Shown here piece by piece: positions 1-64,000 of a stretch of DNA of 64,000 nt. The DNA comes from Promethearchaeota archaeon (lineage in GTDB: Archaea > Asgardarchaeota > Lokiarchaeia > Sigyniarchaeales > SOKP01): the NCBI GenBank assembly GCA_016839555.1, contig JAEOUA010000003.1, forward strand, positions 192,001 to 256,000, read 5' to 3'. Within the stretch, counting starts at the first letter, position 1, and each line of letters begins with the position of its first letter. The notes beneath the pieces were generated by a model. That model saw nothing but the letters and a program-made list of their open reading frames with translations. It made no database searches and was not told the origin of the DNA. The translations under genes and the position numbers were made by a program.

Positions 1-59
1 ACTTTTTTTATGAATTAATCAGTAAATTAAAAAGATATGAATATAAAAAATGTTATTTC

Positions 60-929
60 TTAGATATTTTTAATATCCGCTAGAGAATTAATTAGAATTT
101 TTATAGCTCGATCAATTCCTGGCTCCATCTCAGAGTGAATCTCATTGGAATTTAGGAAATCATATTCTGTTCCCGGTAAATCTGAGAATCCTAATATAGC
201 ACACGTTTTAAGGTTATATAATGCGCCTAATAAAAATAAAATTGAGGACTCCATATCAATTGCTTCAACTTCGATTGATTTCATTGTTCTTAAAAATTCT
301 TGAGTTTCACAGAACAAAGCATCTATGGTCCATAAATCCACCATTTTAATTTTAGATTCATATAAAGACTTTCCTTGATTATACAATACATTACTCAACG
401 CTTCGTTTGGTTTTGAGATATATATGATTTGATTGCCAGCAATGAGATTTTGAAATTTTCCACGGGGATTTTCAATAGATTTTAATTGAGTCGATAAGCT
501 TGTATTGGTTAAAATGTATTCAGGAGATGTCCCATCTCCACAGTATGCTAATTTAGGAATTATCACATCACCTATATTCACATTATTTTTTAATCCAGGA
601 ATTCCCCCACAAAAATCTATTCTTAGAATTTTATTTGCTTTCGTTCTTTTTAAACACTCCATCATTATTGCCATATTGGGACATCCCATGTGACTGCGAA
701 TTACACTAACTCGTACTCCATTAAGCAGTCCGTTGTAGACATAGCCTTTTTTATTTTTATTATCTAATTTGTTAACAACTTTTTTCATTACCAATTTAGT
801 CGTAGGGAGGATCACTATTTCATTAACATTAGATGGGGCAGTTTCTAAGAAAATACGGGTAATTTTTTCATCGTTGTCAATAAATTTGAGTCCTAAATTA
901 ATTAGGTCTCTTTTAATTTTATTTATCAT
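60..929 (-). CDS. Nucleoside phosphorylase (PNP/UDP family)
   Basis: HMGCP, RIDFCGG, GDVIIP, WTIDALF and IDMESS motifs of the PNP_UDP_1 fold. Confidence 0.75.
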   Translation of the reverse strand: MINKIKRDLINLGLKFIDNDEKITRIFLETAPSNVNEIVILPTTKLVMKKVVNKLDNKNKKGYVYNGLLNGVRVSVIRSHMGCPNMAIMMECLKRTKANKILRIDFCGGIPGLKNNVNIGDVIIPKLAYCGDGTSPEYILTNTSLSTQLKSIENPRGKFQNLIAGNQIIYISKPNEALSNVLYNQGKSLYESKIKMVDLWTIDALFCETQEFLRTMKSIEVEAIDMESSILFLLGALYNLKTCAILGFSDLPGTEYDFLNSNEIHSEMEPGIDRAIKILINSLADIKNI

Positions 930-1066
930 ATTAAACTCTTGATTATATTTTATAAGTAAGTATCTAATTATTATAAGACTTATAATTCTTAATAATTAAT
1001 TTAAATTATCTCTCAAAATTTTTAATAAAATAATGGAGAGTCAGTAAAAAGAGTTTAAATTAACTC

Positions 1067-2365
1067 GTGGGTATAATGAATAATACTTTTTTTAATCATA
1101 ATGGAATATCCAATGAATTCGTTGAATCATATATCAAAAGTAATTATAGGATAATAGGTAATAATAAACATTCCGCTATAAAGCCTTGTCATTGGTTAGA
1201 ACAAAGACTTTTAACGGGAAGAGATAATAGAAATTGTTACAAGGGGGTATTTGGTATAGAAAGCCACAGATGTCTTCAAAATACTCCTTCCTTACCGTTT
1301 TGTAATCATCAATGTGTTTTTTGTTGGAGAGATATTGAAAATGGATCAATCGGGAGCGATTTCTCAGTTAAACCAGATGAACCAAAAGAACTAGTTGATG
1401 AAATGATAAGACATCAGCGAAATATTATTAAAAACCATTTACCTCTAAGAAGATACTTAGAGAACTACGAAGTAATGCTCGACATTATGTGTTCAATGCT
1501 GAATAATGAAGGACCCCATAATATAAACTCATTATCAAAATATATTCATATTAGTAAAAATAAAATACAGCGAGCCTTAAACCTATTAAAAAACCAAGAT
1601 TTTATAAGACCTACAGACAATTCAATGAATTTTCTTAAATTAGATCAAGAAATAAGGAAATCATTGAATTCAAGAGAGGATTTAGAGCTTTTAATGAACC
1701 GAGAATTAACTTCTCCAAATGATATTATGAGGGCACATTCAGAAGCTTTATATCCTAACCATGCGGCAATATCACTTGATGGGGAGCCTTTACTTTATCC
1801 TAAATTATCTGGTTTAGTATATGAATTTAAAAAAAGACAAATGACCACATTTATTGTAACTAATGGTACATGTCCAGATAAAATAGAATCCTTGAACCCA
1901 CTACCTTCCCAATTATATATAACTCTTCCAGCACCTAATGAAGAAATATACAAAAAAACTTGTCGCCCAATGATTAAAAATGGTTGGGATAAAATTAAAA
2001 ATACTCTTGATTTAGTTGATTCACTTCCTACGAGAACATTAATAAGATTAACTGCTGTAAGGAATCTAAATATAAAAGAACAATTTATTGAAGACTATAT
2101 AAAATTAATTGATAAGGCAAATTCAAACTTTTTTGAAATTAAGGGATTTACATTACAAGCGAAAGCTTTATTAATAAACCAACGCCTAAAAAGTAAACAC
2201 CCAGTTCAATATTATTTTCCTAACTATGAATATTTGGAAGAAATTGCCAAATTATTTCAAGAAAAAAGCGGATTTCCATTAATATATACGAATATTCCAA
2301 GTAGAGATTTTTTATTTGCGGTTAATTGGGATGAAAACAAGGATCCAAAAATAAAAAAACCCTAA
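1067..2365 (+). CDS. taw1: Radical SAM 4-demethylwyosine synthase (Taw1/TYW1) with an inserted HTH domain
   Basis: HSAIKPCHW, CYK, GIESHRC, CNHQCVFC (CxxxCxxC), HAAISLDGEP, TFIVTNG and SQLYITL. Confidence 0.88.
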   Translation: MGIMNNTFFNHNGISNEFVESYIKSNYRIIGNNKHSAIKPCHWLEQRLLTGRDNRNCYKGVFGIESHRCLQNTPSLPFCNHQCVFCWRDIENGSIGSDFSVKPDEPKELVDEMIRHQRNIIKNHLPLRRYLENYEVMLDIMCSMLNNEGPHNINSLSKYIHISKNKIQRALNLLKNQDFIRPTDNSMNFLKLDQEIRKSLNSREDLELLMNRELTSPNDIMRAHSEALYPNHAAISLDGEPLLYPKLSGLVYEFKKRQMTTFIVTNGTCPDKIESLNPLPSQLYITLPAPNEEIYKKTCRPMIKNGWDKIKNTLDLVDSLPTRTLIRLTAVRNLNIKEQFIEDYIKLIDKANSNFFEIKGFTLQAKALLINQRLKSKHPVQYYFPNYEYLEEIAKLFQEKSGFPLIYTNIPSRDFLFAVNWDENKDPKIKKP

Positions 2366-3618
2366 TATCTATTGTTTACTAAATTTAATATTTTCTCTAA
2401 AAAAATCTTCATAAATTCTTCTCCGCTTTCAATTAAACCCAGTTCTCCCTTTTTTCCGGATCTTTCAGAGAAGATTCTTTTCTGATTATTCACCCGTTCA
2501 TTCATTGGATTATAAATCGCAAATGGAACAGGATCGCTTGAATGTGTCCGAATTGCACAGGGGGTTGGATGGTCTGGGAGTACACAAATTTTCAATTGAT
2601 TATTAAATATTTTTTCTGCTTTAATAAAAGGCTTTACAATTTTTCTATCAAAGTCCTTTAGAGCCACACTCTTTTTCTTCGGATTTCCCGTATGTCCCAT
2701 CTCATCTATGGCTTCCACATGAAGGTACACAAAATCTTTCTTTTTCAATTCTTCTAGAGCAGCAGTAACTTTTCCTTTGTAATTCGTATTAGGTAAACCT
2801 GTCGCTCCCTTAACATGAATGGGTTCTAAACCCGCAGCGATGCCCAATCCAAAGATTAGATCGACCGCAGAGATCACAGAACCTTCCAAGCCGTATTTAA
2901 TTTTAAACGGTTCTATTTTTGGCTTTTTCCCTCCACTCCACGGCCATATATTTGTTGCTATGTTTTTTCCTTTCTTTTTCCTTACTTTATTTATCTCATG
3001 ATCAAGTAATAAAGGTCTACTCCTCTCGATTAATTCGACTAATAATTGCGCAGTTAGCTTTGCTTTCTCATCATCAAAACTATTTGGAATTGGTAGATTT
3101 TTCTTAAAATTTTCACCTAATATATCATGAGGGGGAGTAGTTAGTATTTTTTCTGTGTATATTGTTCCATTCAAACGTAAAATATGACGGTATTGAACGC
3201 CCGGAAAAAAATCAACGCCTTCATCTGATAACTTATTTTGAAGATATTTTATGAGAGTTGTGGATTCTTCGGTAGATATGTGTCCTGCGGAATAATCTTC
3301 TATAATAGAATTTTGAATTGTAATAAGATTACATCTGAAGGCAATATCAGTCTCACTTAAGGGAACACCAGCGCTTAACGCTTCTAAGGGGCCTCGCCCT
3401 GTTAAATCCTTTTGAGGATTATACCCGATTATGGTCATATTCGCAACATCACTCGAAGGGTTCATCCCCGCGGGAATTGTCCTTAGTAATCCCATTTTAC
3501 CATGAGTTGCGAGATAATCCAGTGATGGTGTATCTGTTGCTTCAAATATTGTTTTATTCTCCAATTCTTCAATCGGCCAATCTGCCGCACCGTCACAAAT
3601 TAAAATTACATGTTTCAT
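2362..3618 (-). CDS. apgM: Cofactor-independent phosphoglycerate mutase, archaeal ApgM family
   Basis: DGAAD, PSSDVAN, GRGPLEA, AFRCNL, HVEAIDEMGH, PDHPTP and HSSDPVP. Confidence 0.9.
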   Translation of the reverse strand: MKHVILICDGAADWPIEELENKTIFEATDTPSLDYLATHGKMGLLRTIPAGMNPSSDVANMTIIGYNPQKDLTGRGPLEALSAGVPLSETDIAFRCNLITIQNSIIEDYSAGHISTEESTTLIKYLQNKLSDEGVDFFPGVQYRHILRLNGTIYTEKILTTPPHDILGENFKKNLPIPNSFDDEKAKLTAQLLVELIERSRPLLLDHEINKVRKKKGKNIATNIWPWSGGKKPKIEPFKIKYGLEGSVISAVDLIFGLGIAAGLEPIHVKGATGLPNTNYKGKVTAALEELKKKDFVYLHVEAIDEMGHTGNPKKKSVALKDFDRKIVKPFIKAEKIFNNQLKICVLPDHPTPCAIRTHSSDPVPFAIYNPMNERVNNQKRIFSERSGKKGELGLIESGEEFMKIFLEKILNLVNNRY

Positions 3619-3654
3619 CTAAAATCTCTAATATAGTGAAAGATTCAGATCATA

Positions 3655-4287
3655 TTAATTATCTTTTTTTTGAGTATACAATCTTTTTGGGATTTCGCTT
3701 ATATTTTTTTTGAAATCAATCTCTCTTACCATATTTTGAAATTTCTCTAACCACTTAATTTCTGCTTCATTATGTAATTCATAATGTTCCAGAGCTAAAA
3801 TTGTAAAAGGATTTAGGTCAAATAAAATATTAGACTCAACATATTTTTTTCCTTCTTCAATTTTTTTAAATAATTTTGTTCTTTCTCGAATTTGATGTTC
3901 ATTAGATTCTATTAATTCTTTCTTCCCTCTGAAAAATCCATATAAAAGAATGAAAGGAGTTATAGCATCGATATTGAAATAAAATTCTTGTAAATTATTT
4001 AAATAATATTTCATCTGCTTAAAGAATTCTTCTCTTCCTTTTGGGAGCAATTTGTAAATGGTTTTTTCAGGGCGATTTTCGTCTTGTTCAGATCCTATTT
4101 CTTCTATAAATCCCTTTTTTTTAAATTTTTTAAGTGTATAATAAAAAGAAGCGTTTGAGGATGCTTCAATATAATGATCAAATCTCCAGTCTATTGATAC
4201 TTTGATTAATTCATATCCACTCATGGGTTTTTGATAGGTGTTAAAAACTCCCAAAATAAATACTTCGAGAGGTCTATTTTTTGCCAT
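3655..4287 (-). CDS. PadR-family transcriptional regulator
   Basis: PMSGYEL...YYTLKK...GFIE...RPEKTIYKLLPKGREEF winged helix with C-terminal EIKWL helix. Confidence 0.85.
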   Translation of the reverse strand: MAKNRPLEVFILGVFNTYQKPMSGYELIKVSIDWRFDHYIEASSNASFYYTLKKFKKKGFIEEIGSEQDENRPEKTIYKLLPKGREEFFKQMKYYLNNLQEFYFNIDAITPFILLYGFFRGKKELIESNEHQIRERTKLFKKIEEGKKYVESNILFDLNPFTILALEHYELHNEAEIKWLEKFQNMVREIDFKKNISEIPKRLYTQKKDN

Positions 4288-4342
4288 AAAATTATTTTCA
4301 GATTTATTTTTATAATTATTTTTTTTATTCTAATTTAAATAG

Positions 4343-4366
4343 TTAAATTTAAATATTTAAATTTAA
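4343..4366. promoter_or_regulatory. Perfect 24-bp palindrome between divergent padR and membrane genes (candidate operator)
   Basis: TTAAATTTAAAT-ATTTAAATTTAA; composed only of A/T, so significance is limited. Confidence 0.45.
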
Positions 4367-4394
4367 TTATTATTTATTATAACACGCTTATAAA

Positions 4395-4946
4395 TTGAGA
4401 TTTATTATGAGAAAAGAAAATAATAAAAATTTAAATTATGAGGAAGAAAAGTGGCATTTTTCCCCATTAGATATAATTCTAACGAGTATTTTTACCCTCG
4501 CGTTTATTGGTCAATTCATTTTGCTTTTTATTTATAATAATGAATTGAATTTGAAATATTTAGAATACATAGGGTATGGTCTTTGGGGGATCTCAATAAT
4601 ATTTGCGATTTTACCAATGATCATTTTAAAAAGAAAAGGTAAAGCTCCTAAAGGGAAAAGTTATATACATACTCAAAAGATAGTAACAACTGGATTATAT
4701 GCTATTGTGAGGCATCCGCAATATTTTGCAGGTATTATATTAACTATAAGTATTACATGCATCACACAATCATGGATTAGTTTAATTTTGACAGTGCTTA
4801 TTATAATTCTAACATATCAGTGGACATATAGCGAAGATAAAAGCTTAATTGAGAAATTTGGAAAGGAATATGAGGAATATAAAGCGAAAGTACCTAGATT
4901 GAATCCAATTTTAGGTATAATTTATTATTTTATCAAAAGAGACTAA
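4395..4946 (+). CDS. ICMT/PEMT-family membrane methyltransferase
   Basis: TM helices; VTTGLYAIVRHPQY and ED..LIEKFGKEYEEYKAKVPR motifs. Confidence 0.85.
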   Translation: MRFIMRKENNKNLNYEEEKWHFSPLDIILTSIFTLAFIGQFILLFIYNNELNLKYLEYIGYGLWGISIIFAILPMIILKRKGKAPKGKSYIHTQKIVTTGLYAIVRHPQYFAGIILTISITCITQSWISLILTVLIIILTYQWTYSEDKSLIEKFGKEYEEYKAKVPRLNPILGIIYYFIKRD

Positions 4947-4998
4947 AAGAACCAAGTTTTAAAGATATATTATAAAAAAAAGAAGTATATAACATCAA

Positions 4999-5754
4999 AT
5001 GGAAAATAAAGAAGTTCCAGAATCTAAGGGGAGCAAATTGTTCATGTTTTCTCCAAATAAAGATACCTATATTGCTATTTTTACAGAGATTCTGATGATA
5101 ATTTTGTATTTTAGCACCACTAATTTATTGAGTTTAAGTAATAATACTGTAATTCCTTTTCTAATATTTGGAATTCTTACTAATTTGGTACTTAATGTGT
5201 TATTTCCAACGTGGTGGATCGTTTTCCATAGGGGTGAATCCCTTTCAGAGCTCGGAATTAGTAAAGATCGCATATTATTAAATATTGTTATTTCCATAGG
5301 CTTTTCTATTTTTACGGCATTTCCAGTGATTCTTCAAATTAGTCAGATTGAAAATGGTATCGCCCATTTAGTCTACAATGGAATTATTTTATGGGAACCA
5401 TTTTTTGTATATTGCTGGCTTCAATTGCGATACGAAAAGGCATTTGGAATTATCCCTGGTATCCTGCTAACGGGTCTCAGCTTTATGGCATATCATATCG
5501 GAACATTTTATTTTGAAAATTTACTAATTCTTCTTTTTTGGGGCTTAATATTTGCGATTATTTTTCATTTTATCAAAAATATTATTGTCTTATGGCCACT
5601 GACTTGGAGTTTCTCATCATCATTGGGAACTCTTATGGGAAATATGGTATTTTCATGGGACTTGGTCTTTTTATGGTCTATAATATTAGGAATTCAAATA
5701 GCATTTATAATTTTTGCTTATACTTATTCAAACCAAAAAAATTTTAAAAAATAG
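4999..5754 (+). CDS. CPBP (Abi/Rce1-like) family membrane protein with degenerate motifs
   Basis: Multi-TM; SLSELGI, WEPFFVYCWLQLRY and FMAYH resemble CPBP motifs 1-2. Confidence 0.55.
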   Translation: MENKEVPESKGSKLFMFSPNKDTYIAIFTEILMIILYFSTTNLLSLSNNTVIPFLIFGILTNLVLNVLFPTWWIVFHRGESLSELGISKDRILLNIVISIGFSIFTAFPVILQISQIENGIAHLVYNGIILWEPFFVYCWLQLRYEKAFGIIPGILLTGLSFMAYHIGTFYFENLLILLFWGLIFAIIFHFIKNIIVLWPLTWSFSSSLGTLMGNMVFSWDLVFLWSIILGIQIAFIIFAYTYSNQKNFKK

Positions 5755-5773
5755 AAATGAGGCATAAAAAAAA

Positions 5774-6322
5774 TTGAATGAAGTTAATAAGGATGATAAA
5801 ATACTAAAAAATAATGAAGCTTCGGACAGAAAATTTTCCTGGAAAGATTGTATATATTCAAGTATTTATTGGCCTATTATGATTGCCCAAATGGTCTTAG
5901 TGTTCTTATTCTATAATTATTATCAATATAAGATAATATCATAGTTTGGTTGGGCAGTTTTAGTATTATTTCTCATTATCGGTGCGCTTCCGAGAATTGC
6001 CTTGAAAATATACGGCGAAGTAAAAGAAGGAAAGAGATTTTTTGAGAGTAGCAAATTGATAGATAAGGGGATTTATGGAATAATTCGTCATCCATATTGG
6101 CTTTCTTGGATTTTACTAAGTTTTTCACTAATATTAATGTCTCAATATAGGATTATGATTTTATTAGGTGGTATTGCGTGTTTATTAATTTATGTAGAAA
6201 CTTTTCACTTAGATACGAATTTGATTAAGAAATTTGGAGAGGATTATAGGAAATATAAGAATAAAGTGCCTAGATTAAATCTTTTATATGGATTTATCAA
6301 ATATTTTGTTAGAAACATTTAA
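5774..6322 (+). pseudogene. Second ICMT/PEMT-family gene interrupted by one in-frame TAG at 5942-5944
   Basis: The frame runs from TTG 5774 (GAGG upstream) through ...YQYKIIS*FGWAVLVLF... into ORF 6002-6322 (GIIRHPY, KKFGEDY..YKNKVPR); 182 codons, similar in size to the 4395 paralog. Confidence 0.75.
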
Positions 6323-6414
6323 AGCACAAATTAAGTTCAAAAATAATAGAGAATATAGAAAAAGTTAAAAATAATGGAAAATCAATTTTTTCTAAAATTA
6401 TCCAAATACTATTT

Positions 6415-7053
6415 TTATTTATAGTAATTTGTGAAAAAGAAATTAATTATTTTTTTTAATTTACCCAAATTAGTTTTTTTCAATCCCGAGAACTTTAAAT
6501 ATGGTAATTGGACTTGATAATCATAATTGAAATGATCCAAATGGACAATATTAAATCCATATCTTCTTGCTGAATCAATAAAAAACTTAATTATTCGTAT
6601 TTCATCAAAATTAGAAATCTTATCAATTTTATTAATTAAGATAAGAATAGGAATAGCAAATTCTAGTAAAAAAGTAATCATCTCAAAGCTTAGTGGAATT
6701 GTTTTTTGTTTCTCATAGAAATATTTTCCCAATTCATCTTCAATTCGCAATACATTGAGCACCACTAAGCCAAAAAAATACTTATCATGGTAATTTTCAA
6801 TATGGGAAACTAATTGTTGTTTAATATGCTCCTGTCGACGCCGACTTTCCTTTTTCATATACCCGAAACCAGGTAAATCAACAATTTGATACGACATCTG
6901 CTTTTGGGTAATCGGTTTGATTAATAAGGTACTTCCTGGGGTTTTCCCTATTTTCCCCTTATATTGACTAGGATTAGGCAAAAGTAATTTTGCAATAGTA
7001 CTTTTCCCAACATTTGAATTACCGATTATTAGAAGAGAAGGTTTTTCCTCCAT
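6415..7053 (-). CDS. engB: EngB/YihA-like GTPase
   Basis: GNSNVGKST, GKTPGST, DLPGFG and NKIDK. Confidence 0.8.
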   Translation of the reverse strand: MEEKPSLLIIGNSNVGKSTIAKLLLPNPSQYKGKIGKTPGSTLLIKPITQKQMSYQIVDLPGFGYMKKESRRRQEHIKQQLVSHIENYHDKYFFGLVVLNVLRIEDELGKYFYEKQKTIPLSFEMITFLLEFAIPILILINKIDKISNFDEIRIIKFFIDSARRYGFNIVHLDHFNYDYQVQLPYLKFSGLKKTNLGKLKKIINFFFTNYYK

Positions 7054-7166
7054 CTTATATAAAATAGTATGCTTAAACTAAATAATCTTGGGATTTTTTT
7101 ATAAAAAAAATAATCGAATTAAAATTCTATTAAAAAGAAAATAAACGAGATTTAGAATAGAGATAC

Positions 7167-7340
7167 TTATTTAATTATTTTAGATTTGAGGTACATATTG
7201 ACTGTCTCATATTTTGACGGAATCCCTTTAGCATATTTTTCTTTTTCTTTTTCTAAACACTCTGGACAAATAGCTAAATGCAATTTATTATGAAATTCTT
7301 TATCACATTCTAAACATATAAATTTCTCTGATGTGAGCAA
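7167..7340 (-). CDS. Small zinc-ribbon protein, 57 aa (not in the ORF track)
   Basis: GGGTGA SD then TTG; MLTSEKFICLECDKEFHNKLHLAICPECLEKEKEKYAKGIPSKYETVNMYLKSKIIK has two CxxC. Confidence 0.75.
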   Translation of the reverse strand: MLTSEKFICLECDKEFHNKLHLAICPECLEKEKEKYAKGIPSKYETVNMYLKSKIIK

Positions 7341-7560
7341 AAAATCACCCTTAAAAATTATTATATTATGATATATAGAGATTTTTTGCTTTATATACTA
7401 AGGGAGGGAAAGGAATTATCTAAATATTCGTGAAATCCTTTTATTTCAAATAAAGTTTGTTACTTTACCTCCAAAAAGAGGAAAATTTTCAAATTATTAA
7501 ATTTTAGATGTACAGAAACTCTCATATAGAAAATTTGAAAAAAACTAAAAAAAAAGAGAT

Positions 7561-8403
7561 TTAATAAGTGTAGAAACCTTTCTGCGTTTTTAATCCCAAT
7601 TCTCCTTTATCTATTTTATCTTTAAGAGCCTGAGGCGGCAAATCTTTAGGATCGCCACTTTCTTTATAATATGACATCTCAATATCATATACTACATCTA
7701 GACCAACACCATCCATTAATTGGAAAGGTCCAAGACCCATACCAGTATAAATTTTCCAAGCTTTATCCACTGTTTCGATATCAGTATAACCACCTGCCCA
7801 GATCTCCAAACATTCTTTCTTAACAGCTCTCCAGATCCTATTAAAAACAAATCCTAGACATTCTTTTTTTACAAGTAATGGCTCTAATTCAATGCTTTCA
7901 ATCCATTTTTTTCCTTTCTCGAAAGTTTCATCACTAGTTTGTGATCCTCTCATTATATCAGCCATGGGAATTGTTTTTGGTATATAGAAATGGATATTTA
8001 ATACCTTGTCTTTTCTTTCGACCGCATCTTCAATTTTAGAAACGGGTATTGACGAGCTATTTGTTGCTATAATTGCATGAGGTGGAGCAGCTTTATCTAT
8101 TTTAGAAAAAACTTCTCTTTTTAATTCTAATTTTTCTGGAACAGCTTCAATGATAAGATCAGCATCTGCGACAGCTTCGGAAAGATTTTCATGATCAGTT
8201 ATTTTCCCATATATATTTTTTACTTTCTTTTTTCTATTTAGGGATCTTCCAGTTTTATCAAGACCTTCGGGATTAATATCATATATTCGTATGTTATAGT
8301 CATAAAGCACAACCTGATTTATTATTTGTTTTCCCATAAAACCTATGCCTATAACAGCTACGGTTTTTATTTCATTCATTACATATTCACCCATTTTTTT
8401 CAA
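7561..8403 (-). CDS. 3-hydroxyacyl-CoA dehydrogenase
   Basis: GIGFMG, IEAVPE, ATNSSS, HF, GFVFNR, GPFQLMD and GLKTQKGFY. Confidence 0.9.
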   Translation of the reverse strand: MKKMGEYVMNEIKTVAVIGIGFMGKQIINQVVLYDYNIRIYDINPEGLDKTGRSLNRKKKVKNIYGKITDHENLSEAVADADLIIEAVPEKLELKREVFSKIDKAAPPHAIIATNSSSIPVSKIEDAVERKDKVLNIHFYIPKTIPMADIMRGSQTSDETFEKGKKWIESIELEPLLVKKECLGFVFNRIWRAVKKECLEIWAGGYTDIETVDKAWKIYTGMGLGPFQLMDGVGLDVVYDIEMSYYKESGDPKDLPPQALKDKIDKGELGLKTQKGFYTY

Positions 8404-8638
8404 TATTTTTATATTGATTAATAAAGTTTAAAGAAATGAATTTGAATCATTTAGATAAATTTAAGAATCCAACTATATTAATTATTATTTTTTTTATAAT
8501 TTTAAGTGATATCAGAATGAAATAATGCTCACTCTTTTGAATTTTTATATTTTTTGAGTTTTATAAAAAGAAATGCAGCTCAATTATCTGAAGATTCGCG
8601 AATATTGCTTATATTTTAAATTATTTAAAGCTGATATT

Positions 8639-9484
8639 CTATATGTCTGAAAAATCATCTTTTAAGAACTCGCGAAACATTTGCTTCTTTTTTCCCTCTT
8701 CAATAGAAGGCTTAGTCAAAATTGGTTTTCCTGCTTTTTGTAGAATATTTTCAAGTTTCTCTACATCAATATTAATTTTGAAGTTTCCTCCGGGTAAATA
8801 ACGAATAACTTGACTATTATTCATTTTTAATCGCAAGAGATAACCTAATCCAAAATAGAATTGATTCTGTGGAATCGGATTTAAAGCTGATTTGCTGGTA
8901 TCATCTTTAAGTATATCATATAAAAAAGATTTACTTGCTGTGTGATCTTGAACCTCGAAGGTTAAAAAATAAAGCGCATGATACCAAATTTTATCACGCT
9001 TCTGTTTTACATAATTTAAAAAATCCTCTTCCGTAATAACCTTCTTCTTTTCTTTTTCCTTCTTCTTTTTTAATTCTTCCTCAATTTTCTTTTCTAACTC
9101 ATCTGAAACCGCTGAAGAAGTTTTTGAAACAGGTTTTTGTTCGGTGGAGAGAGTTTCCTCTTCTTTAACTATATCAATTGCCTTCTTCATTTCAATAAGC
9201 TCATCTAGATCCATTTTTCCGATATCCGAAAAATCCATCATCAATTCTTCTTTCTCCTCAAGTGGACTTAGGCTCTTAGGACGTTTTTTATCCGTATCCT
9301 CCTCAATGTATGATTCCTCAGCTTGTTTTACTTGTTCAATAGCCTCTTTCATTGCCTCTATTTCGTCTAAATCTAAATCTTCTAAATCAGAAAAGTCTGA
9401 TTTTAGATCCTCTAATTCACTTAGATATTCTTGGTAATCATCATCTTGACGATTATCTTCATCTTTTTTTTGGTTTTCATTCAT
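8639..9484 (-). CDS. Hypothetical protein with acidic internal repeats
   Basis: 281-aa ORF; DFSD-x3-DLDE-x3-MK repeat present twice. Confidence 0.7.
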   Translation of the reverse strand: MNENQKKDEDNRQDDDYQEYLSELEDLKSDFSDLEDLDLDEIEAMKEAIEQVKQAEESYIEEDTDKKRPKSLSPLEEKEELMMDFSDIGKMDLDELIEMKKAIDIVKEEETLSTEQKPVSKTSSAVSDELEKKIEEELKKKKEKEKKKVITEEDFLNYVKQKRDKIWYHALYFLTFEVQDHTASKSFLYDILKDDTSKSALNPIPQNQFYFGLGYLLRLKMNNSQVIRYLPGGNFKINIDVEKLENILQKAGKPILTKPSIEEGKKKQMFREFLKDDFSDI

Positions 9485-9604
9485 AATCTCTATTTTAAAA
9501 CTAAATCAACTATATTGATGAATTTTAAAATACTACTTTTTTCGTTTAAGTATCAATATAATAAAAGAAAAATAAAATAATTAAAATTAATTTAAACATT
9601 TATT

Positions 9605-10324
9605 TTGGATAGGATGGAAAAAATTACTTTGGACACATATAAAGGCGTTATTTTTGATTTAGATGGAGTAATTTATGATATAAATGATGCTATCAGAAAA
9701 GCTGTTGATGATATTATTGAGAAATATAATTTAAAAGTAAATATTGATAGTATATTACAAGAAATTGCCCATTTGATTGAGGAACTGCAATATAAACCAG
9801 TTCCAAAATCTATTTTAGATTCATATAATCTACTTAAGCTTGATTTTCTTGAAGGATTATCCTATTTTAAAAAATTACGAATTGCACTTTTCCTTTTTAA
9901 TCAATTTAACAAATATAGAGAAGATGCTGGTTTATTTAGTGGTATAGAGGAATTAATTGAGAAATTATCTAAACAGAACTTAAAATTGGCAATATTAACG
10001 AACAATAAAAGTAGTTATGCTGAAGAAATCTTAGAAAGATTTAATTTAGCGAATTACTTTCCCACGATAGTTGGATTTAATGAAGTATCGAACGTTAAAC
10101 CTGATCCAGAAGGATTAATTAAAATAATGAATGATTGGAACGTCAAGCCAAGCGAAACTATTTTTATAGGGGATATGCAAACAGATGTAAAAGCAGGTAA
10201 AGCGGCAGGAACAACAATGGTTTGTGTCGCAAGCGGTTTAGCTGAAAAAGAAGCACTTTTAGAAGAAGAACCCGATTATCTGGTTGATGATACTGATGGA
10301 TTAAGAAATTTATTTGGTCTTTAA
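9605..10324 (+). CDS. HAD-superfamily phosphatase (phosphoglycolate phosphatase-like)
   Basis: FDLDG, ILTN, KPDP and IGDMQTD. Confidence 0.85.
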   Translation: MDRMEKITLDTYKGVIFDLDGVIYDINDAIRKAVDDIIEKYNLKVNIDSILQEIAHLIEELQYKPVPKSILDSYNLLKLDFLEGLSYFKKLRIALFLFNQFNKYREDAGLFSGIEELIEKLSKQNLKLAILTNNKSSYAEEILERFNLANYFPTIVGFNEVSNVKPDPEGLIKIMNDWNVKPSETIFIGDMQTDVKAGKAAGTTMVCVASGLAEKEALLEEEPDYLVDDTDGLRNLFGL

Positions 10325-10434
10325 ACTAGTGGTTTATCTAATAATGATAAACTCTTATAGACAATTATTTAATAAAGTAAATTGCTTTAAACTCTCTTAT
10401 AAATAGAATATAAATATGCTTTTTCTTTAAATTT

Positions 10435-10617
10435 TTATTCTTGGCCATAAACTTTGGTCCATCTGGTTTTTCGAGGATTTTTCTTTTGCTCTAACATTGC
10501 ATTTCTGCATTTTTTCGAACAAAAATGAAGTATTGTTCCATCCTTTCTAACATACATAATACCACGTCCTATTGGGATGTCGTATTGGCAAAAACTACAA
10601 ATGTTCCTTCTTGGCAT
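10435..10617 (-). CDS. rpl24e: 50S ribosomal protein L24e
   Basis: CSFC..IPIGRGIMYVRKDG..LHFCSKKC..NPRKTRWT. Confidence 0.95.
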   Translation of the reverse strand: MPRRNICSFCQYDIPIGRGIMYVRKDGTILHFCSKKCRNAMLEQKKNPRKTRWTKVYGQE

Positions 10618-10655
10618 TATTGTTTCACTTAAATTTTTTGATATTATTTTTTATT

Positions 10656-11045
10656 CTATTCCTTGCTACTTTCAAAAAGTTCGCTTTCTCCCTCTTTAAT
10701 GATTTTAAGATTTACTAGAGTCATATTCGCAGTTATTTCGTTTCCGCGCACCATTTTTCTTCTTTTTTGCCCTTTTCTTTTCGGTTTATATCCTACACGC
10801 TTCTTAGAAACTAAAATTTTCTTTTTCACAGGCCCTTGTATCTCTTTTACCATAGGAAATCCACTGGAGTCTGAACCACCAGTTATTATGAATTCATAAT
10901 TAGGAAATCCAACTAAGCCGCCCTTCACTGTTTCTCCGATACGCATTCCCTCTATACTACCAAATCTTCTATCATCTATTATAATCTTTTTAGAACGTCC
11001 ATCGGGCGCAGAAATGTTTAATTTATACACGGTTTTTTCTGACAT
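10656..11045 (-). CDS. rps6e: 30S ribosomal protein S6e
   Basis: ITGGSDSSGFPM and GQKRRKMVRGN. Confidence 0.95.
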   Translation of the reverse strand: MSEKTVYKLNISAPDGRSKKIIIDDRRFGSIEGMRIGETVKGGLVGFPNYEFIITGGSDSSGFPMVKEIQGPVKKKILVSKKRVGYKPKRKGQKRRKMVRGNEITANMTLVNLKIIKEGESELFESSKE

Positions 11046-11219
11046 AATAATTTCTTACCGAGATGATGTATAATTATTGTTTAAAATTGTTTAAATTTTA
11101 TTAATTTTATTAATTCTAATAATTATGTTTATCAAAAATCAATTCTTTAATATTAGAGACTCTATAGAAAAAAGAACTCGTTGATAGTATAATTTTCTAT
11201 CAATTTTTATGATAATAAA

Positions 11220-12560
11220 ATGGTTCTGCTTATTAATCCAAAAACCTCAAAACCAACGGAGATAAATAGTGATTTTTTCAGAGAACCTAATATGGGGTTG
11301 CTATATCTCGCTGCAGTATTGGATAGCAATAATATTGATGTTGAAATCTTGGATCTTGAGCAATTCATGAAATTAGGCAAAAACCAGAGAAAAGATATTA
11401 TAATAGAAAGCGCTACCAGCCACCAAATAATTGGCATCACTTCACTAACAAACACATTTAATAATGCTTTACAAATCGCCTCTATTATAAAGAATCAATT
11501 TCCTGAAAAATTCATAATTATGGGGGGCGCCCATGTATCCTTTCTTTATGAAAAAATATTAAAAATGGATTTTCAGAATGAAAATATTATTGATATTATT
11601 TGTATAGGAGAGGCAGAAGATAATTTTTTAAAGCTAGTTAAATTACTTCTTACTCATAATTTAAACAGTTCAAATTTCGGAGGTTTAAAACAAAAGATTA
11701 ACAATATTAAAGATATTGCTTATATTAATTCTAAGGGAAAATATATCTATACAGGCATTCAACCAAAAATAATTAATTTAGATAACTTACCTCTACCTGC
11801 AAGATATAAATTATCTCCAGTAAATTATGCTTATACCGTGGCCAATGTAATTGTAAACCGGGGGTGTCCAAATGAATGTTCTTTCTGCTCAAGACAGAGA
11901 TTATTCAAGACCACAAGAATAAAATCGATAAATTCGCTAATTGCCGAATTAAGAGATATCAAATCATCATTTACTTACAAATTTATCAATTTCTATGATA
12001 ATATAAATCTAAATAACCAAATCTTCCAAGAGTTTTGTAATATATTAAAAAGAAAGGAATTCAATTTGCCTTGGGGTTGTGAGCTGCGTATTGATAAAAT
12101 TTCTTATGATGACGCTAGATTATTAAAAGAGGCGGGTTGTATGGTTATAGCCACAGGAATAGAATCTGCTAGCGAAAAAGTCTTGAAACAAAATTTTAAA
12201 TATCAAAATCCTGAAAGGATAAAGAAAGGAATTGAAAATTTAAAAAAATTTAACATTCCTATTCAAGCATATTTTATATTAGGACTCCCCGGCGAAACTC
12301 AAAAAACCTTTCAAAAAACTATCGATTACATTAAAAATTTACCTTTAATTAAAGAAGATATCATCAATTATTTTATGGCCACTCCTTATCCTGGTTCTAA
12401 GCTTTGGGAAGATAGTAGTGCTTTTCAAATAAAAATTTTTGAAAGTGATTTTTCCAAATATGATTGTAATCATCTGATATTTGAAACTAAGGATCTTAAA
12501 AGGGTGCAACTAGAAAAGATGAGAAAAGAAGCAAAAGAAATAGAAAACCATTATCAATAA
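11220..12560 (+). CDS. B12-binding radical SAM protein
   Basis: GLLYLAAVL, GGAHVS, IGEAE, RGCPNECSFC, GIES and GLPGET. Confidence 0.85.
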   Translation: MVLLINPKTSKPTEINSDFFREPNMGLLYLAAVLDSNNIDVEILDLEQFMKLGKNQRKDIIIESATSHQIIGITSLTNTFNNALQIASIIKNQFPEKFIIMGGAHVSFLYEKILKMDFQNENIIDIICIGEAEDNFLKLVKLLLTHNLNSSNFGGLKQKINNIKDIAYINSKGKYIYTGIQPKIINLDNLPLPARYKLSPVNYAYTVANVIVNRGCPNECSFCSRQRLFKTTRIKSINSLIAELRDIKSSFTYKFINFYDNINLNNQIFQEFCNILKRKEFNLPWGCELRIDKISYDDARLLKEAGCMVIATGIESASEKVLKQNFKYQNPERIKKGIENLKKFNIPIQAYFILGLPGETQKTFQKTIDYIKNLPLIKEDIINYFMATPYPGSKLWEDSSAFQIKIFESDFSKYDCNHLIFETKDLKRVQLEKMRKEAKEIENHYQ

Positions 12561-12714
12561 AAATACTAATACAAATAAGATCTTCATTCTCTATTAATTT
12601 CCTTCTATTATTTTTTCTCAATTTAATTTTTTTACAAAGATATTTAAATAATTCAAATAATAAAATTATGAAAAAGAAATAAGAAAAATAAATATAAAAA
12701 AATAGTGAGATCGA

Positions 12715-13437
12715 ATGGTAAAAGGAAAAGAATTTGAATATGATATATTGGAAAGTCCCACATTTTCCTATTTGAGAATCCATTTGAAAAGGGGGCAACA
12801 AATCCAATGTGAAGGGGGCTCAATGATATATTTCAATCCCGCGCTGGAAATTGCAACAAAAAAAGCAAGCAAAGGATTTTTAAAATCACTTAAAAGAGTA
12901 CTAGCTGGTGAAACTTTTTTCTTGAACACTTTCACGGCAAAAGGAGATGGGTATTTAGGATTAGCTCCCGCATTCTTGGGTGATTTAATGCATATTCCGA
13001 TGGAACCAGGTAAGAAATGGATATTATTTAGTGGGTCTTTTATTGCAAGTTCAATTCATTTTAATACTGAAACAGAATTTTTAGGATTAAAAAGGGGTTT
13101 ATTCGCAGGAGAGCGTGCCTTTTATTTGCTTATAGATTCTCTAGATAGCTCAGGTGATTTATTTATTGGAGCAAATGGCGCCTTTTTTGAAATAACATTA
13201 GCTCCAGGTCAAATATTCAATTGCGATAATGGGCATCTTGTTGCTATGGAAGATTCTGTTACTTTTGATATAAAGCGTGTGGGAAATTTAAAGTCTACGT
13301 TTTTATCCGGTGAGGGGGTGATCACTCAACTTAAAGGACCGGGAAGAGTCATTATGCAGTCGAGAAATCCAAGAGAATTTGCCATGTGGATCTATTCTTT
13401 AATGCCGAAGGAAAGAACAACTAGTTCAAGTTTTTAA
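12715..13437 (+). CDS. AIM24/TIGR00266 family protein
   Basis: EGGSM, LAGETFF, DNGHLVA, SGEG and GPGRVIMQSR. Confidence 0.85.
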   Translation: MVKGKEFEYDILESPTFSYLRIHLKRGQQIQCEGGSMIYFNPALEIATKKASKGFLKSLKRVLAGETFFLNTFTAKGDGYLGLAPAFLGDLMHIPMEPGKKWILFSGSFIASSIHFNTETEFLGLKRGLFAGERAFYLLIDSLDSSGDLFIGANGAFFEITLAPGQIFNCDNGHLVAMEDSVTFDIKRVGNLKSTFLSGEGVITQLKGPGRVIMQSRNPREFAMWIYSLMPKERTTSSSF

Positions 13438-13538
13438 AATATCCTTTTTTATTATAATTTTTATTATTAATTCCATTTTTTTTAGGTTTCTTTTAAAACA
13501 ATTTAAGACTAAAAAATTAAATTATAAAATAAATAAAT

Positions 13539-13560
13539 TCTAATCACATTATAATAATGT
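13539..13560. promoter_or_regulatory. Operator-like 22-bp element, copy 1
   Basis: TCTAATCACATTATAATAATGT containing the palindrome ACATTAT-A-ATAATGT; identical copy at 14161. Confidence 0.7.
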
Positions 13561-13575
13561 TTAAAACAATAAGAG

Positions 13576-13920
13576 GTGATAATTATAGCTTTTAAAGCAC
13601 TATTTCTTGCACATGCACCTGATGGAGAGGCAGAAAAGCATAGATGTGTTATTGAAACACCTAATCTCTATAAGCTCTTTGTGGTAGTGGTCAAAAACCA
13701 GGAGCAAGCAATTGAAGTATCAAAAAAATTTGTTAGAGATGAGGGAATTCAGTCAATCCTCCTCTGTCCAGGTTTCGCATATAAAGATATTGCTGAATTA
13801 AAAGATGCGGTTGGTGAAAATGTCGGACTTTTTGTGGCCAGAGGAGATGGCCCAAGTAACAGGGTTTCAATGGAAGTCATGATACGAGAAGGGTTTTTAC
13901 AAGAAAAAGGGAAAGGATAA
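13576..13920 (+). CDS. Conserved hypothetical protein (DUF6506-like); start may be ATA at 13585
   Basis: AFKALFLAHAPD and GIQSILLCPGF; GAGGTGA SD overlaps the called GTG. Confidence 0.65.
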   Translation: MIIIAFKALFLAHAPDGEAEKHRCVIETPNLYKLFVVVVKNQEQAIEVSKKFVRDEGIQSILLCPGFAYKDIAELKDAVGENVGLFVARGDGPSNRVSMEVMIREGFLQEKGKG

Positions 13921-14160
13921 AAAGATCAATAATAATTCAACGAGAACTTTTTAATTTTCAAAATTATTTTATTGAAAATTACATATTTTTTTATTTGATT
14001 AGAATTATAGCAGAAAATTGAAGTAGATTTTAGAATAATTTCTAAAATAATAATTAATTTTCTAATACAGAGATAGAAAGATTATAATATCTTTTTTATC
14101 TTGTTAATAATGTAATACTAATATATTACTAGAAAAATATATCATTTGAAATAATTAAAC

Positions 14161-14182
14161 TCTAATCACATTATAATAATGT
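14161..14182. promoter_or_regulatory. Operator-like 22-bp element, copy 2
   Basis: Identical to 13539-13560; lies upstream of fae-hps. Confidence 0.7.
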
Positions 14183-14219
14183 GAATTCTATCAAAATAAT
14201 AAAAAAAAAGCAAATAATT

Positions 14220-15515
14220 ATGCCGAGTAAAATGGATTTTTATATAGGAGAGGCTTTAATTGGCGAGGCTCCGGATTTAGCTCACTTAGATGTGATGATT
14301 GGTTCAAAATCAGGTCCTGTGGGGTATGCTTTTTCACAGAGTTTAAGTCAGCCCTCTATGGGTCACGGTTCTCTTTTAGCAGTAATCAGACCAAATTTGG
14401 TACCAAAACCGCAAACTCTTATCATTCCGAAGGTCACGATATCTAAAATGGAAGAGGCGAATAAAATTTTTGGACCCGCCCAATCTGCAGTTGCGAAAGC
14501 TGTCGCTGATTCTGTTGAAGAAGGAGTAATTCCATTAAATAAAATAGACGAGTGGGTAATAATAGTTAATGTATTTATTCATCCAGAAGCAAAAGATTAC
14601 AGAAAAATATATCAATATAACTATGGCGCAACAAAGCTTGCATTAAAGCGCGCTTTAAATAATTATCCTCCTATTGAAAAGATCTTTTATGATAAAGATA
14701 GAGCGAAACATCCTGTTGCAGGAATAAAAGCTCCAAAATTATGGAGACCCCCCTATTTACAAATTGCACTCGATCATCCTTCTTTAGAACATCAAACTAA
14801 AGTAGTTAAACAACTACCTAAAAGTGATAGAATTATTCTAGAAGCTGGAACTCCTTTTCTTAAAAAATATGGCATGGAAGTAATTGAGAAAATAAGGGAA
14901 GCTGCCCCAAATAAATATATTGTTGCAGATCTTAAGACCCTAGACGTTGGAAAACTCGAAGTTGATGATGCATTTAATGCCGGAGCGGATGCTGTAGTGT
15001 GTAGTGGATTAGCATCTGCAGCATCAATAGATAAATTTCTGTTAGAAGCAGAAAGAATGGGGATTGATGGAATTATAGACATGATGGAAGTTCCAGATCC
15101 TGTCGCAAAGCTCGAAAAATTAAAGCAAATTCCCCGTGTAGTAATACTACATCGTGGAATCGATGCTGAACAATCAACAAAAATAGAAGGGACTAATGAG
15201 GCTCAAAAGAAAAGATGGGGCTTTGTTCCAAAAATAAAAGAACTATATAAAGATAAAGAGTTAGCAAGTGGGAGAGATAGAGTATTAGTAGCAGTAGCGG
15301 GAGGAATAGTACCAGAAACGGCAAGTGATGCGCTATCAATGGGAGCTGATATTTTAATCGTAGGGAGATTCATAACCAGCTCTAAAGACATAAAGAATTC
15401 AACACGAAGAATTATAAATATATTACCAGGGTATTCAGACATAGATTTAAAGAGAATCCATACTGAAGACGACGACAGAGAAGCTCTGGAAAAAGCTTTA
15501 AAGGAAAAAGATTAA
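14220..15515 (+). CDS. fae-hps: Bifunctional formaldehyde-activating enzyme / 3-hexulose-6-phosphate synthase
   Basis: IGEALIG, AHLD, FGPAQSAVAKAV, YNYGATK (Fae); LQIALD, LEAGTP, ADLKTLDVG, HRGID, VAGG (HPS). ATG 14220 preferred because GTG 14181 falls inside the operator. Confidence 0.92.
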   Translation: MPSKMDFYIGEALIGEAPDLAHLDVMIGSKSGPVGYAFSQSLSQPSMGHGSLLAVIRPNLVPKPQTLIIPKVTISKMEEANKIFGPAQSAVAKAVADSVEEGVIPLNKIDEWVIIVNVFIHPEAKDYRKIYQYNYGATKLALKRALNNYPPIEKIFYDKDRAKHPVAGIKAPKLWRPPYLQIALDHPSLEHQTKVVKQLPKSDRIILEAGTPFLKKYGMEVIEKIREAAPNKYIVADLKTLDVGKLEVDDAFNAGADAVVCSGLASAASIDKFLLEAERMGIDGIIDMMEVPDPVAKLEKLKQIPRVVILHRGIDAEQSTKIEGTNEAQKKRWGFVPKIKELYKDKELASGRDRVLVAVAGGIVPETASDALSMGADILIVGRFITSSKDIKNSTRRIINILPGYSDIDLKRIHTEDDDREALEKALKEKD

Positions 15516-15588
15516 AAATTATTTTTGTTTAACTAATTTTTACTCATTCTTCATTAATTAATATCTAATTTTTATTAATTATCATAAT

Positions 15589-17856
15589 TTATTGTTGTAT
15601 GGGTCTACTTTTATTTTTATAGATGGAATAAATGAATTGAGAAAAAATTCGGGCGTATTCCTCTTGATTGCTTATAATACTTATTAATTCTTGTTCCTTT
15701 TCTGAGGAAGGACAGAGAATTACCTCCTCGTCATCACGTGAAATAGCATAAAATCTTCCCTCTTTAGGAAGGTGACGGAAGATTACATTTCCACCTCTTA
15801 ATTTTCTCATTTCTTCCTTGAATTTTGTCATATCCCAGTGGCAGATTATAGTAATGTTTATGGATTTGTCTTCTGCGAGTTTTCTGGAAATTTCTTGTAA
15901 GATTTCAGGCACAACTATTGGAGTTATAATCATAAGCGATGATTTTGCTTGAAATATAGCGTCTACCATTGCTGATATTAGTGTTTCCCTTCCTAAAGTA
16001 TGCCAAGTAGTGATTTCTGATATTTCGGGTATTTCTTTTGATGCATTAAAAATATCCATTAATTTTTGTTCATTAGATTTCGCAGTCTCATTTGTATCAT
16101 GAATATAATTTTGAAATTTTGAGATCCAATCATTTATAGTATTTTTTATCTTTTGGATGGTATTTTTTGAGGTATTTGTAAGACTGTCTTGCAGAGTTTT
16201 AGTACTTTCTTCACAGTTACTTATATGATTTTCCAATAAGGTTGTTAAGTTAGAATTTAATTCGGTTGATTCTTCTTCCCAGGAGCTTATATGATTATTA
16301 ATTTTATCAGATATACTATTTTTGACATTGCTAAATTTATTATCAATACTTAAGACCCAAGAATCATTTTTTTTCTGAACATCTTGATTATAATCAGTAT
16401 AATGCCTTAATATGTCTTCTTTGTGTAAGTTGATTGCCTGATTGTATTGGTCATTATGTTCACTAATAGTTTTTTCTATTAAATCACTTAGTTTTACTGT
16501 TGTGTCTGAACAATCTTCAATACCAGAATTGAGAGTTTTTTCAATTTCTTTAGAGAGCTCAGAAGCTAAATGTTCCAATTGAATATCAATGGTGCTTTCA
16601 GCTTTTTGGTTAAGATCAGCTGTTTCCGTCGCTAAAGCGTTATTTTCGGTTGTAATTATTCCTGTCAACTCTAATTTTATTCTATCTGTGGTTTCTTTAT
16701 TTATTTGTATGAACTCATCACTGGTTTTCACAAAATCCTCTTTTAAAGGTTTGGAAAGTTCCAAGATCTCTTTTTTCACTTGCTCATACTTTTCTTTATA
16801 TTCTTCATGTTTTCCTCCCAATAAAGCTTTGAATGCAGAGAATCTACTGGAAAGATCTTTGGAAAGGTCTGTATATAAATCAGAGTATTGTAAAAGATTA
16901 TCAATTAATTGGCTTGTGGTTTCCTTAAATCTAGTAATTTCATTAACAACAGTTTCATTTTTTTCATCAAAAGTTGATTTTAAACTGTTTTTTAAATTCT
17001 CAGTTGTATTTTTCAAATTATTTATGTGATTATAAAGTAAATTAGAAATCTTATTCTTTAAATCAACTACAATTTTGTCCATTCTTTCGAAATATTTTTC
17101 AAGAATAAGATTCATTTTTGGTTGGAGCTCTCCCGCAGTCGTTTTATGTCGTTCATAATGTTCATCCAGTTCTTTTTTAAGCTCTATTTCCAGATCCTCT
17201 AATTTATTATTGAAATCACTCAATAATTCAGACATTAGGCGTTTAATATCATCTTTAGATGTTTTTATTTTATTTTCGTTTTGTTCTTTAAAAGATCCGG
17301 ATAGAGATTTTAAATCAGTATTTAAGGTATCCAAGATCTCCTGAACGTCTTTTTGAAAATCTTCACCAGTCGCAGTAAATTTATCTTTTGCTTTTATTAT
17401 TCTTTTTTCTTTACTTTGATTTTTCATATCGGTTTCTTTAATGAATATCTTGCTCTGAGAACTTAATGCATCAGTAAATTCCTCAATACTTTTTTTTTCT
17501 ATTTCTTCTAAGGTTTTAAATTGATTGGATTTATCCTTTGTTACTTGCCCTTTTAGTTTTGTAAGATTTTTTCGTAAATTTTCCGATTGTGAACTGTATA
17601 ATTCAAAGTAAGGCTCAAGAGGTATATATCTTTTTACTATACCTTCTATTTCCTTTAAAAATCCACTTTCTACCAATTTTTCTGTAATAGTGATAACAGT
17701 TTCATATTTAATTTCATTCTTTTTACCATATTTAAAAAATAAATAGACTTCCCCTACCGTGGCTCGGGGAACCCGACAATAAACCTCATAAATTGCTAGT
17801 TCATCCTCTGTAAGCCCATACTGGTCAAAAATCTCTTCTACAAATTTTTTTATCAT
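15589..17856 (-). CDS. TrmB-like HTH + long alpha-helical rod + C-terminal PLD-like (TrmB effector-type) domain
   Basis: GLTEDELAIY...LVESGFL...RYIPLEP; about 520 aa helical middle; AKSSLMIITP...RDDEEVIL. Confidence 0.6.
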   Translation of the reverse strand: MIKKFVEEIFDQYGLTEDELAIYEVYCRVPRATVGEVYLFFKYGKKNEIKYETVITITEKLVESGFLKEIEGIVKRYIPLEPYFELYSSQSENLRKNLTKLKGQVTKDKSNQFKTLEEIEKKSIEEFTDALSSQSKIFIKETDMKNQSKEKRIIKAKDKFTATGEDFQKDVQEILDTLNTDLKSLSGSFKEQNENKIKTSKDDIKRLMSELLSDFNNKLEDLEIELKKELDEHYERHKTTAGELQPKMNLILEKYFERMDKIVVDLKNKISNLLYNHINNLKNTTENLKNSLKSTFDEKNETVVNEITRFKETTSQLIDNLLQYSDLYTDLSKDLSSRFSAFKALLGGKHEEYKEKYEQVKKEILELSKPLKEDFVKTSDEFIQINKETTDRIKLELTGIITTENNALATETADLNQKAESTIDIQLEHLASELSKEIEKTLNSGIEDCSDTTVKLSDLIEKTISEHNDQYNQAINLHKEDILRHYTDYNQDVQKKNDSWVLSIDNKFSNVKNSISDKINNHISSWEEESTELNSNLTTLLENHISNCEESTKTLQDSLTNTSKNTIQKIKNTINDWISKFQNYIHDTNETAKSNEQKLMDIFNASKEIPEISEITTWHTLGRETLISAMVDAIFQAKSSLMIITPIVVPEILQEISRKLAEDKSINITIICHWDMTKFKEEMRKLRGGNVIFRHLPKEGRFYAISRDDEEVILCPSSEKEQELISIISNQEEYARIFSQFIYSIYKNKSRPIQQ

Positions 17857-17953
17857 AAAAAATACCTGCCTTTCTTAATTAAACAATCTATTAAAATTAT
17901 TTTTTAATAATTAATAATACTATTTAAAATAGTCTTTAGTTTATTGAAAGTAA

Positions 17954-19744
17954 TTAGCTAAATTTATATAAGCTTTTATTTAGTTCCCTCAGATATTTCC
18001 TAAACATTTTAAGTATTTCACGATCATAAGTTAATATGCCGTTTACTTCTCCCTCAACATCAGTGATTTGAGTATAAATAGCAGCGCTCAATCCTTGTTC
18101 GATTAATGGTTTAAGTTTATCAATTAATTTTTTATATCTTTTCATTAATTTATCACGAGTGCGAATTTTCCTATACACAAATTTATTTTTAATCTCCCAC
18201 ATATGATTTTCAAACTCCAAACCTAGACCTCCAAATTCACCTATTACGGCAGCACGAAACCCAATTTTTTCAATCGGGGGCATTATGGGATTTGGATAAC
18301 TATGTTGATCAATGATATCTCCTACACCGAAATCAAACCAACCACTTGCTGCGTCTATAAGTCTTGAAGAATCTAAGTTTTTTATTAGATTTACTATGTT
18401 TTCTGTATCAAATTGACCCCATCCTTCATTAAAAGGAACCCAAGTAATAATGGATGGAAAATTAAAGAGATTCTTTATAATAGATTTAAGCTCGTTATAA
18501 TAATATTCTTTACTTTTTTCTCCTCGGGATTCTTTTAAATTATTAATATTCGGAGGTAGATCGCTTATATAATTAACCCCACCATTTGGCATGTCCTGCC
18601 AGACTAACATCCCAATCTTATCACAATGATAATACCAGCGGGCAGGTTCTACCTTCACATGCTTTCGAATCATGTTAAATCCGAGGTCTTTAGTAATTTC
18701 AATATCAAAGCGTAGACCTTCATCGGTGGGGGCCGTATAAAGTCCATCAGGCCAATATCCTTGATCCAATGTACCGTATTGAAATATTTTTTCGTTGTTG
18801 AGCTCAATAGTTTTAATTCCATTTATTTCCTTTCCAAGGCTTATTTTTCTCATCCCAAAATAGGATTCTATCTTATCTAAAGTCTCATTATTTTTTTTGA
18901 GTATTATTTTTAGATCATAAAGAAATGGACTTTCTGGGCTCCATAATTTTGGAGAAGGAATCTTTAAAAGAATATCTTTATTAATACTCGAAAGGGAAGC
19001 AACTATTTTATCATCTTCTTTTATATCAACTTGGATCATACACTTTGCTAATTCATTGTTAATTGAAATCGATAGATTTAGTGTTTCCTCATCAATATTG
19101 GGTTTTATTTTGATATTGCTAATATAGATTCTGCGAACTGGTTCAAGCCAAACCGTCTGCCAAATGCCCGAAACTGCAGTATACCAAATAATTTTAGGTT
19201 TTAAAGCCTGTTTACCACGTTCTTGTTCTCCCGTATCCGTAGGATCCCAGACTTTTACAATTAATTCATTATCTTTTTCATAATCAATATATTTAGAGAT
19301 TTCAAAAGAAAATGGTGTATATCCCCCTTTATGAACCCCCAATTTTTTCTTATTTATCCATACGCTTGCTTGCCAATCAACAGCTCCAAAATGTAGCAAT
19401 AGAAGTTTATTTTCCCAATCTTTAGGCACGCGAAAGAATCTTCTATAATACAATCTATATTTCGGTTTTAATTTCTTTTTTACTCCAGATAAAGCAGATT
19501 CGATGGGAAATGGAACAAGGATTTTACCGTCATAATTTTTAACTTCACTTTCCACTTTTGGGTATATAGCATAATCCCACAAACCGTTCAAATTTAGCCA
19601 TGCTTTGCGTTTCATTTGAGGCCTAGGGTATTCAGGAAGTGGGTTTTCAGGATTAATATCACCACTCCAGCAAGTTTTTATCTGATCTTCAATAGGCTTC
19701 CATTTGGAGCTTATGCTCGTATTTATCTTTTTTCTATCATTCAT
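17954..19744 (-). CDS. Glycoside hydrolase family 2
   Basis: LNLNGLW, LHFGAVD, HKGGY, SGIWQTVWLE, GFNMIRKH, WVPFNEGWG and GEFGG. Confidence 0.9.
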   Translation of the reverse strand: MNDRKKINTSISSKWKPIEDQIKTCWSGDINPENPLPEYPRPQMKRKAWLNLNGLWDYAIYPKVESEVKNYDGKILVPFPIESALSGVKKKLKPKYRLYYRRFFRVPKDWENKLLLLHFGAVDWQASVWINKKKLGVHKGGYTPFSFEISKYIDYEKDNELIVKVWDPTDTGEQERGKQALKPKIIWYTAVSGIWQTVWLEPVRRIYISNIKIKPNIDEETLNLSISINNELAKCMIQVDIKEDDKIVASLSSINKDILLKIPSPKLWSPESPFLYDLKIILKKNNETLDKIESYFGMRKISLGKEINGIKTIELNNEKIFQYGTLDQGYWPDGLYTAPTDEGLRFDIEITKDLGFNMIRKHVKVEPARWYYHCDKIGMLVWQDMPNGGVNYISDLPPNINNLKESRGEKSKEYYYNELKSIIKNLFNFPSIITWVPFNEGWGQFDTENIVNLIKNLDSSRLIDAASGWFDFGVGDIIDQHSYPNPIMPPIEKIGFRAAVIGEFGGLGLEFENHMWEIKNKFVYRKIRTRDKLMKRYKKLIDKLKPLIEQGLSAAIYTQITDVEGEVNGILTYDREILKMFRKYLRELNKSLYKFS

Positions 19745-19829
19745 GTCTAATAATAGTCACTATAAACATTATAGCAATTCTCTTATATTATAAAAATATC
19801 TATTTTATATTAAATAAAAAATTTGAAAT

Positions 19830-21233
19830 TCAGAAACTCTGAAACCACAAATTAATATCGTTAGCAAACACGATTAAAAATATTAATATAATTAGGATTA
19901 TAATACAATAAATTGCTCCCATTCGAGGTTTTCTCTTATAATAAATATCTTTTGCCCTAGATTGATATTCTTTTGCTTTTGCTTCATAAAATGCTTTTAA
20001 ACCCTTAAGAGTAAGCGATAATTCTCCATTTTCTTCTTTAATATATTTATCTTTAATTAATTTATTTAGATATTTTTCTGCAATTTTGGGCCCTAAATCC
20101 TTATAGAAAAAATCGGCAAATCCTTGATAATATACACGTCCTAGTGATAATCCTTGTTTAAAATTTTCTAATAACTCACTTCTTATTATTCTTTCTCTTC
20201 TTATGCTTGCCAAGATATAGCCTGTTAATCGATTTTTATATAAATTATCACCATATACTTTAATATCACTAATATCAAACTCTTTCTCTTCCATTTTTCT
20301 CAATCCCCACAAAAATTCTATACCCTCTTTAAAGATTATAACAGCAATAATCAATCCAACAAGAGCATCAACAAAATAATACTTAAAAATAGAAAATATT
20401 AATCCAATGATCACTCCTATAGAAATCATTACATTTAATTGAGAATCCTTTGAATCACTTAAGAGTGATAAATTTCCAGACGTTCGACCTACTACACCTT
20501 TTGCCCACATTAATCCCCAATTTAATACTATGGATAAAAAACTTATTAAAAAAGCTTGAACAGTTGGAAAAATAGGCGTTAAATTAAACAATGCTTCTAT
20601 ACTTGACCATATCATTATACCTCCAGTAATAAACATAGTTAAAATGATTAAAACGCTGGCAATTTTATCCTTTCCTAGTTTTATTCCAATTAGAAAAATA
20701 ATTATTATTTTAATAAAGTCTGATAAGTTCTCAAATCCTTCCGATATAAGCCCTTGAGATGATAATTGGAAGCCAATGAAAATTTTTAATGATGATAAAA
20801 TAACCAAGCAAATGGTGGTTAGAATTAAAACTGCTTTTTCAGATAATAATCTCCTCATATAATGGGTTATCTGGGTAGTTTGTAAATATGTCAATTCCAC
20901 AAGCTTTTCTCCCTCGTCCGATAATTTAACAGAATTGGGATCAACTATTATTAGATTCTTATCTTTTGCGGTTTTTATGAATTCCATAACATCTTGTTCC
21001 TCCACTACTAATTGACTTGTAGTAGATATAAAAAACTTACGCATTTTAGACTTTAATTCTGTTATAGAAGTGATTCCGTCATAGATAAGAGAAAGAAATC
21101 CATATAAATAACTGGTATGAGGTTCTTTTGTTGTGTAGTTTTTTCTAATAATTCTCTCAAATTTATGATATTTTCTTCGTAATTCCTTTCTTTCAGATTC
21201 TGGAAATTTTGATTTTAATTTGGAAGCATTCAT
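19830..21233 (-). CDS. Cation diffusion facilitator-like transporter flanked by two winged-helix domains
   Basis: LKIFIGFQLSSQGLISEGFENLSD CDF TM core; KNLI...VKLSDEG and DKYIKEENGELSLTLKG wings. Confidence 0.65.
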   Translation of the reverse strand: MNASKLKSKFPESERKELRRKYHKFERIIRKNYTTKEPHTSYLYGFLSLIYDGITSITELKSKMRKFFISTTSQLVVEEQDVMEFIKTAKDKNLIIVDPNSVKLSDEGEKLVELTYLQTTQITHYMRRLLSEKAVLILTTICLVILSSLKIFIGFQLSSQGLISEGFENLSDFIKIIIIFLIGIKLGKDKIASVLIILTMFITGGIMIWSSIEALFNLTPIFPTVQAFLISFLSIVLNWGLMWAKGVVGRTSGNLSLLSDSKDSQLNVMISIGVIIGLIFSIFKYYFVDALVGLIIAVIIFKEGIEFLWGLRKMEEKEFDISDIKVYGDNLYKNRLTGYILASIRRERIIRSELLENFKQGLSLGRVYYQGFADFFYKDLGPKIAEKYLNKLIKDKYIKEENGELSLTLKGLKAFYEAKAKEYQSRAKDIYYKRKPRMGAIYCIIILIILIFLIVFANDINLWFQSF

Positions 21234-21348
21234 AAGATCTAATTTATTTAAGAAGAATCTAATAATTAAGAAATTAAAGGTTTTTTTTTAAACCTTTCTA
21301 TATATAAAAAATTGTGATTTATAAGAGCTTCTTAATAAACTTAAAGTA

Positions 21349-21377
21349 AAAGAATCTTAAGATATTGAAGATTCTTT
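21349..21377. promoter_or_regulatory. 10-9-10 inverted repeat in a divergent promoter region
   Basis: AAAGAATCTT-aagatattg-AAGATTCTTT. Confidence 0.45.
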
Positions 21378-21473
21378 GAATAGTGGTTGTATTTTATTAG
21401 ATGAATGTCCTTTATATTTTATTTGAAAATTATTTATAATTATGATATATATTAAATAACCATAATAAATTAG

Positions 21474-21989
21474 GTGATAAAATTGGTTGAACCAGAAGAA
21501 TTTTTAAAAATATTAAAAGAGAGGAGAACCATCCGATGTTTCAAAGACGAGATGATATCAGATAAAGAGCTAAATATGATATTAGAGGCGGGACAATGGG
21601 CGCCCACTGCGTCAAATAAACAAACTTGGAAGTTTATAGTAATTAAAAATAAAGAAATCATTAATAAATTAGCAAAGACTGCAATTTATGGTAAATTTGT
21701 TAGAGAAGCACCGGTTGTTGTTGCAATTATCGGATTTGTTCATGATAATCCAAATTGGTATATTCAAGATACAAGTTTAGCTTCAATGAATATGATGTTG
21801 ATGGCATGGGTGTTAAATATTGGAACTTGTTGGATTGGAAGCATGGACAGAGAAAAAGCAAAAGAAATAATTGGAATTAATAAAGATGATTTTCTTTTAA
21901 CAATCCTTCCTTTCGGCTATTTAAGGAAAAAAGTTCCAAATCCGCCCCCAAGGAAAGATCTGGATGAGATTTCAGAAGTAATAGAATAA
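21474..21989 (+). CDS. Nitroreductase family protein
   Basis: RRTIRCF, APTASNKQTW, IGTCWIG and PPRK. Confidence 0.88.
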   Translation: MIKLVEPEEFLKILKERRTIRCFKDEMISDKELNMILEAGQWAPTASNKQTWKFIVIKNKEIINKLAKTAIYGKFVREAPVVVAIIGFVHDNPNWYIQDTSLASMNMMLMAWVLNIGTCWIGSMDREKAKEIIGINKDDFLLTILPFGYLRKKVPNPPPRKDLDEISEVIE

Positions 21990-22011
21990 TTATGACTATT
22001 TTTATATTCCC

Positions 22012-23178
22012 CTAATTTCTTTTTAAAGTAAGTTCTTCTAATGCTTCTGGTGCTATAGTTAGTTTTATATATCCATCTTTAGTTATTAATACCGTATCAG
22101 AATGTCGGAATCCTCCAATTCCTGGAATGTATATACCTGGCTCAATGCTCACAACCATATTTGGTTCCAATACCCTATCATATCCTTCTGCTATATATGG
22201 TGCTTCATGAGAAGTCACTCCAAATCCATGACCAGTTCTATGAAGTATATAATCACTGTATCCGTTTTTATTAAGGAAATTTTTCACTTTTTTGTCTATC
22301 TCACTCATTATTATACCTGGTTTTAATAATTCATACGCTAAATTCCGAGCATTCATTATTATTTCAAATGGTTTTCTCGCTTTATCTGGAACAGAATTTA
22401 AAAAGAATGTCCGTTCTACCTCTGCACCATATCCATCTACTCTCGCCTGCACAATCGACACATGAGGTCCACCTTCCTCCATTTTAGCAAAGATATTTGG
22501 AACTAGATGAGGTTCATGAGAGATACTGGGTGGCCATACCGCTGCTGTTGTTTCAATAGCCTTAAAATTAGCATTAGGAATATCCATTATAATTTTAGAG
22601 GTCATAGCAGAGGTTGCTTCTTGATATAGGGCAAATTCTGCTACATCCGGCTTACATAATTTCAATAATTTTTGATGACCTCTACTGACGATCTTACTCG
22701 CATAAACAAGTCTTCCAATTTCATAATCACTTTTTATAAGTCTAACTTCCTCAATTATCTCTGACACAACTTTTTTTCCAGGTGTTTTTTGAAATATTTC
22801 CATAGGCATACTAGGTTCAATTCCAATTATAGCATTGGTATTAAAGATTTTTTGATACTTATCATACCAATTTTTACCTTCTGGAGCTGGAAATTCATTA
22901 TATTCAATTAATTCCAATTCGGGGACTACTCTGTCTCTAATATGTGCCACTTCAAGCAAAGGCACCACCATTTTTAGCGAGCCTTTATTACATATAATTA
23001 AGATAAATGGGCGTTCGTGAACATAAAAGGCAAAATTCGTCAAGTAATAAATATTTACAGGGTCAAAGCAAACAAAATAATCTAATTGCTCTTTTCCCAT
23101 TAAGGCTCTCACCTTTTCTAAACGATTTGCGAGCTCTTCCTTATTTGGTGGAGTTTTGATAACTTTTGGTTTTTTCAT
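22012..23178 (-). CDS. M24-family (Xaa-Pro peptidase/creatinase-like) hydrolase
   Basis: NIYYLTNF, RLIKSDYEI, HRTGHGFG, HEAP, SIEPGIY and RHSDTV. Confidence 0.85.
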   Translation of the reverse strand: MKKPKVIKTPPNKEELANRLEKVRALMGKEQLDYFVCFDPVNIYYLTNFAFYVHERPFILIICNKGSLKMVVPLLEVAHIRDRVVPELELIEYNEFPAPEGKNWYDKYQKIFNTNAIIGIEPSMPMEIFQKTPGKKVVSEIIEEVRLIKSDYEIGRLVYASKIVSRGHQKLLKLCKPDVAEFALYQEATSAMTSKIIMDIPNANFKAIETTAAVWPPSISHEPHLVPNIFAKMEEGGPHVSIVQARVDGYGAEVERTFFLNSVPDKARKPFEIIMNARNLAYELLKPGIIMSEIDKKVKNFLNKNGYSDYILHRTGHGFGVTSHEAPYIAEGYDRVLEPNMVVSIEPGIYIPGIGGFRHSDTVLITKDGYIKLTIAPEALEELTLKRN

Positions 23179-23367
23179 TACTTTCTACCTAATTTTAATT
23201 TGAAAATTTTAAAAGTTAAAATTATAAATTCTGATAATAAATTGTTTATTTTTCAAATTAATAAAAGTATCAATTTGATATAAAATATAGAAAAATAGCG
23301 CTTGCATTTATGATTAGAAAAATTATGTAAGAATTTAATACTTTCAAAAGAGTTTATTAAATAACTA

Positions 23368-23931
23368 TTAATCTAGAACAAATTCTAGATATATAAGGTT
23401 TGGAGACATCTTTTCTGTCTTGACTTTAAAAGCTAAATTAAAGTGGTTTTTTATTATGTTTTTAAAAAAGTGAATAAAAAATATAGAGAAGTTTTCATCT
23501 AAATCATGTAATCCTCTTAATATAATTAAATCTGATTTTTTCTTAACATCTAAAGTATTAAACCATTTCAATCCTTTCTTTCCAAAGAAATCTGTAAAGA
23601 ATTTATTATAATCTTTTATACTCTTTTTGTTCATTGGCTCCGCAATTGAAAATCTCATAATATCAGCAATCAAATCGGAATTAATTTCAGCATATTTCTT
23701 TAAATCAGTTTCAATTTGTGAATTAAAAAGTTCAATTAATAATGATTTTGATACAATTATCATATCATTAGTTTGATTTAAAAGCTCAAAATTTATCCAT
23801 TCCCTTAAGGCTTCTTTTGCCAACATGCCACGCGATTTATTAATCTGTTCTGAAAACAAATCCAACTTATTTAAAAGCTTTTGAGAAAGTCTGAATCCAA
23901 TAAAATTATTCGAGTTTTTTTTATCAGCCAT
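23368..23931 (-). CDS. Ribbon-helix-helix (CopG-like) regulator with a C-terminal domain
   Basis: FIGFRLSQKLLNKLD..SRGMLAKEALREW. Confidence 0.65.
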   Translation of the reverse strand: MADKKNSNNFIGFRLSQKLLNKLDLFSEQINKSRGMLAKEALREWINFELLNQTNDMIIVSKSLLIELFNSQIETDLKKYAEINSDLIADIMRFSIAEPMNKKSIKDYNKFFTDFFGKKGLKWFNTLDVKKKSDLIILRGLHDLDENFSIFFIHFFKNIIKNHFNLAFKVKTEKMSPNLIYLEFVLD

Positions 23932-24122
23932 TTTTACTCAACAAAATGTAAATTTATAATAAATTTTTAAGCATATTTTTTCAATATTCTTAATAAAAAA
24001 TTATATTTTCATAAGTTAACTAAATTGTCATGATCAATATTTGATATCAATGATAACATTTAAATATTTTTAATAATTTTTAATCAATTAAATAAAAAAA
24101 AATTAAGGAATATTTTAAAAAA

Positions 24123-26033
24123 ATGAATTCTGAATGGATTGAAACTAAAAAATCTAAAACTTCAACTTGTTTAGGTCCAATTGAAAATTTAGAAGAACAT
24201 GTAGATAAGGACTGGTGGAATCATATTTTTAATTCCATGTATTTAAAAACAGATGGAGATGTTGTAGAGGATCCAATAATAACTTCAAGAGAAATTGATC
24301 TTTTTTCGAAAATACTTGATCTAAAGCCTAATGATGTAATACTTGACTTATGTTGTGGACAAGGTAGGCATTCTCTTGAATTGGCAAGAAGAGGATTTAC
24401 TAATATTGAAGGATTAGATCGTTCGCATTTTCTAATTAAAAAAGCTAGAGAAACGGTAAGAAAAGAGGGTTTAGCTGTGAAATTTCAAGAGGGTGATGCT
24501 CGGAAACTAAATTATTCTACTGATTCATTTGATGTGGTATTGTTATTAGGAAATAGTTTTGGATATTTTAAATCAATAAAGGATGATCTTTTGGTATTAA
24601 CTGAAGTATTTAGAATTCTAAAACCTTGGTCCCGTATTTTAATAGATTTAGCAGATGGGGAATACTTAAAAAAGAACTTTGCACCTCATTCTTGGGAGTG
24701 GATTGATAAAAATATTTTTGTATGTCGCGAACGCTCTCTTTCTCTAGATAAACATAGATTAATTTCAAGAGAATTAATTACTCATGTCAACATAGGAGTA
24801 TTGATTGATCAATTTTATGCTGAAAGATTATATTCTAAAAATAGAATTTTGGAATTATTAAAAAAAGCTGGTTTTACTAATATAAATTTTCACGGAGAAG
24901 TATCCCCTGCATCTCAGAGGAATCAAGATTTAGGAATGATGGAAAAGCGTATACTAGTGAGCGCTTGTGCAAAAAAAGAATGGACAGTTGTTGAAAAGAA
25001 ACAAAAAAAGGCACAGAAAAATGTTGTGGTGATTTTTGGAGATCCTAACAAGGCTGATATTTTAAAACCATTAAGAATCTTTGATGAGGATGATTTTTAT
25101 ACAATAGAACAATTAAAAAATAATTTGCGAACATTTGAGGAATATAATTTTATGTATCTTACTAATCATAATACACTTGTTCAAGAATTATTGAAATTAA
25201 GAGGTCAAATTGATTATGTATTTAATTTATGCGATGAAGGATATGATAATAATGCGAGAAATGAATTACATATTCCCGCACTCTTAGATGTTTTAAGAAT
25301 ACCTTATACAGGAGCAGGACCTCAATGCCTTGCTTTTTGTTATGATAAATCTCTAGTGAGAGGAATTGCAAAAGAAATGGGGATACCCGTACCACACGCC
25401 ATATATATCAAACCAAAAGATGAAAAATTTGATTTTCCCTTTTATTTTCCAGCAATAGTGAAACCTAATTTCGGAGATTCTAGTTTCGGAATAACACAAC
25501 AGAATGTTATCTATAATGGAGAAGACCTCATAAATGTAATTTCTAATTTACGCGAGCAATTCGGTTATAATAGTCCTATCTTGATTGAGCAATTTCTTCC
25601 AGGGAAAGATTTAACTTTAGGAATTATTGGAAACTCTTATGATGATTTTCTCATTCTACCTATTTCTGAGGATGATTATTCTGAACTACCATCAGATCTG
25701 CCCAAAATCTGTGGATATGAAGCAAAATGGTTGCCAGATTCGCCTTACTCTAAAATTAAATCTATTAAAGCAGAATTACCCAATAAAACGGAAGAATTAA
25801 TTCAAAGAAGCAGTCTTAAATTATTTGAGAGATTGGAATGCCAGGATTATGCCAGATTTGATTGGAGGCTTGATATTGATGGAAATCCAAAATTATTAGA
25901 AGTAAATCCGAATCCTGGATGGTGTTGGGATGGTCACCTTGCTAAAATGGCAAGCTATAATAATATGGATTATAAGGATATGCTTTCAAAGATTCTTAAA
26001 ACTGCAGAGAAACGATTAGGTTTGGTTAAGTAA
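24123..26033 (+). CDS. SAM methyltransferase / D-Ala-D-Ala-ligase-like ATP-grasp fusion
   Basis: ILDLCCGQGRH and GDAR; then FNLCDEG, PYTG, DKS, IVKP..GDSSFGI, EQFLPG, ARFDWR and LEVNPNPG. Confidence 0.85.
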   Translation: MNSEWIETKKSKTSTCLGPIENLEEHVDKDWWNHIFNSMYLKTDGDVVEDPIITSREIDLFSKILDLKPNDVILDLCCGQGRHSLELARRGFTNIEGLDRSHFLIKKARETVRKEGLAVKFQEGDARKLNYSTDSFDVVLLLGNSFGYFKSIKDDLLVLTEVFRILKPWSRILIDLADGEYLKKNFAPHSWEWIDKNIFVCRERSLSLDKHRLISRELITHVNIGVLIDQFYAERLYSKNRILELLKKAGFTNINFHGEVSPASQRNQDLGMMEKRILVSACAKKEWTVVEKKQKKAQKNVVVIFGDPNKADILKPLRIFDEDDFYTIEQLKNNLRTFEEYNFMYLTNHNTLVQELLKLRGQIDYVFNLCDEGYDNNARNELHIPALLDVLRIPYTGAGPQCLAFCYDKSLVRGIAKEMGIPVPHAIYIKPKDEKFDFPFYFPAIVKPNFGDSSFGITQQNVIYNGEDLINVISNLREQFGYNSPILIEQFLPGKDLTLGIIGNSYDDFLILPISEDDYSELPSDLPKICGYEAKWLPDSPYSKIKSIKAELPNKTEELIQRSSLKLFERLECQDYARFDWRLDIDGNPKLLEVNPNPGWCWDGHLAKMASYNNMDYKDMLSKILKTAEKRLGLVK

Positions 26034-26130
26034 AAGTTTTATTCCACTTTTTTCTCTCTTATTTTTTATCCTTAAATTTTAAATATTTTTTTATAAGAAT
26101 TTTATTATAAGATTTAAGATTAAATGGTAT

Positions 26131-27720
26131 ATGGTTATAGGTTATTTTGGTTTAGTCCTTCACGGGCATATTCCGTGGTGTAAAAAATCTGGAGTCTGGC
26201 CAGCGGGAGAAGAATGGTTAATGGAAGCTATGGCAGAATCCTATATTCCTTTTCTTAATATTATGAGAGAACTTAAAAATGAAGGTATTAAGACAGCCAT
26301 TACGATCAATATTACGCCAATATTGGCAGAACAACTCTCGGATGAATATATGAAACAGCGCTTTTCTGAATATATGGATGATTTAATTATCCGTGCTCAA
26401 AATGATATTTCGAGATTTCAATATCAACCAAAAAAAAAAGAAATCTCACAATTTCATCTCAATAGATTAGAACAGGTTCTAAATACGTTTTATCATAATT
26501 ATTATAGAGATCTTCTAGGAACTTTTAAATGGCTCCAAGAGGAGGGCATGATTGAATTAATAACATGTGCAGCCACACATGGCTTTCTACCGTTATTTGA
26601 AAGCGACTCCGGAATTTTTTCACAAATTCAGACGGCTGTTGACACTCATAAAAAATATTTTGGAAGGCAACCCAAGGGTATTTGGCTTCCTGAATGTGCT
26701 TATCGTCCAAAAGAATATAGAAATGGAAAGGTGAGAGAAAGTTTAGATTATTGGCTTAATAATTCGGGAATTGAGTATTTTTATGTGGATACTCATGGTC
26801 TTTTAGATGCTGAGCTTCTAGAAGTAAAAAATTCATTTGGACTCACAACAAAATTCGGTTATAATTTAGAAACAGGAGTGTCTGTGTTTGGGCGAAATAG
26901 AAAAACAAGCAGACAAGTATGGGATGCGGAAATAGGATATCCTGGTGATGAATATTATAGAGAATTCCATAAGAAAGATAATGAATCTGGTTTGCATTAT
27001 TGGCGAATAACTGGAAAGGACGTAGATAAAGAGCATAAAGAATTATATGATAGCAAAATGGCGCAAGAAAGAGTGGACAGCCATAGCTTGCATTTTGTTT
27101 CTATAGTGGCTGAAATATTAAAGGCATTTTCAGAAGAATTTAATACTAGAGGAATTATTGTATCTCCATATGATTTCGAATTATATGGACATTGGTGGAT
27201 GGAGGGGATAGATTGGTTAAAAGCTATATTTAACTTAATTAATAAAAATGAAAATATCGAGATGATAACCTTTTCAGAATATATCTCCAAATATAAAGAA
27301 CAATTTTCAATTATAAAGATGGGGAAAAGTAGTTGGGGAAAAGGAGGATATTTTGAAGTATGGCAAAATCCTGATCATGGATGGATTTGGCCCTACATAA
27401 ATTCTTCTATAAAAGATTTTGAAAATGTATTAGCAGACACTCCTAATCCTGGAAGTTGGGGAATTGATATACTTCAACAAACAGCTAGAGAATTATTATT
27501 AATGGAGGGTAGTGATTGGCCATTCCTTTTATATACAAAACAAGCAAAAGAATACGCAAATAAGCGATTTCATCACCATCATCAGCGATTCAACAAATTA
27601 ATCTGGCAAGCAAAAAATTTAAATGAAAGAAATAGAATTTCTAAAGAAGAACTCATGTATATCAAGGATATTGATTCATGTTTTCAAAATTTAAATATTG
27701 AATATTTTAGAAAGAGATAA
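26131..27720 (+). CDS. GH57 1,4-alpha-glucan branching enzyme
   Basis: HGHIPW, EEWL, ATHGFLP, WLPECAY, YDFELYGHWW and SDWPF. Confidence 0.9.
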   Translation: MVIGYFGLVLHGHIPWCKKSGVWPAGEEWLMEAMAESYIPFLNIMRELKNEGIKTAITINITPILAEQLSDEYMKQRFSEYMDDLIIRAQNDISRFQYQPKKKEISQFHLNRLEQVLNTFYHNYYRDLLGTFKWLQEEGMIELITCAATHGFLPLFESDSGIFSQIQTAVDTHKKYFGRQPKGIWLPECAYRPKEYRNGKVRESLDYWLNNSGIEYFYVDTHGLLDAELLEVKNSFGLTTKFGYNLETGVSVFGRNRKTSRQVWDAEIGYPGDEYYREFHKKDNESGLHYWRITGKDVDKEHKELYDSKMAQERVDSHSLHFVSIVAEILKAFSEEFNTRGIIVSPYDFELYGHWWMEGIDWLKAIFNLINKNENIEMITFSEYISKYKEQFSIIKMGKSSWGKGGYFEVWQNPDHGWIWPYINSSIKDFENVLADTPNPGSWGIDILQQTARELLLMEGSDWPFLLYTKQAKEYANKRFHHHHQRFNKLIWQAKNLNERNRISKEELMYIKDIDSCFQNLNIEYFRKR

Positions 27721-27741
27721 AATTAATTTAGTTGTTTTGAA

Positions 27742-27975
27742 TTAGAAAATAATATTAATCGCATTCATAGGGCAAATTTCAATGCATTTTTTACAATTTT
27801 CCCCTAAGCAAAGCTGGGGGAACACAGGGTCTATTATCCAATTTGTGGGTTGATGATAATCTTCATCCGTGAATGTGATATTAAAGACACATGGTTCACA
27901 GACTTGTACGCATTTTCTACAGAGTTCCGGTTGAGAACATTTATCCAGATCAATCGCAATATTGGGGATTTTCAT
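27742..27975 (-). CDS. Small ferredoxin-like protein
   Basis: CRKCVQVC and CLGENCKKCIEICP. Confidence 0.75.
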   Translation of the reverse strand: MKIPNIAIDLDKCSQPELCRKCVQVCEPCVFNITFTDEDYHQPTNWIIDPVFPQLCLGENCKKCIEICPMNAINIIF

Positions 27976-27977
27976 TA

Positions 27978-28844
27978 TTAATATTTTCCTCTGGTAATTG
28001 GGATTAAATTTCTATCTACTAATTCAATTGCGTTATTCTCGCACACTTCCGCACAATTCCCACAGCCATAGCATAATTCTGGATCAATAATTGGTTTCTC
28101 TTCATATTTTAAAGCACCAAATTGACAGCGATCTGCACAGTTTTCACATCCTATACATTTATCTTCATTCACTATGGCAACATTCTCTCCTTTCCAACAA
28201 GCTTTAATATCGAAATCAGTTCTCAATCTTAACGCTCCACAAGACGGTATAGAACAAGAGCATAAGGCTACAATAGCTGGTAATGGACCTGCCCAAATCG
28301 AATGTACATATCCTTCTTTAAACATTTGATCTAGAAACTCAGCAGCTTTTTCTCCATCTAATACCTCAAGTCCATTCTCAGGGATAAACCTTGGTAATTT
28401 TGGAAGCACCTCTTTTAACGGAGTAAATCCTAAACAAGTAGACTTTCGAACACCTTGGTTGAAAAATTTACATGGGCATATAGCTCGTACTACTTCTTCA
28501 GCCTTTTCTAATACTATTTGTTTTGCTTCTGAAAGGGTAATCACTTGTCCAAAATGCCCTTGAGCAGCATCTATATTTAGCTTTTGGGTTTTTCCATCTT
28601 TTATAAAACCCCTATTTGCATACCATTTTAGAAATCGCCCTAAAAATGGAGTATCGACTTTTTTACTCATCCATTTCAGATTAAATAATCCATGAACTTT
28701 TCTTGAATAGGCTCTTTCCATATTACCCCAAAGGTCTTCCAAATATTCTGTTGAGTTTACTTCATCTGCAGTTTCTCTTATATAATTTCTGGCATTCATA
28801 TACCATTTTCCATTTGCCCCATGTTTCATACAAATTTGGCACAT
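27978..28844 (-). CDS. Cys-rich 4Fe-4S dicluster protein
   Basis: CIGCENCADRC and CYGCGNCAEVC, plus CPC and CSC motifs. Confidence 0.8.
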   Translation of the reverse strand: MCQICMKHGANGKWYMNARNYIRETADEVNSTEYLEDLWGNMERAYSRKVHGLFNLKWMSKKVDTPFLGRFLKWYANRGFIKDGKTQKLNIDAAQGHFGQVITLSEAKQIVLEKAEEVVRAICPCKFFNQGVRKSTCLGFTPLKEVLPKLPRFIPENGLEVLDGEKAAEFLDQMFKEGYVHSIWAGPLPAIVALCSCSIPSCGALRLRTDFDIKACWKGENVAIVNEDKCIGCENCADRCQFGALKYEEKPIIDPELCYGCGNCAEVCENNAIELVDRNLIPITRGKY

Positions 28845-29129
28845 ATAAGAACAACTCTCTGATTGGTATTTAATTTATTCTAATTTTGAGTTATTATAAT
28901 AATTATTTCTTTTATTAATTAAAAAATTTTAAATATCAAATTTTAAAGTTAATCTTATAGTGATTACAAAAACAGAATAAAGATTTAGAATAAATTTATT
29001 AGCTATATTCTCTATCATTATTTATCTTTTTTTAAAAGATTATTTCTACTTCTAATCTTAAAAAATATTATCTTCAAACAAAGATACTTAAATTTAGATT
29101 AGTTTAAATGAATTTATTAAAAATTAAGG

Positions 29130-29405
29130 GTGATGTTAGATTTAAATAAAACCATATCATTTGAGGAGTTGATTTCTTGCATTCCAGAGGATAAAATTAT
29201 AATATTAAAAACATTAATTTTGAAAGCTCAACATATACTCAGAGACGAAAATAAAAGATATGGAATAACATTACCGCATTTGATAAATTTTTTAGTAAGA
29301 AATGAAGAATTTTCAGATGCCCATAGAGATTTACTCATAATTCTTCAAAAAAAGTTAAGAGAATTCAAAAAGAAAGACTCAAATTTATATATAGAAATAA
29401 AATAA
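29130..29405 (+). CDS. Hypothetical protein
   Basis: 91-aa ORF in an otherwise empty gap, with AGGGTG SD-like sequence. Confidence 0.5.
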   Translation: MMLDLNKTISFEELISCIPEDKIIILKTLILKAQHILRDENKRYGITLPHLINFLVRNEEFSDAHRDLLIILQKKLREFKKKDSNLYIEIK

Positions 29406-29495
29406 TTTTCCTTCATTAAATCCGCCTTAAAAAATCTCATATTTATATTTTATTTTGTAATAGAATGAATCATTTAATTATATTTATGCCATGTA

Positions 29496-30320
29496 TTAAA
29501 AATTAGAATTAGTACTTGAATCTCCTGGTTGTTCAATTTTTTTTCTACTAATCTTTTGAAAAATTTTACCCCAGTCAACATATACAATAAGAAACATTAT
29601 AATTATTGTTGCTGCCCATACTATTGAACTTTGTATGATATCTAATGGGGTTGTTGCCGGAATAATACCTGTTTTTGCAGCTTCTAAATCGATCCCAAAT
29701 AAACTAAATAAAAAATCTCCTATTACAGTGTCAGCAAACCAGATCGGGAGTGCGCTGCTTAAGAAACACAAAACGAATTTCCCTATAAAACAATAAATTA
29801 AAGTCTTAAGGATACTGTAGCTTGCCATCCCAAGTACTATGAGAAAGGCATCATCAGGTAAGGGTGTTGCGGCAAATATAAAAATTAAAAGTGGGGCCCA
29901 ACCTTTATCTACATAAGTTTTCATCCTTTCGATGTTTTTGTTATTTTTAAAGATATTTTGAGACCCGCGTCCTATTAACCAAGCTGAAACTTCCCCTATA
30001 CTTGCTCCAAGCCCGCCAATCATGCCTAAAATTATTGGATTCACTCCAGGAAAACCAATAACTGCAGAAATCACAATAAGCGCAATAACATATGGAACAG
30101 GGAAAATGATAGTTAAATTTCCAAAAATAGAAATAATAAAAACCCCAAAATAAATACCCGGCGCTCCAAAAGTATCATAAAACCAGAATATAGTATCAGC
30201 CAACCATTGTCCAAAATTAATCTGTAATATAGCTAAGAGGAGAAATACGAAAATGATGATTCCAATAAATATAGGTCCAAGATACTTTCTTATAGTATTT
30301 TTTGTTTTTTCTAACCGCAT
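29496..30320 (-). CDS. DedA/VTT-domain membrane protein
   Basis: FPVPY, GASIGEVSAWLIGR and FAATPLPDD. Confidence 0.85.
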   Translation of the reverse strand: MRLEKTKNTIRKYLGPIFIGIIIFVFLLLAILQINFGQWLADTIFWFYDTFGAPGIYFGVFIISIFGNLTIIFPVPYVIALIVISAVIGFPGVNPIILGMIGGLGASIGEVSAWLIGRGSQNIFKNNKNIERMKTYVDKGWAPLLIFIFAATPLPDDAFLIVLGMASYSILKTLIYCFIGKFVLCFLSSALPIWFADTVIGDFLFSLFGIDLEAAKTGIIPATTPLDIIQSSIVWAATIIIMFLIVYVDWGKIFQKISRKKIEQPGDSSTNSNF

Positions 30321-30449
30321 TCTATAATATAAAAATTTCTTTCTATTGCTTTATTAATATTCAAATTTTTAGCTACTAACTTGAAATTATTTTTTTAAAT
30401 CTTAGTGTTATTAAATTTATCAATTATTATAATTATTCGTAAATTAGTT

Positions 30450-30620
30450 TTAGAGTTTAAGATCTATTTTTTTAATGAAAATGGAACATTTTTTATAAAA
30501 TAGATTACATAATTGACCACTACTCGCTTTATTGCATTCATTTGAATATGGGCATTTGATATTCTTTTTATTAAATGTTATTTTGACCCTATGGAGTCTT
30601 TTTTCAATATTTTTGGTCAT
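30450..30620 (-). CDS. Small four-Cys protein, 56 aa (not in the ORF track)
   Basis: MTKNIEKRLHRVKITFNKKNIKCPYSNECNKASSGQLCNLFYKKCSIFIKKIDLKL; co-oriented downstream of proS. Confidence 0.55.
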   Translation of the reverse strand: MTKNIEKRLHRVKITFNKKNIKCPYSNECNKASSGQLCNLFYKKCSIFIKKIDLKL

Positions 30621-30679
30621 ATTTCTATTTTAAAAATTTAAGTAATTAAAAATATGAAGCGTAAGAGATTAAAATTAAT

Positions 30680-32158
30680 TTAATAACTTTTTGCAATATA
30701 AACTGTGCAATCAGCTGGTTTTCCACAGACTAAACAATTGGCAAATTCATGTTTTTCCTCGCCAACTCTTTTTCCTCTAATAAATCCCCCAATATCCTTT
30801 TCTACCACTTCCGCACAATGATAACCTTCCATATCAATTGAGCAAAATCCACAACAAACAATTTTACCTTTTTCAATAGCTTCTTTAGCTGAATCGATTT
30901 CATAACATACCTCTATTTCACTCTCAAAATCAACATAAGCTTTTTTCCATAATTTTTTTGTATAAGTTGATGTTAATTCTTCTAATATTTTGTCTAGTTC
31001 ATTTTCTTTTACAAAATATTTCTTCCCATCATACCGTCTTACGATTATCACTTGATTTTTTTTAATATCTCTAGGTCCGATCTCAATTCTAAAGGGTACT
31101 CCTTTCATTTCCCAGAAATAATACTTTTGTCCTGGAGAATCTTCTGAATCATCTAACTCAACATCATATTTATCTTTAAGTTTTTTAAAAAGCTCATTAG
31201 CTTTCTTAAGAACTATTTCTTCTTTATTTTTAAAAAGGATAGGAATAATTACGAATTGTTTTGGAGCAAGATCAAATGGTAGAACTAAGCCTTTATCATC
31301 TCCAAGATAGGCAATCATAGCCCCATAAATTCTACTTATCGCAGGACCATAACATGTTTGATACCCATATTCTTTTTCTCCCTCTTCATTAATAAATGAG
31401 ACATTAAATGGTTTTGAGAAGTTTTGCCCAAGTAAATGAGTAGATGGTAATTGAAGGACTTTCCCTGAGCCCATTAAAGCATCCGCTGCAAATGTCTTTT
31501 CAGCTCCACTAAATTTATCCCATTGTGGTCTTTCAAAAAAGATTATAGGTATACAAAATTCATCTTGAAGCATTTGATAAGTCATTTGCATATCTTCCTT
31601 TACTTGTTCTTCCGCTTCTTTCATTGTTGCAAAAACATTATGAGCCTCAATCCAATGAAATTCTCTCGCGCGAAAAAAGGGTCGTGTCATCTTACCTTCA
31701 TATCTAAAAACTTGACATGATTGATAACGTTTAAAGGGTAAATCATTATGACTTCTTATCCAATAGCTATACATAGGATAGAGAGCAGTTTCACTTGTTG
31801 GGCGAAGGGCTAATCTTTCCGTAAGTTTTTCTCCTTCACTTCCGACCTCACTAATCCAAAAAACTTCTGGAGCAAAACCTTCCACATGTTTAGCCTCTCT
31901 CTTGAAATTACTCTCTGGTATAACCGTAGGCATTATCAATGGAAGATGATCATTTTTTTCAAGTAATTCTTCGTATTTTCTATACATGCGTTTAATTGTA
32001 ATCGTTGCCCATGGTCTATATACTAAAAATCCTTTTACATTATACCTTATATCTGCTAGGTCAGCTTTGTATAGAAGCTCTGAATACCAGCCAGAAAAAT
32101 CCTCATCTTTCGAAATAGTGATACCAGTTTCCGGTATATTATTATCCTTTTTAGCCAT
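30680..32158 (-). CDS. proS: Proline--tRNA ligase (archaeal/eukaryotic type)
   Basis: FSGWY, RPTSET, PFFRAREFHW, HLLGQNF, GLVLP and RIEIGPRD. Confidence 0.97.
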   Translation of the reverse strand: MAKKDNNIPETGITISKDEDFSGWYSELLYKADLADIRYNVKGFLVYRPWATITIKRMYRKYEELLEKNDHLPLIMPTVIPESNFKREAKHVEGFAPEVFWISEVGSEGEKLTERLALRPTSETALYPMYSYWIRSHNDLPFKRYQSCQVFRYEGKMTRPFFRAREFHWIEAHNVFATMKEAEEQVKEDMQMTYQMLQDEFCIPIIFFERPQWDKFSGAEKTFAADALMGSGKVLQLPSTHLLGQNFSKPFNVSFINEEGEKEYGYQTCYGPAISRIYGAMIAYLGDDKGLVLPFDLAPKQFVIIPILFKNKEEIVLKKANELFKKLKDKYDVELDDSEDSPGQKYYFWEMKGVPFRIEIGPRDIKKNQVIIVRRYDGKKYFVKENELDKILEELTSTYTKKLWKKAYVDFESEIEVCYEIDSAKEAIEKGKIVCCGFCSIDMEGYHCAEVVEKDIGGFIRGKRVGEEKHEFANCLVCGKPADCTVYIAKSY

Positions 32159-32476
32159 TATAATCCTCTTATTTAGAAGGATAATATTGTAAAAATTAAA
32201 TATTTTTTTGGGAAAAACGCTTTTTTTATAGAAAACTTATTGAAATTTATTTTTTTCAGAATCAACAGTCTAAAATTTTAGAATTCTTTCATAAAACTGT
32301 TAATTATAAGATTTTTAGAAATAAAATAAGAAATAATTTTTCTATTTATTTAGTTAAAGAATAAGATTTATATTTTTAAAGATTAAATATTTATATTGCT
32401 AATTATCTCAAAATATAGCTTTATTATTTATTTTATACCTGAAAATCTTTATGCTATAATAAATTAAAAACCATTA

Positions 32477-35458
32477 ATGGAAAAAAATAAAATGAATGAA
32501 TCAGAAATAAATGAAGAATTAGATCGATTTAAAGACTCCCTTTCTCTTTTAAATGTTGTTTTTAGTCGCAAGAGATTAAAGAAAGAAATATATAATGAAA
32601 AAACGGGTTTTATTTTTAATGCTAAATATCAATTTTCTACGCGCGATGGAGGATTTAATTTTTATGTGGTATTTAATAATGGAGAAATTACTACTGGTGA
32701 AGGCAAAATTGAAGACCCTAATATTACAATCTTTTACAAAGATAAAGCAACCTTAGCAGAAACCTGGAATAAAAGTGCAGATGAAACTCTTGAATATTTA
32801 CTTGATAATTCCATGTCTTATAAAGGGAATATGTGCTATTTGACTAAATTTTCCTATCTTACTACAATCGCGACCGGAGCAAAAATAAAAGGATATAAGG
32901 GTCCTGAAAATCAACTTATTTGTTCTATTGATGAGATATTAAAAGGAGAAGAAGGAAGAAAACTTCAAAATGAAAGTTTAAACCGAAAAATCGATAATGT
33001 AGAATTTTTAGAGGATCCATATTTATCAAAATATACAATTGATGATTTTCCGCGTTTAAAATATCTTAAAGCTCGCCGCAGAGCGATGAAGCCTGCTATA
33101 TGCGTTGAGAGAGCAAAACTATTAACGGAATATCATAGAAGAAACGGTTATGAAGTAGATAATGATGGGAATCCAATAGATCCTGAAATACGTCAGGCTA
33201 AAGCTGTTAATTATATTATAAGTAATAAAAAGCCAATTATTCATGACTATCATCTTGTAGCGGGTTCAACCACAACAAAAGAGGCAGGTATTCCTATGTA
33301 TCCTGAACTAATTGGTACTGCTGCATGGCCTGAATTACGGGCTATAGGAGATCGCAAGCTTAATCCTAATGATATTGATCCAAAAGATGCAGATATTCTA
33401 AGTCAAGAAATATTTCCATATTGGATGGAAAGAAATGTACGAGAGTATTGCCGGGCAAAATTTAATGATCCCGTTTCTCAATGGCTTGAGGAATGTTGGG
33501 TTTTCTATTTTATGATGAAAAATAATGCTATTTCACATACCGTTCCCGGATTTCCCATAATTCTTGAAAAGGGTTTAGAATCTATTAAAAATGAAGCCCT
33601 TGATAAGGAACAGGCAGCAGATTCATCGGAAGAAAAAAGGTTTTATAAAGCAGTTACAATTGCTATAGATGGTGCTATAGCTTATTCGAATCATTTGAGT
33701 GAGGAAGCCTTGAGATTAGCAGATTCATTAGATCCCGATGATCCTGAGCAAGCACAGCGAATTACGGAATTAAAGGAGCTTTCCCGGATCTGTGCAAAAG
33801 TTCCTGCAAAACCAGCAGACACCTTATATGAGGCGATTCAATCTATATGGACTAGTTTCGTATGTATCCATTGTGAAAATGCTAATTCTGCAATGTCAAT
33901 CGGGCGATTAGATCAGATGTTGCAACCGTTTTTTTTAAAAGAAATGAAAAAAGCCCAGAGTAAAGAAGAACAAGAAAAAATAATTGAAAAAGCAATTGAG
34001 CTCGTTGGATCTTTAATTTTGAGAATCAATGATCATGATCCTTTAGTGCCCTCCATAGGAAATAAATTATTTGGGGGGAGCTCTTCTGATGATACAGTTA
34101 CCGTAGGAGGCGTAGATAGAAATGGAAATGACGCCGTGTGCGATATGACATTTGTAATTTTAAAAACAAATGAAATGCTATGTTTTCAAGATCCAAATAT
34201 GAATGCCAGATATTATCCGGGAATTAATTCTGAAGAATATCTAAGACGTTTGGTTGAGGTTAATGTAAATATGATTTCTTCTCCCGCAATTCATAATGAT
34301 AAAACTATGATTGAGGCTCTGGTGAACGAGGGGTTTGCTATAGAGGATGCAAGAGATTGGGCTGCAACAGGTTGTGTAGAACCTACAGTAGTTGGTAAGC
34401 ATTATGGGCACACTAATTGTATGCTATTAAATTTGGTTGCACCACTAGAAATGGTATTAAATGATGGAGTCCATCCTTTAATTGGGGAACAAGTTGGTCC
34501 TAAAACTGGAATTCCTTCTTTAGAAAATTTTCCAACCTTTAATGATTTTTATAATGCATATAAAACTCATCTGGCATATCTAATTGAGAAGTCAATAGAA
34601 ATAAATAATTATTTGGGAATTAGTCATCAATATATCCACCCAACACCCTTTTTATCTGCTTTCTATGAAGGACCCTTAGATAAGGGAAAGGACTTAATTC
34701 ACGGCGGAGCGAAATATAATACATCAGGAGTAGCATTAGTAGCTTTAACGGATGTTGTTGATAGCCTGTTAGTCATAAGGGATTTAATCTATGATAAAAA
34801 AGAATTGGATTTTTCTACTCTACTCTATGCATTAGAAGATAATTTTGAAAATGGCTCGGCAGAATTATTGAATAAAATTGATAAAGTTAATAAATTTGGC
34901 TCTAATGAACCTGGAACTCAAGAAATTGCCGATGATTTGCTAGATTTTTGTTATAATGAATATAAAAAGACGAAAAATTATAGAGGCGGAGATTATCTTG
35001 TAGGATATTGGTCCATAAGTTATCATGTGGGGTATGGAATGCTTACAGGGGCATTGCCTTCAGGTAGAAAAGCGGGAGAATCCTTAACTCACGCACTAAC
35101 ACCGGCACCTGGAAGATCTGATCTATTGCTTCAAAACATCCACACCATAGCAAGCTTGGATCATCTAAAAATGCCCAATAATGCATCTTTTAATGTTAAA
35201 CTCGTCCCCAATGCTAACGATTCTCATCAGAAAACTTTAGACATTTTTACCGGTTATGTACAGAGTTTTTTTGATTTAGGAGGAATGTTGTGGCAATTTA
35301 ATATAGTAACCTCAGATACTTTAAGAGATGCAATGAAAAATCCTGATAATTATCGGTGGTTACTTGTTCGAGTGTCGGGTTATAATGCGTATTTTACAAA
35401 AATCAATAAAAATATGCAAATAGAAATAATAAAAAGAACAGAATTTCAGTCGAGATGA
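32477..35458 (+). CDS. Glycyl radical enzyme (eliminase-type) with an N-terminal SCP2-like domain
   Basis: SIGRLDQ, ATGCVEP Cys loop, QFN and LVRVSGYNAYF Gly loop; aa ~45-128 show an SCP2-like pattern. Confidence 0.88.
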   Translation: MEKNKMNESEINEELDRFKDSLSLLNVVFSRKRLKKEIYNEKTGFIFNAKYQFSTRDGGFNFYVVFNNGEITTGEGKIEDPNITIFYKDKATLAETWNKSADETLEYLLDNSMSYKGNMCYLTKFSYLTTIATGAKIKGYKGPENQLICSIDEILKGEEGRKLQNESLNRKIDNVEFLEDPYLSKYTIDDFPRLKYLKARRRAMKPAICVERAKLLTEYHRRNGYEVDNDGNPIDPEIRQAKAVNYIISNKKPIIHDYHLVAGSTTTKEAGIPMYPELIGTAAWPELRAIGDRKLNPNDIDPKDADILSQEIFPYWMERNVREYCRAKFNDPVSQWLEECWVFYFMMKNNAISHTVPGFPIILEKGLESIKNEALDKEQAADSSEEKRFYKAVTIAIDGAIAYSNHLSEEALRLADSLDPDDPEQAQRITELKELSRICAKVPAKPADTLYEAIQSIWTSFVCIHCENANSAMSIGRLDQMLQPFFLKEMKKAQSKEEQEKIIEKAIELVGSLILRINDHDPLVPSIGNKLFGGSSSDDTVTVGGVDRNGNDAVCDMTFVILKTNEMLCFQDPNMNARYYPGINSEEYLRRLVEVNVNMISSPAIHNDKTMIEALVNEGFAIEDARDWAATGCVEPTVVGKHYGHTNCMLLNLVAPLEMVLNDGVHPLIGEQVGPKTGIPSLENFPTFNDFYNAYKTHLAYLIEKSIEINNYLGISHQYIHPTPFLSAFYEGPLDKGKDLIHGGAKYNTSGVALVALTDVVDSLLVIRDLIYDKKELDFSTLLYALEDNFENGSAELLNKIDKVNKFGSNEPGTQEIADDLLDFCYNEYKKTKNYRGGDYLVGYWSISYHVGYGMLTGALPSGRKAGESLTHALTPAPGRSDLLLQNIHTIASLDHLKMPNNASFNVKLVPNANDSHQKTLDIFTGYVQSFFDLGGMLWQFNIVTSDTLRDAMKNPDNYRWLLVRVSGYNAYFTKINKNMQIEIIKRTEFQSR

Positions 35459-35537
35459 TTGTTTCATTAAAATATAAATCTGAAATAAAATAATCTAAAT
35501 TTTTATTATAATATTTAATTTTTTATCTTTTTTTATT

Positions 35538-36431
35538 ATGAATACACTTATTATCGATATTAAGAGAAATGCATTAGACGATGGTCCTGGAATAAGAACA
35601 CTTATTTTCTTTAAAGGATGCCCATTATCTTGTGTATGGTGCCAAAATCCAGAAGCAAAATCATCAGAGCAAGAAATTTCTTTCGAAAATGAACTATGTA
35701 GTTTTTGCGGAAAATGTGCGGAAGTATGTGAGACTAATGCGATTAATTTGGATTATAAATATAGAATAAATAGAGAAGTATGTAATTTATGTGGAAAATG
35801 TGTCAATATATGTCCCAATCACGCATATGAACTTGTAGGAAAATTTTACGAAATAGATGAGTTAGTTGATATTATTCTTAAAGATAAAATTTTTTTTAAG
35901 AATTCAGGTGGAGGAATCACTCTATCGGGAGGAGAACCTACTTTACACATGAATTATATGAATAAATTATTAAAAAAATTAAAAAAACAAGAAATTCATG
36001 TTTGTTTAGAAACATGCGGATATTTTAATCTTTCAAATTTCACAGAAATGATACTGCCATATCTTGATTTAATCTATTTTGATCTTAAGCTTTATGATCC
36101 GGCATTACATAAAAAATATTGTGGCGTTTCCAACGAGATAATTCTTCAAAATTTTAAATATTTGATTAATGAAGCAAAAGTTGAAATATTACCTCGTATT
36201 CCACTAATTCCAAATATTACAACCGATGAAAATAATTTAAAGAGTTTCGCTCAATTTTTAAAGTCGAATAATATAAATAAAGTTCATCTTCTTCCTTATA
36301 ATCCTTTATGGCTCTCTAAACCCGAGAAAATTGGAGTCAAACTGGAATATGATTACTCAGAAATGCTTAAAAGCGATCAAAAAGAACAAATTAAAACCTT
36401 ATTTTCAGATTTTGAATATAATCAATTTTAA
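35538..36431 (+). CDS. Glycyl radical enzyme activase with a ferredoxin insert
   Basis: DGPGIRT..FFKGCPLSCVWCQNPE, two CxxCxxCxxxC, SGGEP and LLPYN. Confidence 0.93.
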   Translation: MNTLIIDIKRNALDDGPGIRTLIFFKGCPLSCVWCQNPEAKSSEQEISFENELCSFCGKCAEVCETNAINLDYKYRINREVCNLCGKCVNICPNHAYELVGKFYEIDELVDIILKDKIFFKNSGGGITLSGGEPTLHMNYMNKLLKKLKKQEIHVCLETCGYFNLSNFTEMILPYLDLIYFDLKLYDPALHKKYCGVSNEIILQNFKYLINEAKVEILPRIPLIPNITTDENNLKSFAQFLKSNNINKVHLLPYNPLWLSKPEKIGVKLEYDYSEMLKSDQKEQIKTLFSDFEYNQF

Positions 36432-36502
36432 GATAGCTCATTTTTAATAGGAAAAATCTCTAATTATATTTTAATAAATTATCAAAAATGAGTTGAAAGT
36501 CT

Positions 36503-37354
36503 TTGAATAATAATTTTGAAACAATTAAATTTGAATTACAAGATAATGGAATTGGTATTTTAACTCTTAATAGACCAGAGAAATTAAATGCGATTTCTTT
36601 TCAAATGGAGGAGGAGCTTCATAATATATTAGATGAGTTATCTACTAATTTAGATTGTAGAGTATTAATTCTAAGAGCAGAGGGAAGAATTTTTAGTGCA
36701 GGTACAGATCTTCAAGAAGGTCTAATATTGAATTCAAAAAAGAGTCCTGAAGGCTATGAAAAATTTTATTATTTAGAAGTTCCAGAGCCATTAAAAAGAA
36801 AAATCTATCATCAATGGAGAATAACCCAATTGATTGTGAAACTTCGAGAGATTCATCAACCTATAATTGCATTAATTCAAGGATCTGCTGTCGGAGGAGG
36901 ATTCGGATTTTTATTAGCGTCTGATATTAGAATTGCAGCGTCTAACGCAAAATTCATTATTGCATCAATTAATATTGGTTTAACAGGAGCCGATACGGGT
37001 TCGAGCTATTTTTTACCTCGTCTCATAGGAATGTCTAAAGCAGCGGAAATTATGTATACAGGTAAATCAGTTGATGCAGGTGAAGCACTAAAAATTGGTT
37101 TAATTTCAAAGATAGTTCCTAATGAAAAGCTTTTAGATTCTGGAATTGAATTAGCAGAAGAAATGTTAACAAAGAGCCCTTTAGGGTTAAGATTAACAAA
37201 AAAAGCAATAAATTTATCACTAGATTCACCATCTCTTAATACCATTATTCAATTCGAAAATAGTTCAATTGTTTTGGCGTTCTCATCTAAAGATGTGGGA
37301 GAGGCATCAGCTGCATTTTTTGGAAAGCGAAAACCGAATTATCCTTTGAAATGA
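36503..37354 (+). CDS. Enoyl-CoA hydratase/isomerase (crotonase) family protein
   Basis: LNRPEKLNA, FSAGTDL, AVGGG, DIRIA and LPRLIG. Confidence 0.9.
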   Translation: MNNNFETIKFELQDNGIGILTLNRPEKLNAISFQMEEELHNILDELSTNLDCRVLILRAEGRIFSAGTDLQEGLILNSKKSPEGYEKFYYLEVPEPLKRKIYHQWRITQLIVKLREIHQPIIALIQGSAVGGGFGFLLASDIRIAASNAKFIIASINIGLTGADTGSSYFLPRLIGMSKAAEIMYTGKSVDAGEALKIGLISKIVPNEKLLDSGIELAEEMLTKSPLGLRLTKKAINLSLDSPSLNTIIQFENSSIVLAFSSKDVGEASAAFFGKRKPNYPLK

Positions 37355-37414
37355 TTTAAATCCAAAATTGATTTTTTTCTAGAATATCAAAATTCAATTC
37401 TTTTATTTTTCTTT

Positions 37415-38182
37415 TTAATATTGAGAAGTATCTTCAAATTCATGTAATTTAGCATTGGTGATTATAGAATTAGATTTTATTATTGCCTCGTAATCTTTTG
37501 ATTCTAAATATTTCTTAATCGTTTGAGTAATTTTTTCTAATTTTATACTATAATCATTATCATTTATTTCATAAATAATAACAGTGTTAGCGTCTTTTAT
37601 ATCTGATTTCAATTTTAACTCTTCATCAATTTTTTGGAAAGTAATTTTAGAAGCTCCATTTAAAATCCCAATTTTCTTTATTTCTTCTTCTAAACCACCA
37701 AAGGTAAAATAATTTCTCTCTTTTAACTGTAATTTAGAGGCGAGTATTCTTTCTAAATTATCTCTTGATTTTTTATCATAAAAGCTTGTAAGTTCTCTGG
37801 ATACAATTTCTTTATACTTATTTTTTATCAAATAATCTTTTTTTTCAATGAAATCTATTAAGGATTCATAATATCTATCGTCGATATTTTTGAAATTTTC
37901 AACATTTCGCACGAAATCTGTTAAATTATGTAATAAATCATAATAGAATTTCATGGTGGATTTAATTTCCAATTTCTCATTTAAAGCTTTTATTTCAGGA
38001 TAATATTTTTTTAAAATTAGATTAATTTTTTTATTTAATGCTGCTAAAACTTGAGCAATTTCATTAACTTTACTGAATGATTTATATCGAATTAATTCTA
38101 ATAATTTTGTATCACTTTCAATTAGCTCATCAAAAATTTCAGTTATTTTTTGAAAATATTTTTTCTCAATATACGACATCAA
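37415..38182 (-). CDS. Hypothetical helical protein
   Basis: 255-aa ORF with no recognised motif. Confidence 0.6.
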   Translation of the reverse strand: MMSYIEKKYFQKITEIFDELIESDTKLLELIRYKSFSKVNEIAQVLAALNKKINLILKKYYPEIKALNEKLEIKSTMKFYYDLLHNLTDFVRNVENFKNIDDRYYESLIDFIEKKDYLIKNKYKEIVSRELTSFYDKKSRDNLERILASKLQLKERNYFTFGGLEEEIKKIGILNGASKITFQKIDEELKLKSDIKDANTVIIYEINDNDYSIKLEKITQTIKKYLESKDYEAIIKSNSIITNAKLHEFEDTSQY

Positions 38183-38307
38183 TAATATAATAAAACTAAA
38201 TGTTTTTATTCTTATCGCTCATAATTTATTCTTTTTATTTAAATTTCTAAAAAGATTATATTAGATTTATTTCCAATTTAAAAGAGATTAGAAAAAAATA
38301 TTATTTA

Positions 38308-39033
38308 TTATAAATTTAAGGTCTTTTTAGTATCTTTCTTCAATGTTAGAATAGAGAATACAATCCCCCATAAATCTATAATAAAAAATGCTATCCATTC
38401 CCATACGAGACCAGGGATAATATTCTCTCTACAAAATCCAGGGAGTAAATTTAGAAGACTAGTACCAGCTGACAGATCTTGATTTAAAAAAATAAAAATA
38501 ATAATAGATACTATAAAGCCAAAAGATGCACTCCATTTTGGAAGTTTCTGCCGGTCTTTAGTTTTATCCTGCACTAAAATTGCAATACTAAATATTGCTG
38601 GTGTTATCAATGCTAGTATGAAAAAGGTTCTTGCAATATGAAAATGTGGAATTCTTTTTGTATCTGCAGGATTAAATCCTATAAGGATAAGAGTTATTGA
38701 CCAAAGCAAACCCAATATCATCCCGATTTTTGCTATTGGCGCTGAGTATTTACCTTCAAGGTAGAGTGAAAAACCTAGAAGAAAGAAGAAATTTAAAACT
38801 CCACTAATTATTATAAATAGATTAAATAATAACCAACTCCAATTCCCCGACGTAGCCATACCTAGCTCAGATACTGCATGATTGTACCATATATAATCGC
38901 AGCCCAACAAATCCTTTGCTCCAATCATACAAATTAAGGGTCCTAAGAATAAAAATCCACCTATTCCAATTAAACCCCATATACCTATAGATATTTTATC
39001 ATAAAATTTATCTATGAGTTCTCTAACTTTCAT
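38308..39033 (-). CDS. DUF998-like membrane protein
   Basis: NHAVSELG, LFN, LIGFNP..H and WEW in a multi-TM protein. Confidence 0.7.
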   Translation of the reverse strand: MKVRELIDKFYDKISIGIWGLIGIGGFLFLGPLICMIGAKDLLGCDYIWYNHAVSELGMATSGNWSWLLFNLFIIISGVLNFFFLLGFSLYLEGKYSAPIAKIGMILGLLWSITLILIGFNPADTKRIPHFHIARTFFILALITPAIFSIAILVQDKTKDRQKLPKWSASFGFIVSIIIFIFLNQDLSAGTSLLNLLPGFCRENIIPGLVWEWIAFFIIDLWGIVFSILTLKKDTKKTLNL

Positions 39034-39207
39034 TATTTCATCATTATATTATTCCTTATACTAGCTATTAAATTATTTAATTTATTTAATTTTATTAGAA
39101 ATATTAAGGTTAAAGATTTAATAGGTTTTAAGCTATGTTTAAAGAAGAAAATAATTTCTCGGATTCTTAAATAATGATTTAAAAAAAATTAGATACGATT
39201 GTATATA

Positions 39208-40365
39208 TTATGGTGAAATCAATTTTCCAATAAAAATGATAGTTTTTGTTTGAGAGTCTACTATCAAAAATATAAATGCATGATCAGCTTTGAAAATAGG
39301 AATCTTTCGCTGAGGAAGAGGGCCCTTTCCACGTTTTGTTATCATAGTCACAGCAGCAGCTTCAGTACCCTTTTCATTTACATCAACAAAGGCTTTATGA
39401 AGAATTTCACCAATATTTAGAAATAAATTTTTAGAGATATCTATAATTCCCGAAAAATCTGCGACTGTTGTAAATGGAAGAGTAAGACCTAATTTTTTCA
39501 AATCCTTTTTAAGCTCATATTTAGTCTCCATTTTAAATTTAGGAATATAAATGTCTACTTCTTGTTTATATAATTGCTCTAAATGAGTAAATAAAAAATC
39601 TACTGATATTTTTTTTTCCAAATTTTTTAGTCTATATTTATCAGTAGGGAGAAATATAAACATAGAGTATCTTTCAATTTTCCCATATCTCTGATTACCC
39701 TTATAAGGCAATTCAAGTATTTGAAGATCTTTATTCTCAAAATAAGGAAATACATTAATTTGATGCATTAATAAAACAGGTGCAATCTCCCTGTTTTGAA
39801 GATAAAAATTTGTTTCTTGAGTCAAATTTTTATTAAAGCTAATATCCCATATCCCCTTAAAATAAATTACGTTTAGTAAAATTAATTTAATGGTTGGATC
39901 AAATTTTTGGGGTGAAATTATAGTTTTAATTTTGTTATATGTGTTTTTTTTTACCCATATATTGATTTTATTGCAAGTGTTCTCAATATTTTCAAAATTT
40001 TCTTTATAGAATGCACCATTGTAATTCTCTTCCATTAGATAGAGGAATGATTCAAGAATTTCATAATTATTATCTGCCCAAATAGAGTTAGCAATAGTAA
40101 CTTCAATATTTTTAATTTTTAAAAGTTTATCTACCAATTCTCTAATTTTAATAGGCACTTTTGTCTTATTGAGTGTTATATGAAGCCTATTCTTTAATTG
40201 TTCTTCTGTTTCATTTTTTGCTCCCATAAATATCATAGTTAGCGCTGTGAATATGCTTAAAGGTGAAATAAATAAGTTTTGATCAGTTTCTTTCAATTGA
40301 ATATATAAATCGATTGCAAACGCATTAATAGAATTAGAAATAGAAAATTGTCCAATACTTGACAT
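39208..40365 (-). CDS. Serpin (serine protease inhibitor)
   Basis: NLFISPLSI, LNVIYFKGIW, IPKFK, VNEKGTEAAA and FKADHAF. Confidence 0.93.
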   Translation of the reverse strand: MSSIGQFSISNSINAFAIDLYIQLKETDQNLFISPLSIFTALTMIFMGAKNETEEQLKNRLHITLNKTKVPIKIRELVDKLLKIKNIEVTIANSIWADNNYEILESFLYLMEENYNGAFYKENFENIENTCNKINIWVKKNTYNKIKTIISPQKFDPTIKLILLNVIYFKGIWDISFNKNLTQETNFYLQNREIAPVLLMHQINVFPYFENKDLQILELPYKGNQRYGKIERYSMFIFLPTDKYRLKNLEKKISVDFLFTHLEQLYKQEVDIYIPKFKMETKYELKKDLKKLGLTLPFTTVADFSGIIDISKNLFLNIGEILHKAFVDVNEKGTEAAAVTMITKRGKGPLPQRKIPIFKADHAFIFLIVDSQTKTIIFIGKLISP

Positions 40366-40609
40366 CTTTTTATTAATTCCTTTAATAGATTCTGGAATCT
40401 TTATAAAAATATTTTTTTAAATTTTTTAATAACTTTATATATATTAAAGATTTTGGTTTTTTGGCTATGTTATTAAAAAATGTGCTTATAATATTAACTG
40501 CAAATTTATTGTTCTCGATTCTTTTAAAATATATTAATTAAAAAATTTCGATCAGAATTTAGTAATTAGGTTAATTACAATCTCATATAACTTATTGATT
40601 AATTATAAA

Positions 40610-41548
40610 TTATATTTTATTTTCAATATCTTTTATTCTTGACCTTAAAGTGACTTCTGTAATTTTAGCAGTCTCGCTGATTTCCGTTTGGGTTTTATGA
40701 TCTTTGGTTTTTTTAGCGGCCATATAAATAGCACTTCCTGCTAATCCTTTTGGATCTTTTCCGGATCTGAATAATCCATTTCTAGAAGCTTTTATTAAGA
40801 TATGGAGTGCCTTTTTCTGTGTTTTCATTGATAATCCTAAATCATTGCAAAACTTGAATATAAGATGTTCTGCTCTAATTGGATTATATTTCAATCCCAT
40901 AACAGGGAGGATCTCCCTAACTATTAAACCTAAGGATTTATGCACTGTCCTTCTAGGGGTCATAGAAATTTCGCATACTTCTTCAAGCAAGCGAGGAAAT
41001 TCATGAATCCTGATAGCAGAATATAATGCTGCGCAAACAAATCCTTCTATTGAGCGTCCCATAGTTAGTCTTTTTTTTGCCACCATCGTGTAGATTTTCC
41101 ATGCTGTTTCTTTAATATATTCTGGGATATTCATTTTCGAACAAAGAATTTTTAATTTTGGTTTTGCTTCCCAGAAATTTCTTTCAATGCTAGAAACCAA
41201 AGAATTTTGAATCTTAGATAGCCGTGAAAATAAAGTCTTTCCTCTAGCACCAATTAATTTTCCATTAGAATCTTTTTTACTATTAGAGAGCATGGTTCTT
41301 GGTCCAAATTCTCTCCAACGTGGCTCTGTTCTACGCCTCTTCTCAATTTCTTCCATTGAATACGCTCTTCGCTCATTTTCAACCAGATTTTCTCCTATAA
41401 CAATACCACAGTTAATACAAACTATCTCTCCCCCCTTTTGTTTAAAAGAAGGATTGTTACAACATTTGGTTAATTCACTTCTCTCGTTATTTTTATTTAA
41501 AGATTCTTCATCTTCAACTCTTAAACGATCTCTATAGTTATATAACAA
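40610..41548 (-). CDS. tfb: Transcription initiation factor IIB (TFB) paralog
   Basis: GEIVCINCG zinc ribbon, two cyclin folds, GRSIEG, GKDPKGLA and TEVTLR. Confidence 0.92.
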   Translation of the reverse strand: MLYNYRDRLRVEDEESLNKNNERSELTKCCNNPSFKQKGGEIVCINCGIVIGENLVENERRAYSMEEIEKRRRTEPRWREFGPRTMLSNSKKDSNGKLIGARGKTLFSRLSKIQNSLVSSIERNFWEAKPKLKILCSKMNIPEYIKETAWKIYTMVAKKRLTMGRSIEGFVCAALYSAIRIHEFPRLLEEVCEISMTPRRTVHKSLGLIVREILPVMGLKYNPIRAEHLIFKFCNDLGLSMKTQKKALHILIKASRNGLFRSGKDPKGLAGSAIYMAAKKTKDHKTQTEISETAKITEVTLRSRIKDIENKI

Positions 41549-42133
41549 TTTTATGCCCCCTCTTTATAGATGCTAGCTTTTTCTATTAATTTTTAAAGAA
41601 TCATAATGAAAATAATGGATTCAATAATTTTATAAATTTAATTATTAATAATTTCAAATTTGCTTTAAATGAAAAAACCTATCATATATTTTTCATTTTA
41701 CGTCAATTTTTTAAATTATCACATTATTTAGCAATATAGGATTTGAGGTTGGTATTCACTTGAATGATTTTATTAAAAATTCAGTATATAAAATTATATA
41801 TGTGATCAATTTTATTTTCGTTAATCTTAAATGAGAATAGCATAATTATAAAACTTACTATTTATAAAGAACAATATAAGAAAATTATATTAAAAAAAGA
41901 GCTTAATGCTTCGATTTCGGATAAAATATAGGATAGGTTTGGAAATAATTCCACAATTTCTCTCGCTTATAACGTGTTTCACTTTTTTTTTTTTGCATTA
42001 TTAATTCTTCTGGCTTATAATTAAGATATAAAAATATAAAATCGATAAATTGATATAAAATCTATATTTTTTTCGTTTTTAATATTTATTTTAAGATGCT
42101 ATAAATAAGAAATAAGATATTAAGTTGCTTTCT

Positions 42134-43426
42134 CTAACTTTTATTGTTCATTAAAGGTAAAATTTGGGGTCCATTAGGCAATATTAATATTCTAGACTCT
42201 CCACCATGCTTTTTTAAACCTCTCAAAATCGCTTCTTCTACTGTTTTTGAATGTTTCAGACCAATATTCCCAAGTTCTCTTTTTTTAAGTTTAGAAATTA
42301 CATAAATTTCAGCTTTCATTAATATTCGTGCCAATATTTGAATCTCCCATTGGTCTGGCACATTAATCTCATTTTTTAAGATTTTTTTATGGATTTCTGC
42401 TGGTGAGAGAGACAAATTTATCAAATCTTTGAATTTTTCATGTCCGCTGCCTATGCCATCCGAACATTCATTTACTGATATTATTGTACCTCCATTCTTG
42501 ACGGCCATCTCTCCTATAGCCATACTCTTTACGGCTTGATATAGATTCAAATCCAAGGGATACCCTCCGTTCCCACATATAACAATATCATATGGTTTAT
42601 CAATTTTTTTAAAGACTTTTTTTAATTGGAAATTAACAAGATGTTTATGTGTCTCCTCTAAATTTCCAGCAGTAACTTTATTTATTTCATGGTTTTGATT
42701 AATGCAAACGTTTACAATAAAATCAACACCCACTTTTTTAGTAATTTCTATTGAATTTTTATGGATTGGATTATCCTCAAAAATTCCAAATCTTGCAAAT
42801 GGTGAAGCAATATTTTTTGCAGAATGATTGCCTTTTATGGTTTCATAGCCTGCAATTCCGGGGATTACTGATTTCCTACCTCCTGAGAATCCTGCAAAAA
42901 AGTGGGGTTCAACATAACCCGTGAGTATTTTTAAGTTTGCTGTATAGTAGTGTTTATTAATCCATATTGGAACTTCATCGCTATCAACCCCTAAATTTAT
43001 TAAATCATCTCTATTTGTAGCAATATGTCCAAATACTTCAATTCTTTTCCTAATTTCTTGACTTATAATTCTTTGCAATTCAGGTTCTCTACAAGAGCGA
43101 TGTAGTCCAGTAGCAATTAAAATGAGGATTTGATTATCACTGATTCCGTTTTCATTCAATTCTTTTATGAGAGCTTGAAGGATGAGGTGTGAAGGCACAG
43201 GCCTAGTTGCATCGGAAACAACAATACAGACTTTATTAATTGGTTTTTTTTGGTGAATAATATCTCTTAATACTGGTGACCCAATAGGATTATTAATTGC
43301 ATTTCTAATGGCTTTAATTGGTTCATGGATAGCTTCCTGATGTTTGGGATAAAAAATATCAACCTTCCAATCTGGCTGAAGTGAGATATCCAAGCCATTT
43401 TTACCATAATCGATTTTAACGTTCAG
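42134..43426 (-). CDS. larA: Nickel-pincer lactate racemase family protein; extended to a CTG start at 43426
   Basis: VSDATRP, ATGLHR, EPHFFAGFSGGRKS, GYPLD..LYQAVK and DQW; in-frame upstream LNVKIDYGKNGL. Confidence 0.88.
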   Translation of the reverse strand: MNVKIDYGKNGLDISLQPDWKVDIFYPKHQEAIHEPIKAIRNAINNPIGSPVLRDIIHQKKPINKVCIVVSDATRPVPSHLILQALIKELNENGISDNQILILIATGLHRSCREPELQRIISQEIRKRIEVFGHIATNRDDLINLGVDSDEVPIWINKHYYTANLKILTGYVEPHFFAGFSGGRKSVIPGIAGYETIKGNHSAKNIASPFARFGIFEDNPIHKNSIEITKKVGVDFIVNVCINQNHEINKVTAGNLEETHKHLVNFQLKKVFKKIDKPYDIVICGNGGYPLDLNLYQAVKSMAIGEMAVKNGGTIISVNECSDGIGSGHEKFKDLINLSLSPAEIHKKILKNEINVPDQWEIQILARILMKAEIYVISKLKKRELGNIGLKHSKTVEEAILRGLKKHGGESRILILPNGPQILPLMNNKS

Positions 43427-45168
43427 AATTCTCTCCTCTTATGAAGAATTTCTCTGGCTTTTTCAAATATATAGCAAGTATCAACACCAGAGGGACATAA
43501 TTCTTTACATAATCCACATAAAGTACATGCATGAAATATATCATTAATTAATCTATTTGGTTTTAAATCACCATAAACCAAACCGTTTAAGATGCTTAAA
43601 CGGCCCCTTGGGCTATATGCTTCAATAAAATAATTCATTCGAGACGGGCATAAATTTATACAGAACCCGCATCTCATACATCGTAATTCTAAAATTTTAT
43701 CTTCTTGATTTTTTAATTTTCTGGAGATTTTTATCGAGCTTAATTTTCTCTGATCCCCTTTCCCAATACCTGGATTTAGAATTTGATGTGGATCGAATAA
43801 TTTTTTAATATTATTCATTAAATCAACCACTTCAGAGCCATGCTCTAATTCAAGATAAGGAGTTTTAATTTTTCCAATTCCATGTTCACCCGTTAAAGTT
43901 CCCCCAGAAGGAATTATGATCTTTTTATAGAGAAAATCTATTGCTTTTTTAAAATCTTCTACATCTTCTGGGTTATTTTCATTAAACATAAATGTGGGAT
44001 GTAGATTTCCTTCCATATGACAGATCGTAGCAACTATTAAATTTTTAGCCCCAATTTTTTTTGGGAGGTCTTCTATTTTTTTTATAATACTATCAAATTG
44101 CGTTATTTTTATGGTACAATCTTCAACGCAAGTGGTGGGCATTAATCGTGATAATGCTGGAAGATTTGCCTTCCTTGCTAAAATCAATCTTTCTCTCTCC
44201 TTTTCATTGCTCGCAATTCTATGCAATATAGGATTATTAGTCATTATTTTCTCAAACATAAGATTAAAATCATTTTCTACTTCATCTTCAGAGTTTCCAT
44301 CGACTTCAGCAAGTAAAACATATCCATTCGGAAATTCCAAAAATTCTCCTCCTAAATAGTCTGTCACCGCTTTTAAAATCACTTTATCCATAAATTCAAG
44401 TAGATTAGGAACTATTCTTGTTGATCTTAGCTCAATAGCAGCATTTTTTAACTTTTTAATATCATCAAAAATAAAGAGTGCTAACTTTCGAAATTTGGGA
44501 TATGGTCTAATTCTTAAGCCAATTTTGGTTATAACACCGAGTGTTCCCTCAGAACCAATTATTAAATCTTTTAAATTATATGATGAGACAGATTTTAACA
44601 CGTCGGTGCCCAGATGAAGTATTTTACCATTGGGTAATACAATATCAAGAAAAAGGACATAATTCTTAGTAACACCATATTTAAAAGCTTGAATACCGCC
44701 TGCATTATTCGCAACCATACCGCCGAGGGTGGCTACTGAACTAGAGCCTGGGTCAGGCGGAAAAAAATATCCCAATTTTTTTAATTTATCATTCAAATCA
44801 TCGCATATAACCCCAGGTTGGACTACTACTAGATTATTTTCTATATCAATTTTTAGTATTTTATTCATTTTAGTTAAGTCTAACACAATTCCCCCAAATG
44901 GTGTCATTGGACCTCCAGATAAACTTGTACCATTCCCTCGTGGGATAATTGTAATCAATTCTTTATCTGCAAGTATTAATATCTCAGAAATCTGATTATC
45001 TGTTTCAGGCGTGAGGATTAAATCGGGAATCCAATCTCGTTCAAATAAAGTTCCTCCAAATGCATATGTCCATCTTATTTCGAATTCATCATAGAAATTA
45101 GTTTCTCCCACAATTTGTTTAAATTCTTCTTTTAAATCAGGGTTGAGTTCTGAATAACCATGGCTCAT
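43423..45168 (-). CDS. FAD-linked D-2-hydroxyacid (D-lactate/glycolate) dehydrogenase with C-terminal 2x[4Fe-4S]
   Basis: PRGNGT, FPPDP, GSEGTLG, GNLHP and GEHGIG; CMRCGFC..CP and CTLCGLC..CP. Confidence 0.88.
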   Translation of the reverse strand: MSHGYSELNPDLKEEFKQIVGETNFYDEFEIRWTYAFGGTLFERDWIPDLILTPETDNQISEILILADKELITIIPRGNGTSLSGGPMTPFGGIVLDLTKMNKILKIDIENNLVVVQPGVICDDLNDKLKKLGYFFPPDPGSSSVATLGGMVANNAGGIQAFKYGVTKNYVLFLDIVLPNGKILHLGTDVLKSVSSYNLKDLIIGSEGTLGVITKIGLRIRPYPKFRKLALFIFDDIKKLKNAAIELRSTRIVPNLLEFMDKVILKAVTDYLGGEFLEFPNGYVLLAEVDGNSEDEVENDFNLMFEKIMTNNPILHRIASNEKERERLILARKANLPALSRLMPTTCVEDCTIKITQFDSIIKKIEDLPKKIGAKNLIVATICHMEGNLHPTFMFNENNPEDVEDFKKAIDFLYKKIIIPSGGTLTGEHGIGKIKTPYLELEHGSEVVDLMNNIKKLFDPHQILNPGIGKGDQRKLSSIKISRKLKNQEDKILELRCMRCGFCINLCPSRMNYFIEAYSPRGRLSILNGLVYGDLKPNRLINDIFHACTLCGLCKELCPSGVDTCYIFEKAREILHKRREF

Positions 45169-45224
45169 TATAACAATCTAAATTTAATTAAATATCCTAT
45201 CTAAAAAATCTTAATTGATTTAAA

Positions 45225-46109
45225 TTATAATGTTTTAAATTCTGAATTATTAAAACCAAGATTTTTCAGAATATCTACGGCACCTCCAATTATTTCCCTC
45301 ATAAATTCCTCCATACTAAGGATTTTTTCGCTGTGTCCGGAGGCAGGACTCCATATACTTTTATCCTTTAATTGAAAATGATAGATTTGCTTATAATACT
45401 CCTCATCAAAAATATCTTGATTTATAAGCCGGTTTTTAAAACTTTCAGGTGCGGGACATTCTTTTGTGGCCATTATTGCGGTTCCAAAACACACTGCTTC
45501 AGCACCCATAGTTAATGCTGCTAAAAAGCCTCTTGCATCACCGAATCCTCCAGCTGCAATTATCGGGATATTCAAAAGTTTTTTTCCTATTGTTATATTA
45601 ATTAAACTCGTTTGCTGATTAGGATTTTTAAATCCAGTACCTTCAAGACCGACTAAAGTAACAGCATCAGCTCCATCTTTTTCTGCTGAAATTGCATGAG
45701 GAATTGTAGAGCATTTATGGAACCAATAATAACCTTTTTTATGTACGAGATCTCCAAGCTTATTTGCTTTATAAGCGGATGTCGTAAAAAATTTTACTCC
45801 ATGATCAATTGCTAAATTTATATATTCAATATAAGTGTCTTCCGTTCTTGCATTTGGATTTTTTTCTGCCATCATGGGAGGTGCCACAGTTAAATTGATT
45901 CCATAAGGTTTTGTTGTTAGTTTTTCCATTAATTCTAATTCTTCCCTAAATTTCTTAAGGTTAGAAAAGTTCAATGCTGTTATTATTCCTAATCCTCCCG
46001 CATTAGAAAAAGCAGCTGCGAATTTTGCCCTTCCAATACCTGCAAATGCTCCCATGACAACTGGATATTTAACTCCCGTAATTTTAGTAATCTTAGTAGT
46101 CCATTTCAT
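45225..46109 (-). CDS. Nitronate monooxygenase / FabK-like FMN oxidoreductase
   Basis: SNAGGLG, KPYGIN, IAAGGFGDARG and MGAEAVCFGT. Confidence 0.8.
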   Translation of the reverse strand: MKWTTKITKITGVKYPVVMGAFAGIGRAKFAAAFSNAGGLGIITALNFSNLKKFREELELMEKLTTKPYGINLTVAPPMMAEKNPNARTEDTYIEYINLAIDHGVKFFTTSAYKANKLGDLVHKKGYYWFHKCSTIPHAISAEKDGADAVTLVGLEGTGFKNPNQQTSLINITIGKKLLNIPIIAAGGFGDARGFLAALTMGAEAVCFGTAIMATKECPAPESFKNRLINQDIFDEEYYKQIYHFQLKDKSIWSPASGHSEKILSMEEFMREIIGGAVDILKNLGFNNSEFKTL

Positions 46110-46280
46110 TTTTATATAATATAGAGATTCTAGGTAAAAATAATTGATTTTGAAAAAAATAATTTTCTAATTTTAATTTTCATTTTAGCTTAAAAAAATC
46201 TGATTTAGATCTTATAGGACAAAAATTTTTAATTTAGGAATAGTATTTAATTAATACTAAAAAAATATGATGGCTTCTTC

Positions 46281-46697
46281 ATGAGTAAAGTTCTGCAAGA
46301 TATCTACATTCTTACTGATTCCGGTACAACTATATGGAGTCGAGTTTTTGATCCAAAAATTAACGCACAAATGTTTGGAGCAGTAATGAGCGCCATCAAT
46401 AAATTTGCAGAACAAATTACTGAATCTGGTATAACAAATTTTGAATTAATTAAGAAACAATTTGTTATAATAAAAAAGAAAGATCTATTATTTATTGGAA
46501 ATGCTGGAAACAAAGTTAAACAAAAGAAGGTTAAGAATGAATTAAACCGAATCTCTGAAAAATTTTTTGAATTATATTCAGATCAATTACACCGAATTAA
46601 AAAATTTGGTGACATCTCTTTATTATCTGATTTTGAAGACCATATTGAGCCCTCTTTAGAAGATACTATTAATAAATTTCAAAAAGCTTTTTGGTAA
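46281..46697 (+). CDS. Longin-like domain protein (eukaryotic signature protein candidate)
   Basis: IYILTDSGTTIWSR beta-hairpin, MFGAVMSAINKF helix, three strands, L..I...F..Y helix. Confidence 0.6.
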   Translation: MSKVLQDIYILTDSGTTIWSRVFDPKINAQMFGAVMSAINKFAEQITESGITNFELIKKQFVIIKKKDLLFIGNAGNKVKQKKVKNELNRISEKFFELYSDQLHRIKKFGDISLLSDFEDHIEPSLEDTINKFQKAFW

Positions 46698-46994
46698 ACC
46701 GCGCTTTTATTATTTTTGGACGCAATTTTTAAAATTATATTTATATAGAAATTTAATAGTATGAAATTGATATATAGAAAAAAACAATGGAATAAAATAG
46801 TGAAAGAAAATGCTAATTTAGAGATTTTATATTTTCTTCTGAACCAAGGTTAATTCTCGTCCTTTTTTAAAAGAAGATAATAAGAAATCTTGTCAATAAT
46901 ATTTTTAAGGATTTTGGCTTTCTGTATTTATAATATGTTTATAAAAAATCTTAACATATAATTCAATAAGAGAAGAAAAATTAGAAAAACTATC

Positions 46995-47606
46995 ATGAAT
47001 ATAAACTCTAAAAAGCATTTGAAATTTAAAATTGTCGTAGCAGGGTCTAAAAATGTGGGAAAATCAAGTCTGATTCGCCGATATGCTACAGGAAAATTTG
47101 AATCAGACCTTCTTAGCACAATAGGAGTAGACTTTGAAACTAAAAGAGTTCAAGTAAGTGATATGGATATTCTTTTGAACATTTGGGACTTTGCAGGTGA
47201 GGAAAAGTTCAGAATATTATTCCCTGCTTATGTATCTGGAGCATCTGGAGCGATCTTACTATATGATATTACAAATCAGGATTCTTTATCTGATTTAGAT
47301 GATTGGATGGAAGTTATAACTTCAGTTCCAAATAGTCCTAAAACTTTAATATTAGTTGAAGCAAAGGTTGATTTGGAGCATAAACGGGAAGTTATGAGAG
47401 AAGAAGGAGAATATTTTTTTAATAAGCATAATTTTAAAGGAAAATTGTTAGGTACTTCTTCTAAGACCGGTAAAAATGTTGAAAAGGTCTTTAAATTGAT
47501 GGGAAGAGAAATCATAAAAAATAGTCTAAATAAATGTCAGAATTGTGGAAATTATTACCCCATAGAGCAAAAGTTCTGCCAATACTGCGGTAAAAAAACT
47601 CAATAA
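46995..47606 (+). CDS. Rab/Ras-like small GTPase with a C-terminal zinc ribbon
   Basis: GSKNVGKSS, TIGVDF, WDFAGEEKF, AKVD and TSSK; CQNC...CQYC. Confidence 0.9.
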   Translation: MNINSKKHLKFKIVVAGSKNVGKSSLIRRYATGKFESDLLSTIGVDFETKRVQVSDMDILLNIWDFAGEEKFRILFPAYVSGASGAILLYDITNQDSLSDLDDWMEVITSVPNSPKTLILVEAKVDLEHKREVMREEGEYFFNKHNFKGKLLGTSSKTGKNVEKVFKLMGREIIKNSLNKCQNCGNYYPIEQKFCQYCGKKTQ

Positions 47607-47784
47607 ATTGAATTTCTCCCATTAAATATAAATAATTTATATTCAACATAGTTAAAGGTAAACAATCGTAATCATTTTCAATTACTAGGAATTATAGGAT
47701 AAATATAGAGTAGATTATTCTTTTTAAAAAATTTAAAATGAATTTAAAAATTTATTAAGGTAAAAAAAATAGTACTGATTCAAA

Positions 47785-48852
47785 TTGAATTATAGTTTTC
47801 AAGAAGATGTAAAAGAGATAATTTCTAGATTAAAAGAGGATAATATCTCATTTAAAGATAAAACGATTTTAGTAACAGGTGGAGCCGGATTCCTTGGGTC
47901 GTGGGTATGTGATGTTTTAGTTGAGCAAGGAGCTTACTGTATATGTCTTGACAATTTATGTTCGGGATCCACCGAAAATATACAACATTTAATGGATAAA
48001 GATAATTTTAGGTTTATCAATCATGATATCTCTCAACCTATCTTTTTCGGCTACAGCCATCACCCAAACGGCGTTTGTATAGGGGATATTAAAAAGATAG
48101 ATATAATAATGCATATGGCCAGTAGAGCTTCTCCATTTGAATTTAAAGATCATCCCATTTCAATTTTGAAAAGCAATACCTTAGGAACAATGATTGCCTT
48201 AGGGATAGCAAAGGCACATAATGCATTATTCTTTTATACAAGCACTTCAGAAATATATGGAAATCCTCCTGATGAGGAAATACCCACCTCCGAGTCATAT
48301 TTCGGTCATGTAAACCCCTTAGGACCGAGGAGTTGTTATGATGAATCAAAAAGAGCTGGAGAGGCATTTATTAAAGCTTATGAACTTCAGCACGATATTA
48401 AAACAAAAATTGTGAGAATATTTAATACTTCGGGACCAAGAATAAGATATGGTCCTAAATTTGGAAGGGTTGTTCCCAATTTTATTCACCAAGCAATTAA
48501 TAATTTAGACATTACCGTTTTTGGCGATGGGTCGCAAACCCGCTCATTTACATATGTAATAGATGAAGTCGAAGGAATTTTGAAAATGGTTTATAATGAA
48601 AAAGCAATAGGAGAAGTAATAAATCTTGGAAATGATAAAGAATTTACTATTTTAGAACTGGCTAAAATAATTCTTGAGCTAACGGGCTCTGATTCGAAAA
48701 TTATATTTAAAACATTACCGATTGATGATCCGCAAAGAAGGTGTCCAGACTTAACTAAGGCAAAAAAAATTTTAAATTGGGAGCCAAAAACATCATTAAG
48801 AGAGGGCTTAAGAAAGACTATAGCTTATTTTAGAGATCAAAATAAACAATGA
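47785..48852 (+). CDS. UDP-glucuronate decarboxylase-like NAD-dependent epimerase
   Basis: TGGAGFLG, ASRASP, STSEIYG, GPRSCYDESKR, RIFNT and DDPQRR. Confidence 0.88.
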   Translation: MNYSFQEDVKEIISRLKEDNISFKDKTILVTGGAGFLGSWVCDVLVEQGAYCICLDNLCSGSTENIQHLMDKDNFRFINHDISQPIFFGYSHHPNGVCIGDIKKIDIIMHMASRASPFEFKDHPISILKSNTLGTMIALGIAKAHNALFFYTSTSEIYGNPPDEEIPTSESYFGHVNPLGPRSCYDESKRAGEAFIKAYELQHDIKTKIVRIFNTSGPRIRYGPKFGRVVPNFIHQAINNLDITVFGDGSQTRSFTYVIDEVEGILKMVYNEKAIGEVINLGNDKEFTILELAKIILELTGSDSKIIFKTLPIDDPQRRCPDLTKAKKILNWEPKTSLREGLRKTIAYFRDQNKQ

Positions 48853-48862
48853 ACTCATCTCA

Positions 48863-49390
48863 ATGTCAATTAAAGAAGAAGTATCATCTAAGGAAGATCA
48901 AGAAGCCAAAAAGGGCTTTAAACATTTTGGAAAAATATTAACTGTTTGCTTAATTGTAGGAATTTTAATTATCACTGGATTTATAATTTTCTATGCTATA
49001 AATCCAGAAAATCCTTATCATGTATATACTATCTTAAATGAAGATAAGCGGATGGAAGCTTATCCCATTAATGCCTCTGTTGGAGAAGATATTTATTTTT
49101 ATGTAGGGTTAGGAAATTATCTTGAAGAAAATTTAATATTTACTATACGAATTTCTAAAGGTGATAACACTACCATATTAACTCCATTTGGGACTTTAAA
49201 TGGAATTTATAATTATACAGCTGCTAATTTCATCTTAAGTCATGAAAGAATATGGATTTCAAATCAATTAAATATGTCATTCTATGAAACTGGAAAACGC
49301 ATAATTATAGCTGAGCTCTATGGAATTACAGCAGAATCGAAAGAATTTATTTATAACGTAGTTTTCTTACGAGTAAATGTAACACTTTAA
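48863..49390 (+). CDS. DUF1616-like membrane-anchored protein
   Basis: Single TM followed by Y.ILNE...AYP and a beta-rich domain. Confidence 0.5.
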   Translation: MSIKEEVSSKEDQEAKKGFKHFGKILTVCLIVGILIITGFIIFYAINPENPYHVYTILNEDKRMEAYPINASVGEDIYFYVGLGNYLEENLIFTIRISKGDNTTILTPFGTLNGIYNYTAANFILSHERIWISNQLNMSFYETGKRIIIAELYGITAESKEFIYNVVFLRVNVTL

Positions 49391-49392
49391 CT

Positions 49393-50775
49393 TTAATTCT
49401 TACGATCACTTCCTATTATTTGCACATTTTCTATTTTAACGTAAGGAGCTTTATATTGGCCGTACGCTTTAGATTGCTTCGATATTGCGGAAATATTGTT
49501 AAATAAATCAAAAAGATTAATTCCTAACATTGTTTCATTTAATGGGTGCTTTATCTCACCATCTATAATTAAATTGCCGTGAAGTATTAATCCTGAAAAA
49601 TCACCTGTTGAGATATTTGGGGAATCTCCAGTATAATCAAGCAGAATTCCTTTCGATATATCTTGAAAAATTTCTTGCTTTGAGGAATTTCCCGAAGTAA
49701 GGATAAAATTATTTACTCCAATTCCTGGAGGAGATGTATAAGAAGAGCGAATAGCATTTCCTGTACTTTCAACACCTTCTTTTGCCGCAGTATAACTATT
49801 ATGAAGTAATCCATCATTTAAGAATTTTCCATCATTAATTATAGTTTTATTTCTACAAGGTACTCCTTCATCATCCGATATTGAGGATCCAATAGAGCCA
49901 TCAATCAAACCATTATCTTCTATAGTAATTAATTCTGAACCAATTTTATCACCTTTATGTCCAACTAGGAAACTTCTTTTATATTGAAAGTTTTCTGCAT
50001 TTATCGCTAAAGAAATTGGTTTTAAAATTAGGCTAATAGTGCTTCTAGGGGTTAAAATAACAGGAACCTTCATGCTTTTTATTTTTTTTCTTTTAAGATT
50101 TCTTTTTGCAGATTTTAAAGCATTCTGAGCGACCTTTTTGGCATCTAAATCTTTTAAATTTCTTATAAGCTGCCAATCATCTCCATAAGAAGTTTCTTTG
50201 GTTGTTTTGTCTTTAGCAATTATATTCGAAATTATCGAACAAATAGTTTCCTTACGAGATATATCTATTCCATTAGAATTAAGAATAAATATTTCAGAAC
50301 AATTTGTTTTAAATTCAGCTGATTGAGAGATTGCTGATTCATCATTCTTGCACACATCGATAACATCTTGAATATATTCTGAAGCATCCTCAATTTCTAA
50401 ATTCTTAATATTTTTATCATAGAGATTATTTATTTTAGGATATTTCTTATGTTTTTCAGGAAGATTCTTGAAATCGATGTCAGGTGTGGCTCCTTTCATT
50501 AATTTAATTGCTTTTTTAACCATTTCATCAAGCTTTTTCTTGTCAAATTTATTAGTAAATGAAAAGCCACACGCACCATTTTTATCAAATATTCGTATAG
50601 AAATTCCATTTTCAAAACCTAATTTACTATATTTAATCGAATTCTCTTCTATATCAACATTCAAATATTGATCTTTATTTAGATAAGCCTCTGAACATTT
50701 TATATTAGTATTTTTCGTTTCTACTAAATTAATTACTTTTTGAACTAATCGATGAGGATCAAATTCATTATTCAT
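49393..50775 (-). CDS. TldE/PmbA family protein
   Basis: DDEGVP, STGNAIR and NISTGDFS; no HExxH-type motif. Confidence 0.85.
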   Translation of the reverse strand: MNNEFDPHRLVQKVINLVETKNTNIKCSEAYLNKDQYLNVDIEENSIKYSKLGFENGISIRIFDKNGACGFSFTNKFDKKKLDEMVKKAIKLMKGATPDIDFKNLPEKHKKYPKINNLYDKNIKNLEIEDASEYIQDVIDVCKNDESAISQSAEFKTNCSEIFILNSNGIDISRKETICSIISNIIAKDKTTKETSYGDDWQLIRNLKDLDAKKVAQNALKSAKRNLKRKKIKSMKVPVILTPRSTISLILKPISLAINAENFQYKRSFLVGHKGDKIGSELITIEDNGLIDGSIGSSISDDEGVPCRNKTIINDGKFLNDGLLHNSYTAAKEGVESTGNAIRSSYTSPPGIGVNNFILTSGNSSKQEIFQDISKGILLDYTGDSPNISTGDFSGLILHGNLIIDGEIKHPLNETMLGINLFDLFNNISAISKQSKAYGQYKAPYVKIENVQIIGSDRKN

Positions 50776-52220
50776 TAATTTAAACCCCCGATAGTTACAT
50801 CCTTTACTCGAACAAATGGGCCACCATCACATACTCTTACTCTTTGTCCTCCTTTTCCACATATACCATCTGAATAATCTAATTCTTTCCCAATCGCAGT
50901 TATTTTATTAAGAATTTCTAATGTCATACCAGATAATGAAACATCTCTCATCATTTTTGTTTTTTCTCCATGTTCTATTCGATACGATAATTTACATTTA
51001 AATTGAAAATTTCCAGAAGCGGGGTCTGTATACCCATATTGAAACGCCTCGCAAAAGATGCCGTCATCAATTTCCTCAATCATATCTTCAAGTTTCCAGT
51101 CTTCTGGACTTAAAACCGTTATTCCCATTCTTACTTGAGGGTATGAGCTGACAGAAGATGCTCGTCCATGTCCATTTGGACTTTCATTCATCCTTGATGC
51201 AGTCTCTAAGCTATGAAGATAATTTTTTAATATCCCATTTTCGATTATTTTTGTTTTTTGAGAAGGAACACCTTCATCATCAAACATATAGGAACCAAAT
51301 AATTCATAAGGTAAATTATTTTTCTTTCCACTCCCAATTCTTGGGTCATCTGTGATTGTAACTTCTTCAAGAGCCACTTTTTCTCCAATTTTTCCCTCTA
51401 ATATGCTCTCTTTATTAAGAATATGATCAGCTTCTACGGCATGGCCAAAAGCTTCATGAATAAAAGTTCCTGTTAATTCAGGATCCATTATTATTGTGAA
51501 TTTTCCTCCTTTAGGTGATTTAGCGTCCAATAATTCTATTGCTTCCTTAGCAGATTTGAAACTAATGTTTTTCGCTTTTTTAGTATCATGCAATTCAAAT
51601 CCACCTAAACCACCAATAGAATTTACACTTTTTTGAATCAATCCATTTTTTTGAGCATATACAACACAAAATAATCGTGAAATTGGTTCTTTTTGATATA
51701 TTTTGGAACCAAAGGAATTTAAAAATAAATTTTTACTAATTGAATCATAATAAAGCGAATGAGTATTTTTAATCTGAGAATCGTATTGATTCGCAATATC
51801 TTCATGATTTTTAACTAATTCAATTTTTTCAGAGATATCAACATTCTCTAAATCTTTTTTAGTTTCCAATTCAAACTTGAATGTTATTGGATCTCTTTCT
51901 TTTATTTTATAATTCATGTTTGTTTGAGATTCTGATAAGATCGCTAATTTTATTGCTTTTTCGAATCCCAATTCTATTGATTTTCTGGAAATATCTTCAA
52001 GAGAAAAAAAACCCCATCCGCCGTTATAAAAAGTTCTGATACCACAGCTCTCTTTTTGATAGGTCGATAATTCTTTACTTTTATTATCAGTGAATTCCAC
52101 CGTTACCCCTGTTTTGATGGCTGTTCTAATATCCCAATAGTCTAATTTATTTCGAGATAACTCATCTAATCTTTTTATTAAATTATCATCAAAGATTTTT
52201 AATTCGTCTATTAGGTCCAT
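50775..52220 (-). CDS. tldD: TldD family metalloprotease
   Basis: HEAFGHAVEAD, FDDEG, NGHGRA and CGKGGQ. Confidence 0.9.
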   Translation of the reverse strand: MDLIDELKIFDDNLIKRLDELSRNKLDYWDIRTAIKTGVTVEFTDNKSKELSTYQKESCGIRTFYNGGWGFFSLEDISRKSIELGFEKAIKLAILSESQTNMNYKIKERDPITFKFELETKKDLENVDISEKIELVKNHEDIANQYDSQIKNTHSLYYDSISKNLFLNSFGSKIYQKEPISRLFCVVYAQKNGLIQKSVNSIGGLGGFELHDTKKAKNISFKSAKEAIELLDAKSPKGGKFTIIMDPELTGTFIHEAFGHAVEADHILNKESILEGKIGEKVALEEVTITDDPRIGSGKKNNLPYELFGSYMFDDEGVPSQKTKIIENGILKNYLHSLETASRMNESPNGHGRASSVSSYPQVRMGITVLSPEDWKLEDMIEEIDDGIFCEAFQYGYTDPASGNFQFKCKLSYRIEHGEKTKMMRDVSLSGMTLEILNKITAIGKELDYSDGICGKGGQRVRVCDGGPFVRVKDVTIGGLN

Positions 52221-52445
52221 AAAATTGATACAAAAAGATAATTTATTATTATTTTTTTTGTCTGATATAGTTATAAAAATTAATACAAAATAAAAGTTAC
52301 TTTTTTATCATTTATTAATTCTTAAGGTATTTAATAAGAGACTTTTTTCTTTCATAAATTATTAGACTTAATATAAAAATATTTAAATTTACCAACAGAC
52401 TATTATGAGAAAAAAAATTTAAGAGATTTGTTTTTTCTCTATTCT

Positions 52446-53750
52446 CTACTTAAAAGGATTCTTACCTCCTAAGATTTTTTCCTGATATTTTTTTAAGGAA
52501 GGAGGACATAGTCCTTTTTCTGTTGCGATTTTTTTAAGGTTTTTCATCATTTCCGCTAAATCAACTCCTGAAGGGCACCAATTAGTACAATTACTACAGC
52601 CAGTGCATAAAAATAATCCATCTTTTACAGCTTCCTCTATTCCATTATGAATATAATCGCGTACGATATTTAGGCCCCCAATACCATATTTAGAAGCATA
52701 GACATTTCCAAAAGCCCGAGAAGCGGTACAAACAAAATCACAAGATTTACAGGAAATACATTTTAACATATCTTTATAGAAAAGATCTTCTTTCGCCGCT
52801 TTAGTTCTCCAATCATCTACTAGAATTACCACAACTTCCTTAGCACCATACATTCCAAAAACTCGAGTGCCTCGAATATCTGAAGTTCCAGAAGGAGCTG
52901 TAATAACACTAATATAACCTGCATCGACGTTTGTAATTCTTTCTTGAATCTTACCCACCATAAATGCATCATATTCATCGGGTACAATCTTTGAAATTCC
53001 CGCTACCACGATATGTTTATCCACGGCTCTTGTCAATAGACTAATGTTTCCTTCATTTTCAAGTAAAAAAATAGTTCCGTCATGAGCAGAAATAGCGTTT
53101 GCGGATGTTAAAGATATTTTTACATCATTAAGTAATTCTGGTCGATAATTCTCTCTATAAAATTGTACAATTTTCTCTGGATCTGGTTCCAGTTCTACTC
53201 CATATTTTTCTTTTATTTTCGCAACGATTTCTTCTTCAGAAAATTGAACACCTGGAGCTAAAGTAAAGCTGGGATATTCATATTCAAATAGTTGACATAG
53301 TACATCTCCAAGATCTGTTTCTTTTATTTCAATATTATTTTCTTTCAAAACATCCATAATTCCAATATCTTTAGCTTCGAGAGATTTTGATTTGTAAATG
53401 ATCTTCGCATCTCCTAATTCTTTCATAAAGGCTTCTTGTGCTTCTTCATTAGTCTTGGCATAATAAACTTTAAATTTATTGGTTTTTTCCATAACATTGA
53501 TACATTTTTCAACATATTCATCTATATTTTCTACAAATTTTTCTTTTGCTTCAATTATAGCTGGTTTATATTTTTCTATATATTCTCTGCTGGTATCTTC
53601 ATATAAATATCGTAAATCATATGATCTATATTTTCCAAGGCAAGCCAATCTCCAAATTTCCGCGAATTTTGCATATTCTGAGTCTTTATCTTTTAGAGCT
53701 TCTATTTTCTGTTGTACATGTTCATATAATTCTTTTCCTTTTTCACTCAT
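52446..53750 (-). CDS. LutB/LldF-like lactate utilization Fe-S protein
   Basis: KSKS, ETDLG, ENEGN, GISKIV, CISCKSC and CTGCSNC..CP. Confidence 0.8.
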   Translation of the reverse strand: MSEKGKELYEHVQQKIEALKDKDSEYAKFAEIWRLACLGKYRSYDLRYLYEDTSREYIEKYKPAIIEAKEKFVENIDEYVEKCINVMEKTNKFKVYYAKTNEEAQEAFMKELGDAKIIYKSKSLEAKDIGIMDVLKENNIEIKETDLGDVLCQLFEYEYPSFTLAPGVQFSEEEIVAKIKEKYGVELEPDPEKIVQFYRENYRPELLNDVKISLTSANAISAHDGTIFLLENEGNISLLTRAVDKHIVVAGISKIVPDEYDAFMVGKIQERITNVDAGYISVITAPSGTSDIRGTRVFGMYGAKEVVVILVDDWRTKAAKEDLFYKDMLKCISCKSCDFVCTASRAFGNVYASKYGIGGLNIVRDYIHNGIEEAVKDGLFLCTGCSNCTNWCPSGVDLAEMMKNLKKIATEKGLCPPSLKKYQEKILGGKNPFK

Positions 53751-54486
53751 TCAAGGGATCAACTCCATTTATTATTTTCATTAGAAAATCTTCAAATTTC
53801 AAAACAGGTTTCTTAATATTATTTTCATTTTTTATTCGTTTAAATGCGGTATAACAAAATGGACAAGCTGTTAGAAGGATTTTACCTCTTCTCATTTGAT
53901 CAAAAATCGTTTTGGTGTTATAATCACTATTTTCTTTAAATATAGAATATACTCCTCCTCCCGATCCGCAACAAATACTATTTAATTTATTGTTTTCCAT
54001 TTCATGAAGTTTTATATTCTTGATTGATTCAATAATTTTCCTAGGTTCGTCTATAATTGGAACAACCGCATTTCGCAGATGGCATCCATCATGATAACAA
54101 ACATACATTTTTTTTCCATCATATTTTAGATTTAATTTGCTTAAATTCTCTGGTTTTGCTAAAAATTGTAATAAATGTTCAACATCCACTTTAAAATTAT
54201 CTCCTAAAAGTTTAGGGTAATATCTTGTTAAATATTGATAACAACCAGCACAAATTGTAGTAATTTTATCTATATCATTTTCTTGAAACCAAGTATTAAC
54301 AAAATCCGCATGTTTTTTCATTTCCTCTTCTTTTGTAATATGGTAAGCGAGAGCGCCACAACATGGAACCTCTTCTAGCACTTCATATTCTTCATCAATT
54401 AAATTTATTAATTTAATACCATTTTCACAGGTATCTTTATATTTTGAGGAGCTGAGACACCCTAAATAAATCAATTTTCTTCCCAT
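53743..54486 (-). CDS. CCG-domain Fe-S protein (LutA/LldE/GlcF-like)
   Basis: CCG twice, CAGC, YHDGCHL and TACPFC. Confidence 0.82.
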   Translation of the reverse strand: MGRKLIYLGCLSSSKYKDTCENGIKLINLIDEEYEVLEEVPCCGALAYHITKEEEMKKHADFVNTWFQENDIDKITTICAGCYQYLTRYYPKLLGDNFKVDVEHLLQFLAKPENLSKLNLKYDGKKMYVCYHDGCHLRNAVVPIIDEPRKIIESIKNIKLHEMENNKLNSICCGSGGGVYSIFKENSDYNTKTIFDQMRRGKILLTACPFCYTAFKRIKNENNIKKPVLKFEDFLMKIINGVDPLNE

Positions 54487-54868
54487 CTAAAAATTCACTT
54501 TTTATTTTTTTAAACTATTTCTAATTAATAATTTAACTCAGATTCTTATAATTATAAATTTTATATAACTTTCATCATTTAGGTTGATAATATTAATTTA
54601 AAGATCAAATTTCCACTGCTATAGATAATATTTTAAAGATTTAATAAGAAATAGAAAAAGATTAACCATTTCTTCGGTTTAATGATAATTCTTATTTAAG
54701 ATATGGGTTATTATTTGAACAAATATTAATAAATCTCTGTGATTAGAAAATATAAAAGTAAACAATTTTATTATGAATTAATTAAAAATTAATAAAATAA
54801 AAAGTAAAAATTTCGAATTAAAACAATATATTTTCAAATCATTAGAAAATTGATGGAGCTGAAATAAT

Positions 54869-55150
54869 ATTCCAAAATTAATTGAAAATAAAGAAAAAAA
54901 TTTTACTCTTTTCCTCAATAAACAGAGATGTGGGGGATGTAATGCTTGCATATCGTTATGTCCAACTGGAATTCTTGAACAGGGTGAAGAATTAAATGTG
55001 CGTATAGCATATGTCCCTAGAGTTAAAGAGGGAAAAGAGAAATATTGTACTGGTTGCAGAAGATGTGAATTTGGTTGTCCCGATTGGGCAATTTATATAT
55101 TAAAAATTAAAGAAGAAAATCAACAAGAGCCTGAAAAGGCTCAAACATAA
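54869..55150 (+). CDS. 2-oxoacid:ferredoxin oxidoreductase delta (ferredoxin) subunit; not in the ORF track, probable ATT start
   Basis: IPKLIENKEKNFTLFLNKQRCGGCNACISLCP...CTGCRRCEFGCPDWAI...; stop at 55150, just before the alpha subunit. Confidence 0.85.
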   Translation: MPKLIENKEKNFTLFLNKQRCGGCNACISLCPTGILEQGEELNVRIAYVPRVKEGKEKYCTGCRRCEFGCPDWAIYILKIKEENQQEPEKAQT

Positions 55151-55154
55151 TGAG

Positions 55155-56336
55155 GTGAATAAATTGAGTATTGAAGAAGAGAAGCGATTTTTATCACCTG
55201 GAAAACATTTAATGATGGGGAATGAAGCGATGAGTGAAGGAGCAATAACCGCAGGACTTAAATTTTTCGGGGGATATCCAATCACTCCTAGTACTGAGGT
55301 AATTGAGCATTTGGCTAAACGATTACCGGAAGTAGGTGGATGTTGCATGCAAATGGAGGATGAACTTGCATCAATTAATTCAGTTATAGGAGCATCTCTG
55401 GTTGGGGTAAAGGCTATGACAGCAACTTCTGGTCCTGGATTGTCTTTAATGGCCGAGACTATTTCCATGGCAGCCAATTTAGAGGTTCCCTTTGTATTCT
55501 GTGATGTGCAAAGAAATGGTCCGGGGACTGGTTATGTGACTGAACCACACCATAATGATATTGGATTTATTAGATTTTCAGGTAATGGAGAATTTCAAGT
55601 TATTGCTTTAGCTCCCATGACATGTCAAGAATTATTTGATTTAACAATTACAGCATTTAATTTTGCAGAAACATATCGTTGCCCTGTTTTTATACTCTCC
55701 GATGCCTATTTAGGTCATTTACATGAAGTTGTAAATGTTCCTTCTAAAGAAGAATTGCAAAAAAGAATTATTGAGAGAAAATTGCCAGAAGATACCTCGG
55801 GAAGAATGTTTTCTTATCAAGACAATGTATCGGGTGAATATATAATTCCAAAACCTCCACAAATGGGAACAGAATATTGTCCAGGATTATTTCTTCATCA
55901 ACCACATGGTCCGGACGGATTACCAACCCCAAAACCAATGGAGTTTATACAAGTTATTATGGAGAAAATAAACACAAATAAAGATAAAATATGTCTCATA
56001 GATAAGTATTTGTTAGATGATGCAGAAATAGTTATTATTTCATATGGATTACCTGTGAGAGCAAGCTATCGCGCAGTGGATATTGCCCGAAAGGAAGGAA
56101 TAAAGGTTGGGATTTTTAGATTAATTACTGTATGGCCGTTTCCCGAAGAAAAAGTGAGAGAAATTGTAAAAAATGCAAAAGCTGTAATTGTACCTGAACT
56201 AAATTATACAGGCTATATTGCAGAACAAATAGAAAGAGTCACTAATATTGAAACCCCAGTGATTAAAATTCCGAATGTATGTGAATTTCATCATCCAGAT
56301 CTAATTCTTAAACATATAAAGGAGGTGGCAAAATAA
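55155..56336 (+). CDS. 2-oxoacid:ferredoxin oxidoreductase alpha subunit (KorA-like)
   Basis: GNEA, GYPITPS, QMEDE, TATSGPG, QRNGP and WPFP. Confidence 0.92.
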   Translation: MNKLSIEEEKRFLSPGKHLMMGNEAMSEGAITAGLKFFGGYPITPSTEVIEHLAKRLPEVGGCCMQMEDELASINSVIGASLVGVKAMTATSGPGLSLMAETISMAANLEVPFVFCDVQRNGPGTGYVTEPHHNDIGFIRFSGNGEFQVIALAPMTCQELFDLTITAFNFAETYRCPVFILSDAYLGHLHEVVNVPSKEELQKRIIERKLPEDTSGRMFSYQDNVSGEYIIPKPPQMGTEYCPGLFLHQPHGPDGLPTPKPMEFIQVIMEKINTNKDKICLIDKYLLDDAEIVIISYGLPVRASYRAVDIARKEGIKVGIFRLITVWPFPEEKVREIVKNAKAVIVPELNYTGYIAEQIERVTNIETPVIKIPNVCEFHHPDLILKHIKEVAK

Positions 56337-56337
56337 A

Positions 56338-57261
56338 ATGTCTGGTATAGGTCCAATGTATCCTCAAGAAAAACCAGAACATCCGTATTTAGATAAATCA
56401 TATGCAGGATATTTAATTGGTAATTATTCTTCACGATTTTGTGCAGGATGTGGCTATGGAATTATTGCACAACTCTATACCCGAACCTTTGAAGATGAAG
56501 GATTAGATCCTAAGAAATTTCCTTTAATTGTAGGGATAGGTTGCTATAGTCAGATAATGTTACTGGTCCATTATTCTGCACAGAAGGTTCTAACTTTGCA
56601 TGGTAGAGCACCAGCAATTGCTACTGGGATAAAGATGGGAAATCCAGAAATGAAACCAATCATTTTTTCAGGTGACGGGGATGCATTAGGAATAGGAGGA
56701 AATCATTTCATACATTTATGCAGAAGAAACTTGGATGCTGTTATATTTATTTTTAATAATAGCATATATGCTATGACAGGAGGACAAGGAGCACCTACAA
56801 CGCTTTGGGGAGCAGAGAGTACCACGACTCCCTATAAGATGTTTGAAAATCGTATAGATGGAGTAGATTTAGCACTAGCTGCTGGTGCTACCTATGTTGC
56901 ACGTACTACCGTAGCTCATCCAAGAACATTCATGAAATATTTCAAAAAAGGTTTAAATCATAAAGGTACATCAGTTATTGAAGTTATTGTACCTTGTGTG
57001 ACCTATTTTGGCAGAAAAAATGTCAATACTTTGGGATCTGAATATTCTGAATTACAAGAAGAAGCTGAAAAGATGGAGACCGCAGGAAAGATGATAGATT
57101 GGATAAAGAAAAACACAGTAAGAATAAATCAAGCACAATTTATGACTGAAAAAGAGTTATTTAATAAATATATAATAGGTGAATTTCGTTATGATCCTGA
57201 TAAACCAGAATATTCCGATCAATATAATAGTATTATAAAAATCGCACAAGGAAGGGAATAA
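56338..57261 (+). CDS. 2-oxoacid:ferredoxin oxidoreductase beta subunit (TPP-binding)
   Basis: FCAGCG, GIGC, HGRA, GDGD..IGGNH and NNSIYAMTGGQ. Confidence 0.92.
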   Translation: MSGIGPMYPQEKPEHPYLDKSYAGYLIGNYSSRFCAGCGYGIIAQLYTRTFEDEGLDPKKFPLIVGIGCYSQIMLLVHYSAQKVLTLHGRAPAIATGIKMGNPEMKPIIFSGDGDALGIGGNHFIHLCRRNLDAVIFIFNNSIYAMTGGQGAPTTLWGAESTTTPYKMFENRIDGVDLALAAGATYVARTTVAHPRTFMKYFKKGLNHKGTSVIEVIVPCVTYFGRKNVNTLGSEYSELQEEAEKMETAGKMIDWIKKNTVRINQAQFMTEKELFNKYIIGEFRYDPDKPEYSDQYNSIIKIAQGRE

Positions 57262-57263
57262 AC

Positions 57264-57863
57264 ATGGCGAGATATGAAATTCGTATTGTAGGATTTGGAG
57301 GGCAAGGTGTTATTACATTAAGTAAAATGATAATAACAGCATCTTCTCTTTATGATGGATTAGCCGCAACTCAAACAGAAGCCTATAGCGCTGCCGCAAG
57401 AGGAGGAAAATGTTGGGCAGAAATAGTGGTAGATTTGGACGAAACTCAAAAACTTATTGATTATCCAAAAGCTTTAGAACCTTATGATTTTTTAATCATT
57501 CTCTCAGATGAAGGGGCATCTGATGTAAAGAAAAGTGATTTAAAAAAAGGTAAAAATACAGGATACCTTATTTGGGATACATCAACAATCAAGAAGTTTC
57601 GAACGGCTAAAAGAGTGAAATCTTTTGGTTTTCCAGTTCAAAAAACATCCTTAGAAAAATTTGGTAATACCGTCTTTGGAAATTCCATTCTATTTGGTGC
57701 ATTTACTGCTATTTCAAAAATATTCTCGGAAGATTCAGCTATTAAAACAATTAAGCGTTTTGTACCATCAGGCACACTTGAAACTAATTTAAAAGCGTTT
57801 GAATTAGGAAAAGAAGAAGCAGAAAAATTTCTCATAGAATTAGATGAAAATGGAGGAAAATAA
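57264..57863 (+). CDS. 2-oxoacid:ferredoxin oxidoreductase gamma subunit
   Basis: GFGGQGV, AARGG, NSILFG and NLKAFELG. Confidence 0.9.
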   Translation: MARYEIRIVGFGGQGVITLSKMIITASSLYDGLAATQTEAYSAAARGGKCWAEIVVDLDETQKLIDYPKALEPYDFLIILSDEGASDVKKSDLKKGKNTGYLIWDTSTIKKFRTAKRVKSFGFPVQKTSLEKFGNTVFGNSILFGAFTAISKIFSEDSAIKTIKRFVPSGTLETNLKAFELGKEEAEKFLIELDENGGK

Positions 57864-59688
57864 AATGTTCTTGAAAAGAATAAAAAAAGGCTGGAAAGAA
57901 TTAGAGACAGAAATAATAGAATCAGGTAAATGTGTTTATTGTGGAGCGTGTGGAGCATTTTGCGCCAATATAAAATTTAATCAGGAGAGGGAGGAACCTT
58001 ATGATGATGGTTCTTGTGAGGAAATGAATACCTGTAGGGATGGTTATGGAGTCTGTTATAATTTATGTCCCAAAACCGGAACTGATATTATCCCTCTGGA
58101 TTTATTGGATAAATGGGTTTTTGAAAAAGAACATGATAAAATTTTAGGTCATTATAAAGATATTTTATCGGTTAAAGTTGAAGATTCTTTTAAACAAAAG
58201 TTTGATGATAACAACGCAGATCCAATAACTGCTCTATTAGCCGTTGCTATGGAAAATAATGAGATCGATTGCGCAATATTAAATAAAACAGATGAATTAT
58301 ATAGACCCGTCCCTTATATAGCAAAGAAAAAGGATGATTTAAAATCGTTTGTAAATAATAACCTAAGTCAAGCACCCACTTTATCTCTGATTGGTGAGGC
58401 AATAAATGAAGGATATGTAAATATTGCTGTTGTTGGAAATCCTTGTCAAATTCAAGGTGTAAGAAAAATTCAAAACCATCCGAGATTTGATTTTGAAGCT
58501 TATGATTTGATTTCTTTAGCCATAGGAACATTTTGTTTTGGAAAATTCCAAAATGAACAATTATCAAAGATTCTTCAAGAACATGATATCGATCGAAAAA
58601 ATATTAGAAAAACAGAAAAAGATGAAAACAATTTCAAAATAAGGATTATTACAAATAATGGAACAAAAGAAATTAGATTGAATCAATTGTATGATAGTTC
58701 CATTCGAAATGCTTGTTTTTCTTGCTCTGATTATACTGCTTCCTTTGCAGATATCTCTGTTGATAGTATTGGAAGTGAAAATGGATGGACCACCGTAATA
58801 ATCAGAACCAAAAAAGGTCAAAGTATTTTTGTTTCTGCAGTAAAGAAAGGATATTTCAAAACAAAAGAGTTGGAGCAAGATAAGAGGGAATTAATATTAG
58901 ATATTACCAGAGCGAGTGTTGATATCGTAGAAATTGAGGATATAATAGAGCATTCCCCCAATATTAAGAGTTTTTGGATCCGAAATCCCCGAATAGCAAA
59001 AGCTTATAGACCAGGAAATTTTGTAATTCTCTGGATACCAGATGTTGATTTCTTGCCAATGTCTATTTCGAATGTTAAAGGAAGTCTTTTAGAAATAACA
59101 GTTGAGAGAATAGGAGAAGGAACCTCAAAATTATTTGATATGAAGAAAGATGATAAACTAGGAATACGAGGACCCTTTGGAAATAGTTGGAATTATGAAG
59201 ATGCTTCAAATATCCTTGTAATTGGAGGAGGATTAGGAGTTCCTGCTCTATCAACGGTGATCCAACCATTAAAATTAAACAATAAGAATGTTTTTGTAGC
59301 TATCGGAGCAAAAAATCAAGCATCATTACTGTTTGAAGAAAGATTTAAAGAATTGATACCAAATACTTTATGTACTACAGATGATGGTTCTGTTGGTAGA
59401 AAATGCTATGTTACCGATCCAATTGAAGAAATAATTGATCAAAATAACATAGATCTCATTTTAACTTGTGGACCAGAAGTTATGATGAAAAAAATATTAG
59501 AAATAGCAAATAGGAAAGGAATTGAAATACAAGCATCATTAGAAAGGAAAATGAAGTGTGGTGTAGGATTATGCGGATCTTGTTGTATAGGAGTGAAAAA
59601 TGATATAACTGTTTGTAAAGATGGTCCTATTTTCAATTCAGAACAATTAAATAGCTTTCCACAATTTGGCACATACAAGAAGGAATAA
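57844..59688 (+). CDS. FrhB-like domain fused to a PyrK/HydG-like FAD/NAD/[2Fe-2S] domain
   Basis: CVYCGAC, VGNPCQ, IGTFC, CFSC.D..ADIS; then RGPFGN, GGGLG, CGPEVM, MKCGVGLCGSC and VCKDGP. Confidence 0.85.
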   Translation: MKMEENKMFLKRIKKGWKELETEIIESGKCVYCGACGAFCANIKFNQEREEPYDDGSCEEMNTCRDGYGVCYNLCPKTGTDIIPLDLLDKWVFEKEHDKILGHYKDILSVKVEDSFKQKFDDNNADPITALLAVAMENNEIDCAILNKTDELYRPVPYIAKKKDDLKSFVNNNLSQAPTLSLIGEAINEGYVNIAVVGNPCQIQGVRKIQNHPRFDFEAYDLISLAIGTFCFGKFQNEQLSKILQEHDIDRKNIRKTEKDENNFKIRIITNNGTKEIRLNQLYDSSIRNACFSCSDYTASFADISVDSIGSENGWTTVIIRTKKGQSIFVSAVKKGYFKTKELEQDKRELILDITRASVDIVEIEDIIEHSPNIKSFWIRNPRIAKAYRPGNFVILWIPDVDFLPMSISNVKGSLLEITVERIGEGTSKLFDMKKDDKLGIRGPFGNSWNYEDASNILVIGGGLGVPALSTVIQPLKLNNKNVFVAIGAKNQASLLFEERFKELIPNTLCTTDDGSVGRKCYVTDPIEEIIDQNNIDLILTCGPEVMMKKILEIANRKGIEIQASLERKMKCGVGLCGSCCIGVKNDITVCKDGPIFNSEQLNSFPQFGTYKKE

Positions 59689-59755
59689 TTTTTTTTCTTT
59701 ATTTTATTATTAGGTTCAATGATGAGTTTTCCCGAGGGATAATCAAAAACAATCA

Positions 59756-59775
59756 TTTGATAAAGCATTATCAAA
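59756..59775. promoter_or_regulatory. 8-4-8 inverted repeat upstream of the PLP enzyme gene
   Basis: TTTGATAA-AGCA-TTATCAAA. Confidence 0.35.
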
Positions 59776-59958
59776 AACGTAATAAAATCATCATAATTTA
59801 AATTTATTTAATAATAAAATATGAATTCATGAAAAAAATTGAAAATTATCATTTAAAGATCAAGAAATTAAATTCTTTTAGCCTACCCCGTCAATTTTAA
59901 TAATTCTTAAATATTTCTTAAATTATTATTTCCTAACTTCTAAAAGGAATGAATTATC

Positions 59959-61041
59959 ATGGATGATAATTGGAAAAATGAAATTCCAACTCCTGCTCTT
60001 GTTTTAGACTATAATAAAATGATGGAAAATATTAATACCATGGCTAAATTTGCTAAAGAGCATGATATAAACCATAGACCTCACGTCAAAACTCATAAAT
60101 GTCCTATTATTGCCCATTTGCAATTAAAAGCAGGATGTAAGGGGATTACGGTAGCAAAGGTTGGGGAGGCAGAAGTTTTTGCTCAATCGGGAATTGATGA
60201 CATATTTATAGCGAATCAAGTGATCGTTCCAAATCATATAGATAGATTCGCAAAATTAAATAAATATATAAAAATAAGATGTGCCGTTGATTCTCAAAAA
60301 AATATTCTAGACCTGAGCAAAATAGCAGCTCAAAATAATACTACATTAAAAGTGTTTCTTGATATTAATTTGGGATTAGGCAGATCTGGTGTTGAACCGG
60401 GAGAGCCTGCTCTTGAGATGGCTAGATTTATTGAAAAAACACCAAACATAGATTTAGTAGGCCTCATGGGCTATGAAGGTCATCTTACTCCAATGATGAA
60501 TCTAGATCAAAAAGAAAAAATGGCAAATGAATGTTTCAAAAGGATTGTTGATACCAGGGATTTATTAAACGAAAATGGATTTAATATCAAAAACATTACT
60601 ACATCTGGCTCAGGAACATATAGGTATGCGGCGAATTACGAAGGGATTACTGAGATACGCCCTGGTACTTATGTGTTTTCCGATGAACATTTAGATATGG
60701 TCGAAAAAGCGTTTAAAATTGCAGTAACAATATTAGGTACCATACAAAATCAAACTGGAAAAAAAGAATTTACAACTGATGCTGGTGCTAAAGCAATCGC
60801 GACTGGAGATGGGAAACCTGAATTTAAAGATTTTCCCAAATCTAAAATTAGAGTAATGAATGAAGAGCACACTCAATTTAAGGCAATTGGTCTGGATAAA
60901 AATTTGGAAATAGGACAAAAAATTGAATTTTACCCTGCTCACATATGTACTACTATTAATTTACATGACCATATCCACGTGATAAAGGATAATGAGTATG
61001 TCGGAAGATGGGAAATATTAGCAAGAGGTAAAAGTTATTAA
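59959..61041 (+). CDS. PLP fold-III enzyme, D-threonine aldolase / D-serine dehydratase family
   Basis: TPALVLD, RPHVKTHK, RSGV, YEGH, RPGTY, DAGAK, EEH and HIC. Confidence 0.85.
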   Translation: MDDNWKNEIPTPALVLDYNKMMENINTMAKFAKEHDINHRPHVKTHKCPIIAHLQLKAGCKGITVAKVGEAEVFAQSGIDDIFIANQVIVPNHIDRFAKLNKYIKIRCAVDSQKNILDLSKIAAQNNTTLKVFLDINLGLGRSGVEPGEPALEMARFIEKTPNIDLVGLMGYEGHLTPMMNLDQKEKMANECFKRIVDTRDLLNENGFNIKNITTSGSGTYRYAANYEGITEIRPGTYVFSDEHLDMVEKAFKIAVTILGTIQNQTGKKEFTTDAGAKAIATGDGKPEFKDFPKSKIRVMNEEHTQFKAIGLDKNLEIGQKIEFYPAHICTTINLHDHIHVIKDNEYVGRWEILARGKSY

Positions 61042-61063
61042 TAAGGGAAGTGTTTTAAAAAAT

Positions 61064-61444
61064 ATGGTAGATATTGAATATGTAAATCCCGGAACTCCGG
61101 TTGCTGGACCTTATACACCTGGAGTCCAAGTAGGAAATCTTCTTTTTGTATCAGGTCAGGGTTCTGCACCAGGCATTGATAATATTAAGGATCAGACTAA
61201 CTCGGTACTTGAAAACATCAAAAAGATTGTTGAGGCTGCTGGATGCAGCGTTGCTGATATCGTAAAAACAACCGTTTTTTTAAGCGATATTAAGGATTTT
61301 GGTAAAATGAACCGAACTTATAAGAAATTTTTTGATAATAATGGTGCTGAAGGAAAATATCCAGCTCGAACAACTATCGAAGTAGCAAGCTTACCTGTTC
61401 CTAGCATGTTAATAGAAATTGACGCAATAGCCGTAATAAAATAA
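61064..61444 (+). CDS. ridA: RidA family enamine/imine deaminase
   Basis: GPYT, FVSGQ, KTTVFL, PARTT and IEIDAIA. Confidence 0.9.
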   Translation: MVDIEYVNPGTPVAGPYTPGVQVGNLLFVSGQGSAPGIDNIKDQTNSVLENIKKIVEAAGCSVADIVKTTVFLSDIKDFGKMNRTYKKFFDNNGAEGKYPARTTIEVASLPVPSMLIEIDAIAVIK

Positions 61445-61520
61445 TAACTTTTTTTTTAATTTTTTTGATCAATATTTCTTCAATAATCTTAATACCTGCT
61501 CCTTAAAAGAAAAAAAGAAC

Positions 61521-61589
61521 ACTGCGAGAACAACCGTTCAAGTTGCATATTTACCTGCTACTGGAATGTTAGATGAAATTGAAGTTATA
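61521..61589 (+). pseudogene. Relic of the 3' end of a second ridA copy
   Basis: Translates TARTTVQVAYLPATGMLDEIEVI, compared with PARTTIEVASLPVPSMLIEIDAI in the adjacent ridA; no start codon or N-terminal region. Confidence 0.75.
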
Positions 61590-61599
61590 AGATTACAAT

Positions 61600-61833
61600 T
61601 TATTGGTTCTTAAGGTATTTAATAAGATTTTCTTTATTTTCCCTTTTTTTTAACTCTTTTATAATTGCAATCGCTTCTTTTACGCTACAATTTTTAGAAA
61701 ACTTTGATGCCTGTTCAAATTTAAAAGAATGGTTGCATTTGAAACATATTTTTCTTTTAATTCTTCTTGGAGTATAAAACCATGTACCACAAAAGGTACA
61801 TCTGAAAAAATAGAATTTTTTAGCGTTAGGCAT
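61600..61833 (-). CDS. Zinc-ribbon protein (DUF1922-like)
   Basis: FRCTFCG..Y...KICFKC then A..IIKELK. Confidence 0.7.
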   Translation of the reverse strand: MPNAKKFYFFRCTFCGTWFYTPRRIKRKICFKCNHSFKFEQASKFSKNCSVKEAIAIIKELKKRENKENLIKYLKNQ

Positions 61834-62019
61834 TTATGAAAAGAGTATAAGAAACGCCTCATAAATCTTAATAGTGAGCAAATTTAATGATTTTTTTTAA
61901 TATATAAAATCTTTTTATAGATTAATAACTCAAACATAAAACTAAATAATCATATATATTTTCCTTAATCATACAGATAAATTTATTGAAAAATTGATTT
62001 TTCTATTTTAAGGGATTTT

Positions 62020-62691
62020 TTGATTACCATGAAAACTTATGATAAAAAAGAGCTAGATAAATTAAGTATTAATGAATTAACTCATACTTTTATGGACATT
62101 ATTAAGGAGCAGACTTCAATTCTAATAGAGGGAATTGAACATCTAATTGATGAAGATTTCGAGACATTTAACAAGAATTTGAATTATGTAATTGAAACTT
62201 CGACCGAAGTTAAAGTAAAAAAGAAATTTGAGTCAAAGATTTTTAAATCCAAGTTAATGTTCAGTAAGGCTGATAGATTAAAAGTTTTTAGTAAAATTAA
62301 TGACATAAAAAATATTGGTGAATTTCTCGCTAATAAAATGCTCCTATATAAAGTAATTTTTCCTGACGAAGAATTTAAAAATCAATTAAGAGAGATAATA
62401 TCCTCTCTAAGAATAATTTCTGATAATATATCTGACTCGGTAAAATTTATTGGTTCTGATCTCATAAAAGCGCATGATATTTGCGAAGAAATTAAAGAAG
62501 AAAGACGCAAAATGAGAAAGGAGGAATTTGATTTGTTGAAACGTCTTTGGGGGTATGATATGGATTATTTATCACGGACTTTTTTATATTTAAAAGAGTT
62601 AATTGAAGGCATAATGATGTTAGCTGATCATATCAAAGATTTTGCGGAATATATCCAATTTTTATCAATAAAATATTTGATTTTCGATTAA
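62020..62691 (+). CDS. DUF47/PhoU-like phosphate transport regulator
   Basis: All-helical; KADRL and LADHIKDFA; adjacent to PiT. Confidence 0.65.
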   Translation: MITMKTYDKKELDKLSINELTHTFMDIIKEQTSILIEGIEHLIDEDFETFNKNLNYVIETSTEVKVKKKFESKIFKSKLMFSKADRLKVFSKINDIKNIGEFLANKMLLYKVIFPDEEFKNQLREIISSLRIISDNISDSVKFIGSDLIKAHDICEEIKEERRKMRKEEFDLLKRLWGYDMDYLSRTFLYLKELIEGIMMLADHIKDFAEYIQFLSIKYLIFD

Positions 62692-62697
62692 TACTTA

Positions 62698-63738
62698 TTG
62701 GGAGTTTCCATGGCAGATAGCGTTTCTTTTTCTTTAGTATCAGTTCTTATTATTATGGGAATTTCTTTAGCATTTGCTATTGGAGCTAATGATGAAACTT
62801 TATCGGCTTTAGTTGGCGCTGGTGTAGTGAAGTTTAGGATTGCATTGATAATAGGCGGAATCGCAACTGGATTTGGGATGATTTTTTTTAGCCAAAATGT
62901 TGGAAAAACAGTTGGAGAAGATATATTAGGCTCCGGAGTAAAATATACAGATATTATGCTTTTAGCTGTTTTGATTAGTAGTATAATTTGGTTAATTATT
63001 GGTTCTTTTGCTGGAATTCCTTTGAGCTCGACCCATAGTACAGTGGGAAGCATATTTGGAGTTTTAATAATATATTCATTAACTCAAGGAGGCGTTAATC
63101 CTGAAACGGCCCTAAATTATGGTAAACTTTTAGAAATAGTTTTAGGATGGTTTTTCTCTCCAGTTTTGGGATTATTGGTGACATTTATCCTTTTTAAAAT
63201 AATAGCTAAGATATATTTAACACGACTAAGGGGGCTGAACCAAATAGAAAAAGCCGAAAAAAGATTTAATTGGATCTTATTTATCGCTGTAATTTTTGCA
63301 GAAGTGTGGGTTGGAGCTAATTCAGCAGAATGTATTGGAATATTTTATGGGATATTGAACAGTAATTATATAAACATGATGCAATATTGGTTTTTTGTTG
63401 TTATATGTGGCATCTTTGTTTTTCTTGGGATATTTTTTGTGGGTAGATATGTTATTAGAAATTTAGCGAGTCATATGACTAATGCTCGTCCTAGTGAAGG
63501 TGTTATTCTTCAATCTTCTTCGGCGCTTATATTAATGCTCGCAACTTTTCTTGGACTTCCCATCTCACATTCACATGTTATTGTATTTTGCATTATTGGC
63601 TTAAATATCTCTCAAAAAAAGGAAATTGACAAGAAAGGTTTGTTAAAAATGGCGCTATATTGGTTCTTAACCTTTCCTGTGGCAGCAATTTTAGGGGGAT
63701 TTCTTTATTGGATTTTTGTTTTATTTGGGTTTTCATAA
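62698..63738 (+). CDS. PiT-family inorganic phosphate transporter
   Basis: IGANDE, GIPLSSTHS, WFFSP and GLPISHSH. Confidence 0.88.
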   Translation: MGVSMADSVSFSLVSVLIIMGISLAFAIGANDETLSALVGAGVVKFRIALIIGGIATGFGMIFFSQNVGKTVGEDILGSGVKYTDIMLLAVLISSIIWLIIGSFAGIPLSSTHSTVGSIFGVLIIYSLTQGGVNPETALNYGKLLEIVLGWFFSPVLGLLVTFILFKIIAKIYLTRLRGLNQIEKAEKRFNWILFIAVIFAEVWVGANSAECIGIFYGILNSNYINMMQYWFFVVICGIFVFLGIFFVGRYVIRNLASHMTNARPSEGVILQSSSALILMLATFLGLPISHSHVIVFCIIGLNISQKKEIDKKGLLKMALYWFLTFPVAAILGGFLYWIFVLFGFS

Positions 63739-63813
63739 TGTTTAATTTCATAAACTATATAAAATATATAGCCTATATATGAAAATAATGATTATTAATT
63801 TGATGTGAAAAAA

Positions 63814-64000
63814 ATGGGTTCATTAATAGAATACTTTAAGAAAGAAACTGCTAAAAATGTACTAGAAAAGGCAATAGAGCACGCAAAAGAAGTTCAAAAA
63901 ACTGTTAAAGAATTAAATAAGGGGATAAAAGTACTTTTGCTGGAAAAAGATTCCGAAAAAGCACACGATATATTTCATGCAGTTGATCTTATAGAGGGGA
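63814..64000 (+). CDS. Second DUF47-like protein (partial, runs off the window)
   Basis: MGSLIEYFKKETAKNVLEKAIEHAKEVQKTVKEL...VDLIEG; open to the window end, after PiT. Confidence 0.6.
   Translation, partial: MGSLIEYFKKETAKNVLEKAIEHAKEVQKTVKELNKGIKVLLLEKDSEKAHDIFHAVDLIEG

Follow-up and report, generated by a model that had tools for sequence, protein, structure and literature searches.

Glycyl radical enzymes (GREs) that dehydrate glycerol or diols, such as the glycerol dehydratase of C. butyricum (1R8W) and the propanediol dehydratases (5I2A, 9RCO), make aldehydes. CutC (5FAU) follows an eliminase mechanism with a Cys-x-Glu loop. AssA/MasD (9O8U) and BssA (4PKF) belong to the same superfamily, have a single active-site Cys and ferredoxin-insert activases, and act on hydrophobic substrates. 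PFL2/PflD of Archaeoglobus fulgidus (2F3O) has been claimed in the literature to be an alkylsuccinate synthase, on weak grounds, and its function is debated. In Asgard archaea (Hermodarchaeota), PFL-like GREs with a single Cys and 29-33% identity to AssA/BssA were assigned to Ass/Bss (PMC8163825). Here, we analysed an oxygen-sensitive Asgard GRE that carries an SCP2 domain at its amino terminus. It is encoded in a stretch of 64,000 nucleotides, referred to as the window.

Gene organisation of the locus

Three genes follow each other on the forward strand, coding for the SCP2-fused GRE, an activase and an atypical crotonase (Table 1). The intergenic gaps are 79 and 71 nt, and the trio is flanked by a divergent gene on the upstream side and a convergent gene on the downstream side. 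The earlier note on this DNA had described a GRE of 993 residues with a GCVEP loop near 34370 and an RVSGY motif near 35369, and behind it a crotonase preceded by a ferredoxin-insert activase. All of these were found, including the amino-terminal strings that it quoted. The true start of the GRE is probably Met6 at position 32492, which gives a protein of 988 residues. The homologues start there too, and a database entry 100% identical to the window GRE has 988 residues.

Table 1. Coordinates of the genes, domains and motifs of the locus in the window
Feature	Position	Strand	Evidence
SCP2-fused GRE, 993 aa from first ATG	32477..35458	+	ORF, translation, Pfam
N-terminal SCP2-fold domain, residues about 8-133	32498..32875	+	AF2, Foldseek, VIA-align, hhalign
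Linker, residues about 134-188	32876..33040	+	AF2 secondary structure, pLDDT, conservation
Catalytic barrel + glycyl radical domain, residues 193-974	33053..35398	+	Pfam, Foldseek
His354, at CutC Asp216 position	33536..33538	+	phmmer alignment to CutC, conservation
Asp538 in GGSSSDDT, at CutC Phe395 position	34088..34090	+	CutC alignment, conservation, paralogue motif comparison
Cys loop GCVEP, residues 632-636	34370..34384	+	Translation, conservation, dehydratase alignment
Glycyl radical motif RVSGY, residues 965-969 (Gly968)	35369..35383	+	Translation, conservation, Pfam Gly_radical
GRE-activating radical SAM enzyme	35538..36431	+	TIGR02494, Pfam Radical_SAM + Fer4
Atypical crotonase-fold enzyme, TTG start	36503..37354	+	ECH_1 match, alignments

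The activase scored 299 bits with TIGR02494 (cut-off 174). It has the CX3CX2C motif at residues 28-35 (CPLSCVWC). Residues 54-92 form a two-cluster ferredoxin insert with two CX2CX2CX3C motifs. The crotonase matched ECH_1 (PF00378) with E 2.6e-52 and was aligned with the canonical hydratase 5zai and with 5e0n/3sll. Its oxyanion-hole GGG motif aligned, and Asp164 is retained in a GLTGAD motif. When GGGLE...LPEINLG of 5zai was aligned with GGGFG...IASINIG of the window enzyme, Gly and Ser replaced both catalytic glutamates, which we take to be Glu144 and Glu164 of rat ECH. The two glutamates are also absent from 11 related GRE-linked crotonases. Since both are missing, ordinary enoyl-CoA hydration cannot be assumed.

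The catalytic core resembles eliminases

The PFL-like profile PF02901 covers residues 193-854 of the GRE (E 2e-158) and Gly_radical PF01228 residues 874-974 (E 2e-19). The protein combines the PFL-like ten-stranded barrel and the C-terminal glycyl radical domain with an RVxG[YF] motif, a Cys loop and an adjacent cognate activase, as expected for the GRE superfamily. GCVEP and RVSGY were invariant across 43 homologues. Cys633-Val-Glu635 aligned with the GCVEP of 1R8W and 5I2A, which share with the window GRE the catalytic Glu of this motif and a ferredoxin-insert activase. Cys633 is the predicted thiyl-radical Cys and Glu635 the predicted general base. Pyruvate formate-lyase was rejected as an identity, the residues being Gly632-Cys633 and not a Cys-Cys pair, and TIGR01255 giving 124 bits where its cut-off is 994.

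Further active-site positions were compared by alignment. With phmmer, GGGDSNPG of CutC aligned with AISHTVPG of the window GRE and placed the nearly invariant His354 at the CutC Asp216 position. We take His354 to be equivalent to His164 of glycerol dehydratase, and this is presumably the general-acid position in glycerol and diol dehydratases. Asp538, in the nearly invariant family signature GGSSSDDT, aligned to CutC Phe395. His354 and Asp538 at these two positions argue against a trimethylammonium leaving group. CutC Thr502 corresponds to Thr646, the Thr at Cys+13, if the equivalence is judged from the offset.

The best matches in the PDB, by sequence and by fold, were dehydratases, CutC and PFL2. 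Foldseek gave target-normalised TM scores of 0.88-0.92 for the catalytic core to 9rco, 2f3o, 1r8w and CutC; the dehydratases with the same barrel were at 0.89-0.91. The whole chain was modelled by AF2 with a pTM of 0.89; residues 526-535 and the Gly loop were modelled with low confidence. PFL2 was the best sequence match (E 3e-112, TM 0.92). It likewise has a single Cys with a Glu and a His at the 354 position, but it has 776 residues, lacks the SCP2 domain, is about 29% identical and reads SGQATNQ where the window GRE has GGSSSDD. Glycerol dehydratase 1R8W and the propanediol dehydratases are about 28% identical, and His446 and Asp447 of 1R8W are replaced by Thr646 and Asn647. The diol-binding Asp of the glycerol and 1,2-propanediol dehydratases is thus an Asn here. 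These dehydratases lack the GGSSSDD strand and the 190 amino-terminal residues of SCP2 domain and linker, and neither microcompartment nor 1,3-propanediol genes were found near the window GRE.

No NCBIfam equivalog cut-off of a characterised eliminase was reached: the window GRE scored 400 bits both with CutC (TIGR04394, cut-off 1050) and with the trans-4-hydroxy-L-proline dehydratase HypD (NF043068, cut-off 1100). The Cys-x-Glu loop and His354 mark the enzyme as an eliminase-type GRE, which would be expected to perform eliminase chemistry. The earlier note had placed the enzyme in this class, apart from PFL and from the fumarate-adding enzymes, and the loop agrees with this, having neither Cys-Cys nor CMSP. 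Its view that the protein differs from the characterised eliminases also held, as the equivalog cut-offs were missed and the equivalents of Asp447, Asp216 and Phe395 are replaced.

The active site is lined by the polar residues His354, Ser535, Ser536, Asp538, His642, His645, Asn647 and His850. Judged from these residues, the lining would fit a polar head group, and it would fit a small soluble substrate equally. The enzyme could then act as an eliminase on a small soluble diol, polyol or amino alcohol. SCP2 would not carry the substrate in that case and would only cap the structure, tether the enzyme to a membrane or regulate it. The small-substrate dehydratases among the nearest folds also favour this possibility, whereas the missed cut-offs and the replaced Asp of glycerol dehydratase speak against it. 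We consider it unlikely, also in view of the SCP2 domain and the gene neighbours described below.

The amino-terminal domain has the SCP2 fold

The earlier note had assigned the amino terminus to SCP2. By the Pfam HMM search alone, PF02036 stayed below threshold (12.6 bits, E 0.19, cut-off 21.3), and homologues reached E 0.005-0.017. The assignment was borne out by the fold and by hhalign. AF2 modelled the domain with a pLDDT of about 90. SCP2 is an alpha/beta fold, a five-stranded sheet with a helical layer. The top 46 Foldseek matches in the PDB all belonged to the SCP2 family (E 7e-6 and better, probability 1.0). VIA-align to human SCP2 gave a Z of 11.8 and an rmsd of 2.6 A over 111 residues; among 48,161 chains the top 9 were all SCP2, and the next had Z 6.7 or lower. 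When hhalign was run to three Asgard SCP2 proteins that pass PF02036, the probability was 96.4% with E 1.1e-9, and the direct tblastn matches of the domain in Asgard genomes were Pfam-validated SCP2 proteins. We conclude that the amino terminus of the GRE is a real SCP2 fold. The linker that follows has few regular structure elements, with KGYKGPEN, D173, L178 and D180 conserved.

Where SCP2 modules are fused to enzymes, as in the alkylsulfatase SdsA1, MFE-2 and UbiJ, it is generally the hydrophobic tail of the substrate that they bind, and this argues against a small soluble substrate. SdsA1 (2CFU), the SCP2L of MFE-2 (1IKT) and UbiJ-SCP2 (6H6O) were among the closest folds, and in all three the module is attached to a catalytic domain with a hydrophobic substrate. 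The window domain differs from them in being amino-terminal, in having a radical enzyme as its partner and in showing only 10-16% identity.

Docking of the SCP2 domain on the catalytic barrel was predicted with an ipSAE of 0.89, against 0.00 for the best control. Three runs shared at least 93% of the contacts, and the pLDDT of the partners was at least 86. The mark used for docking was calibrated: 58 of 80 solved complexes reached it, as did 2 of 110 mismatched pairs. PDB searches found no complex of this kind. On the side of the catalytic core, the predicted interface comprises residues 281-289, 306-327, 339-341, 526-531, 668-671 and 855-856, next to the loop with His354 and the strand with Asp538. 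In the model, the SCP2 domain is predicted to dock on loops flanking the active-site strands.

Across Asgard archaea and Desulfobacterota the fused family, of about 987 residues, is conserved. Unlike the modules of SdsA1, MFE-2 and UbiJ, the GRE-linked SCP2-like family also occurs as standalone proteins of about 150 residues. Standalone genes of 143-151 codons, homologous to the fused domain, adjoin unfused GRE genes at L130, L128 and contig C6 of this genome, and two of these three loci have an activase. The neighbours at the split-form locus of this genome code for a TPP enzyme, for MFS sugar-type transporters and for a Zn alcohol dehydrogenase, which would suit a small-substrate eliminase.

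Fumarate addition

The label given to Asgard GREs in PMC8163825 would make the window GRE an alkylsuccinate or benzylsuccinate synthase that activates hydrocarbons by adding fumarate. The SCP2 domain would suit a hydrocarbon, and the family occurs in the alkane/alkene-degrading Desulfatibacillum. For comparison, we used a genuine AssA from the D. aliphaticivorans genome (L123; 1485 bits to MasD, 9o8u). In this AssA, the Cys loop reads ACMSPCPTTK, and 15 residues beyond the Cys stands an Arg, which we take to be the fumarate-binding Arg508 of BssA. The loop of the window GRE, with GCVEP, is 3 residues shorter, and the two proteins are 25% identical. The Arg aligned with His645 (MAFFT) or Cys648 (BLASTP) of the window GRE, and residues 633-650 contain no Arg.

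Across the PDB, BssA (2e-49) and MasD (6e-57) gave far weaker E values than PFL2 and glycerol dehydratase (3e-112 to 6e-106), and TM was 0.75-0.78 to BssA but 0.88-0.92 to the eliminases. No small co-directional ORF of at least 80 aa, a candidate beta or gamma subunit, was found between or beside the three genes. Furthermore, bona fide AssA genes coexist with the SCP2-GRE in the same Desulfatibacillum genome. A fumarate-adding function is therefore highly improbable, and the Ass/Bss label fails for the Asgard homologues, as the CMSP loop and the fumarate Arg of true AssA are both missing here. The Hermodarchaeota members of the 987-residue family were found by homology search and may differ from the genes of PMC8163825. 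A hydrophobic substrate, as in AssA/MasD and BssA, is what we propose for the window GRE.

Gene neighbourhoods of the family

The neighbourhoods of SCP2-GRE relatives were surveyed at 67 loci. In 38 of them, the gene directly downstream of the GRE is an ortholog of the activase. The other recurrent neighbours are an aldehyde:ferredoxin oxidoreductase (AOR), the crotonase subfamily without the glutamates, a long acyl-CoA dehydrogenase (ACAD) and a long-chain acyl-CoA ligase. Conservation of the GRE-activase-crotonase cluster, proposed as a check in the earlier note, was not general; only this genus and some bacterial loci have the crotonase gene next to the GRE. The 'GGAD' crotonase subfamily without the glutamates is common to the window and 7 bacterial GRE loci (39-43% identity). 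In Asgard loci, the commonest third gene codes for AOR. Among the 27 Asgard loci with sufficiently long flanks, 16 have it at most 5 kb from the GRE, as do 3 bacterial loci, which matches the aldehydes made by the glycerol and diol dehydratases. The bacterial and Asgard AORs are different paralogues with only about 35% identity and were therefore recruited separately. This genome has no ortholog of the GRE-linked Asgard AOR, and the best paralogues in it show about 35% identity.

In the bacterial operon L078, the order is GRE2, long-chain acyl-CoA ligase, crotonase, AOR, long ACAD and SCP2-GRE, and in 4 bacterial loci an ACAD is immediately upstream of the GRE. A CrtI-family flavoenzyme adjoins the SCP2-GRE gene in 20 Asgard loci. 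This flavoenzyme, and the ligase with the FadE-like ACAD in the bacterial operons, argue against a small soluble substrate. The context is heterogeneous: the SCP2-GRE gene stands alone in Desulfatibacillum and several other bacteria, and several loci without lipid or CoA genes nearby would fit a small substrate. Taken together, the neighbourhoods at the 67 loci suggest that the product is an aldehyde, with a CoA-dependent follow-up by AOR, ligase, ACAD and crotonase. This supports the earlier proposal that the product feeds into CoA-dependent degradation.

The substrate could also be a CoA thioester or an acyl chain in the form of acyl-CoA, for example a hydroxyacyl-CoA to be dehydrated by a radical route. 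The acyl-CoA would then be bound by SCP2, with the crotonase acting directly before or after the GRE. SCP2 proteins bind acyl-CoAs, and one crotonase subfamily is a neighbour common to this archaeal genus and bacteria. The ACAD immediately upstream in the bacterial loci would suit this as well. Against this, the separate recruitment of AORs speaks for a free aldehyde rather than a thioester, and the presence of a ligase in L078 implies a free acid as the first product. To our knowledge, no GRE acts on a CoA ester except PFL in its acetyl transfer, which needs the Cys-Cys pair that is absent here. A CoA thioester as the substrate seems quite unlikely.

Proposed reaction

On balance, we lean towards a radical elimination on a hydrophobic hydroxylated substrate, yielding an aldehyde that enters CoA chemistry, with SCP2 holding or delivering the hydrophobic part. 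The activase would install the radical on Gly968, from where it would be passed to Cys633. The thiyl radical would abstract a hydrogen from the OH-bearing carbon while Glu635 deprotonates that OH. The neighbouring hydroxyl or alkoxy substituent would then leave, aided by His354, and an aldehyde or ketone would be formed. The docked SCP2 domain would hold the hydrophobic portion of the substrate or deliver it. In relatives, the aldehyde may be oxidised by the adjacent tungsten-type AOR and activated by the long-chain acyl-CoA ligase, after which the FadE-like dehydrogenase and the same atypical crotonase as in the window would act on the product.

We infer a hydrophobic substrate, an aldehyde product and a role of the crotonase in the pathway. 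The earlier note had suggested glycerol ether lipids or hydroxy-acyl chains as possible substrates. Our candidates include 1-O-alkylglycerols or ether lipids of the archaeol type, vicinal diols that are long-chain or polycyclic, and amino alcohols of the sphingoid type. In conclusion, the SCP2-fused GREs are a widespread family. The window enzyme matches no characterised eliminase, and its probable reaction is the oxygen-independent cleavage of a greasy alcohol or ether.

Organisation of the SCP2-GRE locus

The SCP2-GRE, a 993-aa glycyl radical enzyme (GRE) with an N-terminal SCP2-fold domain in front of its catalytic barrel, is followed in the same direction by the activase and the crotonase, with intergenic gaps of 79 and 71 nt. 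On the upstream side they are bounded by a divergent gene for prolyl-tRNA synthetase and on the downstream side by a convergent gene without an assigned identity, and an oligo-T run was found 3' of the crotonase. The flanks of the locus encode TFIIB and an archaeal-type ProRS, the GC content is 30% and the homologues carry Promethearchaeota/Lokiarchaeota names, all of which identifies the organism as an Asgard archaeon. The genome comprises 3.74 Mb in 12 contigs.

The GRE contains the PFL-like and Gly_radical domains. Its translation confirmed both catalytic loops where the earlier note had placed them, with GCVEP at residues 632-636 (nt 34370) and RVSGY at residues 965-969 (nt 35369). An identical database protein of 988 aa starts at Met6. 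The neighbouring activase passes its family model (see the table) and has CX3CX2C; the ferredoxin insert read earlier was borne out by two ferredoxin-type cluster motifs. A BMC-associated GRE was rejected since shell-protein genes are absent nearby. The window also encodes a serpin, a methyltransferase/ATP-grasp fusion and a lactate racemase homologue, which are listed with their neighbours.

Positions of the features, in window coordinates unless a contig of the same genome (C5, C6, C7, C10) or a locus of the genome searches (L number) is given
Feature	Position	Strand	Remarks
SCP2-GRE, 993 aa	32477-35458	+	ORF
Activase, 297 aa	35538-36431	+	ORF; passes GRE-activase model TIGR02494
Crotonase, 283 aa	36503-37354	+	ORF
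Fusion protein, 636 aa	24123-26033	+	SAM methyltransferase domain and D-Ala-D-Ala-ligase-type ATP-grasp C-terminal domain
GH57 branching enzyme	26131-27720		next after the 636-aa fusion
Serpin	39208-40365	-	full-length, in an archaeal genome; Pfam E 2e-100
LarA-type lactate racemase homologue	42134-43393	-	Lar_N, LarA_C
ORF, 581 aa	43423-45168		beside the LarA homologue; grouped by clustering with FAD_binding_4 proteins of related loci
GRE paralogue L007	C10:456466
GRE paralogue L008	C6:267993
GRE paralogue L010	C7:234171		VKVGGY in place of the RVxGY glycine motif, Cys loop GCVDM
GRE paralogue L011	C5:333958
Split pair	C6:267894-270782 (L126:7895-10782)		804-aa unfused GRE, then 143-aa SCP2-like ORF
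Standalone SCP2	C10:274096-274521		flanked by two URO-D-family genes
Desulfobacterales operon	L078:1198-13641		tight, same strand
CrtI/PaaE-like pair, examples	L043:6782-9722 region; L046:6782-8011		divergent, upstream of the GRE

The N-terminal domain is an SCP2 domain

The earlier note had recognised an SCP2 pattern in the N-terminus. The Pfam SCP2 model gave a sub-threshold E of 0.19, and the N-terminal family profile reached E 0.55 against the PDB, yet its top matches were SCP2 entries. The assignment could therefore not rest on sequence alone and called for fold and hhalign searches. AF2 models of the domain had a pLDDT of about 90 over residues 10-130 and the helix and strand order of SCP2. 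In Foldseek against the PDB, the top 46 matches were all SCP2-family structures, including AF1534, UbiJ-SCP2, the C-terminal domains of alkylsulfatases, human and insect SCP2 and the SCP2L domain of MFE-2. A Foldseek-independent scan of 48,161 chains returned human SCP2 at Z 11.8 (rmsd 2.6 A over 111 residues); the best nine chains were all SCP2, whereas every other chain had Z <=6.7. Weak tblastn matches of the domain in Asgard genomes proved to be proteins that pass Pfam SCP2 at 1e-8 to 1e-12, and the profile-profile comparison to these validated proteins gave a probability of 96.4% (E 1.1e-9). We conclude from these three independent lines that the N-terminal domain is SCP2. The earlier assignment thus stood on the fold and profile-profile searches, whereas the HMM search fell short of its threshold.

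The full-length AF2 model had a pTM of 0.89. When the SCP2 part (1-136) and the core (186-993) were folded as separate chains, they docked with an ipSAE of 0.89 in 3 of 3 runs, whereas the three controls gave 0.00. The runs had at least 93% of their contacts in common, with a partner pLDDT of at least 86. The mark of the docking tool was reached by 58 of 80 solved complexes and by 2 of 110 mismatched pairs. PDB searches found no similar solved complex, so that memorisation by the model is unlikely to explain the pass. By the confidence of these models, which is not a measurement, the SCP2 domain is predicted to dock on the catalytic barrel.

In the docking model, the SCP2 side contributes residues 36-47 and 101-131, which span its final two helices and final strand and take in the conserved GN-x-x-YLTKFSY motif, and the core contributes residues 281-289, 306-327, 339-341, 526-531, 668-671 and 855-856. 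Trp284, Pro285, Arg319, Arg322 and Glu323 at the interface are invariant in the SCP2-GRE family but differ in PFL2 and CutC. Since the core segments 339-341 and 526-531 sit immediately before the His354 loop and the Asp538 strand, the SCP2 domain would cap one mouth of the barrel.

Distribution of fused and split forms

The N-terminal 200 residues retrieved 119 clusters of about 987-aa GREs, and a scan of one genome per species yielded 67 loci. The archaeal loci belong to Promethearchaeota, Thor-, Odin-, Hod-, Hermod-, Jord- and Freyarchaeota, and the bacterial ones to Desulfobacterales, Desulfosudaceae, Desulfatibacillum, a Bacteriovoracaceae MAG and others. The N-terminus was matched at E <=0.001 in 57 of 301 genomes of the phylum; about 30 of these have the fused form (E <1e-17), and most weaker matches are unrelated SCP2-domain proteins. 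Across the full-length family alignment, the mean column identity was 70%. In a quick FastTree rooted on unfused paralogues, the bacterial sequences formed a basal grade, and the main Asgard clade branched from within it (support 97), with a group of Desulfobacterales as its sister. Such a topology fits a transfer from bacteria to Asgard archaea.

Homologous N-termini were also found in a deeper Asgard clade (L091, L092, L094) and in a sister bacterial family with the signature GGSSSDQ, both with A2 profile matches within 1e-9 to 3e-18; Pfam gave no match for the sister-family N-termini. When 1.84 billion representatives were searched exhaustively with the profile, 386 proteins matched at E <=0.001, 153 of them at <=1e-10, and most are standalone proteins of about 130-200 aa. 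Three standalone genes were looked up. Two adjoin a GRE and an activase, in the orders GRE, SCP2-like, activase (L130) and SCP2-like, GRE, activase (L128); the third lies on a 774-base contig, with its neighbours beyond the ends. A split pair is present in the genome of the window itself, on contig C6. Its 143-aa ORF matches the GRE-type SCP2 profile at E 5.5e-9 and has no Pfam match, and its unfused GRE has the Cys loop GCLEP. A TPP enzyme, two MFS transporters and a Zn alcohol dehydrogenase are neighbours, and no activase was found within the 19 kb examined. Because the module is fused in some lineages and adjacent in others, there is strong evidence that it is a dedicated GRE partner.

The genome of the window has five GRE paralogues, none of which reaches an NCBIfam equivalog cut-off; the PFL2/glycerol-dehydratase subfamily model was passed by L007 only. 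Four Desulfobacterota genomes (L095-L125) showed 9-13 PFL-like matches each, several split from one gene, leaving about 8-11 GRE genes each. These include the SCP2-fused family, the GGSSSDQ sister family, also SCP2-fused, and tandem GREs with a GCVY loop. D. aliphaticivorans, one of the four, has bona fide AssA genes.

Enzyme class and active site

Single-Cys Asgard GREs have been named alkyl- or benzylsuccinate synthases (Ass/Bss) on the basis of 29-33% identity and a Gly-Cys motif (PMC8163825). The D. aliphaticivorans genome encodes a real AssA, with 1485 bits to MasD (9o8u), besides an SCP2-GRE; the verified AssA loci are L122 and L123. The tandem GREs of D. alkenivorans (L104) were rejected as AssA, as they matched MasD at only 5e-104, no better than other GREs. 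In AssA, the Cys loop is ACMSPCPTTK and an Arg follows 15 residues past the Cys, presumably corresponding to Arg508 of BssA, which binds fumarate. The GRE of the window, in contrast, has GCVEP in a loop three residues shorter, aligns His645 or Cys648 with this Arg and is 25% identical overall. The Ass/Bss identity was therefore rejected at its defining residues. Relabelling such Asgard GREs alters Asgard metabolic reconstructions, and hydrocarbon activation by these genes is without support.

A PFL was rejected by the absent Cys-Cys pair. The earlier note had set the enzyme apart from the known eliminases, and indeed it reached none of the NCBIfam equivalog cut-offs for CutC, HypD, HpsG/HpfG, the indoleacetate and hydroxyphenylacetate decarboxylases and PFL. 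The PFL2/glycerol-dehydratase subfamily model was missed with 538 bits against a cut-off of 678. The best PDB sequence matches were A. fulgidus PFL2 (3e-112) and glycerol dehydratase (6e-106), with far weaker ones to MasD (6e-57), BssA (2e-49) and PFL (9e-30). Likewise, the fold gave a TM of 0.88-0.92 to eliminase-type structures and 0.75-0.78 to BssA.

The Cys loop GCVEP is identical in glycerol and diol dehydratase, whereas His446-Asp447 of glycerol dehydratase align with Thr646-Asn647. CutC Asp216 is replaced by His354 and CutC Phe395 by Asp538 of the family signature GGSSSDDT (CutC numbering checked with the Y208F entry 5fay). The hydroxyl-eliminating members have a His at this 216 position; His354 would therefore argue for an oxygen leaving group over trimethylamine or sulfite. 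To our knowledge, the characterised eliminase-type GREs all act on small soluble molecules.

Gene neighbourhoods

For the neighbourhoods, 808 ORFs were clustered from the 67 loci and the window. The activase is the immediate downstream gene in 38 loci, and the aldehyde:ferredoxin oxidoreductase (AOR) is the next commonest neighbour (23 loci). AOR was found within 5 kb in 16 of the 27 Asgard main-clade loci with at least 3.5 kb of downstream sequence, and also beside the GRE in three bacterial loci. Identity between bacterial and Asgard AORs is only about 35%, compared to 53-86% and 65-82% within the respective groups, indicating that different paralogues were recruited separately. No other single observation speaks as strongly for an aldehyde product. 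The genome of the window has no ortholog of the Asgard GRE-linked AOR; it encodes about 10 AOR paralogues of 30-36% identity and about 10 SCP2-domain ORFs, unusually many for 3.7 Mb.

The cluster of GRE, activase and crotonase proposed earlier is present in the window, but its conservation is restricted: besides the window, only L028 and L029 of the same genus (each with two copies), L034 and nine loci from bacteria have a crotonase adjoining the GRE. Twelve crotonases, from the window, L028, L029 and seven bacterial loci, form one subfamily with 39-43% identity between archaeal and bacterial members. The subfamily is without both canonical hydratase glutamates and shares the motif G-x-G-A-D; Asp164 is at what we take to be the position of Asp204 in dienoyl-CoA isomerase. 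The nearest structures, 5e0n and 3sll, are uncharacterised mycobacterial proteins.

Four bacterial loci have, between crotonase and GRE, a 602-aa acyl-CoA dehydrogenase (ACAD) whose C-terminal domain is of the FadE type. The operon L078 of an uncultured Desulfobacterales encodes, in this order, a V4R-domain protein, a second GRE, of 831 aa and a different type, a long-chain acyl-CoA ligase, a crotonase of the Glu-less subfamily, an AOR, the 602-aa ACAD, the SCP2-GRE and a 209-aa protein. This last neighbour (c43) is conserved in L078, L068 and L082 and gave no match in family searches; for several large neighbours of 690-710 aa, family matches were absent or uninformative.

About 20 Asgard loci have a divergent upstream pair that encodes a flavoenzyme of the CrtI/phytoene-desaturase family (about 522 aa) and, at about 409 aa, a PaaE-like FNR/2Fe-2S reductase. 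Beyond it, still further from the GRE, lie Ldh_2 dehydrogenases and a cation-efflux gene. The pair, of which L059 and L065 have a second copy downstream, may be compared to limonene-dehydrogenase-type systems, which it recalls. Some loci also contain a HAD phosphatase, metallophosphoesterase or NUDIX gene, and the SCP2-GRE gene is isolated in Desulfatibacillum and certain other bacteria.

Proposed function

GREs perform hard oxygen-free reactions in anaerobic carbon cycling. From the architecture, fold, predicted docking, distribution and context described here, we infer the chemistry and the substrate class: the balance tips slightly towards a radical 1,2-eliminase for a substrate with a polar hydroxylated end and a hydrophobic body, which is the most economical explanation. 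In this reading, His354, Ser535, Ser536, Asp538, Glu635 and Asn647 would bind the polar end, with the SCP2 module holding the hydrophobic body. A carbonyl product would pass to AOR, the ligase and the CoA-ester enzymes. The glycerol ether lipids and hydroxy-acyl chains suggested in the earlier note are plausible candidate substrates.

A more specific version, which accounts for every recurrent neighbour, is that the family is an anaerobic ether-lipid lyase or dehydratase; we consider this improbable. Here, the SCP2 domain would serve to present the alkyl or isoprenoid chains of 1-O-alkylglycerol or archaeol, and H abstraction by the GRE would take place at the free CH2OH carbon of glycerol. 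Elimination of the neighbouring C2 hydroxyl or alkoxy group would give 3-alkoxypropanal, which AOR and the CoA ligase would turn into 3-alkoxypropionyl-CoA. Next, the Glu-less crotonase would release the remaining alcohol in a beta-elimination, a step that needs no water activation, and the neighbouring ACAD would reduce the resulting acryloyl-CoA to propionyl-CoA. If true, this would be the first oxygen-independent route by which the glycerol ether bonds in membrane lipids are broken, and its carriers would be Asgard archaea and sulfate reducers of sediments.

The literature searched contained no biochemical precedent for the clade, and nothing relevant was found on GREs linked to SCP2 or sterol carriers or acting on ether lipids. 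The clade occurs widely among Asgard archaea and sulfate-reducing bacteria from sediments. A conserved GRE clade with a dedicated SCP2-type partner, fused or split, suggests radical elimination on water-insoluble substrates. The substrate could reveal an anaerobic breakdown of membrane ether lipids, long-chain diols or hopanoid-type polyols.
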